Assembly (NCBI GenBank): GCA_030324005.1
Contig: JARDVH010000042.1
Coordinates: forward strand, 104,751,155-104,815,154
Length of the DNA stretch: 64,000 nucleotides
Origin: Negaprion brevirostris
Taxonomy: Eukaryota
Reading direction: 5' to 3'
The notes beneath the pieces were generated by a model. It had not been told where the DNA came from. It saw only the letters and a program-made list of their open reading frames with translations, and searched no databases. This document shows, piece by piece, positions 1 through 64,000 of this stretch. Numbering within the stretch: position 1 is the stretch's first letter; each line of letters opens with the position of its first letter. The translations under genes were made by a program, and so were the position numbers.

Positions 1-319
1 ATAGTTATTTGATGAGGCAACTATTGCAACTTTTAGCTTAAAACCAGCTTCCTACTCCACTCCTTATACTGGAGAATCCATTTTTGTTCATTGTTTGTCT
101 GCTGTGTTTGGGCATGTCTTAAATTCTTTTGCACCTTCTTGGCAAAATGGCTCATATACCTTGTTTGATTCCATGGACTGTTATAACGTGAGTAAAACAT
201 GCATTTCTTGGATGAAAAATTAAGACCAGCTCCAAAGACAAGTGTAGCATTTCTTAGTAGAAAAAAGGGGGTGGAAAGGTAGAAAAAGGGAGCAATTTTA
301 TAAATTACAGCATATTTTT

Positions 320-870
320 AATTATTTCATGGGATGTGCATGTTGCTGGTTGTTGTCTATTCCAGTTTGTAGTAAGCCACCTTCTTAAACTATTGCAGTC
401 CATGCAGTATAGGTACATTTATATTGATAATAGGAAGTGCTCCAGTATTTTGGTCCTGCACCAGTGAAGGAATGATGATGTAGTTCAAAGTTGGAATGGA
501 GTGTGGCTTGATGGGAACTTGCTGATGATGGTGTCCCCATGAGTCTACTGTCCTTGTCTTTTTGGTGCCAAGTTCATCAGTGGTGAAGGGAGTGATTGTT
601 TAAGCAGGTTGCTTTGTCTTGGAAGGTGTCAAGTTTCTCGAATGTTTTTGAAGCCACATTCCACCAAGGAAATGGAGAGTATTCTGTCACTGTTGATCTG
701 TGTCTTGTCGATAGTAGACCGCTTTGGTGAGTTACTTGCCTCAGAATTCCCCACCTTTGACCAGCTCTTATAGCCACAGTGTTTGTATGTCTGGTCCAGT
801 TTAATTTCTGGTCCGTGATAACTGATCCAGAGATATTGATAATGGGATTCAGTGATAGAAAATGTTCCCT
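320..870 (-). mobile_element. Decayed non-LTR retrotransposon (CR1/L2 group), 3' ORF2 fragment and tail
   Basis: ORF 577..888 contains DQKLNWTRHTNTVAIRAGQRWGILRQV...EYSP...KLDTFQDKA, typical of the post-RT region of LINE ORF2. Confidence 0.75.
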
Positions 871-1061
871 GTGTTTGAAAATCCACAAGTTAGATTCTTT
901 ATGAGGCTTGACTTCAACAGGAACATATGTTTAATTTCTTGAGAAATTACTATTAGCATAATCTCCAATTTTCAAGACGGTCCTCATTTAAAAATAAATA
1001 TGTGGCATTTTCTCATTGATTGTAAATAGTTTAATTTTAAAATTCCATGTTTCCAATTCAG

Positions 1062-1148
1062 TAATGAGCTGCCAGAGAGGGAGGAAGGTGAAGGAGAAGA
1101 GAGTGAACTGCAGAATTCATCTTACAATAACTGGAGACAAGCTCGGCG
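1062..1148 (+). CDS. MPDZ: MPDZ coding exon, linker before PDZ7 (NELPEREEGEGEESELQNSSYNNWRQAR), phase 2-2
   Basis: ttccaattcAG acceptor, GTatgt donor at 1149, 87 nt. Translation matches recalled human MPDZ ELPEREEGEGEESELQNTAYSNWNQPRR; phase fits the next exon (cg+a = Arg). Confidence 0.92.
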
Positions 1149-1367
1149 GTATGTGAATATGTTCCTTGTTTGTAAAGAAAAAAGGTTAAGGGAAACATTT
1201 GTGTCTTTCTTCACCAATTCAGTTGATATTGTGGTACTGGCCAGAAGATAATCCACTTCCTGTCAAAGTAGCAGTTTTAGTTGTTAGCTTTAATGCAACT
1301 GGAATAGAGGGAGAAAAAACTAAATTGGTGCCTAGTGACCCCTGTAAGAAGGTGAAGACATACATAA

Positions 1368-1860
1368 TAACATAAGAAATAGGAGCAGGAGTAGGCCATC
1401 TTGCCCTTTGAGCCTGCCCCGCCATTGAATAAGATCATGGCTGATCTGAAGNNNNNNNNNNNNNNNNNNNNNNNNNNNNNNNNNNNNNNNNNNNNNNNNN
1501 NNNNNNNNNNNNNNNNNNNNNNNNNNNNNNNNNNNNNNNNNNNNNNNNNNNTTAGTGCTAGTTTAGCTTCATAGTCTATCCTTCCTTTCTTTATCACCTT
1601 CTTAGTCATTCTTTGTTGATTTTTAAATCTTTCCCAATCTTCTAATTGCCCACTATTTTTAGCCACTCTGAACGCATCAGCTTTTAATTTAATACTCTCC
1701 TTTATTTCCTTCGATAACCATAGCTGGTTATCCCTTCTCCTACATTCCTTCTTTACCTTCGGAATATATTTCTGCTGGGTACCGAAAAAGATTTCCTTAA
1801 AAATCCTCCACTGTTCCTCAGCCATCCTACCAACCAATCTGCGCCCCCAATCTACACTCG
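1368..1860 (-). mobile_element. CR1-type LINE fragment (3' tail and ORF2 piece, separated by an N-run)
   Basis: aacataagaaataggagcaggagtaggccat is the reverse of the recurrent CR1 tail; ORF 1277..1867 has QWRIFKEIFF...YIPK...WLSKEIKESIKLK...YEAKLA, typical of CR1 ORF2. Confidence 0.88.
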
Positions 1861-2164
1861 CCCCCAATCTATATCTACAATCGCCCCCAATCTACATCTA
1901 CAATCTACGTTCTACATAATATCGGATGAAGACAGAATCAGTGTCTTTTGTAAATATTTCCTGTTGAAATATCCTGTTTTTGCTTTACTCCCATTGACAT
2001 GAAAAATTTTTTAAAAATTCTGGGCTACCAGTTCTAAAAAAATGTTCCATCTCACCCCTCCTCCTCTCTCCCAGAACTGCAGTAAAGATCCTCTTATTGT
2101 CACCTTCCACCCTAGCAGCCTCTGCATTCAACAGGTATCTTTTGCCATTCTTGTTACCTCCAGT

Positions 2165-3175
2165 GTCAGTGAGAGTAAACCACAATCAGTAAGGATAGGC
2201 AAGAAAATCACTTCCATGATCACCCTCAACACCAGTGCTCCACAAGGCTGTGTTGTCAGCCCCTTAATATACACTTTATACACCTATGACAGGCCAAATT
2301 CCCCGCCAGCTAAATTTTCAAGTTTGTTGATGATACCACCATAGTAGGTCAGACCTCAAACAATGATGAGATGGAGTATGGGAAAGAGACAGAGAATCTG
2401 GTGGAACTGGGATGACGACAATAATTTCTCACTCAAGGTCAGCAAAATGAAGGAGATAGTCATCAACTTCAGGAAGTTTAGTGGAGGACATGCCCTTGTC
2501 TAAATCACCAGGGACAAAGTGGAAATGGTTGAGAGCTTCATGTTTCTGGATAGCCAGATCACCAATAACCTATCCTGGTCCCTTCACACCAACACTATAG
2601 TTAAGAAAGTCCACCAACGCCTTTACTTTCTCAGGAGGCTAAGGAAATTTGGCATGTCTGCTCTGACACACTCAAACTTTTACAGATACACCATAGAAAG
2701 CATTCTTTCTCATTGTATCACAGCTTGGTATGGCTCTTGCTCTGTCCAAAACCACAAGAGGCTACAAAAGTCATGAATAAAGCCCAGTCCATCATGCAAA
2801 ACAGCTCTCATCCATTGACTTGCTTTGCACTTCCTGATGCCTTGGAAAAGCAGTCAGCATGATCAAGGACCTCATGCACTCTGGACATACTCTCTTCCAC
2901 CTTCTTCCATCAGGAAAAAGATACAAAAGTCTGAAGTCACATACCAGCCAACTCAAGAACAGTTTCTTCCCTGCTGCTATCAGACTTTTGAATGGACCTA
3001 CCTCAAATTAAGTTGATCTTTCTCTACACCCTAGCTATGACTGTAACACTACATTCTGCACCCTCTCCTTTCTCTTTTCCTTCTCTCTGTACGGTATGAT
3101 TTGTCTGTATAGCACGCAATAAACAATACTTTTCATTGCATACTAATATATGTGACAATAATGAATCAAACCAAA
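2165..3175 (+). mobile_element. Rex1/Babar LINE, 5'-truncated and frameshifted RT region with 3' tail
   Basis: ITLNTSAPQGCVVSPLIYTLYT, a KFVDDTT-like motif in a shifted frame, and NLSWSLHTNTIVKKVHQRLYFLRRLRKF...IESIL..CITAWYG; tail ends tgtgacaataa. Confidence 0.9.
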
Positions 3176-3244
3176 AAGAGAGAGAAAAATGCATGACAGA
3201 TGGAACATTGGACCTAATGGAGAACACGAGGAAGGTAAAACAAA

Positions 3245-3745
3245 TACATAAGAACGTAAGAAATAGGAGCAGGGCAGGCCATCTAGCCCTTCGACCCTGT
3301 CCTGCCATTTAATAAGATCATGGCTGATCTGAAGTGGATCAGTTCCACTTTCCCACTTTCTCCCCATAACCCTTAATTCCCNNNNNNNNNNNNNNNNNNN
3401 NNNNNNNNNNNNNNNNNNNNNNNNNNNNNNNNNNNNNNNNNNNNNNNNNNNNNNNNNNNNNNNNNNNNNNNNNNNNNNNNNNNNNNNNNNNNNNNNNNNN
3501 NNNNNNNNNNNNNNNNNNNNNNNNNNNNNNNNNNNNNNNNNNNNNNNNNNNNNNNNNNNNNNNNNNNNNNNNNNNNNNNNNNNNNNNNNNNTCTCTACCT
3601 CTACCCTATCTAGCCCCTTCATTATCTTGTAAGTCTCTATAAGATCCCCCCTCAGCCTTCTAAACTCTTAATGAGTACAGACCCAGTCTATTCAATCTCT
3701 CTTCATAAGCTAACCCAGCTCATCTCCGGTATCAGCCTGGTGATA
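3245..3745 (-). mobile_element. CR1-type LINE 3' fragment
   Basis: Same tail as at 1368; MKGLDRVEVE peptide typical of the CR1 ORF2 C-terminus. Confidence 0.85.
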
Positions 3746-4219
3746 AGTCAACAATTAAGAACAACATAGTGGTTCAAATATGAAAAAGTAAGAACAAAAT
3801 AAGATGAAAAACAACAAATTCAAAGGCCCAGATGAAACAGTTATCAAATGAATTAAAAGTTTAGAAGACTTTGGAAAAGACCAAGATTTAATAAATCAAT
3901 ATTAAGTACATTCCCTAAAGTACTTGGAGCAATTGAATGTGAACTCCATTGGACTGAGAGTCACATTACTAAGACCCTTCTTCAATGTTGAAGAGGGCCA
4001 GGAGCAAGTTAAAGCCAGAAATTTTAGCTCTTCAGTTTGGTTTTTAAAAGATAGAGGAATGAGAAATGTTATTCTGTGGTAATCATATTGTCAAAATGAA
4101 TCATGGAGATGAAAAAAGATTTGGATGTGAATGGTATAAAAATGAACAGCTGTGTCAGGAAACAAAATTATAAAGAACAAAATTAAGGTCAGTACTTGCA
4201 AAAAATGACCTAAAACAAA

Positions 4220-7200
4220 AGGGGCAATTGTTCTCCATCTTTGGGATTGGCAGTGCAAGCTCAAAATCTGGAAAGCACGATCCCCACCGGCGAGTTCCTG
4301 AGTTCCAATCTTCCCAATCCCTCACCAGTAGTATGGCGTGAAACACGCTGTGGGACTGCAGAAAGCTCATTTTTATACATTAACATGTCGTTTGCAAACA
4401 TTTTCCGGGACCTATCCCTCACTGGATATTCAGTAGATGCTGGCGCGATATCATGCAGCCGCCATTTAGAACAGCTCTACATAAGCATAAACCTGGCACC
4501 TTCACTTCAGAACAGGATTTTGGAGGTGAGCCTGTAGTGCTCAGGGGGCACCAGAGAGGACTTGAGGGACATAGGTAAGTTCAACTTGAGAGTGAGAGCC
4601 CAAAATCGCCATTTCGGAGAGAGAGGTCAGGAGGGTCACTTGCAGGCCGTACCCTCCCCTTCGTGTGAGGATTTCCTTTTGCTGTAAAGGGGTTGTGAAG
4701 GTTGGTATGCCGGCAACACTTACCATGTCCTCTTTCTCATGCATTCCTATCCATTTCATAGCCCTTTCTTAATGAGGGATTGGAAGGGCTTGCAAACAAG
4801 ACGCACAGCACTAGAGGCAGCTGTGAGTTACCTGGGTGGGGACCTATGAGAGTCCGTCTATCAGGACAGAGTCGGGGATTCCAGGAATGGGCTGCATCTC
4901 CCCTCATGCAGCCCAAAGAGCCTCTCATGAAGAAGATGACTGTAGTGTGATTAGAACCCACACTCGGGCAGTGGTGTGGGGACAAAGGAGAGACGCTGCG
5001 CAGCAGTCCAAAACCAATTGTCAGGGCTGGTTGCGCGCAGTGGTAAATCTCAATGGGTCATTGAAGGCTGCTGAACTCTGTACCTCTTATGACCTGGGTG
5101 AAACAGCATACTGTCTAGGAATGTGCTGGCCTTGCACAATTCAGCTGTGCCTCAACTGCCACAGGAGGAAGATACTTGGCTGAACAACCTCCCTATTTTG
5201 TGGTTAGGCCAGTAAATGCTGTGCAGCCAAACTGCACAGCTATTTAGTGGAAGCCACTTTTTAACCCTTTGCAAGCATTGAGCTAAATTTTCCAGAAAGG
5301 TTGCAGCATCACACTGATAACACTGATCGGAACCCATATGCCAGGTATGATGATGATGTCTGTTGTTGTCTGATTGCACCTACGTGGCCTTGCATGCTCC
5401 AGGATGCCACGCAGTTCCATTCATGAGTGAGACTTCTCCTTCACTGTGAATTTTGTGTGTGACCACATGATGCACTTCATGCAGGCATGTGCCTACTCCC
5501 AGGGTGCCTTCATGACAGTTACATCTTCAATCCCAGCAGTCTTTGAGGGAGAGCAGTGGCTGGAGGGATGGCCCCTTGGAGACATGAGGTATCCATTAAG
5601 GACGTGGCTGATGATGCCAGCGGAGAGGCCACAAAGTCCGTCAGAAACTCATTATAATAAGACTTATGCTACCACACGCATGCAAGTTGAGCAAATGATT
5701 TGCCTGCTGAAGATGCGGCTCAGGCCCCTGGACCAGTTAGGGAGTATCTTACGTTGTCGTCCGCTGCGCTCTCTACTACTTGGCGCTGTAGAGAAGAGAT
5801 TACCTAGACCTAGAGGAGATGGAGGAGTGCCATTGCTTCTTGGATGAGGAGGATGTCAAGGACAGCAGTGAGGGTGATCACACAGAGGAGGAGGCAGAAC
5901 TGGCCCAACTGGGACAACGCACAAAGGATAGCCTCATAATGTTTCGTTTCGGGGACGAGCAGGACTATGATCGACTAGCTTTGCCACCATGGTGAATAAC
6001 ATCTAACCAGTTATATGATGCTAGCTGTATGCTCCCATGTAGTTGCCAGGTGTCGTGGGCTAGGCATCATGGAGTTATTGGCCAGATTCTGTGGGTGATG
6101 ATAATGACGCATTGAGCACAGAGGGATGCTCCCCTCATTCTCAGCTATATGTCTGACTCCAACTTGGCAGAGAGTTTAACATATCCTGCCATCAAATGAG
6201 GGCTCAGAAACATGGGACGTGCAGTGTCAGAAGCACCAGTGTCAGGGGTCCTGGTTTTTGCATTCACTTTACAGCCAAGGTGGGCAGTCTGGCAGCACCT
6301 TGATAGCCCTTGGCCCTGTGATCACCAGAGAACACTGATAGACATGAGAGGGGTGAACTTTGATGGGGGAGGGGTTGATAAGGGATTCATCCTTTCATCC
6401 TTCCATGGATGGGGATTGGGGAGAGGGCGGGAGGGGTGGAGTTGCATGCCAATAGCAGCATCTCCTAACAGCATCACCGGTGTTGGGGGGGACATTCTTC
6501 ACAAGGATAAGGTGCCGGCTGAGTGTGGTGCTTCCCCCAAGCATGATGAATAGACAGGGTGAAGGCTCTGAGTGATTAAAGTGAAATTTATTGCCAAACG
6601 TTCAAAACAAAATGGTGACCTATCTATACTAGTGCCTTTATTCACTCGTGCCCACTAAGTGTTTGGGTTTCTTAGTCTTCATATATTCCTATGGTGCAAA
6701 AGGAGGCCATTGAGACTGCACTGAACATAATCCCACCCAGGCCCTATCTATCCCTGTGCATTTACCCAGCTAGTCACCCTGACACTAAGGGGCAATTTAC
6801 CATGGCCAGTCTACCTAACCTGAACATCTTTGGACTGTGGGAGGAAACCCATGAAGACACGGGGAGAATGTGCAGACCTCACACAGACAATGACTCAAGC
6901 CAGGAATTGAACCCGGGTCATTGGTGCTGTGAGGTGGCAATGCTAACCACTGTGCTACAGTGCCGCCCCCATAGTAGCTGGTCAGGAATTTTCTGGCCAT
7001 CCCACAATGAGTAGGTGTATCCCCAGGATGTACAAGCTAAGGTTGAGGCAGCCTGCTGACTTCCATGCCCTTTTGCCTGAGATGACCTTGATGGGCATCC
7101 CCTAGGGGCTGAGATCGGTGAGGGTCCAGGCCTGCTTTCGGGTAGCATGAATGTTTGACTGCTTCCTTGCTCAGTGTCAGGAGCTAGAGATTTGTCGCTC

Positions 7201-7975
7201 AGAGAGGGGGTTGTCTGATGGGCTGGAGGCAACCGGGCTGGAGGACCTTAGTCTGTACTCCTGCCGTTCCTCTTCGCTTTGGGTTCCTGGAATCTGGTGG
7301 GTCTAGGGCGTATAAGGATGGTCCAACCTGACCCTTGGCCAGCCTGCAAGAGAAGGGGCATGGCATCAATTCATTACAGGGTTATGGATGGAACATAGAT
7401 TACTCAGATGTGGAATGACAGCATATGTGCTGAGAATCTCAGATTGCTTTGCCACCTCCACTTCCCCAGCAGGGCAGCCATGCTCTTCCTCCTCCCCAGA
7501 CAGGTCGAGGGCTCACTCCTCAAAATGCGCAAGAGTTCTCAGCTCAGGCATGACTCCAGCTGGCTGCGTCCGCTCATGCATGCTGTGATGACTTTGTCCT
7601 GAAATGACACACACAAGGTGCGAGTGTTGGCATTTAAGATGGTGATGAGGTGTGGCAGGGATGGAGCTTGGGAGTGTGAGGAGCTATTGCTGGAACCTGG
7701 TGATTGTGAGAGAGACGGAGCAATTTGGTGCCTGATGCTGGCAAAGACTAAGGTGGCTAAGTGAGAGACAGGGTTGGAAGCGTGAGGTAATCCTGTGGGA
7801 GACTGGGGATGGTTCACTTACCCTGGCTGTGTAAAGATGATCATTCATTTTCGCCCGGCATTGCTGCCCTGTCCTCTTCTGGAGTGTGCTCGCACTAACC
7901 AGGGCTGCTGCTGTACTCCAGGTGGGGGTGGTTTCCCTGCCAGAAGGCCATTTCCTGGAATAGTGGAAGAGGATT
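4220..7975. mobile_element. Decayed PIF/Harbinger DNA transposon with convergent transposase (+) and Myb/SANT-like (-) genes
   Basis: + strand DDE nuclease remnants: DCTYVALHAP near 5373 and LGDMRYPLRTWLMMP...YNKTYATTRMQVEQMICLLKMR in ORF 5446..5847. - strand near 7820-7920 reads WSTAAALVSASTLQKRTGQQCRAKMND (Myb/SANT-like). GC-richer than the flanks; boundaries approximate. Confidence 0.85.
6686..6969 (-). mobile_element. tRNA-derived SINE (HE1/V-SINE-like) nested in the Harbinger element
   Basis: Reverse strand starts gggcggcactgtagcacagtggttagc (box A), has gggttcaattcc (box B), the shared core and a CR1-like tail. Confidence 0.88.
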
Positions 7976-8023
7976 CTCTATTTGACAGTTTATTTGGTAA
8001 TGATCCCTATTTCTTTCGCTTAC

Positions 8024-8116
8024 GTTTCATTCTAAGTCTGAAACATCTTTGATGTACAAGTTATCCCAAGATGTTTCAGACTTAGAATGAAACTTTGACG
8101 TACAAGTTATCCCAAG
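8024..8116. repeat. Perfect 26-bp inverted repeat (8024-8049 / 8068-8093) interlocked with a 24-bp direct repeat (8047-8070 / 8093-8116)
   Basis: gtttcattctaagtctgaaacatctt and its exact reverse complement aagatgtttcagacttagaatgaaac; ctttga(t/c)gtacaagttatcccaag occurs twice. Confidence 0.95.
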
Positions 8117-8230
8117 TAGCCATAGAAATTCTAGCAATGTCTGTGCCAAATTGTTCCTTATTTTAAGTGATTCTATATTGTCCTGCTCTGAATAACATAA
8201 GGCAAGGTGTCATTTCGTTCTTCATTTTAG

Positions 8231-8408
8231 AGTGGAATTATGGCGAGAACCTGCAAAGTCCTTAGGAATTAGCATCGTTGGAGGAAAAGGAATGGGAAGT
8301 CGATTAAGTAATGGAGAGGTCATGAGAGGAATATTCATCAAGCACATTCTGGAAGACAGCCCAGCTGGAAGAAATGGAACATTAAAAACTGGGGACAGAA
8401 TTGTTGAG
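8231..8408 (+). CDS. MPDZ: MPDZ coding exon, N-terminal part of PDZ7 ([59 protein letters not shown])
   Basis: ttcattttAG acceptor, GTatgt donor, 178 nt. Nearly identical to recalled human PDZ7; lies within ORF 8232..8504. Confidence 0.97.
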
Positions 8409-10066
8409 GTATGTTTTTCAAACCATGAGTTAAGATATTTACTCACATATCTATTTTTTCAATTTAAAAAAAAGTTATTTCTGAATGGATTGCCATCGTA
8501 TTGAAATTGAGAGAAACTTAGTGGCAATGAAAAATGGTTATACAGTGAGAAGTAGAATTGTATGCCTTTTTGAATTTTGTGCATTTAATAAACTGAAGTT
8601 TACAGTACTGTTTTCCCATTTCTTGTCACTTGTTGATTAACATCAAATGGGAGGACTTCCCATTTAGTCATATACAAATCAATCAAGGGAGAGTCAGAAT
8701 TTTGCTGTAGAACATAAACTTTGACCATGCTAACCTTTAAAATTTTATTCAGCTCATCCTTTGCTGTTGAATTGCAGTGTAACTTGTTCCAGAAAATTCG
8801 TATATAGACTAAAGTTAAAAGCAATAAAAGTAGACAAATCCACCGGGTGACAAAGAGGTGATGGATTGAATAGTAAAGGATGGCAGCCTTGAATTAAAAT
8901 GCTACTACAATTACAAACTAATACGTTGTGCCTACACTTACAGGCACTTAAATGCATATGCAAATGCATATGATCATTCCAGTACTTCGTAAAGGAGCCA
9001 AACCAAGTAAGGAATAGGATTATTCAGATATCTTTTCATCCTCCAGCTTACAGGATTGAACTGCGTCAAATGCCTAAGTAACCTTGATCACTCTTGGAAT
9101 GGGAAACCTACCAGAACAGTTTAACATCATTTTTGCATTTAAGTGTGATAAAAACAATCGGCAGTCATTTGACATTGAATGCTGTAATTTGGAATGAGGT
9201 TTTCATGCAGTCAGCAGCATTTTGCTATCATTAACGTCAATTGCAATCAATGGTGAATGGGCTCAAACGCATCAAGTGTGCTCAAATACACCAAATACTC
9301 TCAGTGACCTGGATTTGAAAATACAAGGAAGTGAACGACTTAAATAATATCTGAATTAGTGGAATTTATCATTAGGTGCAAAAACATTTTTCCTCACAGT
9401 CCTTGGACCTACTACACTACCACTCCCCACATAATTGATGTCATATAAGTGTATATGAATGCTGCTGAATATACTTCAGGTGGGGAGACGCAACCATTTC
9501 TTACATTGGGTCGATTGCATACTTTTAAGAACTTAGTACATAGATGAACTCTTCTTGTTTTAGGGCTCGAGCTTTGTCACTTGAAGGGTATTGATGACTG
9601 GTACTGATGATAATATTTCCCTCCCTTAGTACTGATATAGTTTCACATTATCTTGTTTCTATATAATTAACTTCTGACAAAAAGAAATATAAATCTTGAA
9701 AGGCATGAAAGATCATAGCTCGTGATTGTTGACCAGTGACTAGGATTAGAGTTAAGATCAGCTGCAGCTTCTCTCTTGTCATCCACAGTTGCTTAGCTTG
9801 TCGTAGTCACTTTTTAAGCTTGCACCTGAAGAGTGACCACTGAATAGAGGTGCTAGAAGCTGTTGGCATTGTAGAATTTTAGCCCACCATGAGTCAGTTG
9901 CTTGAGGAGCGGGTGGGGGCAGACAGAATGGAGATTTATCTTAAATTGTTAGCAAAAGAACCTATCTGTTCATGATCAATGTTTTTTTCATTGGTTTTAG
10001 ATATATGGTGTTATGTAAGTTATATTGCAGACTTTTTTAAAAACTTAATTTAATATTGCTTTTCAG

Positions 10067-10177
10067 GTAGATGGGGTTGACTTGCGAGATGCCAGCCATG
10101 AGCAGGCAGTTGAAGCTATTCGAAAAGCAGGCAATCCTGTGGTGTTTTTAGTCCAAGGTTTAATAACCAGACCACGG
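10067..10177 (+). CDS. MPDZ: MPDZ coding exon, C-terminal part of PDZ7 ([37 protein letters not shown]), phase 0-0
   Basis: gcttttcAG acceptor, GTatgt donor, 111 nt; matches human [37 protein letters not shown]. Confidence 0.97.
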
Positions 10178-12400
10178 GTATGTAAACTGAAAAGCACAGG
10201 AGGAATAAACACTACTTAATGTGAAATCAATTAAATGATTCTGTTTATATCAAACATTACAGAGGTATATAAAAACGATGAGTTTAGTCTGTTACGTTTT
10301 AAAATGTTTACCTGCATAATCAATTGAAGTGAAAATGTTATTTTTGTAGTATTATGTAGCATTGCTGATTAGTTCTCGCTAAATATATGACATTGTAGAT
10401 GAAACGAACTACCAGAACACAGCAGACTTTTTTTCAGTTTTGAACATTTGGCTTTAAAAAAAAATCTGTTCTTCCATCAAATTTTTCTCCAAGAGGTTAA
10501 ACTAAATAACCTTCACAGTTCGATGCAACTTTGTTTTGTTTCTTGTTGCCTATTCTGTCTGTCATTGAAGTTGGGTATAAAGGCTTTTGGATAAGAATTA
10601 ACAGCAAGAAGCCTCTACAATATGTATTATTGAGGGCAGGTAACTGATAAAGCTTCATTGCGCAGAAAATTATGAAGATTATCCATGTTAAAAAGAAATT
10701 GAATACAGCACCTGAAGCTTAATTGGTAGGAGTGAGATTAGAAAGACAGCACACATCCACTACCATGTTTCCTAATCCAGAAATTATTGCCTCCAAACTC
10801 TCCATGCCCTCCCTCTTTTTTCTTCCTTCTCTCCCACACCACTTAAGTAGCAACAGTTTCTATACAACTTAAAAAATTCATCTTCCTGAGCTCAGAAGGG
10901 CAGCAAGTTGTCATGTCACTGCCTGTTATGGTTCACGGCAGCAACTCCGAAGTGTTCAATGCAGTCTGCCNNNNNNNNNNNNNNNNNNNNNNNNNNNNNN
11001 NNNNNNNNNNNNNNNNNNNNNNNNNNNNNNNNNNNNNNNNNNNNNNNNNNNNNNNNNNNNNNNNNNNNNNNNNNNNNNNNNNNNNNNNNNNNNNNNNNNN
11101 NNNNNNNNNNNNNNNNNNNCAGTTACAAACGAGAAACAAACAATCATGATAACGTATAATCTTTAACAAAGGTAGCTACAATGTTCCAATCGATCTAATC
11201 CTATCGACAAAAAAAACCTTTTCATGAGTTCAATACAGCACAGACTAATGCTCACTTGATACTGGAAATTGAGTCCTTTGGTTGGAGATTGGAAACTTTC
11301 AGTCTTGAGACACTCAACAGGTTGAAGTCAGAACAGCTTCCCAGAGACATCAGGGACTTAAGGCAAACTACTAAAGCCTTGCTTTAAGATTGCCAGCAGA
11401 ATTCCTAAGTAAAACAGGGAAAAATATTTCTTTTCAGCTTTGTTTCCTATCAAAACCCAACTGTATCTCAGAACTGAAAACAAAACCTTAAACTCATTAG
11501 GAAAAAAATCTGCAAAAACAAATGACCATCCACCTAACAGTGCAGGATCATAAAACTAATCTCAGAATAAACACAAACAACCTCATTTAAGCCACTTAAG
11601 TAGCAGCAAAAGGACGTTTCCAATCAAGACAGCAACAATACCATCACTGAAGCTTTGAGCTAAGAAACCACTGCAGCTGTGAGAACTGTAGAAATCATGA
11701 TTTAAAAAAACTCTTAAAAGGTACACTAACATTACACTGCCCTCTGGATCATCGTTTCTCAGTCAGTTTNNNNNNNNNNNNNNNNNNNNNNNNNNNNNNN
11801 NNNNNNNNNNNNNNNNNNNNNNNNNNNNNNNNNNNNNNNNNNNNNNNNNNNNNNNNNNNNNNNNNNNNNNNNNNNNNNNNNNNNNNNNNNNNNNNNNNNN
11901 NNNNNNNNNNNNNNNNNNNNNNNNNNNNNNNNNNNNNNNNNNNNNNNNNNNNNNNNNNNNNNNNNNNNNNNNNNNNNNNNNNNNNNNNNNNNNNNNNNNN
12001 NNNNNNNNNNNNNNNNNNNNNNNNNNNNNNNNNNNNNNNNNNNNNNNNNNNNNNNNNNNNNNNNNNNNNNNNNNNNNNNNNNNNNNNNNNNNNNNNNNNN
12101 NNNNNNNNNNNNNNNNNNNNNNNNNNNNNNNNNNNNNNNNNNNNNNNNNNNNNNNNNNNNNNNNNNNNNNNNNNNNNNNNNNNNNNNNNNNNNNNNNNNN
12201 NNNNNNNNNNNNNNNNNNNNNNNNNNNNNNNNNNNNNNNNNNNNNNNNNNNNNNNNNNNNNNNNNNNNNNNNNNNNNNNNNNNNNNNNNNNNNNNNNNNN
12301 NNNNNNNNNNNNNNNNNNNNNNNNNNNNNNNNNNNNNNNNNNNNNNNNNNNNNNNNNNNNNNNNNNNNNNNNNNNNNNNNNNNNNNNNNNNNNNNNNNNN

Positions 12401-12600
12401 CTCCCACACCTCTCTCCCTCCCACACCTCCCTCCCTCCCTCCCACACCTCTCTCCCTCCAAGCACTTTCCTCTCCCCAAAAGCATTACCCCTTTCCCTCC
12501 AAACACTACCTCCTCCCCCAGCCTCTCCCTCCAAACGCTGCCCCTTCCCCCAAGTTTTTTTCCTTCTCCCGCTTCTCCTTTCCTTCCCCCAACTGCTGCC
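12401..12600. repeat. C/T-rich low-complexity repeat next to a long N-run
   Basis: Repeated ctcccacacctc(tctc)cct units. Confidence 0.85.
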
Positions 12601-12642
12601 TCTGTCCCTCACCCCAGCCTCTTGCTCGCTGCTTCCAGACAC

Positions 12643-12885
12643 TGAGTCATAGAGGTTTACTGCATGGAAACAGGCCCTTCGACCCAACTTGCTCATGCTG
12701 TCCTTTTTTATTGAAACCCCTAAGCTACTCCCAATTCCCCACATTTGGCATATGTCTCTCTATATCCATCTTACCCATGTAATTGTCTAAATGTTTTTAA
12801 AAGAAAATTGTACCGCATCTACTACTACCTCCGGCAGCTTGTTCCACTCACCACCCTCTGTGTGAAAAAATTGCCCTCTGCACCC
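12643..12885 (-). mobile_element. CR1-type LINE 3' end fragment
   Basis: tcatagaggtttac...acaggcccttcgacccaac tail and accaccctctgtgtgaaaaaa (reverse of FFTQRVV). Confidence 0.75.
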
Positions 12886-14037
12886 TTCCGTCACTTGGGC
12901 TTCACTAGTCTCGCTTTGCTGTCCAGCTGGAGCCTAACCTAGCTCACCTCATTTCTGGACTGTACAGTGACCTGGCCTCGCTCCAGAGTGGACCCTAACC
13001 TCACCTTGCTCCCATGCTGATTCCGCTTCTTCACAGGACACCCTGAAAAATATCACTCAAAGTTTCCAGCCAGGCTTGAAAACATAGATCTTCAGTTAGT
13101 GGACGGAAGAGAAGAGAGGGGAAAGAAGGGAAGGATTTAGAGAGGGAAATAAGGTGTACGGCAGGAGAGGGAAAGAAAGTGCATAGAGAGAGAGACTGGA
13201 TGGGGTGTGACCTTACAGCATGAATAATCAACCGGGACTTAGGAAAATGTTGTCTGTGTACATAATCGCATTTTGTTGTGATCCCTGCAAGGTGACAGTG
13301 ATGTAGTTGATAACTGTCTTTGGTATCTCAGGAATGGTTTTGTGTGAAAATGACAGCTAAATAGTCAGTTCTAAGTGAAAATAAAATAGGATGATCACCA
13401 GGTGACTGTTCTTGAGTGCAGGTGATATAAAATGATAGTATTTGAGAACAATAGCCATTAAATAATGACAAAAGGATTATAACTTAGTATAGTTGTCAAA
13501 TTAAAGCTGTTGAAAGCACATTATGCCAAACAATATGAAGCATTTTGAGTGAGGATACATAGTTAAGAAAACCTGGACAGCAAAACGGAGAAATTCATAA
13601 ATTATGCCTGTCAGCATGCCAATTAATTTTATTATTAGAGTGCTTTGAGCGATTTTCGAAGCCATTTGGGTTAGGAATCACCGTATAGGTTATCAAAACA
13701 ACTTGGAATAGTCAGTGAGATGTTTTACCTTACGAATGCAGCTGTTTGTCTTTAGTTCTGAATGGAAGCGGTTGTACAGCTGAATGGTGCTATGTTAAAG
13801 TTTTCTTTTTAACATCTTATCTAAAAAGTGATTCTTTTTCTGTTGAAAGGTAAATTGTGGACTGGGGTATTATTGCATGTCTGTTTTAACAACAGAATTG
13901 TGAATGGTACACAAAGCATCCTTATTCCTACACACACATTAATATGGTTGTCTCCTTTAGTGCGAACTCTTCATTTTGTTTTCATCTTTTTCTAACTTCA
14001 TTTACATTTCCTTCCATTTCATCCTTTTTGTTCCCAG

Positions 14038-14118
14038 CCAGAGTCTCTCTGTAGTCGTTCATCAACATTTGTTCAGAAAAGTACCTCTACTAACCCATTC
14101 TCCTTTGATCCATCCAAG
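14038..14118 (+). CDS. MPDZ: Putative MPDZ cassette exon NPF-1 (PESLCSRSSTFVQKSTSTNPFSFDPSK), phase 0-0
   Basis: Long polypyrimidine tract (about 13965-14035) ending ttcccAG; 81 nt open in frame 0; AAG|GTaaaa donor; contains STNPF. Confidence 0.75.
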
Positions 14119-14779
14119 GTAAAAGTATCATTTTACATGTGATAGTTAACCCCTTTGACAACTTGATTCATTCTATGTTCGTCGGCAGTATTTGTTTAGT
14201 GTGCTGAGTGTTTTGAGTTTCACTGCTCTAAAACTAAACAAATAACATACATATTAACAGTTAAATATCAACTTTTCTCAAACATGTTGTATTTCTGTGG
14301 GATTTTAATCAAATTTTTTGTCAGATATGTGCCCTCATGCTTGTCAAATGTTTTGTCATATACTTATTTCCCTCTTGGAAGCAGTTTTCCTTGGAAATAT
14401 TGATATCCTTGAACATTTAGGCAATCATTCAAAGACTTTGTATATTAGGAATTGTTTTATTTTTATAAGTTTGAGTTTGTTTTTGAGAGCAGGTGAGGTA
14501 GGTTAGATTTAAATTGCTACTGTGGGTTTTGATAGAGGATGATATTTCCATCCATATTAATCTGTGGTAATTTAATTGCTTCGCCAGAAGTCTGTATGCT
14601 TTTACGTAAAAATATTTTGGTGCAAAATTGGGAAATCGTTTGTTGCTGTTGTAATAAGGAATAAAGGTAAGCTGTGATACAGAGGTGCAAGTCACAATAT
14701 TCAGCTCTGTAGAACATTCTTTTTCAGTGATACATGTACCATTTTGCCTCTAAAATTGTATCCATTGCATTCAAAGGAC

Positions 14780-15705
14780 AGTGGACGCTATTTTGAGTGA
14801 TGGCATTCGTGCACTGAGATAAATATGCAGAATAGGCAAATCATGATGTCAAGTAATGAGGAAGACTAATTTGGCATCAGACACACACATTGGTTGTCCT
14901 GGCTGAATGAATGGAAGTATGCACACGCTAGGAGGCATGGATGTGAGGTTAGCCACAGTGCTAAGTGTGTGAGGGTGAGATGAAGCAATGCATATTAGGC
15001 AGGAGTAGTAATTAATAGAGATTGCTGGTAGGTAGGTGATGTAATGTGTGGATTAAGCAGTGTATGAAAGCTACTGTTGCAGTTGATGGGATATGGCATT
15101 TCACAGTATATTCATCACTAGTTCAATTATTGAATTCATGGAATAAGACTCATGGCGTAGCCTGACAGCCATGCTACCTGATTCTATTCCCTTTTCAAAG
15201 TTTGTCTGGAGAGCCTCCTGGTCTCTGTGGCTAGATTACAGCTTTCCTACTCCAAAGCCTCCAGAACACTGCTGGAATCTTGGAGCATGGTTTTTGCCCT
15301 ATCGGTCTTGTGTCTTTCCTAGGTCAGAATTGTTTTTAGAATGGCATCCAGCTCCTGCTGCATTCAAAATGAACCCCTTCCCTCCTTTAAAGGCACAACG
15401 TGGTTCAAGTAGTGCAGGTTGGCTTGGACTCTGTCACGATTTTCGTCTCCTGCTCAGGCATACTGCGATCATTGAAATTAGCAGCCAGCATGAAGACCCC
15501 ACTCCCATTTTGGGGGAGGTTATGGAATCTCAAGAGGGTGGCTGCCTCTATGAAACTGAAGATTGAAAGCAAACAAAAGCATCTGTTTGTCGACATAAAC
15601 TTGACCACCATTTGAAAAGTAGTTGTTCGCTTCTCCAAAATTGCCACTGAAGATGAGTAGACAAGACCTTTTACAGATATCCCCTTTGGACAGAGAATTT
15701 CCTTG
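14780..15705 (-). mobile_element. Highly decayed Harbinger-like remnant (Myb-gene side)
   Basis: Composition and layout loosely resemble the 7600-7975 Myb region; no intact ORF. Confidence 0.4.
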
Positions 15706-16651
15706 CAGAATATAGACCTGTATTTGTGTTTAGTTGATACTTACACACTGATCACATTTACTGTCTTCTAAAAGTAGCATGTTATTTTCTGAATTTCATC
15801 CTAATATCCATATTTTGTGAAGAAAGCAAGTTAGAGATGGCATTATATATACTTCACGTAGTCAGGTGCCCTATTCAAATTGCATTTGGAATAGAATTTA
15901 AAGTTGGTTAGAATATGTCATGAAATAAAAAACTAAGTTGATAAATACAAAAGAACCTTACATAAACAAAAAACTTGAAAGACTATAAGTTTTTACCCCA
16001 TTACAAAATCTCCTGGTTTACCAGAACTTTAGTTATTTGCAGCTAGCAAATCTGAATAAAGATATTGGTCAGAATTCTCTGGCCATTCATGCCCCGCATT
16101 CAGCCAAATCTCCATTCACTGAAGGGGAGAGGATAATCNNNNNNNNNNNNNNNNNNNNNNNNNNNNNNNNNNNNNNNNNNNNNNNNNNNNNNNNNNNNNN
16201 NNNNNNNNNNNNNNNNNNNNNNNNNNNNNNNNNNNNNNNNNNNNNNNNNNNNNNNNNNNNNNNNNNNNNNNNNNNNNNNNNNNNNNNNNNNNNNNNNNNN
16301 NNNNNNNNNNNNNNNNNNNNNNNNNNNNNNNNNNNNNNNNNNNNNNNAGCTGTGATTTTGGATTAGGAGAAAGATTAAATTGATTAATGTGACTCTAAAG
16401 ATAAACTGAAGGGGCGATCTGTCCTGTTATTTCTATTTTGTCTCTATATGCCCAGGAGGAACTTCTGTATGAAAGGAATGTGAGCTAGAGGAGCATTATG
16501 ATATCATAGCACAGATGATTTAATCCACATTTCTTTGAGGATTGCTCAATTTTCACCTTGTTTCTATCTGATCCTTGTAATGTTAGGGATTATCAGTTTT
16601 TGTGAGAACGTTTTGTTGCAGCTTGTGACTTTACTTTTGTCTTGGTTTCAG

Positions 16652-16756
16652 AAACAACCTTTGTCTTTCCTGCAATCTAACCCCTTGCCTGAATCGAGCA
16701 GTGGCAGCAGCAATACTAACCCATTTGCTGACTCTTTTCAGACCCGCAATAGCCAG
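16652..16756 (+). CDS. MPDZ: MPDZ cassette exon NPF-2 (KQPLSFLQSNPLPESSSGSSNTNPFADSFQTRNSQ), phase 0-0; probable orthologue of the mammalian NPF-containing segment
   Basis: cttggtttcAG acceptor, CAG|GTtgga donor, 105 nt; resembles recalled human KSPLPSLLHNLYPKYNFSSTNPFADSLQINADK. Confidence 0.88.
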
Positions 16757-16765
16757 GTTGGATGA

Positions 16766-16775
16766 TGCATGCATG
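16766..16775 (+). promoter_or_regulatory. Two overlapping UGCAUG (RBFOX) motifs just downstream of the NPF-2 donor
   Basis: tgcatgcatg begins 10 nt into the intron; a further TGCATG lies at 17009-17014. Confidence 0.55.
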
Positions 16776-17729
16776 TTCTTTTTTTTTTCAGTCTAAGAAC
16801 TTTTTTTGGTGTGTTGCTTTTATTTTAATTGCACTTGACAATTTTCATAATACTTTTTAAAACTAAAATATTAACTATAATATTTTGCTATAATTACTGT
16901 TAAGAAATATTATTTATCAATAACATAAAACTGTTCTGTATGTAGAGAGGCTGAAAATTTAGATATTTAGAAATTTAAATAATGGTATTGTTCTGTGATT
17001 AGACTTGATGCATGCCGTTGGGTGCGGAGGAAATTTATATTTAATCTGATTTATTGATCTCAGATTATTTGTTGAGGGTATTGGGAACAAAAAGCAGGAA
17101 AATTCCTTTTCCTAACACACAGTGCAGAAAATTCTCCCATTAGGACTCTAAAAGGGCTAGGTAATGCGGACCAAGGTGAGCTGTTTCACCTTGTCCTGAA
17201 GAGCTAAACCAGAGCGCACAATACTTGAAAGAGAATGAATTCAAAAGTAATCTGCAGAAACAACATTTAATTGTATTGATCCGTGGAACAGAAGTCCTAG
17301 GAACTTGGTGGAAGTGGATGGTATTGAACTATTCAGATGAAAATTAGATGGGTTTCTTTAAGAGTACAAATACTTTGGGATACATCATATATATAATTTA
17401 AGATGCGGTAAGTATGGGGCGCTTGGGAGGAACAGTTCACCTATGGTGGACCCATGATTCCCAAAGCTTGGGACACTGAGATATACCTTGCCCCATGTCT
17501 AGATCTGTTGTAAATTAATAGATTAAAATTGATCGTTCGGTTAGTCAACAATGCCGTTCTTGTACCATGCAGCTACTAGATGATAGAAGGTAAACTAGAT
17601 CATCTATCTTCATTTACCAATTCTTGTGTTCCTATCTTACTTCATCACTTACTGTGTGTTTAGGTGTGAATGGTGAATTGTCTAAAATGGCAAAAGCAAG
17701 GTGCTTATCCTGTTTTCTAACATGGAAAC

Positions 17730-18510
17730 AAAAATAGGCCAATTAGCAAGCCCAACTCTGCTCACCATTCAGTTAGATCTTGGCTTTTATTATATATAAT
17801 TTAGTTACTTTTGATCCATGCCCCTTGATATACCCTTACCCAACAAAAATCCATTCATAATAGCCATGACTATTTCTCTTATACAGAATCCACAGCCTTT
17901 GAGGAGAGAATTCTAGGTTTCTTTAATCTTTTGCTCAGATAAAATACTTTCTGATTTAGCTCTTAACTGACCTATCACTGGTTTTAATATTATGGTCTCT
18001 TGTTCTGGATGCCATCACCAGAGGAAACAGTTTTTCTTAACTACCCCATCAAAACCCCTTACCTCTTTAAGCACCTTAATTATATCATCACTCAATCTTG
18101 TAAATTTACAAGAAAACAAACCAGGTTTATGCACTTGCCTCCAAAGTTAACTGTTACAGCCCTCATATCTTTCTGGTAAATTATCCTTAATTGTCTTGGC
18201 CAATGTGTATTTACAGAAGTTTGGTGTCCAACACTAAATGCATAGACAGGAACTAACCAAAACTCTGTACAACTCCAAACTCCTTCAACTTTTGAACTCC
18301 AGGCCTCTGAGATAAAGACCAACATTCCATTAGTCTGTTTGAACTTTTGCACTTTCTTTTAGTGATTGTGTAGATGGACTTTTAAATCCCTTTGCTCCTC
18401 CACAGATCCTACAAAAAAAGTTGTTCTTTCCTTCTCAGATCCAAAGGATTTAGTTTAGTTTATCTTAGAGTTAAATTGCACTTTCCCACATTGAAGTCCA
18501 CTTGCTTTAC
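17730..18510 (-). mobile_element. Old CR1-type LINE fragment
   Basis: ORF 18092..18352 starts with QTNGMLVFIS (cf. KANGMLAFI); reverse CR1 tail near 17735. Confidence 0.7.
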
Positions 18511-19457
18511 TTTTTGTCTCTTTGCAACCTTTGCTCTCATCCAAGTAACTTAATGATCTTCTTAATTTACTGTCATATGAAAATGTGGTGAAACCACTCT
18601 ATTCTTTCAGCCAAGATTTTGCTGGAAATGTTGAGGCTTCAATCCAGGTCCTTAGAGAACAACAACCATCACATTCCACTAACCAGGGAGCATTCCACTC
18701 TCTAGTTCCAAATCACTTAATGACCATTATCAAAATGTTACTTTCAATTCCTTCTGCTAGGTTTTTGCTAATTGTTTCTCAGCTGGAGTACAGGTGTTTC
18801 CCCACCAAAGGGGAAGGGAAACTGAAAGATGAAACACTTGCCACTCAGTACCATCTTTTGGCTGAAGTGTTGACAATAGCACGGGAAATGATTGCCTTTC
18901 TATCTTAGCAAGGGCAATGGGGAATCTAAATGAGATACTAAAAGGGTGAAAATACCAACACCAAAACTGATTTTCATATTGTAAGTATCATTTTTATATT
19001 GTCATATTTAAATTAAAGTGCTGGAGGAAATATTAAAATTAGTGCATTCCATATGATAAAATCCATTCTTGATACATTGGAATTGTATATTTGTCTCCCT
19101 GATAAACTTCAGCTTCAAAATCACAACTGCTATTTGGCTGCTATGCATCAACTCAACACTGATTGAGATTTGAACTTTGGAACTACTTGATCTGTGGCTT
19201 AGCCTCAGATTTAGTGAACTCCCTGACCCATAAAAAAAAAACTTTTTTGAGATTTATTTCTAACTTATGGCCCCCACAACCTTAAACATTTACTTATAAC
19301 ATCATTCCCATAATATGCTATCAGAAGTAGTATCCGTTACATCAATGATGAAAACGTATATTCTGAAGTACAAATAACATTTTTTTTCTCAATTATTCTT
19401 GACCTTTCCACTGACTCTACATTGTCATACTGCTTCAACAATCTCCTGTACTAAATG

Positions 19458-19762
19458 AGTTGGCACAGCGGTTAGCCTGCTGCCTCACAGCATCAGGGAC
19501 CTAGTTCAGTTCCGGCCTCGGGTCACTGTCTGTGCACATTCTCCTCCATCTGTGTGCATTTCCTCTGGGTACTCCGGTTTCTTCCCTCAGTCCAAAGATG
19601 TGTGGGTTGGGTTGAATGGCCATGCTATATTGACCCTAGTGTCAGGGGGATTAGCAGGATAAATATGTGGGATTATGGGAATAGGGCCTCCGTTGGGATT
19701 GTGGTCGGTGCAGACCTGATGGGCCAAATGGCTTCCTTCAGCGCTCTAGGGATTCTATGAAA
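19458..19762 (+). mobile_element. tRNA-derived SINE (HE1/V-SINE-like) with CR1-type tail
   Basis: ggcacagcggttagc...gcctcacagc head, shared core ggtttcttccctcagtccaaagatgtg, tail gatgggccaaatggcttcc...gattctatga. Confidence 0.9.
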
Positions 19763-20019
19763 TTTCCTCCAGTTAGATACAGCAAAGGCTGAAGTCATTG
19801 CCTTCTCTTCCTGCTACAAAATTCTGTTCCCAATCCACTGGTTCCTTGGACAACGTGACTTACATATTTGGATGAGAAAACATTTAAAGAAATAACCTAA
19901 AGATTTGGTTTCTGTAGTTGTACTAGCTTATAGCCTGACCTGCTGTTTCATAAAATGTTATCTTTAATGGGCTGGTTATGAGTATTCCTTTACCTGATAG
20001 CATTTATGCATTTTAATAG

Positions 20020-20106
20020 ACCTCTACAACTACAAATGATGAGAAGGCCTTCTGTCAAGCCCCTTATTTTATGACCAAAAATCCATTTTCTGAAAATAAA
20101 TTCAAG
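20020..20106 (+). CDS. MPDZ: Putative MPDZ cassette exon NPF-3 (TSTTTNDEKAFCQAPYFMTKNPFSENKFK), phase 0-0
   Basis: gcattttaatAG acceptor (weak tract), 87 nt open frame, AAG|GTtagt donor; NPF at the same distance from the donor as in NPF-1 and NPF-4. Confidence 0.65.
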
Positions 20107-20315
20107 GTTAGTGAATCACTCTGATGTGATCTTAATTCCTACTGACAAGAACGATGATGTAGTAATAACAGGGATGTACACTGGATTAATTTAATAAATT
20201 AAAAATGTTTAATCAAATTACAGATTGCAATTATTAATTTTCAGAAATTACCAGTAACATCTAAAGATGAGGATATTTGCCTCATTTCAACCATTTGTTT
20301 GTTTTGTTGTCGTAG

Positions 20316-20387
20316 GTCTCTGCATATCGACCTAGGACTTTTCTGCGCCCTTTCCCAACTAACCCATTTGCAATCAATCCATTTAAG
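20316..20387 (+). CDS. MPDZ: Putative MPDZ cassette exon NPF-4 (VSAYRPRTFLRPFPTNPFAINPFK), phase 0-0, two NPF motifs
   Basis: tttgtttgttttgttgtcgtAG acceptor, 72 nt open frame, AAG|GTttgt donor; TNPFAINPFK. Confidence 0.75.
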
Positions 20388-21629
20388 GTTTGTCTCATCA
20401 CACTGGGTTTTTGGATCAGATGTAACTGCTGTAATTTACATGTGAATGTGATTCTTAACGGTGATGTGGAAAGTTGATTATAATGGCTAAGATCACCAGG
20501 GGGATTATAATTGGCCTTACAATTCCTCTTTAATGCAAAAATTGAGCAAACAGGTTTCCCCTTACTGATTTGCTTCTTCCTGAGATACTAGAAGTGTATT
20601 TGTGTTGATGTTGGCCAAGGACAGGAGTGGGCTAAGCTATACTGCCTTTCAATGACCAATAACATACCAAGATTTACAATCTAAATTCAATAAAGAATAA
20701 CCGCTTGAATTGTAAAGTATCCAGTGCCGCTGAAATCATGTTCAATAAGGAGTTGATACCCTGAGAAGGGGGGGGTAGGGGGAGAGAAAATTTGGAGGAA
20801 AATGTTTTTAATATTTCTTTTAATAAACTTTTTTTCTACTTGNNNNNNNNNNNNNNNNNNNNNNNNNNNNNNNNNNNNNNNNNNNNNNNNNNNNNNNNNN
20901 NNNNNNNNNNNNNNNNNNNNNNNNNNNNNNNNNNNNNNNNNNACATATTTATTGGTTATTACTAACCAATGTTCTGAAGAAAAAAGTATGGAAAATCTTG
21001 CTTAGAGGAAATTTTAGGTGTTTGGATAACAAAATTAAAATCATACCAAGATCAAAACAAAACAAAAAACAATGTGGAAAAACAAACCTGCCTCCAGTCA
21101 ACAAGCCCCCATAACAAATTCACAATTAAGTAGCATCAAAACTCAAATAAAAGTATTACTCAAGAAACAGGTAACTTAGAAAATGAGTTTTAATATCTTT
21201 CTCTTGTTTAATCTCAGTATATAAATGAAAAGTTGTTCTCTGAATTGATACCGGAAAAAAAAGTGGACCATGTTCCTTTTCACTGCCATTATAGTGGGAA
21301 AAATAAATTTCATTTTCTTGGCACCAGTAAAGTGTGACTTAAACCAAATAGTGTTTGGCAGAACATCTTGAGTGAGGATCATATCCTACTAAGTGATAAG
21401 CAAGAGGTACAATTAAATGCAGCAGTGATTCAGAATTCTGTCCCATTCAAGACAGATATTTTACCAATGTTGCTAATGACAAAACCCTTGCAACCATTTG
21501 TATTTTGTGTCCTTGATAGTATCATAGAATGGCTACAGCACAGATAGAGGTCATTCAGCCTTGTGACTAGATAGCTCTCAGTAAGAGCAAGTTGCTTAGT
21601 CTAGCCTCTCTGCCCTTTGCCTTTTGAAA

Positions 21630-22385
21630 GCTGATTGAATATATTTTGGAAAAATGTGATATTATCTACTTTGGGAGGAGGAACAGATGTTCAGGGTATT
21701 TCTTAAATGGTAAATGATTAGAAAGTGCAGATGTACAAAGGGACCTGGGTGTCTTTGTCAGTTAGTCATTGAAAGCTAATGTGTGGATGCAACAAGCAAT
21801 TAGGAAGGCTAATGGTATGTTAACCTTTGTCGCAACATATTAAGTACAAAATCTAACTTCATTTGTATACCATCTTGGTTATACCTGGATTACTGTGTGC
21901 AGCTTTGCCCCCATTTCTTAGGAAGGTTTTATTGCCATACAGGGAGTGCAACAAAGGTTCACCAGACTTGTTCCCGGAATTGTGAGGCTGCCCTATGAAG
22001 ACATTTTGGGGAAACTGGGCCTGTATTCTCTGGAGTTTCGAAGAATGAGAAGTGACCTGATCAAATCAAAATACTTAAAAGGATAGAGTAGATTGCAAGC
22101 ACGATGTTTCCCCTGGAAGGGAGTGGAGGATAGGAGATATAATTTCAAAATAAAAGTGGAAGCCACTTAGGATAGAAATGAGTACAGTTTATTTTACTCA
22201 GAGGGTTGTGAATTGTAGTAATCCTCTAACTCAGAGGACTGGAAATTCAGCGATTGTGTTTAAAGCAGAGGTTGACAGGTTTCTAAATACCAGTGAATAA
22301 AGGAACGTGGGCACAGTGTGGGGGGAAAAAGATGGAATGACAGAGCAGTCTCGATGATCTGAATGGCTTACTCCTCTTCCTATGA
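21630..22385 (+). mobile_element. CR1-type LINE 3' fragment
   Basis: ggacctgggtgtc (DLGV), aaggctaatggtatg (KANGM), tttactcagagggttgtg (FTQRVV), tail ending ctcttcctatg. Confidence 0.85.
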
Positions 22386-22389
22386 ATGT

Positions 22390-23820
22390 CCATCCACCAC
22401 TCTTTAAAGTAGTTGATCCCAGATTATAATCACTCTGTGCGTTTGAGGCTTTTTTCCCTTATGTTGCCTTTATTTTTCTGCCAATCACTTGAAATCTGTG
22501 TGTGCTGGTCCTCAACCCTTTCNNNNNNNNNNNNNNNNNNNNNNNNNNNNNNNNNNNNNNNNNNNNNNNNNNNNNNNNNNNNNNNNNNNNNNNNNNNNNN
22601 NNNNNNNNNNNNNNNNNNNNNNTGTGTCTCCTGGTCCTCAACCCTTTCACCAATGGAAACAATTTCATCTGTCCACTCAGTCTAGACTCCTCATGATTTT
22701 GAACACCTGTATTGAATCTGCTCACAACATTCTCTTCTCCACAGATAACAGCCCCAACCTCACCAAATCATCTACAAACCTTTGTCCTAAGTCTTTTAAG
22801 CATCATCTACAGAACTTTCATCTTCTTCCTGAAGTCTGGTGTCCACAATTGTACAAAGTACTCCAGTTCAGGTCCAACCAGAAAAAAAATGATCGTAGTA
22901 TTGATCTGGAGTACCACTGTGTAACTTCCTCCAGTCTGAAAAGCACTACATTCTGTTTCTTCTTACATAGCTGATCTCGTATTTGCTCTGCCACTGTCCC
23001 TTTTATTACAACTGCTTCTGCTTTGCCCTCAAGTCTAAGCCCAGACACATCACTACATACTGTGTTACCTTCATCAACATTCTCAGTTAGCTGACTAAGA
23101 AACTCCCAATCAAGTTAGTTAAACATGATTTCCCTATAATAAATGCATGCTTTTGTCTAAATGGTATTAATTTTATGCCGGTTTACTATTTCTGAAACCT
23201 TACCCACCATCAAGGTTAAATTGAGTGGTCTGTAGTTGCTTGGTTTATCCTTCCACCCTGTTTGAACAAGGGTGTATCTTATGCAATTCTCCAGGCCTCT
23301 GATAACGTTCCCATATTGATGGAGGATTTAACAATCACAGCCAGCATATCCACACTTTCCCTCTTCATTCTTGACCGCATTGCAGCCGGTCCTGGTGATT
23401 TATCTACTTTTCAATACAGCTGGCCTTAATAGTCCAACCTTTATCATATTTTAGCATGTGCAGTTTCTCAACTACCTCCTCCTTCATCATGACTTTAATA
23501 GCATTTTCTTCCTTGGTGAGGTCAGATGCAAATTATTCATTCTGTACCTCAGCCCTGCTAAGGTACCTATTGCCTCCTTGTATAGGCCTCCTTTATGGTT
23601 CCTGACTGGCATTATATCTCTTTTAACTTCCCTTTAATTGTTTCTATGCTTAAAGAAAACCTGGATTTCTTTTTGTATTAGTTGACAGTCTATTGACACA
23701 TCGTTCTATTCCCCTCTTTCCTTTTTTCAAAATTTTCTATGTGCAGTCTGGTCCTCACTTACATTATCAATCTGATATCTGTCACATGCACCCTTTTCCT
23801 CCTTTATCCCACTCTGTAGG
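22390..23820 (-). mobile_element. Old fragmented CR1-type LINE
   Basis: Minus-strand ORFs with KLFPLVKGLRTRRH and LYNCGHQT; reverse GNYRP-like segment near 23225. Confidence 0.7.
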
Positions 23821-23849
23821 CTGAATCTTTGTACTTGATTGTTGACCAG

Positions 23850-24985
23850 CAGGCCAGGGTGCATGCTCACTATCCAGTTAGTGGCAGCAGAGACAGGGTG
23901 TAGACAGGAGAGCAGCAAAGCAGACGTGATGTAAAGATGCACTCACAGACGTTATGATGTTTGCCAGTTCAGAGGGAAATGAAAGAAACAGGAGAACAGT
24001 GCAGAACAGAATGACAATCATTCTACGGTGGCCTATCAGATTAACAGTGTCTCCCTTGAGGTCCTTTTGGAGATGGTGGCATCATGGCATGCTATTTTAT
24101 TCTTGTAGAGCAACAGGAAAAGGCCAGCCAGGCAGGCCAAACAGTCCTGGCTAAAGGTGGCTGAGGGAATGAGTAGCTGCAATGTGGTGAGAAGGACCAA
24201 AATGCAGTGTCATAAATGTTTCAGTGGCTTCTGTGAACTAGCAAGGTGAAGTCATAAGTGAAGTTATAAGTTCATACACTAACTGAGCAGTCTGAGGGCA
24301 CGTAGCCCTCCAGCACAGTCAAAACATGTGTGCCCAAGAGCGTTATAGAGCCATTGGCATATCAAAGAAAAGAAGTCACAGGAATCCTGCTGCAAGTAGC
24401 CACAAGTAGGCTGACTGATTCGACTTCATTCCCAGGCAAAGAGGAAGCATCTGTAGGAAGGATCATGTGCAAAGATTGCTGTGTTGTTAACTTCACATTG
24501 AGGTTTACTTTGGTAACACGCGTTATCTTTGAGTATAGTTATGAAAACTTGACATAATGGAAAGGTTGTTTGAACAGACACCTCTGTGTTTTCAGTATTT
24601 GGTGAAATTGATGTAAAAGAAGCAAGATCTGAGGGAGTGAATAAAGGTTTGGGCTGGGGTAAATGTGTGGCCGTTTGTGACTTGTATTTCATTCATTTTC
24701 GGAGCAATGGAAAATTTCTGCGCTGTGTGATGATAGATGTGCTACCTTATTTAATTGAAGGTGTGCTTTCCAGGATGAAGCCTCACACAGGAAAAATGTT
24801 CCTGGATAAGAGCTGCCAGATTTCCCTGCCATCCGCTCAATGCCTTGGCTTCTGATCTGATCCTGTGAAACACTTGCAAAGGGCACCAACCTATACTGCC
24901 TCTTCCTCCTCCTGAGACACTGTAGGGCATCTCCTGAACTGTCAGAGCACTGGAACCACATGTTCAGAAAGCTACTGGCTTTCTC
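23850..24985. mobile_element. Decayed Harbinger-like remnant (Myb piece on +, possible transposase piece on -)
   Basis: 24186-24246 reads VRRTKMQCHKCFSGFCELAR followed by a GT, similar to the Myb/SANT RTxxQCRKKxND exon end. Confidence 0.5.
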
Positions 24986-25002
24986 TAAAATGTACCGGCG
25001 CT

Positions 25003-25310
25003 AGGGGCAGCACAATGGCACAGTGGTTTGCACTGCTGCCTCACAGCATCAGGGATCCGGGTTCGTTTTCCAGCTTGGGTGACTGTGCGGAGTCGGCACG
25101 TTTTGCCCGTGTCTGCTTAGGTTTCCTCTGGGTGCGCTGGTTTCCTCCCACAGTCCGAAAGGTATGCTGGTTTGGCGTATTGGCTGTGCTAAATTCTCCC
25201 TTATTGTACCCGAACAGGTAATGGAGTGTGGTGATCAGGGGATTTTCATAGTAACTTCATTGCGGTGTTAATGTAAGCCTACTTGTGACTAATATATAAA
25301 TAAACAAAAA
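25003..25310 (+). mobile_element. tRNA-derived SINE with the alternative (non-CR1) tail
   Basis: ggggcagcacaatggcacagtggtt head, same core, tail ggggattttcatagtaacttcattgcggtgttaatgtaagcctacttgtgactaat. Confidence 0.88.
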
Positions 25311-27057
25311 TGTAGCACCTATATGCCTTTATTGCAGGTCCTGCATTGGTGTCAGGGAATATTCATTAACCCCTAACAACCATCCAGACATCTTTGTCTT
25401 CAAGCTAGAACAGATGGCTGAGTTCTTTCATTGACTTCTTCAAGGAGTTTAATGTTTTCAGCTCCAGAGGTTTGTTTACACAACTGTGCAATGGAAACAA
25501 ATTATGAATACTTGGTTGAGCTTCACATTCCTCTAATGAATTCATCACTATCAAGGGGACTGAGTTTATTTACTTTGGCAGTTTTGTGACCACTTAGTAT
25601 GATTATTTTTAAAGTTATTTTTGTATGACTTTGCATAGCTTAACAGTTGTATGACCATTTAAAGGATTATGTTTTTTGAAGTTGGTTTTGAATGACTTTG
25701 TTTATTTGGACAGTTTCATGAACATCTCAAATACTTCCCAGTATTATTGTTATAGGGCTCAAGAGTTCTGTGCGTAATGGAAATAGGTGAGTGGGCCTGG
25801 GGGTTGTGGAGCTATGGGGGTATGGATGGGTTTTGGGACGTTTGGAGAGACAAGGGGGGGATGTCATGGACATTTCAAACTACCCTGAATTCCCTACACT
25901 CTACCACTCTGTAAGCAGTAATGTGCTTTTTAAAATTCTAATTCCCCTTTTAAGTGGTGGCATATTTTCCTCAATTCTTAAATTTGGAATTGTTCTAAAG
26001 TTCTAATAATAGCTCGAACAGTAAACTCAAGGTAAGACAAAATGAAAAGGACTGGCTTATCTTTACACATACGTGTGCAAGTGGGATTTCGAAAGTCCAC
26101 CTTTTTTTGCACTCATACAAAAATAGAAGAAGGAAGAACACAATCACAATAAAATGCAAGTATGGGTTTTGCACGTGTCAAGAATCAGAAGTAATTTGGA
26201 ATGTTGCTTCCGAGAGGAGATTGACTGATTGTAGAATGCTCCATCCTCCCAAAGTGAGATTTCCATAGAATGAGTTAATCTGGAAACACAAGTTCCAAGA
26301 TTCCAGCCAGTTGGCCAGTTTGCCAGTTTGATGAAGGTTAGAGTTCTTTCTGCTGCCACCAACTTGATGGTAGACAACACAGGCTCTTGTCTGGAATTCA
26401 GTTCATATTGACGGTCAAAATGGTAATTGCCGGAATTCAGTTCCAGCAGACAATATCGTGGTGCAGTTTGGGTGAAGTCACGTAACATGCCTCCTCAATG
26501 TCGGACCGAAGGCTGACTGGAATCTTGACATTTTTGGAGACGTTGGTGTTAGGTAAACTAACTGACACTGTTTTCATCAAAACTGTTGAATTGACTGCTA
26601 ATGACTCAGTCATTAGCATCATTGTAGGAGATTAAGGCCTGTGAAGGTTTCCCTTTGTTCACTGTTAACTGAAACAGACTCACCACCCCATGGCTGTTGT
26701 TACTTTGAAACTGCTATAAGGCACCAAGTGAGCAGCTGGAGGTATGTTGTTGGCTCAGCAAGTTTCCATTTTGAATAGCACAGAGGAAAAACAAAACTTT
26801 ATATGAGTGGGTATGGTGAGGGCATGGGTGTATGGAGAATTAAGGGGCTTATTGGATGAGGACACAATTCTACTGAATTAGATCAATGTCCCAGAGAACT
26901 GAAGTGAGCTTTCCAACGTGCCTACCTTGACATGCAGCCACTTCACTTCTTGCCTTGGACCTTGAATCCAGCTGGCCCCTTCCATGAAAGTCATGTGAGT
27001 GGACACTGCGGAGCAGCAGGCAAGAATGGGACATCAAAAAATGTATTAATAATCAAG

Positions 27058-27195
27058 GTAGAACATAGAACGTTACAGTGCAGTACAGGCCCTTCGGCCC
27101 TCAATGTTGCACCGACCTATGAAACCAATCTAAAGCCCATCTAACCTATACTATTCCAATATCATCCATATGTTTATCCAATGACCATTTAATGA
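27058..27195 (-). mobile_element. Short CR1-type 3' tail fragment
   Basis: tagaacatagaacgttacagtgcagtacaggcccttcggccc. Confidence 0.7.
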
Positions 27196-28228
27196 GGTGA
27201 AGTACATCAAGATATACCGCATCAGGTAATGAGGTAGATAAACAATCAGAAAAAAATGTTTATTTTTAGACCCTGTTTTCTTGGTTCTGTCAAATTAGGA
27301 ATGATTTTACTCTTGATTTTCGACTGATGACCACATCTGAGGTCCAGCAGGGAAGGCTGATGGTCACCCATTCACTGACCAATGTGCAGTGATGATTTAG
27401 GAAAATGATCTAAAAGGCTATCGCTTGAGCAAATTACTATTTGGTCGCTTGACATAATTCTGTCAGACCCTTTGAATTTTGTTTTTTTAAATCTATTACA
27501 TTGTTTGTTCTTGTCCTGAAATGCACAGTAAGTAACCTCAATTTCTAACAACACCTCAACCTTATGTTGCTTACCTTCCTGATAGAATGGTTCGAGGAGT
27601 ATATCTGTAGTTTATTCCTGTGTCACAGGGAATATTGTTTCCACAGTTTTTCTCAGGACAACATGTTCAATGTTTGGGTAATTATTCAGTTTATTTGGTG
27701 TCAAAAACCTAAGCATTTCCCCCCATCTTGTTTGGTTCCTTATGATCTGACAGGAGAAGTTCACACTTGCTACAAGATAAATTGGCAGTTTATCTTAGGC
27801 TTATTAGTCAAAGAGTGCAGTAGCATATTTAACAAAGCATTTTTTAATTTGGCAAATGCTTCAGGTGCTTTTCTAAATTATTTTGAAAGTCTCACCTCAG
27901 CCTGCCTGAATCACCCTTTCAAACAGTTCAACTCAGTTTCCACTCAGTTCAAAAAACAAGTTTTTCCTCATGCTGCCTTTGATTCTTTTGCCAGTCGTAC
28001 TGAATGCTGCTTTCTTTGTGGAAATTTATGGACAATAATTGTCATGTTATCTACTATAGTTGATGCCCTCATTTTTTGACTGTAGACTAGCTTTCACGTA
28101 AATCTCATTCCCCCCACCCTACCACTGGTCGAACCTTAAGATCCTATTTTTATGTCTTTACTTCCATTTTAACTTCGCCTCCTAACTACAGCTACCTCCA
28201 TTCAGAAATGTGGCATGCTTTTGAAGTA

Positions 28229-28527
28229 AGGGTGGCATGGTAACACAGTAGCTGGCATTGCTGTCTCACAGTGCCAGGGTCCCAGGATCACTTCCAGGTG
28301 ACTGTGTTTGCACATTCTCCCTGGGTCTGCATGGGTTTCCTCTGGATTCTCTGGTTTCTTCCCCCCGTCAAATTAGGTTGATTGGCCAAGCTAAATTGCC
28401 CCATAGTGTCAGAAAGATTAGCAGGATAAATATTGGGGTTATGGGGTTAGGGCCTGGGTGGGATTGTTGTTGGAGCAGATTCAGTGAGCCAAATAGCTCT
28501 TTCTGCACTTTTAGGATTCTATGATGT
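28229..28527 (+). mobile_element. tRNA-derived SINE with CR1-type tail
   Basis: Head gggtggcatggtaacacag, shared core, tail ending ggattctatga; colinear with the 19458 copy. Confidence 0.87.
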
Positions 28528-28937
28528 TATGATATTAATCTGTAGCAACACTAGAAGAACAACACCTGGCCATTTTAGCTTGTGCATGGTATTAAATGTT
28601 TAGAAATTGTAAGAATAATTCCAAGTCCGTCCTCCCAGCTGAGAGTGCAGGTTGGGGAATCTATATTGTCTATAATGAGTTTTTTCTTCCTGCAAGCATT
28701 TGTATCTAGAGATTAAACCACACTGAAATAACATTATTGTCTCAGGAGGAGAGTGGATGTTCAGAAATTACAAGTGCTAATTTTTTGAGAAAAGATAGAT
28801 CTTTAAATCAGGTTGAAGAAATGCCTGTTGTTGATCCTCAGTGACAAAGGGTCAATTGGACTTTTATAACTTTGGTCCTATGTCACCTTATCCTTCAGAC
28901 ATGAATGAACTTGCAAGTAGTCCTCACCCAAAGTAAT

Positions 28938-29250
28938 AACAGAAAATACTGGAAAAAGTTGGCAAGGCTGGCAGCATTTGTGGAGGGAAAATTAAGTTTT
29001 AAGTTGAGACCTTTCATAAGAGCTGGAAAAAGTTAGAGGTATGATAGGTTTAAAGCAAGAACAGGAGAAAAGGGGAAACAAAGAAAAGGGAAAAATTACA
29101 ATCTGGTAGCAGATAGGAGATATTGCATGCTGAAAAAGTTGATGCAAAGCAAAAGGTTGTTGGCAAATGGATAAGTAAAGAAGTAAAAGATGTGTCTAGA
29201 GCAGGTATTAACTGGAAATTGCAGAATCATTGTCAACAGCAGCCTTACCT
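28938..29250. mobile_element. Penelope-like terminal fragment
   Basis: acagaaaatactggaaaaa...ctggcagcatttgtggag resembles the terminal motif at 58097 and 63785. Confidence 0.55.
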
Positions 29251-29675
29251 GCCCAGTTACTTTCTTGCATATTTCTAAAATCCCTTTTTCAGGCTTAAAG
29301 GCATCAGTTTTCTAATACAAATCAAATCACCATATTCTGTTTTTATTTTGAAGTTTACTAACCTTTTCTCAAACCCAGTCCTCTGACTTTAGTGATCAAC
29401 CTCTGTAATGTTCCTACTTGGATATTCATCAAGAACTTAAGTGACCAGAATAGACATTCATTCAATTTGCAGCCTAACCACTTGCCTGACAGCTTTGGCA
29501 TGATGCCTTCATTCTTTCTTTGATTCTGTAACTTCCCATTGATTGTGTTTTATTNNNNNNNNNNNNNNNNNNNNNNNNNNNNNNNNNNNNNNNNNNNNNN
29601 NNNNNNNNNNNNNNNNNNNNNNNNNNNNNNNNNNNNNNNNNNNNNNNNNNNNNNNNNNNNNNNNNNNNNNNNNNN

Positions 29676-29925
29676 TACATATTTACCCGCTAATCCCTCT
29701 AACCTATGCATCTCAGGACACTAAGGGACAATTTTAGCTTGGCCAATCAACCTAACCCACACATCTTTGGGTTGTGGGAGGAAACTGGAGCACCCATAGG
29801 AAACCCATACAGACACACGGAAAATGTGCAAACTCCATACAGACAGTGACCCAAGCTGGGAATCGAACCCAGGTCCCTTGGAGCTGTGAAGTAGCCGTGC
29901 TAACCACTGTGCTACCGTGCCATCC
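29676..29925 (-). mobile_element. tRNA-derived SINE
   Basis: Reverse head gcacggtagcacagtggttagc, box B ggttcgattcc, shared core. Confidence 0.88.
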
Positions 29926-30904
29926 ATTTGTCATTTGAATTCTGCTATAGTTCTCAGATTCTTTCAATCTCTTCTACTTGGGTTGACCATTAAATATATC
30001 CACAATCTTTTTTTCCAGCGTCTGTACCTTAGCCGTTACATGTGAATTTCGTCTGCCATAGTTCAGACCGCTGGTGAATTTTGTGCAAGTCCTTCTATAA
30101 TCTCTTAATATTTCGGTTCCATTGCTACAAAAAACAAACCCGTGAGGTTCATTTTTGCCAATTGAGAAACTATCATTCCAGCAACACACATTAACTTAAA
30201 TATCTGGATACTCTAAACAATCGAAATAAACATTACAGTATTGATAAATGCTACTTTAGTTTTTCTCAGTCTTTCCACATCACCAATAATTATCACTTGC
30301 CCATCTATCTCATTGCATTGGATCATCATATAGCTGCTGACACATAATGCTGTGATGGAGTGGTGTTGCTACACTGGGATCTTTCCTGTTAATATTGCAA
30401 TGGTCAGTTTGAAGTAGTCTGATCTTGTTCACCATAAAACTTATGTACTGACTTTTGATACAATTTTTTATAACATCTTCTTTAGCTCATTGATGTGCTT
30501 GCTGAATCTTAACAACTGACAACTTTACCTTTCAATAAAATAATAATTTCAATCACACCATTTCAGTAAGTAATGCTATTTGGGGATGTGGGTTGTGGAA
30601 ACAAAAAGTTACCCCTAAAGGACTTGTTTACATTACCCAATCGTTCTATACTTTTTATTGGTCTCTCAAAGTTAACATTATTCTTTTCAAGCTAAAATTC
30701 TTTACAAATTGAACTCAGAGTTTCAGCTGTGTTAAATGAAGAGGTCTGAGTGGATGCTAATTGCAGGCCCACAAAGTTAAAAAAATCAGGAAAACCTTTC
30801 CAGCTTCCTCTGCTATATTTCTTTATACTTGGTGTCAGATATCCATTGGTGAAAGGCCCTCAGTAGATTGCTTTCGTAAGTAGGGTTCTTCAGTATTATG
30901 GGAG

Positions 30905-31978
30905 ACCGTAGAAACTAGAAGCAAGACTAGGCCATTTGGCACTTTGAGCATCTCTGCCATTTATTTTGATCATAGCTGATCATCAAATTCAATATTCTGA
31001 TTCCCCCTTTCTCCCGATATTCCTTGATCCCTTTAGCATCAAGAGCTATATCTAATTTTTTCTTGCAATCAAACAATGTTTTGGCCTCAACTACATTCTG
31101 TGATAGTGAATTCCACGCATAAGTAAACACCTCTGAGTGAAGAAATTTCTCCTTACCTCAGTTCTAAAATGTTTACCCACATTCTCAACTTATGACTCCC
31201 TAGTTCTGGACTTCTCCACTATTGGGAATATTCTTTCTGAATCTACCCTGTCTAACCCTATTAGAATTTTAAAAGTTTCTATAAGAACCTCTCTCACTCT
31301 TCTAAACTCTAGTAAATATAATCCTAACCAACTTAATCTCTCTTCAAATGACATCTGCCATCCCAGCAATCAGTCTGGTAAACCTTTGCTGTATTTCCTC
31401 TATAGCAAGGACCCCTTCCTCAGATAAGGACACCAAAACTGCACACAATACTCCAGGTGTAGCCTCACCAAAGTCCTATACAATTTCAGCAAAACATCCC
31501 TATCCCTATACTCAAATTCTCTTGCTATGAAGGCCAACGTACTATTTGCCTTCTTTACTGCCTGGTGCATCTGTGCGCTTATTTTCAGCGACTGATGCAT
31601 GCAGACTCCAAGGTATCATTGAGTATCCACCTCTCTGAATTTACACCCATTCAAGTAACAATCTGTCTTCCTATTGTTGCTAACAAAGTGGATGACCTCA
31701 TATTTATCCACATTATACTGCATTTGCCATGCTCATGCCCACANNNNNNNNNNNNNNNNNNNNNNNNNNNNNNNNNNNNNNNNNNNNNNNNNNNNNNNNN
31801 NNNNNNNNNNNNNNNNNNNNNNNNNNNNNNNNNNNNNNNNNNNTGACCTCATATTTATCCACATTATACTGCATTTGCCATGCTCATGCCCACACATTCA
31901 GCCTGTCCAAATCACGCTGAAGCATCTCTGCATCTTCCTGACAGCTCACCCTCCCACCCATCTTTGTATCATCTGAAA
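30905..31978 (-). mobile_element. CR1-type LINE 3' portion
   Basis: ORF 31400..31600 AVKKANSTLAFIAREFEYRDRDVLLKLYRTLVRLHLEYCVQFWCPY; ORF 30927..31130 WNSLSQNVVEAKTL. Confidence 0.92.
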
Positions 31979-33225
31979 GGTGATTGTGGCAGAAAATGTT
32001 TTTACTGAACCCTCCCTGTCATGAAGATAGATTTTATGGTTTCTAATCACAATGGTGCAAAACCAGACAGTATAATTACAGAACTTATCTGTCACTGTGT
32101 ATGTTGCTCCATTAATACCAGGTTATACAAACATAAGGTTGGGACACCATCTGCTCAGGTACAACACACCAGAACATGCTATGGTTGTCTAGATTTCAGT
32201 GCATCCAGATTTGATGGTCTGAGCCATTTCTATGGTATGGTGGCATCCCTGTCAATGTCTACTACACTAAATGGGGCAGGAAAGCCAACTGTCATTGTAG
32301 GCCTGGAGGTTTGCAGAGGTTGCAATGGTAGTGAGTCAGCAGTTTTTCACTGTTCAAAAGCAACTTTTGAAGACGTATCCTCGAAAACAAGAGGAGGGAC
32401 TTGCATGCAAGCATGCTGCCTGCCTCTATCCAATCACTGACAGGCTTTGTGCAAGACATTAAGACTTGCTTTTCATGTAGGAGCCCTATCAGCAAAAGTA
32501 CAAATGTGGCATGAGGTAATGTCTTTCACATCTCATTTCCTTGATGTTGTTGGACTCTCTTAATGCTTGAACATGCCCAACTCTGTCCACTGGGGACGAT
32601 CTACATATCCTTAGATCACTGTTTGGTGAAAATGAGTGTCCCTCATCACTGACCCTAAAACTATTGTCCAGGATTTTCTGCCCTCCTCCCCACCTCAAGC
32701 AGTGGGTTTTCCAGCGACAGATGTGGCTCACCAGTGGCCATTAGCGGGATCTTCTGGCCCCATCAAACTCAGTGGCCAGTTGATTGGCTTGTTGGCCACG
32801 CTGTTGGGGAACCAGAAGATCCCACTAGCGGAAAGGGCCCAAAAATGCAAACCATCACCACTTATTATTCACTGCTGTAGGGCCACATCAGGGATACACT
32901 AAGTATAGCAGAAATTAAATTTTTACAAATGCATCTCATGTAAATCATATTGCTGTCCAATACATTACACTTCTCAAACTCCATCCATCGGTGAAAATCA
33001 GTTTTCCATTTCTTGTCGTGTTTTTTTTTCTATTGCCTGTATATGCTCAAGCTAATGTTCCTTATTTGTGTGTTGTGCAATGCTTTCTTTTGTTTAGATA
33101 TTTAATTGAAAACTTAATGTTCAATAAACATTTGTACCTGAATGTAAAAATACAACATAATTATAGTTTCTCTACATTTCTTGTCTGCTTTGTGCCTCAC
33201 TGTGTTCTATGTGTTTAATACATAG

Positions 33226-33403
33226 ACCTCCAGCCAGCCAGATATCGAGACTGAAATTATGTCAGCACTTGCAGACCCTCAATTGTTACCACCTGAATCT
33301 GTTGAAAAAGAAGAAACGAGCAATGTTGTGGCATCACTGGGGACTATGGGCATTAAATCCGAAGATGGATTGGAGGAAGAGGATGAATTTGGTTACAGCT
33401 GGA
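33226..33403 (+). CDS. MPDZ: MPDZ coding exon, PDZ7-PDZ8 linker (TSSQPDIETE...GLEEEDEFGYSW), phase 0-1
   Basis: aatacatAG acceptor, GTatgt donor, 178 nt; ends in the conserved EDEFGYSW motif of MPDZ. Confidence 0.93.
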
Positions 33404-35559
33404 GTATGTAATTTCTGAAAAAATTGAAACACTGTAATATTGGCACTTTGTATCTTAACTTTCTATTTCAATGGATTTTTCAAACTGCAACAATACTCAA
33501 GTATATAACAATATAAGAAACTGCATTATCAGTGGGAATTCTTCTCATGTAAATACTCCAACCATCTCATTCAAAAGAATACATGGTCAATGTCTTTTTA
33601 ATTCTTGTCCCCTTGGAAAAGAATCCTCATTTTTAACTTGGGTACGATATTGTGGAAGCCTAATACTCCAGATTCTAAAAATTGACAATGTACCTCTGTG
33701 TCAGTGAGAAATAGAGAACTGAATTAATGAGTGTCAGACAACATTCTGAATACTGATGAGAAATCTGCCATTTTTGGTGAATGCTGCTGTGTAGGTAATC
33801 ATTACTGAGTTTCAAAGTGACTAACTCTGTTTCCTCACTGATTCATTATGATTCTTTTTGTCAGTAAGGGCAAGTCAGCTGTATAGCCTCCAATTCTGTT
33901 CATCTGTGAGAGCCCATTGAGAATTAAAAGAAAGTTTTTCTCTACCTAATATTTAAATATTGTTAAAGAGTTTGAAAGGAGCACTTTTCATTGTAAATGT
34001 TTTCCCCTGTCCGTGAGTAGTTACGTTAATAACTGTAGAATTGTACATATATACTGCTATTTACCAATTCTTAGGACTATTCTGTAATACTTGATTGAAT
34101 AGAACAGATTTTTATAGCTGGCAACATACAAAATTGCAAGAGGTTTGAAGCAGAGCTTCTGTGAAGGATGCTGGGTTGTCTAACCTATATAAGCTCAATT
34201 TTTAGATCTATTTATATCAGCTGCAGCGTACCAAACAAAATTGATTTATTCTATTTCTAAGTAGCACAAATTTTCATTCCAGGCTTGAAAATACATTACT
34301 TTTTTTTACTTTAACAAACGATCCATCCATAGGACATCTAGATATAGTGAGCATAATATCTGCCTTTAAATAAACATTGTCCAATTTATGTGTTCAACAA
34401 CATTTATACATCAATGTCTCCCTTGTTATTACTGAAAGACAAAAACATCCTTTATTTTTGCATTTTTTTTTCTACTATTCCTCCCAATTATTTCTGTTTT
34501 ATGACTCCAAATCTATAGGCAGTTCTTTAGGCCAGAGCGTTTCTTCATGTTTGAACACAGCTGGTGAATGTAAGCAGACTGTCTGATTAATACTTGCCCA
34601 GGAATTGCTGGATAGTAGAGAAGTGATAACCTTGCTTGTGTTCTTATTCTCTCCTTCCTTGATAAATTCAGCAACTGAAGCAAGCGCTGGAAAAGCTCCA
34701 ACTCCACTTTGTACAAAAATGAATACAAATATTTACTAGCAGCCCTTACAACTCAATTTGTTTAGCTGAGTAACTGTAACATTCGCATCAGAAAGGTACC
34801 GGGTTTGATCCTTGGCCTTTGCTGTTTTAGTGACCTCAGCTCGGAAAGCCTTAATGTCCCTTAGTTAAGGACAGATAAGTTAAAATAACTTCTGCTTTCT
34901 ACCTAGCACTATGAAGGCATTAGGAGAAATCAGATTAACTCACCTTTATTGTCAAGTAGATTTTGAATGCTCTGTCCAGAGCCAGTTATGGATATAAATA
35001 TGTGAAAATTTACTTAACCAGAATTCATAATCAACAGAAAAAATAAAAACATAACAGAAGACCAAGTAGAGGAGGTAGAAGTAGGTGAGATTCATAGACA
35101 AATTTACAAGAGTATGGCAAAAAGGATAATATGCAGAGGAATCAAGAGAAAAATTGCATCTCATCAGCTAGTTATTAATGGATGGAAAACTGAGATAAAG
35201 GAAGACCATGTTAGCTTTGATAACAAAATCAAGGGAAAAGGAGTAGCAATAAAAAGGGTTATGATATTTGTCTTGCAATATTTAGAGAGGGAAATAAATG
35301 CTTAGAATTAGGAGCAATTATATCACAAGAAGATATTAATTAAATTGAAGTAGTGGAAACATTGCAACAAACTGACAAGGGTGGAAAACAAATATACTGA
35401 CCTTCTGTCAAAGCTAAAAGGCATAGAAAGTGGGAGATATTTATACCATGGGATGAGGGAATGAAAGATGAGTCATAGCCATACAAAGCAGGGGAAAAGG
35501 CTACTAATGGCAGTCCATAGAGAAAGTAAAGACTGTGAATGTTCAAACTGCAGAGAAGC

Positions 35560-37710
35560 TGTGACAGATGAAGATGTGGGGGGAGGGAGGGGGGAATGTG
35601 TAGGAGNNNNNNNNNNNNNNNNNNNNNNNNNNNNNNNNNNNNNNNNNNNNNNNNNNNNNNNNNNNNNNNNNNNNNNNNNNNNNNNNNNNNNNNNNNNNNN
35701 NNNNNNNNNNNNNNNNNNNNNNNNNNNNNNNNNNNNNNNNNNNNNNNNNNNNNNNNNNNAGATGTGGGGGGAGGGAGGGGGTAATGTGTAGGAGAGAGGT
35801 AAAATTAGAAAAAGACAGAAAAGGGAAGCAAAGGGGGAGAAAAGGTAAGGAAAGAGGGATTAAGTAGGGGAAAAGAGTGGGGAGGGGAAGAAAAATGAAG
35901 AAAGACAAATAAAAGATTAAAAAATTAAAATGAAAACAAAGAGGTCAAGGTGGACTGGAGCTAATCACCTGAAGTTGTTGAACTCACTTTTGAGACCAGA
36001 AGGCTGTAAAGTGCCTAGCCTGAAGATGAGATGCTGTTCCTCCAGTTTGCATTTAGCTTCACTGGAATATTGCAGCAGGCCAAGGACAGACATGTGGGCA
36101 TGGGAGCAGGATTGTATGTTAAAAAGGCAAGCAACCAGATAGTCAGGATCCTGATTGCACACAGACCAAAGCGATCACCCAGTCTATGCCTAGCCTATCC
36201 GATATAGAGCAGACCACATTGGGGGCAGCGAATGCAATACCCCAATTTCAAAGAGATGCATGCGAAACGCTGCTTAACCTGGAATGAGTGTTTTGGACCT
36301 TGGATGGTAAGCATAAAAGAGTTAAAACGGCAGGTGTTACACCTTCTGCGATTGCATGGGAAGGTAACTCATGGGGAGGTCTTGGGTATGGTGGAGAAGT
36401 GGACTAGGTTATCCCAGAGGCAACGGTCTCTGTGGAATGCTGAAAGGAGTGAAGGGAAGATGTGTTTGGTGGTGACATCACGCTGGAGTTGGTGGAAATG
36501 ATGGAGGATTTTGTTTTTCATGTGGAGGCTGGTGGTGTGAAATGTGAGAGCAAGGGGGACTCTTGTTCTGGAAGGGATGGGAGGGGGTGAGAGTCATGGT
36601 ACAGGAGATAGACCGCACGTTGCTGAGGGCCCTGTCAACACTGTAAATGGGAGTCCACAGTTGAGGAAAAAAGAGCGCATATTAGAAGCATCACTTTGGA
36701 ATGTGGCATCATTGGAACAAATGCGACAGAGGCAAAGGAGCTGAGAGAAGAGGATAGAATCCTTACAGGATGTAGGGTGTGAAGAGCTGCAGCCCAGATA
36801 GTTGAGAGACAGTGGGCTTGTAATGGATATTGGTAGATAGTCTATTGCCCGAAATGGAGATAGCAAGGTCAAAGAAGGGAAGGGAAGTGTCTGAGATGGA
36901 CCAGGAGAAGACGATGAAGGGGTGGAAATTGGAAGTGAAGTTGATGAATTTTTTGAGGTCTGGACATAAGCATGAAGCAGCACCAAAATAGTCATCGATG
37001 TATTGGTAAAGGAGTTGTGGGAGGAGACCTGGGTGGGCCTGGAACAAGGAATGCTCCACGTACCCCATAAAAAGACAAGGGTAACTAGGACCCATCTGGG
37101 TACCCATTTCTAACCTTTGACTTGGAGAAAGTGAGATGAGTTAAATAAGTTGTTGAGAGAACGAGTTCAGCCAGTTGGAGGAGAGTGGTGGTGGATGGGA
37201 ATTGTTCAAGCCTCTTTTCTAAAAAGAAGCAAAGAGTTCTCAGACCATCCTGGTGTGGGATGGAGATGTAGAGAGATTGCGCATCTATGATGATTAAGAG
37301 GCAGTTAGGGCCTGCAAACTGGAACCTGCCAATATGACGCAGAAGAGGAATCCCGGATGTAGCTGAGGAAGGAATGGACCAGAGGAGTGAGGATGGAGTC
37401 AAAATAAGGAAATAAGTTCAGTGGGGCAGGAGCATGCTGACACAGTGGGCCTACCAGGACAGTCCTTTTTGTGTATTTTTGTAAGTAGGTAGAAACGGGC
37501 TATCCGGGTTGGGAGACCATGAGGTTGGAAGCTGTGGGAGGAAGGCATCTGGAGGAAATGAGGTTGGTGACGGTGTTGGAGATAATGATTTTGATGTTCA
37601 ATGGTGTGGTCATGATCCAGGGGAAGGTAGGAGGAAGTATCTGAGAGTTGGTGCTCAGCTTCTTTAAGATAGAGGTCAGTACAGTAGACAACAACAGCAC
37701 CCCATTTGAA
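35560..37710 (-). mobile_element. Penelope-like retroelement (RT and GIY-YIG region), decayed
   Basis: GTQMGPSYPCLFMGYVE...QYIDDYF...FINFTSNFHP...SLPFFDL...IHYKPT (PLE RT) and KLEEQHLIFRLGTLQPSGL (PLE endonuclease C-terminus); purine-rich terminal region 35570-35930. Confidence 0.92.
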
Positions 37711-38458
37711 CTAAAAATTCTTCTTGACATAAAGTAGGCATTATTGCATCAGCCACCCATTCTGCTCAATGCCGGATTTTTGATTGCATTAACTACAATG
37801 GAATTGAATAGCAGGCAATTATCTGGACAAGTTTCTGTCCTGAAATTTTTTCAATAGAAAATACAGTTTTATGCACTCATATAGTTATAATTGCACAGAG
37901 GTATCTCTCAGACAAAAATGAAGTATTATTTAGCTGAAATTTTATCTAAACTTGCTCTCAAGACTGTAGCTGCAGTAGAGATGCATAATTGAAGCACTGG
38001 TCATTGCATTTAACATGAACCACCTTTATTTATTAATTGTTTATTTAGGAAGGCTTGAATTATTTTTTGTTCGTTGTATGAAGTAACCTTGAAATTCAAA
38101 ATAGTCACAGGTCCATGTGAGAGTAAAATAACGTGGCATTTAATTTGCTTTTCAAGAGAGTAATTATATTTGTTATGGTAAGGAATTTTGCAGCAAATAA
38201 AATTATTCATATGCTTATGGTTAAGTATTGATAGATATGTATGCTTATGGCATACGTTTTAAGTTGTTATGAAATATAAGGTTTCTATGGATGTGAAAGA
38301 TGCATAATTAGTTTCTTAACAAATGAACTGTTGTTTTTCTGAAACACACTAATACCTGTAATGTTGTTGAAAAGCTGGGAGTGGTATAAAGAAATAACTG
38401 AAGTGATTTTTGGTCGATATTTTACTGAATTTTTCTTCAATCTGTACAATTCTTGAAG

Positions 38459-38655
38459 AAAAGATCAAACAACGGTATGGAAGCTTGATGGGGGAACTGC
38501 ATATGATTGAACTGGAGAAGGGGAAGAGTGGGCTGGGCCTCAGCCTGGCTGGCAACAAGGATCGATCAAGAATGAGTGTTTTTGTAGTTGGCATTGATGC
38601 AAATGGAGCAGCTGGCAAAGATGGCAGGATACGGATTGCAGATGAGTTACTAGAG
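38459..38655 (+). CDS. MPDZ: MPDZ coding exon, N-terminal part of PDZ8 ([65 protein letters not shown]), GC donor
   Basis: tcttgaAG acceptor gives phase 1 (a+aa = Lys), 197 nt; homology ends at GAG|GCaagt; GLGL loop present; lies within ORF 38410..38673. Confidence 0.96.
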
Positions 38656-39477
38656 GCAAGTACCTTTCACTGAATGCTGTAAGCAACAGTGATGCTATAA
38701 GGAAATGCACTAGCTATTGATATTGGTTGGTTAATCATGTTCAAATAGATCCAAGTCCAAGAAAACCGAATTCAGTATTTTTATTTTACTTTTTTTTGGT
38801 GTATTTTATCTTTCTTTAATATGGCTAAACAAATTCAGTAATTTTATAGTCTGTGACAAAATGCCATCTTGCATTAAAAGGCACTGTAACATTAAAAGGT
38901 TTTCTACCAGAAATGCCTGTGGGTCCACGTCATTGTAGTTGCCAAGCTATTTTTCCCTAAGTATTATCCTTAAAAATGTCTTGATTTATCCCATTTGAAA
39001 AATTTCTTCTCGTCTCTTGGAGTCTGATTATTTCACTGATCTGGAGTTCACAATTAGGAGCTGAGGAAGTTAACAAATCAATACTAATCAACAATATTTC
39101 TTGCATTGTCTCTAATTCAAACTCTAGTTCTCAGTGGAGTTTCTATGATTGAAAAAGCAAAGCAGGTATTCTGTTCTCTGCCTGCTGCTGCTTTACTTGT
39201 GGAATAGTGATGATGCGTTTCTTTCAGTATAATACCCCTTTTATCTCAAGTTGGCAGCTTCCCTTGTCAGCTGAGCTGTGATTATGGAACTAGTGTGTGT
39301 AGAGGATGTGAATGCACAGCCACATCCTGCCACTTTATGACGCTGTTCAGTTGTACACTAACAGAATGAGATGTCTCATCTATTAAAATCAAAAATATTT
39401 TTCTCTGAACCTTCTTTTACATGCCAACTATTTTTGTACCAAAGAACAGCAGTTTAAAAACCTGATACTTAGATTAA

Positions 39478-39782
39478 AATTCCTACAGTGCAGAAAGAGG
39501 CTATTCGGCCCATCAAGTCTGCACTGACTTTCTGACAGAGTATCTTACCCAGGCCCTCTACCTTTAATCCTACACATTTAACATCGTTAGTCCATCTAAC
39601 CTATTCATCTTGGGATATTAAGGGACAATTTTACCATGGTTAATCCACCGAACTGTGGGAGGAAACTAGAGCACCCGGAGGAGACCCATGCAGACATGGG
39701 GACAGCATGCAACCTCCACACGTGCACCCAAGGCTGGAATCAAATCTGGATCCCTGGCACTGAGAGGCACCATGCTGCCCCT
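39478..39782 (-). mobile_element. tRNA-derived SINE with CR1-type tail
   Basis: tcctacagtgcagaaagaggctattcggccc tail, ggaggaaactagagcacccggagga core, ends catgctgccc. Confidence 0.87.
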
Positions 39783-39987
39783 TTTGCCCTTAATATTTAA
39801 TTTTTAAAAACTCTTATAAAGAGCAAAGGTAGACGTGAAAACCCTTATCTTAGCATAATGGCATAATCGATTTTGGTACTTTAACAACTTCAGCACAAGA
39901 TGTGCATCTTTAAGCAGTTTGCTATGTAATCTCTTGTCAAGATTAGATACTTCTACTCCTAATGTTCCACTTTTATTTTCTTTGCAG

Positions 39988-40079
39988 ATAAATGGCCAGT
40001 TACTATATGGACGTAGTCATCAGAATGCTTCATCAATCATCAAAAGTGCACCATCAAAAGTGAAAATTATCTTCATCAG
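39988..40079 (+). CDS. MPDZ: MPDZ coding exon, C-terminal part of PDZ8 ([31 protein letters not shown]), phase 0-2
   Basis: ttttctttgcAG acceptor, AG|GTgtgt donor, 92 nt; nearly identical to the recalled human sequence. Confidence 0.97.
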
Positions 40080-41969
40080 GTGTGTTCAGTTTTTATAAAT
40101 AAGCATGTGCTACATGTTATAAGAGAAATGTTAAAATTTTAATAATATAAAAAACATAAGAACAGTGGAAAAGATTTTGTATCATGCTGCAGCATTGCAC
40201 ATCATATTATGCCATGTAATTTGGGATTGCTAAACTCACTGTTGATTAGGTACCCCCAGCTCCTTGATATGGTGCTGCTGAGTGATTAAATCACTATTTA
40301 GTCAAGAAGATAAGGGAATTACATGCATTCTAAAACTAGTCAAAAAATGTAGAAATATAGAAAGCAAGAGCAGGAGCAGGCCAAAAATTAATTGACAGAA
40401 AATTGCTATTTAGTTTGTTTGGAGCAAGACACCAACACAGAATGACAGTGGATATGAGGAGTTGATCTTCACTACTGAAATGGGTAGCTCAAGTCAGGAA
40501 ATGTCCTGATTGTCTGGCTTGCCTCGTTACAAAGGCCCCGAATGTTGCAATCTTCACTTTAGGAGTGGGAGTAATCTGCAGCATAAATTGGTTCTGCCAA
40601 CCCTGAAATCAGAGCACAGGCCGCCACAAAGTAACTGAGTGCTGAGATGGGCTAATTAGAAGACTCACCTCGGTTCTCTGGGAGTTGGTTCCAGTTGTAC
40701 CTGTAGCCCTTACCACCTCTCCACTCACTGCCTATGCTAACTCACACTTCCATCAACTTCCCCATGAGTGCTCATGCCCACCATACCAACTCATGGCCGA
40801 TCCTTGCCCATTCACCCAGTACTCACTATATACAGTATCAGCGAACTATATAATAAAAATCATGTGGGGAAATGCTCATTTATAATTCTTCTTTTGAAAA
40901 AAACTGTTATTCCTACAATCCTATAAAAATGTCAATCAAAGTATCAATAACAAAGGCTTCAAGAACATCGCACCTCTTAACTTTCTGCGAATAAACATTG
41001 AGGCACTGACAAAAAAAGCTCATAGACCAATTTCTAATTACTTAAGGGTGTTAATCAAGCAAAGTCAACAAGTCCAGCAGTCATAACAGAATCCTCTACT
41101 AAAAGAAAATTTATGAACCGGCTGCATGCTTAATGAGACTACCCAATTCTACTGAAAGATTTTTTGCATCTGGAGAGGAATAGGAGGTTGGACATGAATC
41201 AGAGCTTGTGGTGAAGGAAGGGCAAAAGTTGGTTTGTAAAGAGAGAATTAATAAGAGCAGCTGAAGGATAAGGATCAGTACGTGCTAATGATCTCAGTTT
41301 AACATTTGAACCAGGAAAGAAAGTTAGGTGCTCAGTCGTTTAGTGGGAATAGTGTCAAGGAAATGTTTCATGGATAAGGTGAGTTCAGAGAGCACATGAG
41401 GGAAGATAGAATAGAAGGCAAATTAGAGAAGGTACAAGTTCAGGGTTAGAGCAGGCGGGAGCCTTGGGGAGAGTTTGAGCTGGTGGACAAGGACAAAGGT
41501 GGAGAAGTGGTGGAGGCAGCAGGTAAGATAGTCTTAATTCTAGTGACAGAGGATCCATGAACAACCCCACTTGTTGGAGGTTAGGGTGGAGGATACAAGA
41601 AGAGGAGTTTCATAAGATAACTTGGAGTAGTGAAAAGAAGTCCAGTGTTACCTCCCGTTCCAGGATGACCCTGGAATAGTGATCATGGCATATTGCGTAC
41701 AAACATAAACTAACCACCATTGTGTCTTCCATTGTTGCCTCTCTTCTCTGTACCTTTACCTGTCCTGTCCTGTTTGATGGTGCACTGTCTATTCCGTTCT
41801 ACCCATGTGTGGAAGGATGCTAATTTCCAGTGCAGAGCACTATAAGAAGATAGGCTTGAATGAGGATGTTGAACAGTTATGGACCAAGAAAACTCGGCAT
41901 CAGATTGAACCATTTGGCATAGGTGATGGTAACTTGGGCTAACTGGTTGACAGGTCAACAGATACCTCA

Positions 41970-42232
41970 CTGACACAGTGGTTAATGCTGCTGCCTCACA
42001 GCGCCAGAGACCTTGGTTCAATTCTGACCTTGGGTGATTGTGTGGAGTTTGCATGTTCTCCCCGTGTCTGCATACATTTCCTCTGGGTGCTCCACTTTTC
42101 TTCCACAATCCAAAGATGTGCAGTTTAGGTGGATGTGTGTGCAAAATTGCCCTTAATTATGTGAGGTTACAGGAAAGGGCTTGGATGTGATTGCCAAATG
42201 GGTTCCTTCTGTACCGTAGGGATTCTATGAAA
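41970..42232 (+). mobile_element. tRNA-derived SINE with CR1-type tail
   Basis: cacagtggttaatgctgctgcctcacagcgcc head, shared core, tail ending gggattctatga. Confidence 0.87.
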
Positions 42233-42559
42233 GGATTGGAACATGAATGCTGACAACATGAGAAAGACAGCAGATTCATACTTCACAGAGTCAGTGCCAT
42301 TCCCCCAGTGTGGTACCTCAGCCATCTGCTGGAGAAAAAAATTGCTAAACTGCTCAGTGCTGGAATTGGTAGCCATGACGGCCGCACTTTGAAGTAGCAT
42401 TAATTCAATCTGAGAAGAACTTAGATTTCTGGTTTCAGTTGTTTCTGTTGCAATGAAAGGTAAGACATCAGCTATCAGACACTGTGTCATGGTTGCCTTC
42501 ACAAATTTGTTACTGGGGTTGGAAAGGAAGGCTCTAAACTCTGCACAAAATCCTTTATC

Positions 42560-43490
42560 AAATCGGTGCTGGATTCCTCCATACTTCTTCATATTGAATG
42601 TTGCCTTGCTGACAGACTTCTCAAGCGTTTTGTATATTCTGCCTTAGGGAGGTCCACATCTGAGTTTCCTGATGGAGAATGCATCATTACCTCAACTTCA
42701 GTGCATTGGCATTTTCACTGTTGTTGTCCCTGCCTTGGCAGTAGCCCAGTATCTTACTACATGCAGATCCCCCTCTGATCTAGCGTATACATCATGTTAA
42801 TATTTGAACTAGCAGCTGCAGATGCAAAATGAAATAATGGTTGACATTGTCCTCCCTCTCTGCTTGATGTTTTTCCACTACTTAGCCAGGTTTCAGTTTT
42901 TGGATATCTGAAAGAAGAAAGAGGCAAAGGTTGGGTTGTGGTGAGGGGAAAGTAGATGTCCATGCTTGTACCATTTGCAGCTTATAAATCAGAAGATATT
43001 GTAGAATGAGGAGGAAGTGGGAAGTGAGACAGAAAATTGTTTCTGAGGAAACCATGATGTTCAGTTGATCCAGTTCTGACCATTGAACTTATGTGGCACT
43101 GCATCTATGTCCTCACTCTTTCTCCTGGCATTGAGCTCTCCAATTTTCTGCTGCAACTACCCTGTGAGTTTGCCTGCAGAGTCTCCCAGTCCCCTGCATG
43201 TTATGCTTCCAACTGAGACTTACTTCCTAGATCTCTAACAGCATCTATTCCAGTCATAACGCATCCCACACTTCAAGCAGTGAAGGCTACTTTTAAGTGG
43301 ATTTTGGAAATTACAGTTTTGGACCTGCTGTTGATTAAGACAACTAATAAACAGTTCAGTTAGTGGCAGCTACATGCAACTAACATGTTAATTAGTAGAC
43401 AGCTCAAAGCTATCATTTCATCAATGGGCACAGATTAATTGCCAACTGTGAAACCCATGTCTGTTTTTCAGGCTATCAAATTTAACCCTT
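42560..43490 (-). mobile_element. Possible old non-autonomous DNA transposon (Harbinger-like) remnant
   Basis: Loose similarity in layout to 14780-15705; no readable ORF. Confidence 0.3.
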
Positions 43491-44159
43491 TTGTCTCCTG
43501 ACCCGAAATAGTGGTTATTTTATCATTAAATGCATAATATGAGCTATTTTAGATCACAAAGATAGTAAATTATGCAGATCATTAGCTCCTCTCTTGATTT
43601 CATTTCTGCCCATAGTATTGTGATCTCAAGTTGGAAAGGAAAGTACCATTTTGTAATTTTTCTGCACATGATGGAAAGATGTTTATCTTTCACTTGCCCT
43701 GAATCCATCTTTTATAAGGAACTCTCACGAGCTTTTGTAAATGTCTGCATTCAAGGCAATGGCTTCAGTGTTTCCTTTGATCCTTAATCATCCATATCTC
43801 TATCTCTATAAATATATTTATCTATCTTTTTGTCTCTTGTGTTACATATATATAAAATATTTTCTAAAATATGCACACAGTATATATATTTGTTCCTGCT
43901 TTCTTGCTCCTTCCTTGCTCTTTCACTGTCTTACCCTCCTAAAAACAGTAAACTTATTCTTCAAATCCTTTCAAATTTTCTCTGAATAAATTGGTAGAAT
44001 TTTAAATCCTTTCCCTGAATAAATTTAGTATCTGCTATAGTTTAAAATTAAGCTTGCACAATATATTATTTTTGAAATCAGAGGGAACTACTTTGGTGGT
44101 TGAGGGAAAAATAAATTTTATTTCTCTTTTTCACTTCCAGTGTTTGCTTTTTTTTCCAG

Positions 44160-44244
44160 AAGTACAGATGCAGTCAGTCAAATGGCAGTCAGTCCAGTAA
44201 AATCAGCTGACATAATCACAACTACTTCAGGAGACCAGCGGGAG
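44160..44244 (+). CDS. MPDZ: MPDZ coding exon (STDAVSQMAVSPVKSADIITTTSGDQRE), phase 2-0
   Basis: tttttccAG acceptor, GAG|GTataa donor, 85 nt; DAVSQMAVSP matches human DAVNQMAVCP. Confidence 0.92.
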
Positions 44245-44784
44245 GTATAAATTATTAACTACATTGCAATAATCTCTCCCTCTCTCTTCTGGTAAACACT
44301 TATACATTTCCATATTTTTGATGATGTGTGCTTTTGTAACCATCAAAAAGTTGCCGCTCAGTTCTCTTTGATGATTCGGAATTTGTAGACTAATATAAAA
44401 TAATAGTTTATAGGCAATCAAAGCACTTGCTATGTTGACACTTTGGCTCAAAAGGTTATGGAAAGTCTTGACTTTACCTTGAAGTACCATGTTAAGAGAA
44501 CTGGCTAAGCTGTATTCTTATTAACCTGAACATAAGCATTTTCCAATCAACTCCCTTTTCAAGTTGTGAAATTTGATCCAGTTCAAAGTAACAGCCATTA
44601 CTCCATTAATGAAATGAGATGATTTTTTCAAATTTTATCATTATTCAAAATAAAGTTATGTATTACTATTTTTTCTGTCATCAATGTGCGTACTTTTAAA
44701 CTGATAACATTTTTGTAACTATATCTTCTTCATCCTTTCTTTTACATTTCCCTGCAATTCATATCATCCCTATAAAACAAGACC

Positions 44785-45255
44785 ACAGAATCTCAGATTT
44801 CCATGACAGAAAGAGGCCCTTTGGCTCCCTGAGTCTACACAGGCTCTCTGAAATAATATTTTACCTCATCCTGCCTTATCCCTGCAACCATGCATCTTTT
44901 ATTCTTCTCAGAAAGCAATCCAATTTCCTTTTGAATACCTCGATCAAAATTGCCTCCACCACTCTCAGGAAAGTCATTCCAGACTCCAACCACAGTCTGA
45001 CTGAAACAAATTTTCCTCACATCACTTTTATTCCTTTTGCCAGTTATTTTGAATCTGTGCCTTCTGGTTCTTGGCACTCTCTTAAATAAGAACAGTATCT
45101 CACCAGTTACCCTGTCCTTAGCCGCTCAGGCTCTTAACTGCCTCTATCAAATCTCCTTTCAGGCTTCTTTTCTTCAAGGAAAACAGTTCCAACCTCTCCA
45201 ATCTATCCTCACAGCTACAGTTCTTTTTTCCCTTGGAATAATTCTGATGGATTTT
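44785..45255 (-). mobile_element. CR1-type LINE 3' fragment ending about 90 nt upstream of an MPDZ exon
   Basis: ORF 44835..45077 RTRRHRFKITGKR...FSQTVVGVWNDFPE. Confidence 0.82.
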
Positions 45256-45346
45256 TGGCAGAATTTTAAAGTGCAATTACCAACTTTTATTATTACTAAT
45301 GGTAATTATTACTGCTGAAAGTATGCTTTGTAACTTTATTTTCAAG

Positions 45347-45427
45347 AAAGAGACAGATACATTATTATTCCAAAGTGGAAAGGATCTGACTTCATTTAAA
45401 AATATTCAGCATGTGCTACTTACCAAG
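45347..45427 (+). CDS. MPDZ: MPDZ coding exon leading into PDZ9 (KETDTLLFQSGKDLTSFKNIQHVLLTK), phase 0-0
   Basis: tttattttcaAG acceptor, AAG|GTaagt donor, 81 nt; DLTSFKNIQH matches human DLSSFKNVQH. The exact acceptor is slightly uncertain because of nearby AGs. Confidence 0.88.
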
Positions 45428-46282
45428 GTAAGTTTATTGAGAAGCATTTATTTTGCCTTTGGAGTCAGTGGTCATTTGTGGGAAAAATTATTGTAGAGCC
45501 ACATTATTGAATAAACAGATTATATGGGCATGTTTAATCAAAGAATATTTTTATGCAAATAAAAGGGTCATTTATAATGTGTTGTTTACTTCTGTCCACT
45601 GACAAGTGAAACTGCTGCACAGCTCTGCTGAGCAATGAATGAACATTTAAATTTTAGCTATCATTGCAGGAAACATTGTAATGTTTCCAGCTAATTGATA
45701 AAAACACATTGCTTTATAGTGTGCAACTGGTTGACCTCAATCTTAGCTGGAGATGATTGTGAGTAGGGCAGTGGAGATTGTTCCAAAACTAAAAGTGTCC
45801 CAGGATGTAACATATTGGTCTTGTGACATCTAGATCTGCCACATAGTTTTCTTGTCCTGCTAATTATTTTATCTGACTATTTGGGTCTTAGTGTCACATC
45901 CATCCATGCCGAATATCCTTTTAAATGCAAGGCCATTTCGAAAGAAATTTTCAAAAGAAACTTGCTACCTTAAGAAATATGCGAGATGCATTGGATTTAT
46001 ATCTATTGTCACTAACATGAGAATTTTTTCAGGATGGTTAAGTTTACTTTTAAGTTTTTCTCAGCTTGCTAGCGAGTTGTCTGCCTCGAATTACACTTCA
46101 GAAAATTTCCTACCAACCATTATCATTCTTTTATAGAGTCATTCCTGAATTAGATGATAGTTCTTTTGTACCCATGTTATTAAATTAATAACTGCCTTTA
46201 ATAGCACTACTAGTCATATATGTACCTTTGTCCTGACATGCAAATAAGAAAGCTAAGCATATTGCTGTTTTTATTTGTTTAG

Positions 46283-46375
46283 GATCAAGGTGGACTTGGA
46301 ATTGCAATTAGTGAAGAGAGTACACACGATGGTGTGGTTATTAAGAGTCTAACAGAAAATGGCACAGCATCAAAG
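46283..46375 (+). CDS. MPDZ: MPDZ coding exon, PDZ9 (DQGGLGIAISEESTHDGVVIKSLTENGTASK), phase 0-0
   Basis: tttgtttAG acceptor, AAG|GTaatt donor, 93 nt; DQGGLGIAISEE as in human. Confidence 0.96.
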
Positions 46376-46789
46376 GTAATTTAGAAGAAGACAGTACTGA
46401 CTTACTAATAGATATAATAATGTACATTGCAATACTTGCATATTCCACTCCCTTTGCAATACATGCCATTGTTCCTTCCGAATCTTTGTGATTTGTGTAG
46501 AGGCCAGCCAGACTGCACTGTACCTCAGAGTTCTACAGTCTCTCAGTTGAAATAATATTGCACAAACAAACTTCCCAGATTGTGGTGACTAAAAGATGGC
46601 TTATAAACATGCATTCTGTTGTTTCATCCATATGGGATATTTGTTTTGAAATATTAGTTGCTTGCAGTATTTTGTTACAATATATGCGTGATATATCAAT
46701 ATGTAGTTGTGAACTAATATGAATTTTAAATAAAGGATGTATGTTTTTTGGTGAAAACCAATAAGACTCCAAATACAGAAAGGAATAAT

Positions 46790-47730
46790 TGACGGTAAGG
46801 AAAGAGGCTTTAATTAAGGACACAGACAGCAGAGGAGTCCACGGTAAGAGAGAATAAGAAGAAATTAGGAGAGAAGTAAAAGAAAACTATTAGTGAGGCA
46901 AACAGGAACTACAAAATGAAACAAAACAACAAAATATTTTGCAGGCATATTAATTAGAAAAGGAAAGTTGGGATGGCAATAGGGTCATTAAATGATAGCA
47001 TTAATAGGCAGAGAACAGAAATGTTAAATGTTTACTTCACTTCAATATTTAACAAGTAAACATAGGTCATCTGTCTTAGCACCTCCTTACGTGCCTCGGT
47101 GTCAGACTTCGATTTACAATGCTCCTGTGAGGCGCCATTGAATGTTTCATTATGTCAGTGGTGCTATAGAAATATAAGTTGCTGAGATAGAATAAGCAAA
47201 CATGACATTAGATAATGAGCTGAGTAATGAGATTCAGTAAGTTCATTTAAAAAAAGGATCTATTAAATAACTAGTCAAAGTCATAGGACAAGACCCCTGA
47301 ACAAGGTGAATTATGTTCACTCATTTTAAATAGATCTAGGTAATAGATAGCAGAGAAATTATTGCACATATTTAATCATTTGTTCGAAATATGTAGTGCC
47401 AGAGGACTGGTGAAAAGCTAACATAATACCAAATTTAAGACGAGGAATAGAACATGTCCAGAGAATTATCGACAACTCAGTTTAACGTTGGTGATAGGAA
47501 GAATAATGGAATCCCTACTAAAGGCGAGAATGGAAGAATATCTAGAAACAAAAAATATAATAATGAATGATGCACTCCAGGAAAACTCCGGGTAGGCTTA
47601 TGAAGAAGAAGGGAAATAGAGGGTTATATTGATGGATTTATATACAGTTAGATGAGAGGACGGTTGAGCAGAATAAAAACAGTGAAATGGAATGTTGAGC
47701 CAAATGTTCAGTTTCTCTGTCCGATATATC
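46790..47730 (+). mobile_element. Old CR1-type ORF2 fragment with an L2-type tail inserted near 47070-47185
   Basis: Degenerate MLNVYFTSIF, VPEDW and ENYRQLSLTLVIGRIMES peptides; the insert ends ggtgctatagaaatataagttgctg. Confidence 0.65.
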
Positions 47731-47801
47731 CTATCAAAGTCTATTATAAGACACAGCATTTGTTCTCTTAGTCAATGTCTAATAGATTCTTGTTTTCACA
47801 G

Positions 47802-47876
47802 GATGGAAAGGTTAAGGTTGGGGATCGTATCTTGGCAGTGGATGATGAACCTGTTGTGGGTCACCCTGTTGAAAAG
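47802..47876 (+). CDS. MPDZ: MPDZ coding exon, PDZ9 (DGKVKVGDRILAVDDEPVVGHPVEK), phase 0-0
   Basis: gttttcacAG acceptor, AAG|GTtcag donor, 75 nt; matches human DGRLKVGDQILAVDDEIVVGYPIEK. Confidence 0.96.
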
Positions 47877-48549
47877 GTTCAGTGTCTGTTTAATATTGCA
47901 TTTTATCTGTTTAATGTAGTTGTTTCTCTACATCATATTAATTAATGCAAATATTTGTTCAAATAAGGCCTTGCTGAGGTACCAATTAATTTCGTATCCA
48001 TATTACAATTCTTGATGAATTGGTAAAAAGAAATTTGTGTCACATGAGGGACTTCAGCTGGGAAAAAAACCTGTTCCATAGGCAATGGTTTTTCTCAATT
48101 AAAATTTCCTTAGATGTTAAATCATTTCAGCTTTTCTGTTGTATTGGGTTCTGTTGTGTTGGTTTGCCATGATCACATTGAATTTAATTATGGTTATTGA
48201 GTAACTAATCCTGTTTTCGTTATTCTGTCTGGGTTACTTATTGTTTATAAGTTGGAGTGCAAGTTACCTGTCATGGCATCTCGAACACACTGCTCAGAGC
48301 TGTGTTTGTCATATATTAACTCAGCTTCTAATGCACTTGTACACTCACAGCTTATATCCAATTGATAAAGTCATCATTGATAAAATCATCTTTTAGTATG
48401 TTTCTTTCTGTTTGTTATCTGTCTACCTTTTTTGATGGTTATCTGCTTATTTAATCAGTGTTTACAAATCCCAAATAGTATGCAAATCATTAAAGTTATG
48501 AATTGTGTAGTATATACAATATTAGAAATGAATAACACATGAATTATGG

Positions 48550-48735
48550 AATATTATGGCACCGAAGATCATTCAGCCTCTTATATCCATGTCTCATTCC
48601 TTAGCTCCTTTCACATCGCCGTGCAAAGGTTTTCTCTTCAGCTGCTTATCCAATTCGCTTTTGAAAACCATGATTGAATCTGCCTGCTCCTCACTCTCTG
48701 ACAGTTTGTTCAAGCTTCTAACCACTGACTTCAGA
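48550..48735 (-). mobile_element. CR1-type 3' fragment
   Basis: ORF 48594..48842 QADSIMVFKSELDKQL. Confidence 0.65.
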
Positions 48736-48999
48736 TAGCAATAGGAAATGATATTGATTCCTCCATCTGAATAGTGGACAATTTGTTTAATTGCAATTTC
48801 TGTTTTGTGATGAATATGGCACATACCCAGTCGTTTGTTCATTCTTACAACATCTGTAGTATTGAATCACTGTAAATTCTAATTCGTATATGAATCTACT
48901 GTTGTCTCATCACATGTAATAAAAGGTTTCCTGTGATACAATCCACTAAAAGTACTCTTTACTTTCCCATTATTTGCAAAATTTCTTGTTTAAACTCTG

Positions 49000-49170
49000 T
49001 AATCCCTTCCCTAAACCCCTCTCTCTCTTGCCTCCTTTAAAATGCTTCTTAAAACCTACTTATTGTAGCAACCTTTTGGCTGTCTTCCTTAATATGTGGT
49101 TGAAGCACTTTGAGATATTTTATTATGTTTGAGGTGCCATATAAATACAGATTTTTTTTGTTGATGTTGT
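49000..49170 (+). mobile_element. L2-type 3' tail fragment
   Basis: cctttaaaatgcttcttaaaacctac...tgaagcactttgagat...ggtgccatataaatac; similar to 55540-55790. Confidence 0.6.
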
Positions 49171-49928
49171 TAAACAATTAGTTCAGGGTAATTTGGCCAA
49201 TGAAAAATCTTTTTTACATTGCATTTCTCTTGCAAATATAGAATGAATGCAGGTTTATTGTAATTTCATAACCATGCTATTTTCATAACTTAAATATTCT
49301 ACAAATACAATCAGCAATTGCACCTTTCCTTTATGTCTGTATGTCTCCTATGCTGCAGTTCTACGATAATACTTTCTTCTTCTTAAACCTTGTAAACCCT
49401 GCAGATGCCAGTGCTAGTTTCTGGTCATTTTCATAAAGGTCGGATGGGTTGCATGTAATCAGAAGCCATTTTATGAAAATATTATTACCTCAATTAAAGG
49501 AGGGCAACTAGGATTTACAACTCTCCAAGTTCCACAGGTAACAAGAATCCAGGTGCCTGGAAGAGGGCAGTGGTGGCAGACCAGGAGGCAAGCATTGCAG
49601 GTAGACCTACAGATCCACCCCCTTCCTGCCTGGGTTCAGGAGCAACCACAGGTGACCCTCAGCAGGGCTCTAGCCAGCTCCCCTTATCACACCATCGCCC
49701 CTCACAGAGGTGTTCTGGTTATAAAATTTACAGAAGTGGGGGAAAGGGTATCTCCATTTTGAAGTGCCTCTCTTTTGCTTCCCTTTGTTTGTAGCCTGCT
49801 GNNNNNNNNNNNNNNNNNNNNNNNNNNNNNNNNNNNNNNNNNNNNNNNNNNNNNNNNNNNNNNNNNNNNNNNNNNNNNNNNNNNNNNNNNNNNNNNNNNN
49901 NAACTTTTAGTCTTAATCTAGATTGAAA

Positions 49929-50172
49929 AGGGCGGCATGGTGGCACAGTGGTTAGCAATGCTGCCTCAGAGCAACAGTGATATGAGTTAGATTGCTGGCT
50001 TTGGTCACTGTCAATGCAGAGTCTGCATGTTTTCCTCGTGTCTGCGTGAGTTTCCTCCGGGTGCTCCAGTTTCCTCCCACAAGGCACCGGAGTGAGGCAA
50101 CTAGGGGATTTTCACAGTAACTTCGTTGCAGTGTTAATGTAAATCATACTTGTGACACTAATAAATAAATGA
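49929..50172 (+). mobile_element. tRNA-derived SINE with the alternative (non-CR1) tail
   Basis: gggcggcatggtggcacagtggttagc head; tail actaggggattttcacagtaacttcgttgcagtgttaatgtaaatcatacttgtgacactaataaataaa, as at 25003. Confidence 0.9.
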
Positions 50173-51699
50173 TCACATGATTTCACACCATTCTGAATCA
50201 GTTTGTTTTTTTTTGTGTGTGTGTTTGGATCTTGTGCTGGGTCTGGGAACGGAATAATTTTTCAATTCCAACGTCACAAAGATTTTTCACCTTTGACGAT
50301 CCGTAAAGTGGATCACACACTCACTGCAGCCACTGCTTTATTCAATTCACTGAAAATCAGGCTCTTCACAACAGATGGGTAATCCATTACTGTCCCAGAT
50401 GATGACATGCAAAATTACCTTCCTCTCCCTCCCACATACTATGGTGTATCACTGTCAGGAGCTGGGGAAGAAGGTGCAAAACTTTATGGTCCAGTAGTCA
50501 TAGAATCAAAGATTCCCTATAGAGCAAAGGAGGCCATTCAGCCCATCAAGCCAGCACTGACAATAATCCCACCCAGGCCCTATCCCTGCAACCCCGGGGG
50601 AAGGTTTTTCATGCTGAATGGTGGTGGATGCCTGGAATGCACTGCCAGTGGAGGTGGTGGAAGCAAGCAATTAGCAACATTTAAGCGGCGTCTGGAAAGG
50701 TACATGAATAGGGAGGGAATGGAGGGATGTGGTCCCAGTAAGGGTAAAGGTTTTATTTTTAGTTTAGTTAGGGCATCATGATCAGCATGAGTTTGAAGGC
50801 CAAAGCATCTGTTNNNNNNNNNNTTCCTGTGCTGTACTGTTCTTTGTTCTTTGTTGGTAATAAAGTTCCCATACTCTGGATTTTAAGTCCTAGCTGGGCC
50901 CAGGATTGAGGGTGAGCAGGCATTAAAAGCATCCCATAGGCTGGTGAGCTGCATTCCTGGATTCCATCCTCCAGCCAGTTAAATCAATTGAAGGCCTAAT
51001 GAGGTCTATTCTCAGAGGCGGACTGGGTTTTTCTGGTTGGCCTCTGGGTTCCCAGCAGCAGGCTGGAGAACCTGTATGCAGGACAGTAGGACAAGAGGCC
51101 CTCTTGGCCTACTGGGTGAAGCAGCAGCTGTGTGCCTACCTATAGAGGGGCTTCCCTCTGCCCTGTGACACTCTCCCCACAGTGTCAGCCTGCATAGATT
51201 CTGTACAAATTGGAGAGAGGTTGACTCCATTTTCAAGCCCTCTCTCTCTCACATTCCACACTGCTGTGTTCCAGCCAGCTGGCCTGATTGGCTCTCCAGT
51301 TTTGAGAACCACCATAATTTCTTAGACAGTGACCCATCCCCAAATCAGTTAAGTGCTGCACCTATGAAAATTACAAGATGTGATTGTTTGTAGAAGAGGT
51401 AAACAGACTTTGGGACTGCATATTTCCAGATGCCAGACCCATACTCAAAGAGAAAATTCCTGCCCCAAATTTCTCTTCTGCTTTCCGAAACTACTTGTGC
51501 ATTTCTTACTCCTCAGAGTGGAGGATTTGGGGTAAATTTCTTTTCGTATCAGGATGCCTAACATTGGGGCTAATCAGGGGTCACAACTTGGCATTGTGAG
51601 GAAACAGTCAACTGGCAGTGTTTGTCCATGAATTAGCCAATTAGTGATCAGAGAATGGAATAACCATCCAATTAAGGATGATAGTAAAGAATTTTTTCC

Positions 51700-51988
51700 T
51701 CCAAGATGGCGCCAGAACGAGGTAACTTCTTGCAAGCTGTGCCCAGCATAACTTCTGATTCCATCTTTTACTTTCGTTTTATGCTTCTCAAACTCATTTT
51801 AATTCTTTTAAACTCTCTAACTCTCTAATTCTTTCTCTAGACCCTAGCTATGACTATAACACTACATTCTGCACTGTCTCATTTCCTTCTCTATGAACAG
51901 TATGCTTTGTCTGTATAGCGTGCTAGAAACAATACTTTTCACTGCATACCAATACATGAGAAAATAATAACTCAAATTAAAATCAAAA
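51700..51988 (+). mobile_element. Short Rex1-related non-autonomous element (CAAGATGGCG head plus Rex1 3' tail)
   Basis: 51834-51985 is colinear with the Rex1 tail at 3020-3172; the segment begins with ccaagatggcgccag. Confidence 0.7.
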
Positions 51989-51999
51989 GTATATGAAAT

Positions 52000-52362
52000 T
52001 TAAATGTTAAAAGGGATTGAGAGAGTAAATGTAGACCAAATGTTTCCTCTTTTGGGGCAATCCAAAACAAGAGATCACAGGTATAGGTGGAGAGGTAGAT
52101 TTAAAACTGAGATGAGGAGGAACCACTTCTCACAGAGGGTGGTGATTTTGTGGAATTCGCTGACCCATAGCGCCGTGGAGTCTGAATTGTTAAATGGCTT
52201 CAAGAAGGAGATAGATTTCTAATGAAAGAGGGGATTAAAGGGACATGGGGAACAGGTGTGGAGGTGGATGTGAGACCAGGGAGAGATCAGTCATGATCTG
52301 ATTGAATGGTGGAGCAGGATCCAAAGGCTGAATTTGCCTACTTCTAATTCCTATGTTCCTAC
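52000..52362 (+). mobile_element. CR1-type LINE 3' end
   Basis: ORF 52004..52222 KGIERVNVDQMFPL...EMRRNHFSQRVVILWNSL; tail ends cctatgttcctac. Confidence 0.9.
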
Positions 52363-54239
52363 AGTTGAGCTTTCGAACCTGGAGGACCAATAGTAGATCC
52401 ATTAGCGTGGAAAAAGTAGCAGCAACCCCTCTGCGCACTTTAAAACCTTTAAATTTCAAAATGGTTTCAGCAGCAGAGCCACTAATGTAAAGGCACAAAA
52501 CAGCCTGTAGCAGCAGCTGAGACTAAACAGGCAAAGAGGGCCTCAACCAGCCTGGTATGTGGACTCCCCATGAGACATCGGGAGGCTGCTGCCAGAAAGA
52601 TAGCCTGGAGCTCAGTGACTTGGGCCTCAAAGCCTTAAGTGGCCAGCAAGCCAGCAAACTGGCATGCCGTTGGATGGGACGAATTTCCATACCTGCCCGA
52701 TCCAAATACAAGGCAGAAATCCTGTCCATGGAGTGCACAGTCTTCGAAATATTTCCATCCAGTTACCATCTCCATATGTTTTGGAGCTTTCCTTCCATCC
52801 TAACCTTTGCCCTGCCTGGTCTCCATGTGCAGTTCACATGCACATGTTCCTGGCTAAAGTATTTAAGTTGTCTCTGCTATTTCACACTGGTCAATTTCCA
52901 GGGCTCCTGCAGTGAACACTGGTTAGTTTTTGTTAGTGAAAACATAGAGTTTGCACCATTGTTTAAAAATAAGGACGATATGACTGTAAATAATGCTCAG
53001 ACCTTATTGTGAAGGGAGCAAGGAAGTAAGTTTGCAGTTCGGTTGCCTGATAGACAAGTCTCAGGCCCTTTTGAATTCAGTGGCAAGACTGAATCATATT
53101 TTGTGCTCCATCTCCCAGCACAGTCAACTTAACTGACCAGCTGAATGGCTGTTAGGCTGATAGGCTTTTGGCAGCAGGCCACAACTGAGGAGTGGAGTGA
53201 GTGATTGAAAAGACTAGAGTGGGTGAGGTGGGGCAAGATTCGAGGCTGTGGTTAGGAAAAGATTGGGGTCTGCAGAGGAAGAGTTATTTGAAGGTTCAAG
53301 GGTGGAGAGAGATTGGAAGAGTCTGGGTGGGGTAGGTTGGAAGGAACGGTTGGGTTGGGGTGGGCAGGTGTTGTGCCTGGTCTCTGTGTTTGAGTGAATC
53401 ATAAGTTATGCTCAGCAGGAAAGCAGAACTACAGTGAGTCCTTGCTTCTCTTTTTAGCCACCAGATTTCTGAGGCTTTTTATATCTCATCTGTTTTTGAG
53501 GATTAAAATTCCCCCCAGTGACTTTGACTCATTTCAGTGTTTTGCTAGATAATTGATGTTCACAAATTGCATGTATATATTCTTAATAAAGAATATGTGG
53601 GAATGATGGCAAAACAATTATCTCATCAAATATAATTGGATTTTAAAGAGAAATTTTAGCTGCTTTGGCTAAGAGCCCATCCAAAAAAATTGTCTGCCAT
53701 TCCCTTTCAAAGACTGACTGAACNNNNNNNNNNCCTGTCATTCTATTTCAGAGAAACCAGTGTAGTTTACAGCCACAATTTAAACTCAGAGATCAGATTG
53801 CAACTTTGAAATCACTGAGTTCTTTGTATTTGACTGTATGTGCCACTTTCTTATGACTATTCTGCTTTGAGCTGATTAATTTTGATTACAGTTTATATAA
53901 TGATGGGTGACAGCAATACATGCTATGTAGGCATGTGATGATATCAACATTGAAGGATTAATGATTGTAATGTTACTTTAACCTTGTTGCATAATATTCC
54001 ACAATTGATTACCATGAAATAACTCAGTATTTTTTATAAGTTTGTAATCACATGTCATTTTCAATGGATATCATTTAATCGTTCGGTAGTACAGAACTTA
54101 AATATTGCTGGAACGAGAGGCTTTTGAAACCTTTTGTCTTGCAACCATCAGAACTGATGCAAAAATGCCAGATTTCATAGGGATCAGCAATTTGTACTGC
54201 ATGAGAAAAGGAATGCTGATTGATTCGCAAGTCAGTCTG

Positions 54240-54905
54240 ATCATAGAGTCCCTACAACGCAGAAGGAGGCCATTTGGTCGATCGAAACTGCACCGACTCT
54301 CTGACAAAGTATCTTACCCACCATCCTGCCCGACGCCATAAGCCTGTTATTGGACAACAAATTTTATGAAGTTGGGCACACAATATGGAAGCAGACTAAT
54401 ACACTCAGAGCCTCCCCACTAAAAATCACGAAGTAACAGACACCGATCAGCAGGCAAGAGCATGCTTTTAGAATGCAAATGAGGGCTAGCACATAAGGGA
54501 AGCTGAACAAGATGGCACCTACAGGAACTAAATCTCCACCCCATCAAAATCAGCACTTCTAAAACAGTCAAACAACCCATGGAGACANNNNNNNNNNNNN
54601 NNNNNNNNNNNNNNNNNNNNNNNNNNNNNNNNNNNNNNNNNNNNNNNNNNNNNNNNNNNNNNNNNNNNNNNNNNNNNNNNNNNNNNNTACATGTAGCATG
54701 GCTAATCTATCTAACCTACGAACACAGTTTAGCATGGCCAGTCCACCTAACCCACACATCTTTGGACTGTAGGAGAGAACCAGAGAAAACCTGGCAGATA
54801 CGGGGAGAATCTGCACTTCACACACACACACACACACACACAGTCATCCAATGCTGGAATTGAACCGGGTCTCTGGCACTGTGAGGCAGCAGCACTCACC
54901 ACCTT
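54240..54905 (-). mobile_element. tRNA-derived SINE in two pieces (tail 54240-54343; core and head 54688-54905) with an internal (CA)n
   Basis: Tail tcatagagtccctacaacgcagaaggaggcc; core cacatctttggactgt; (CA)n at about 54819-54843; an N-run lies between the pieces. Confidence 0.78.
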
Positions 54906-55288
54906 CCCACTATGGTTTAAAAAGTTGTCATGGCGAAAGAGCTGTAAACCTTCCATGCTTTTGATTATTCAAAAATTCAAAAGACTAAAAATAAACAATT
55001 TTTGCAGAGGATAGGTCCCTGCATATGAATATATATAGTTTCTAACAAGTGAGCTACATCACAAATCCAACTGATAACCTTCAATTGATTATTTGTGTAA
55101 TTAACATAATCAGGATCGTTCAGCAAATGCTACCCAGTCATGGAATCACGTGTAATGTTAGACATTATGTTTTGAGTTTTGCAAGTATATGTTGGTTAAG
55201 TACAGTCAACTTTTGTCTCTTTTGTCAGCACATCAATTAATTTAAATTTGTAATATTTGAGTATTAATAAATTGCTGGGATTTTTTAG

Positions 55289-55469
55289 GTTATAAATTTG
55301 TTGAAGAAAGCAAAAAATACAGTGAAGCTAACCATCAGTTTGGATGATGTGAACGTACAGCTATGTCAGACACCACCTACTGCCACTGTTTCAGCAGATT
55401 CTAAATGTGTTCAGTCCCCTTCAGTACACAGTATTGCTGCCTCACCTGATGCAGATTACATCAATAAGG
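55289..55469 (+). CDS. MPDZ: MPDZ coding exon, end of PDZ9 plus linker (VINLLKKAKNTVKLTISLDD...SPDADYINK), phase 0-1
   Basis: gattttttAG acceptor, G|GTaagt donor, 181 nt; LLKKAKNTVKLTI matches human LLKTAKMTVKLTI. Confidence 0.93.
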
Positions 55470-55539
55470 GTAAGTAACAATCTTAGATACATATACTTTA
55501 TGTCCCAACTGTTATCTGGTTCTTTTGCATTCCTGATTT

Positions 55540-55790
55540 CCTTCCCCTCTCCATTGGTAGCCAAACCTTCAAATGTCTAGGTCCTAATGTCTGGAATTCC
55601 CATCCTAACCCTCTCAACCTCTTTCTCTCCATTTAGGATGTTCTTTAAACCTATCCTTTTGACCAGACTTTTGTTCACCCATCCTAATATCTCTTTTTGT
55701 GGCTCAGTGTTAAATATTATCTGATAATGAACACTTCGGAACATTTTACTATGTTTAACACACTACATAAATATAAGTTTTTGTTTTGCA
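55540..55790 (+). mobile_element. L2-type LINE 3' tail
   Basis: ctaggtcctaatgtctggaattccc...ctttaaacctatccttttgacca...ttttactatgttt...aaatataagtt. Confidence 0.65.
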
Positions 55791-58074
55791 GTTATAGAGG
55801 AATATTCTAAAGTAGTGTTTTCTCAGTGTTTATGTTCCCTATCTTTTCATCATGCAGGGTAAAGTCCAATGAACTATTTGGGGTCTATACATCATATTTT
55901 AGTCCATAGAATGAATACAGATTGAGTACAGGGAGTTCTCATTTAAAGTTATGGTCGCAATAAGGGGATTTTCCCAGGGTGTCCTGCTGTGGAGCCTTGT
56001 ATTCAGCCAATCTCAGCAAACACAAAGACTTGTGAAAGATAGTATGCAGTTAAAGACACTCTTTATTTGACCTACTCATTGGGAGAGATAGAGGATTCCA
56101 GTTTCTCTCTGAGAAGTTATACCACAGATATACATTTTCGAAGATTCATTCTACCCACCCAACCTGTCATCCAAGCAGGACAGTCCAATTATATTATTTA
56201 CCTTGGCCAAAAGCATTCTACCTTCCAGCAAAATTAAGAAATTAACCCAACCCAGAGGTTCTTCCCCCTTGTTGCCCAATAATCTTACCTATGCAAATCC
56301 GGTAGGTTCAAAGTGTCCTGGGAACGGGAAGGAAGTCAGCTTCTCTTGTCTGTTTTCTGTTCCTTTATCAATGGAGGTTGAATGCATCTATTCATTGCAA
56401 CTATAAGCTGAATCCTTTTATTCATTTCAGTAACCTTGGTATCTTGTAGCTGCCTGGCCTGCCTCTGATGATAGGGTATGCGTACTATGCTTCATTGTTC
56501 CAAAATAATGCGGTCTGTCTAATTAAACTTATTTGTCATTATGCCAAAAGGTAAACTGCTTGTTGGCCTAAGCTCACAAGAAAATACATAAATACAGTTT
56601 AAATCTATAATATTTATGTTAAAAAATGATTTATATATATATATATATATACACTTATACAATACCTTCGCATTGTATATAAATGAGGCACATTGTGATA
56701 CCTTAAGGCGCTGTAGTCCCTATTTTAAACTAATCTGCTTTGTTTTAATAGCCTCAAGAAGCAAGGACTTATTTATTCCATTCTCCAGTACCTTTCATGA
56801 AATTCTCAATTTTTAAATGAAACAACTTTAAATGAAACATGAGTTCCCTTAGCAATTAATGGAATTCGATTCTTTCTGACATTTGTCATTTGGAAAAGAA
56901 GCAATGTATAGGTTGAAAAAATATGCTGTACACGCGCAGTGCAGTGCATTTCTAGCTGAAATAAGTTGCAAAATAAAATGAACCATTCAATATAAAATAA
57001 ATGCAATGAATGATATTCTTAAGTACACACTTCAGTAATTTTAAAATTACTTTGACCAGCCGCCATCTAATGTCAGACATTGGTCAGTGCAGAAAACTGC
57101 TAGAATTCTGGTACTACCTGCACTGACCAATCTCTGCCACAAGATGGAGGCTAAGAGCTACAGGTTAGACCCAAAGTCAGGAACCAAGCAGCTGAGAACA
57201 GACTCTCACAAGAACAGTGGATGCGAGGCAAGGGGGTGGGGGTGGTCAGTTAGAGAGCAACTTCAGGAGGGCTGGAGGCAGACCAGAGAGTAACATTGGT
57301 GGAGTGGTATAAGTACACTGGAGAGAAATGTCTGAAGGTAAGGATGGAAGTATTGGGTGGGGGAAAGAGAGACTGAGAGTGGAACACTGCAGGGAAGGTT
57401 TTCTGTGTAGGCAGGCCACAGCAGAGGAAGTCTATGGCAAATGACTTTAAGGTGAAATTGGCAAAATTAAACAGATACACCTTATAACGTTAAATGAGTC
57501 AATGTTAACCAAGGACTTACTGTAATGAGAAGATGGCAATAACATGAAGGTATGGATGACAAATTAAGAACAAGTTCTGAATGGTTTGTTATCCAAGTCT
57601 TGAGGTTGCACTTACAGCTCCAGTGCACTCCCAAAACTCGTTTACCTGTCTAAAGTTTCCCTGTTTTACTGATAGTCATATCTTCTGTAACCACTTTATC
57701 CACTACTTTATGTTGTTGCGCCCTGTCACATGAAGCAGAGAGGGTAAAATAAGGTTGTGTAGTAGCTGCTTTATGGCCAATTTGAGGTACTTTAAGCACC
57801 AATATGGCAAGTATGACAATCTGCACATTTCTGGCATATTTGCCAAGGAGTTAGCATTTGCACATCTAACAACCATGCAGAGCAGGGAGATCATGACATC
57901 AGTCAGTGTGTAACACAGATTTGATGCCATTTTGGGGCTTTACACTCAAGGCTACTTACTGTCTTAGCTGTGTTCAGACAGGCACATATTCAACAGCACA
58001 AAGGGCCATCCACCAGTGCTATTCAAAAGGATCAAATACTACTCATAGTTTTACTCCTTTAAACAAACTACTTC

Positions 58075-58236
58075 AAATGCTGGAGATTTGAAATAAAAAC
58101 AGAAAATCCTGGAAAATCTCAGCAGGTCTGGCAGAATCTGTGGCGAGAGAAACATGTTGGACTTGAAACGTTGACTCTGTTTCTCTCACCACAGATCCTG
58201 CTGGACCTGCTGAGATTTTCCAGCAATTTGTCTGCG
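58075..58236. mobile_element. Penelope-like terminal sequence in fold-back (inverted) arrangement
   Basis: ctggaaaatctcagcaggtctggcagaatctgtggcgagagaaaca pairs with tgtttctctcaccacagatcctgctggacctgctgagattttccag. Confidence 0.75.
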
Positions 58237-58496
58237 NNNNNNNNNNNNNNNNNNNNNNNNNNNNNNNNNNNNNNNNNNNNNNNNNNNNNNNNNNNNNNNN
58301 NNNNNNNNNNNNNNNNNNNNNNNNNNNNNNNNNNNNNNNNNNNNNNNNNNNNNNNNNNNNNNNNNNNNNNNNNNNNNNNNNNNNNNNNNNNNNNNNNNNN
58401 NNNNNNNNNNNNNNNNNNNNNNNNNNNNNNNNNNNNNNNNNNNNNNNNNNNNNNNNNNNNNNNNNNNNNNAGTAATAGGCCTGATTTACAGAGATT

Positions 58497-59405
58497 TGGG
58501 CTGGAATTCTTCCAAAGAAAATTCTAAGTGCTGAATTTGTGGGGAAACGGGAGTAGTTCACACTTTTTCAGTGGGAGTTCAGACTAGAATCTCCCACACA
58601 CTGAGCAATGCAGAGGTCACCAGTGTGAATATCATTTGATTTCAGGGAGCAGGGTTCATTCACGCTGGAGAGGCTGAAACCAGCGGACCTGTGCGGGTGC
58701 GCAGTGGCCCCAAGGCATCAGCCTCGCGTTGGCTGGCCAGCTCGATTTGCAGTGCTGCCCCCCCAATCCCTACCATGGCCCAATTGCTGATGCCCATCCA
58801 TTCGCAGGCCAGTCCTAACCACCCACCCCCTCCCCCATCCCACCCCTGCANNNNNNNNNNTCCCACCCGGCTGACCACTCCCTGCCCCTACTGCCACCAC
58901 CCTGATTGCTGGCCTGCCTCTAGGCCCCATTGGTCGCAATGGCAGAGTGGCACTCCACCGATTGGCCCCTATACACCAGTTGGCACTGTCCCATGCCTGG
59001 TGGGCAGTGCCAAGGTGCCCTTGGGCATGGCACTTTGCTCCTTGGGCAGTGCCAGGAGACATAGGCTGGTGCTGCCAGGGTGCCCATGCCTAGGGGGCAG
59101 CACCCCCTGGGGGCCCCAATTGCCCCCCCACTTCGCTCCAGTGGGGTCAAGCCACTAGCTCCCCAAAAGTGAGGAGCTACTGTATTCCCCACTAGAGTGA
59201 TCCACTCTGGTGGGCGGGAGAGGATAGCGGGCCCAGAGAATTCAGTCCTAGGCCCACTAATAGCATTTAAATAGTGTGTAAATACAACTTAAATACAACC
59301 AGCCAATTTCTGGCACTGCACAGACGTCTCTGAAAGTCTAGGCCTGGGAGATGCGAACTCTCATGCGAACTCCATGAATTGGCCAATGTGTGATTCTCCT
59401 AGCCT
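58497..59405. mobile_element. GC-rich non-autonomous DNA transposon-like insertion (Harbinger-type)
   Basis: Begins gggctggaattcttcc; GC-rich, with repeated tgccc/ggcagtgcca motifs; abrupt compositional edges. Confidence 0.5.
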
Positions 59406-60269
59406 GCTATACCAAAATAGTAGTGTAGGGAGATGGGAGAACGCTGACCTTAGTAGCTGAGTAATGGCGATGGAGTGAAATGAGCAATGGATTGGCTAGC
59501 AGTGCAGTTGCTAGGTGGTAGGATATGGCATTTGATGGTGCATGCACTGATCTCAGCAACTTGTATGAGATCATTAAAGTTACACAACGCTGCATGTAAG
59601 TCCTTGGAGCTCATTCCTGGCATTGACCTCGACTGCAACTATCTCTGAGTATGTATCTGGAGGGCTTCCAGTAAACCTCTGTCCTGTACGGGCATGGATC
59701 ACTGAGGCATTCAAGGCAGACTTCGCTAATCTGAATGCATGTGCTCTCCTATGGTTAGTCATTGTCAATTCATCCACAACATAGGGTAAAGTATTCTGAT
59801 AATCTTAGAATAACTATCAGCTGTGATGCACTTTACCACTTGGTAGTGCTGGCTAGCTTTAAATAGTGAATAGATATTAATGATACAAGGCCTTCTGCTG
59901 ATGCATGCAGTCAATACGCAGCACAGGAAGTGCTGCATGCATGCAGAAATCGTGGAAGTGAGCAAGCAGCATGAAGTTGGCATCTTGCCTGTAGTTTAAA
60001 GATCAGATGCAATTTAATCACATGTCATGACCCCTACTTTTATATTTGAGGGTTACTCAGGTTAACCCCTAAGGTATTGTGCAATGTTGGAAGTATTGAA
60101 ATAGTAGGATCAAGTGTCATCAAGCATGATATTTGATATTTTTTATCATTGACCTTTTCACCTGCACAGTCCACATTACTTCCACGCTAAAGATGTTTCT
60201 CATTTAAAAAAAAGTTAATCTATAAAGAAGAATCACCAAGAATTGCTAAAGAAAGATCACTGTCATATA

Positions 60270-60720
60270 TTCAGGCGACCAAGGGAAGGCAATAAATATT
60301 TTGATATTACAAATAGAGGCATAGGGTGTGAAATCAAAAAGGTTATGCTGAACCTTTATAAAACACTGGTTCAATGTCAACAACAGCACTACCCAATTCT
60401 GGTTTAAAAAGGATTTGAAAGCTTTGAAGAAGGTACAGAATAGATTGATGAGAATTGTTACAAGATAAGGTAGCTCACTATATAATAGATTGGAGAAACT
60501 CCTTAGAGACAGGAAGGTTGAGAGGAGATTTGACTTGTACAAAATCATGAGGCATGTAGATAAAAATTTTCCATTGTTGGAAGGCTCAACAACCACAGGG
60601 CACGGATTTAAACCAATTGATAAAAGAATTAACAAGAATATGGTGGAGGCAGATTCAATCCTGCAAATGATTCAATCTTCCAAAAGAGAATTAGATCAGT
60701 TATTAGATAAGTTCAAGATT
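60270..60720 (+). mobile_element. Old CR1-type 3' fragment
   Basis: MLNLYKTLV-like segment and ORF 60490..60726 YKIMRHVDKNFPLLEGSTTTGHGFK. Confidence 0.72.
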
Positions 60721-60871
60721 AGATGAATCCAATTGTAAATTTTTCAGTATCTAAAGATAGAAGACAACAACTTGTGCCAAAATAAGCTAAGCTAAAATCA
60801 TCAAGTTGCAAATGTCACATGGGACGCTGAGCAGTCAGGTCACAAATTGTCTTAATTTTCACTTCTATTTC

Positions 60872-61710
60872 TTATCACAGAATTGTTACAGTGCAGAAAG
60901 AGGCCATTTGGCCCATTGTGTCTTCACTGGCTTTCCAAATGAGCATTATGACTTTGTCCCATTCCGCTGCGTTTTCCCTGTATCCATGCACATTATTTCT
61001 ATTCAAATAATCATTTAATGCCCTCTCAAATGCCTCAATTGAACCTGTCTCCACCACAATTCCAGGCAGAGCATTCCAAACTCAAACCATTCGTGCAAAA
61101 ATGTTTCTCTCGCGTCACGTTTGCTTCTTTTGCAAATCAGTTTAAATCTGTGCCTTCTCATTCTTGATCCCTTTATGAATGGGAACAGTTTTTCCCTAAC
61201 TACTCCAACCAGCCTCTTCACAGGCATCGTGGCACAATGGTCAGCACTGCTGCTTCACAGCACCAGGGACCCAGGTTTGATTCCAACCTTAGGTCACTGT
61301 CAGTGTGGAGTCTGCATGTTCTCATGTCTGTGTGGGTTTCCTCTGGATACTCTGGTTTCCGCCTGCACTCCAAATAAATGCAGGTTAGGCGAATTGCCCA
61401 TGCTAAAGTACCCCTTAGCATCTCAACATGTGTATGTTAGGGGGAATTAGTGGGGTAAATATGTGGGATTATGGAGATAGGGTCTTGCTAAGATGCTCTG
61501 TCAGAGAGACAGCACAGACTTGATGGGCTGAATGCCTCCTTTCACATGTAGGGATTCTGGGATTTCTATCAAATCTTTTCTAGGCCTTTCTCTATCAAGA
61601 AAACAGACCCAACCTCTCTAATCCATCCTAATAATTGAACTTTCTCATTCCTGGAACCAATCTTGCAAATCTCTCCAGTGCATTTACGTCCTCCTTAGTG
61701 TGGCATCCTT
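60872..61710 (-). mobile_element. CR1-type LINE 3' fragment interrupted by a SINE
   Basis: ORFs 61015..61227 EKLFPFIKGSRMRRHRFK and 60875..61057 MVETGSIEAFERALNDYL. Confidence 0.85.
61222..61565 (+). mobile_element. tRNA-derived SINE nested in the CR1 fragment
   Basis: ggcatcgtggcacaatggtcagcactgctgc head, shared core, tail gatgggctgaatgcctcc...gggattct. Confidence 0.87.
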
Positions 61711-62159
61711 TTTCCCTGTCATTATCTCTTTTACCAACAGTTGTGTCTCTCTTTTTCTCTGTTTTACATGCGCTAGACTGAAGGATGCACAAAATGTTTC
61801 TTGCTTTCTCTTAATACAGAGCAGAGTAAATAAGGGACCATACAGTCTATACTTTTACTAGAAGATATTTGCCATCATTGTAGATGCTGGGATAGTTTCA
61901 TCTCTGTGGTGAGCCAACCATATATCCTGAACAACATCGCTGAAAGAGAGCACTGTAGCTCTTGAGTTCTCATAATTCTGTTGCCGTTTTAGTACTCAAA
62001 AGCACCAGCCCCACAAAATTTCTTTCTCCCTGGCAAATTCTACAAACATTCATTCAGTTTCTTCTTTAAAGTATAATATTTTTACTGATGTGCTTTGGGA
62101 ACAAATTCATAAGTATTAAGTAACCAAAGTACCCCAGATAAGTATTAAGTAACCCAAGA

Positions 62160-62580
62160 TTTTCTTTAGCCAGTTCATGCTTTCTGATTTTTTCCTCTCT
62201 TTGAAACTCTCGTCCCTTATCTTTTTTTTCCTCTTGCTAACTACTCTCTACTGAGTTCAATTTCAAACCTTTGCATTTCTTTTTCTTTTGCAAACTGCTT
62301 CATCTGCAACTGAGTTGTAAACGACTTAAGCTGTATTCTACCTGAGTCAGACTTTTCTCCTTCTGAGTCCCTGCTTTTAACTTTAAATTCAACTTTTCTG
62401 CTAATGCTATTAACGTAATTTTGGTTAATTGTTGCAAATTGTTGGAGGATCTCCAGACAAATCATAGCAGTTGACAAAGTCAACAACTGCTTTTCAAGAG
62501 TAATATCTTTTATTTCAAAATACATTAAATTTGAAAACTTATTTATTATGATAATAAAGCCAGAAAATGCCACAGTTTTA
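62160..62580 (-). mobile_element. Possible Gypsy-type gag N-terminal (coiled-coil) remnant
   Basis: ORF 62241..62573 contains RIQL...QLQMKQFAKEKEMQRFEIEL, reminiscent of gag coiled-coil segments; weak resemblance only. Confidence 0.3.
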
Positions 62581-62646
62581 AATAAGAGAAAATTTTACTC
62601 TACTAAAATCAAATAATCAAATTGAACAATCAGCATTGTCTGTTTT

Positions 62647-62982
62647 CATAGAATCATAGAATAGAACCATAGAATGCCTACAGTACAGAAGGAGACCATT
62701 TGACCCATTGAGGCTGCACTGACAACAGTCCCACCCAGGCCCTATCCCCGTAATCATACATATTTACGTTGTTCATTCCCCGACACCAAGGGGCAATTTA
62801 GCATGACTAATCAACCTAACCTCCATATCTTTGGAATGTGGGAGAAAACTGGAACACCCAATGAAACCCATGCAGACACACGTAGAACATGCAAACTACA
62901 CGCAGTCACCCAAGGTCGGAATTGAATCCGCGTCCCTGGCGCTGTGAGGCAACAGTGCTAACCGTTGTGCCACCATGTCATC
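62647..62982 (-). mobile_element. tRNA-derived SINE with (catagaat)n CR1-type tail
   Basis: catagaatcatagaatagaaccatagaat terminal repeats, shared core, reverse head ggtggcacaacggttagc. Confidence 0.9.
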
Positions 62983-63777
62983 CTCTGATTTCTCTAATTT
63001 TTCAGCAGCCCTAGATGTCATCAAGCACAAGTCACAAAATTCTTTAAAAATTCTGTTTTGGTCATTTAATATTTCAGCTCCTCACTTTCAAGGATATAGG
63101 TTCTGATTTCCATCAATAATTCCTAACAACTGCTCACCTCTTAGTTTTTCCCTTTCTTCTCCAGAGCTGTCCCACCGGATTGCTGAAGTTGCATCCTAAC
63201 ATCTAATTATGCCAGCTGCACTGAGCAGCACACCACTGTTTCTGGGATTTCCTTTGCCCAACTGCCTGCTTCACTGAGCTGATACTGCTGCCTAGGTTTC
63301 TCTGAGCTCTAATCTCCCTGGCTGCATTGAACAGACATCACTCTTGAGATTCCCTGAGTTCGGCACTTAGCAGCATAGAGGTATCATCAGCATTTCCAGC
63401 TGCAGAGAGCCTACTCGCCTCTCTGCCTGCTCCCAACAGACCTGTCAGGTGAGCTCAATTTTGCGTCATAAAACTCCTTCCCATGGTCATTGTTTTGCAC
63501 AGTCTTTCGTGCACGCTGACCACTCCCTGCGGCTCGCTGTTTGCTCCAGAACTCCCAGACAGGAATTGTGGTCAACAGCCTCTACTCTGAAACTCCATGA
63601 ACCCAATACTGATCCCCTCACAATATGTATAAAAATGCTGTTCTGAAGTGATTTAGTTATATATACAGAAATATATTAGCTTAACCAAAACCTATGTCTG
63701 CATAAGAAGTCTGTGGAAGGGGAGTTGTAAATCAAATTAAATCATCAGTGATTTGAGGCAGACCATTTTGTTAAGAG

Positions 63778-64000
63778 AAATAAAAACATAAAATGCTGGA
63801 AAGTTTCAGTAGATCTGACAACATCTGTGGGGAGAGAATAGAGCCAACGTNNNNNNNNNNNNNNNNNNNNNNNNNNNNNNNNNNNNNNNNNNNNNNNNNN
63901 NNNNNNNNNNNNNNNNNNNNNNNNNNNNNNNNNNNNNNNNNNNNNNNGATTCTCCATTTTCTGTTTCCATTTCAGATTCCAGCATCCACAGTATTTTGCT
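63778..64000. mobile_element. Penelope-like terminal fold-back fragment spanning an N-run
   Basis: aaaatgctggaaagtttcagtagatctgacaacatctgtggggagag on the left; ttttctgtttccatttcagattccagcatc on the right is the reverse of the motif at 58075-58105. Confidence 0.65.

Follow-up and report, generated by a model that had tools for sequence, protein, structure and literature searches.

The MPDZ gene of Negaprion brevirostris carries, between its seventh and eighth PDZ domains, four small exons (cassettes A to D), each encoding at least one NPF motif; this NPF module is real, ancient, and splice-tuned, with a predicted cellular effect. We put at roughly 0.6 the probability that splicing of the four NPF cassettes sets the EH-domain coupling of MPDZ and of its cargo. 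In the proposed mechanism, four separately skippable exons equip a predicted-disordered PDZ7-PDZ8 linker with anywhere from no NPF motif to five, the chosen isoform would set the number of EH domains (EPS15/EPS15L1, intersectin, EHD) that MPDZ can bind, and this number would in turn set the strength with which PDZ-bound membrane cargo is coupled to endocytic or recycling machinery. An earlier note on this DNA knew of no description of such an array and allowed that it might appear in automated gene models; the cassettes occur in the models of many sharks and are therefore already annotated, and in the papers found the NPF cassette module of MPDZ was not previously described.

Within the window (the whole 64,000-nucleotide stretch analyzed), each cassette is preceded by AG and followed by GT, is phase 0, and is free of stops. 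Together the four comprise 345 nt and encode 115 aa with five NPFs. Coordinates, boundaries, phases, and peptides read by the earlier note were all reproduced, and the flanking donor (10177) and acceptor (33226) are both phase 0 in the sequence and in annotated Mustelus proteins. The exons are collinear with annotated MPDZ, and the 13-PDZ layout matches: 13 PDZ carboxylate loops can be counted in a full-length shark isoform, and the NPF linker falls between the 7th and 8th, which bears out the assigned location of the array.

Table. Features of the MPDZ cassette region, in window positions.
Feature	Positions	Strand	Basis or remark
MPDZ exon, first part of PDZ7	8231..8408	+	tblastn with MPDZ proteins; joint 8408>10067 in contig, run X1
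MPDZ exon ending PDZ7, phase-0 donor 5' of array	10067..10177	+	tblastn, contig joint
Cassette A, 81 nt, 27 aa, STNPFSFD	14038..14118	+	translation, contig joints
ACTAAC in A, Thr-Asn codons, also in bird A	14089..14094	+	match to QKI-type ACUAAY
Cassette A NPF codons	14092-14100	+	six codons before donor
Cassette B, 105 nt, 35 aa, NTNPFADS	16652..16756	+	translation, contig joints; weak donor
ACTAAC in B, also in bird B	16715..16720	+	QKI-type match
Cassette B NPF codons	16718-16726	+	
Two overlapping TGCATG just after B, RBFOX-type	16766..16775	+	motif match
Cassette C, 87 nt, 29 aa, TKNPFSEN	20020..20106	+	translation, contig joints; weak acceptor
Cassette C NPF codons	20080-20088	+	
Cassette D, 72 nt, 24 aa, PTNPFAINPFK	20316..20387	+	translation, contig joints
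ACTAAC in D, in bird D, not in a teleost D	20358..20363	+	QKI-type match
Cassette D NPF codons (two)	20361-20369, 20376-20384	+	
Linker exon E, 3' of array, 178 nt, phase 0 to 1	33226..33403	+	annotated proteins, bird comparison
Coding part of exon starting PDZ8	38461..38655 (boundaries approximate)	+	tblastn, PDZ count

NPF placement in exons of the window exceeds chance. The + strand holds 19 NPF-coding triplets. A crude exon filter (in-frame AG..GT and a pyrimidine tract of >= 0.6) retained the four of A, B, and D and 0/14 of the others; the triplet of C failed because of its weak acceptor. Genome-wide, the pattern 'TNPF, five codons, AAG|GT' had 17 matches in 2.69 Gb, two of them A and D, against 43 for the reversed control, a comparison that is weak given that the pattern was built from those exons. 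EH-domain genes are present in the same genome (five matches, EHD-like sequences).

The splice joints predicted by the earlier note were found in one 9,258-nt contig from a relative (run X1, its RNA nature being a guess), in which PDZ7, A, B, C, and D were joined at the predicted GT..AG sites (10177>14038, 14118>16652, 16756>20020, and 20106>20316, after cut adjustment of +1/+2). Such contigs record joints rather than inclusion levels, and no skipping joint occurred among the 15 joints listed for the run, which had 265 more. The joint from D to 33226 rests on annotated Mustelus proteins. An old retrocopy in the Negaprion brevirostris genome is a record of an isoform lacking A, with matches of 24/27 nt at PDZ7>B, 24/27 at B>C, and 23/27 at C>D, and at most 14/27 for any alternative. 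We also surveyed the linkers of 121 chondrichthyan proteins, omitting eight without a parsable linker and classing Cetorhinus, Heterodontus, Hypanus, Narcine, and one Mobula row by eye. That all 16 inclusion patterns keep the frame, adding 0 to 115 aa and 0 to 5 NPFs, holds arithmetically; 12 of the 16 were present among 73 parsed shark models, which are automated. Each of A, B, C, and D was missing from some of these automated models.

Orthologues of A, B, and D occur in birds and mammals, and of D also in teleosts. Birds have three such exons (A, B, and D) and placental mammals at least two (B and D), correcting the single segment that the earlier note had given for human MPDZ. The A orthologue, found in birds and a marsupial (wombat), agrees with the shark exon in NPF, length class, and donor, and that of D has 24 aa and a single NPF in all three of teleosts, birds, and mammals. 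Bony vertebrate segments scored best against the shark cassette at the same position (A, 34-38 versus 25.5 or less; NPF-bearing B, 46.5-58 versus 16.5 or less; D, 47-56.5 versus 32 or less; Turnix B and bat D rows left out). In a bird contig, A, B, and D were phase-0 exons with conserved weak donors, the first 11 intron bases after B and the first eight after D being identical. Frame, NPF codons, and even weak donors, the conservation of which the earlier note had proposed as a check, are kept to a bird; neither this check nor that of the splice joints refuted the note. Of the intron flanks compared between shark and bird, 1/10 was significant (downstream of B, p 0.003).

Among shark species the NPF was kept in A 10/10, B 11/12, C 11/12, and D 11/12 and 12/12 (two motifs), while flanking residues varied. 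Between shark and amniotes the motif was more conserved than its flanks for A, B, and D; this was not so in rays, whale shark, or teleost B and C. Across 239 vertebrate MPDZ proteins (isoforms, hence not independent), 349 NPFs fell in the PDZ7-PDZ8 linker, as against three in the remaining 442,833 residues. In a lamprey MPDZ-like gene, two NPFs lie in a skippable segment of 68 aa, which gave no significant alignment to A (p 0.50), and hagfish has one NPF at the same place. PATJ/INADL and invertebrate MPDZ-like proteins share the PDZ7-linker-PDZ8 layout of shark MPDZ; unlike it, no NPF was found in this linker in the frog INADL, amphioxus, Lingula, and Antedon proteins examined.

Tandem exon duplication is the likely origin of cassettes A, C, and D, judging by their sequence. 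Each of the three closes on AAG|GT six codons past its NPF, so that they have phase and NPF-to-donor distance in common, and their last 30 nt match at 18-22/30, vs 10-12/30 for pairs with B, which differs. Upstream sequence is not shared among A, C, and D (6-13/30).

NPFs are dispensable in some lineages, as indicated by rays, by a whale-shark model, and by the B and C segments of teleosts, which lack NPF altogether. In rays, A or C occurred in 0/40 parsed models, the first NPF of D was lost in 7/7 species, and that of B was kept in 2/7; exons B and D were retained with altered NPF, and Mobula hypostoma was without any NPF. The single whale-shark model had lost three of four NPFs, with NPF residues accounting for 4/9 changes (p 0.025; a post hoc test on one model with possible errors). 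The NPF of C was found in sharks only: teleosts have an NPF-less segment at its position, the homology of teleost segments to C being weak (shuffle p 0.05 and 0.41), and no remnant of C was found in the intron between B and D of a bird (p 0.30). These losses, together with the overall likeness of shark MPDZ proteins (whale vs bamboo shark, 90% similar), would fit a reading in which function rests with one or two motifs (B, D), the five-NPF shark array is mostly a leftover of tandem duplication preserved by slow change, and its combinations are tolerated variation rather than a graded dial. We regard this as unlikely, as A has persisted from shark to bird and wombat and the shark NPFs have been kept amid varying flanks. 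Rays and teleosts provide a natural loss series for motif function.

Coupling to EH domains through several NPFs would follow known precedent. LIG_EH_1 ligands (epsin, stonin 2, DAB2, AGFG1, and Numb) carry several S/T-N-P-F motifs in a disordered linker, as does shark MPDZ in its predicted-disordered one, and in epsin and stonin 2 multiple NPFs give avidity, which the shark array may likewise confer. Shark MPDZ differs in its host, a 13-PDZ junction/receptor scaffold for which searches found no EH link, and in having its motifs on one exon each. Alternative splicing also adds or removes an NPF segment in DAB2 (p96/p67) and synaptojanin-1 (p170/p145), changing the link to EPS15-type proteins. 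Those two cases are on/off switches of one block, whereas shark MPDZ has four independent phase-0 exons, zero to five motifs, and 12 patterns in models.

Consistent with a disordered linker, AlphaFold2 predicted pLDDT <50 and no secondary structure for residues 72-239 of the all-included Mustelus isoform. The T that precedes NPF in A, B, and D1 (the first motif of D) agrees with the preference for S/T invoked in the earlier note; C has K and D2 has I. The same note took the NPFs for EH ligands, which has in vitro support for human B with an EPS15 EH domain; binding by A, C, and D is predicted. Cassette B is the orthologue of human MPDZ 1259-1283, and two overlapping peptides (1259-1274 and 1268-1283) were selected by EPS15 EH 121-215 in phage display with confidence 4 and 3 (PMC8769072, supplement). 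The human peptide is tagged LIG_EH_1 and has phosphosites listed; the same bait picked DAB2 and AGFG1 peptides and also NPF peptides of unlikely partners, e.g., BCL11B and DLGAP5 (PMC8769072). In the table of that study, MPDZ-EPS15 has an interactor evidence count of 0 and is in neither HuRi nor BioPlex, and no interaction of MPDZ with an EH protein at the cell level is recorded there (PMC8769072). A complex prediction for a shark EHD-type EH domain with cassette C (score 0.15, mark 0.34) was counted neither for nor against binding. The literature searched, which largely lacked subscription papers, yielded none that deals with NPF motifs or EH binding of MPDZ.

It is quite unlikely that the cassettes act through other partners or linker length, with EH binding incidental. 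Amniote A contains an NPxY-like NPFY, a sequence present in wombat, quail, and lamprey, and amniote D an RVxF-like PP1 site (RVLF, RIIF, RVTF, RVNF); the linker is also rich in Ser/Thr phosphosites, human B has the listed phosphosites, and the exons that rays retain have changed NPFs. However, no NPxY or RVxF occurs in the Negaprion brevirostris exons, S/T/K-N-P-F is common to all cassettes and lineages, and B was picked in vitro by the EPS15 EH domain.

Splicing factors may control the cassettes by tissue. The QKI-type element is ACUAAY and the RBFOX-type element TGCATG; conserved RBFOX sites after B were rejected, being absent at that place in the bird. Shark and bird alike have ACTAAC in their cassettes A, B, and D, with a chance of ~0.02 for the bird, or 0.08 for the Thr codon alone, as calculated from synonymous conservation in flanking constitutive exons (17/39 four-fold and 26/42 two-fold sites). 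That conservation resides partly at the RNA level in this element of the Thr-Asn codons, with the peptide secondary, is very unlikely: C and a teleost D lack it, low synonymous change is common in alternative exons anyway, and shark and bird retain Pro and Phe despite differing in the codon for Pro, a sign of selection on the peptide as well, making such an element better an addition to EH coupling than a replacement.

Counted from neighbouring stretches of the shark gene, the PDZ7-ending exon would be approximately exon 26, and a human or mouse exon 27/28 position would fit cassettes B or D. MPDZ 'exon 27' or 'exon 28' (human, mouse) is a cassette that MBNL represses and that is mis-spliced in myotonic dystrophy (PMC12946605, PMC9253038, PMC7913682). 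This exon is likely B or D, judging by exon count; the relevant passages give neither coordinates nor exon size, and no coordinates were found in the literature searched. Unlike the reading proposed here, those passages treat it as a splicing marker and mention neither NPF nor EH domains (PMC12946605, PMC9253038, PMC7913682). A passage of a further paper names an MPDZ exon without identification (PMC4817768), and 10.1101/2021.04.20.440659 has no mention of one.

MPDZ has been described as a clustering scaffold (PMC5933922). Shark MPDZ, with five motifs, represents the fullest version of the module. If its linker recruits EH proteins in proportion to exon choice, one gene would yield both cargo-anchoring forms and uptake or recycling forms, and a much-used myotonic dystrophy splicing marker would gain a concrete function; control of endocytosis or recycling, beyond binding in vitro, is predicted. 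More tentatively, and in our view doubtfully, MPDZ might be an unrecognised splice-tuned endocytic adaptor throughout vertebrates, in which every cassette contributes one EH-binding site, MBNL, and QKI via ACUAAC, set motif number by tissue, and the myotonic dystrophy exon is this switch, so that its mis-splicing would alter the turnover of the junction proteins and receptors held.

Re-reading the sequence reproduced the four cassettes of the PDZ7-PDZ8 linker exactly as the earlier note had given them, each phase 0, stop-free, and bounded by AG/GT; together they encode 115 aa and five NPF (Asn-Pro-Phe) motifs. The placement of the array was equally sound, the linker following the seventh and preceding the eighth of 13 PDZ loops, and this linker was predicted to be disordered (pLDDT <50 across residues 72-239). 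Judged by sequence, the host gene is MPDZ and the source shark is close to Mustelus; exon E shares 97% identity with Mustelus, whose model differs from the four cassettes by one residue. Repeats of very high copy number (depth >70,000 in the DNA-like runs) occur in the intron preceding A and in that directly ahead of C. A PDZ6-region exon was present twice upstream, the twins having identical upstream 30 bases and differing by one residue, reflecting either local duplication or an assembly artefact.

Coordinates of the features, in window positions except where a contig of the same genome (G000:C1, G000:C42) or the retrocopy-bearing stretch L003 is named
Feature	Position	Strand	Length or identity
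PDZ7-ending exon	10067-10177		
Cassette A	14038-14118		81 nt
Cassette B	16652-16756		105 nt
Cassette C	20020-20106		87 nt
Cassette D	20316-20387		72 nt
Exon E	33226-33403		178 nt
Repeat before A	12310-13131		
Repeat just before C	19297-20118		
X1 contigs, B-C intron	17476-19375		
Twin PDZ6-region exons	G000:C42, ~40.0 and 37.2 kb upstream of window		
Partial processed MPDZ pseudogene	L003 7160-7720 (G000:C1 ~114,665,160-114,665,720)	minus	84-90%

Four public sequencing runs were compared with window 8200-20500, a stretch that ends before the D-to-E joint. In X1, a run of presumed RNA from a related organism, the four predicted joints, each GT..AG, were all present in one 9,258-nt contig together with the upstream control joint; such contigs give joints, not inclusion levels. 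The exact joints were absent from the other three runs over this stretch, which instead contained diverged, intron-free pieces of 84-90% identity. Tracing these pieces led to a retrocopy carried by the genome of the window itself; it bears stops and small deletions and runs through three exons of the PDZ7 region into B, C, and the first part of D. Its junctions, ordered PDZ7>B>C>D without A, fit the next exon at 24/27, 24/27, and 23/27 bases, against ≤14/27 for any alternative, and thus offer evidence from the genome itself, with no reliance on annotation, for splicing of B, C, and D and for the optional use of A. Similar intron-free contigs in all three DNA-like runs argue that the retrocopy is old. 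Five short X1 contigs (depth 3.5-4.6) lay in the B-C intron and only there, possibly a retained intron or unspliced RNA.

We retrieved 121 chondrichthyan MPDZ models and could parse 113 (73 shark, 40 ray). The caveat that the array might appear in automated gene models was correct, the exons being annotated in sharks. These automated shark models showed 12 of 16 inclusion patterns (none, A, B, C, AB, AC, CD, ABC, ABD, ACD, BCD, and ABCD); D, AD, BC, and BD occurred in none of the 73. D without C was found only once, and the two exons are spaced 209 nt apart. Some Scyliorhinus isoforms (models P0127 and P0128) omit the phase-0 PDZ7-ending exon plus all cassettes, which would truncate PDZ7, and three models (Heterodontus and Narcine orthologues of B) use an inner acceptor, giving a shorter B that starts SNPL.

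Bony-vertebrate cassettes each matched their own shark cassette best in sequence scoring, which omits the Turnix B and bat D rows. A was carried by wombat and bird proteins and by no placental model among proteins of ≤2,000 residues, B by mammals and birds, and a 24-aa D with one NPF by whales, a bat, birds, and teleosts. In a bird contig (L030), A, B, and D are phase-0 exons, and no trace of C was detected there (p 0.30). Bird and shark share weak donors at B (11 identical intron bases) and D (8 identical), while the constitutive PDZ7 donor is unlike between them. An MPDZ-like gene of lamprey encodes a 68-aa segment bearing two NPFs; two isoforms omit this segment, and its alignment to A is not significant (p 0.50). 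Hagfish has one NPF at the same linker place, and linker NPFs were absent from Amphioxus, Lingula, Antedon, and frog INADL. Of the NPFs in 239 vertebrate isoforms, 349 fell in the PDZ7-PDZ8 linker and 3 elsewhere. Given this species spread and linker confinement, the module looks very old and confined to vertebrates. A, C, and D have a common ending, NPF-six codons-AAG/GT, with 18-22/30 terminal bases alike, which suggests tandem duplication. Amniote D (P0006, P0108, P0070, and P0115) contains an RVxF-like stretch (RVLF, RIIF, RVTF, RVNF), lacking in sharks and teleosts, which we take to be a possible PP1 docking site.

Sharks retained the NPFs in every species except the whale shark, whose single model is without A and keeps only one of its four NPFs. 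A and C were found in 0 of 40 ray models; the first NPF of D was altered in 7/7 ray species and the NPF of B in 5/7, and Mobula hypostoma has none. Teleost segments at the B and C positions have no NPF. As these ray, whale shark, and teleost losses show, the motifs are dispensable in some lineages, and they are long conserved in others.

Counting the coding exons detected in the shark gene without a 14-aa optional one, the exon that ends PDZ7 is the 24th; it presumably becomes exon 26 once a short exon with the start codon and, as in human, an untranslated exon are added. This count makes B or D the likely counterpart of MPDZ exon 27 or 28. Exon 27 appears among MBNL-repressed cassettes (PMC12946605), and splicing of exon 28 is disturbed in dystrophy astrocytes and in hippocampus from patients, with inclusion of ~28% in cultured wild-type astrocytes and ~85% in mouse cortex (PMC9253038). 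Skipping of exon E would break the frame. In shark and bird alike, A, B, and D encode their Thr-Asn pair as ACTAAC, with a probability of chance sharing of ~0.02-0.08 from flanking synonymous rates, and this hexamer is absent from C and one teleost D; QKI-type dual coding is at most a lead.

DAB2 and synaptojanin 1 already place NPF segments under splicing control, so MPDZ offers no new principle. In contrast to these, the host in MPDZ is a PDZ scaffold, and each independent exon contributes one motif. The array is real, a splice-variable NPF module and a variation on these known segments. Gene models, one supplement row, and a disease marker each record a piece of it already; their joining was not found in the literature, nor did a search with most subscription papers outside its scope yield a paper on NPF motifs in MPDZ or on its binding to EH domains.

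In a published peptide-selection table, EPS15 EH 121-215 selected human MPDZ 1259-1274 (confidence 4) and 1268-1283 (confidence 3), whose overlap is NPFADSL of cassette B; the pair scores 0 for interactor evidence there and is recorded in neither HuRi nor BioPlex, and among the first 30 of 416 rows this bait also took NPF peptides of unlikely partners (PMC8769072). A zebrafish retina study places Cx35.1 near both Mupp1 and Eps15l1a, by proximity only (PMC13189625). EH-domain genes are present in the window's genome. We infer that A, C, and D would also bind EH domains, and likewise avidity and any effect on cargo. Most likely, with a probability of roughly 0.6, the cassettes set the EH-binding valency of MPDZ.
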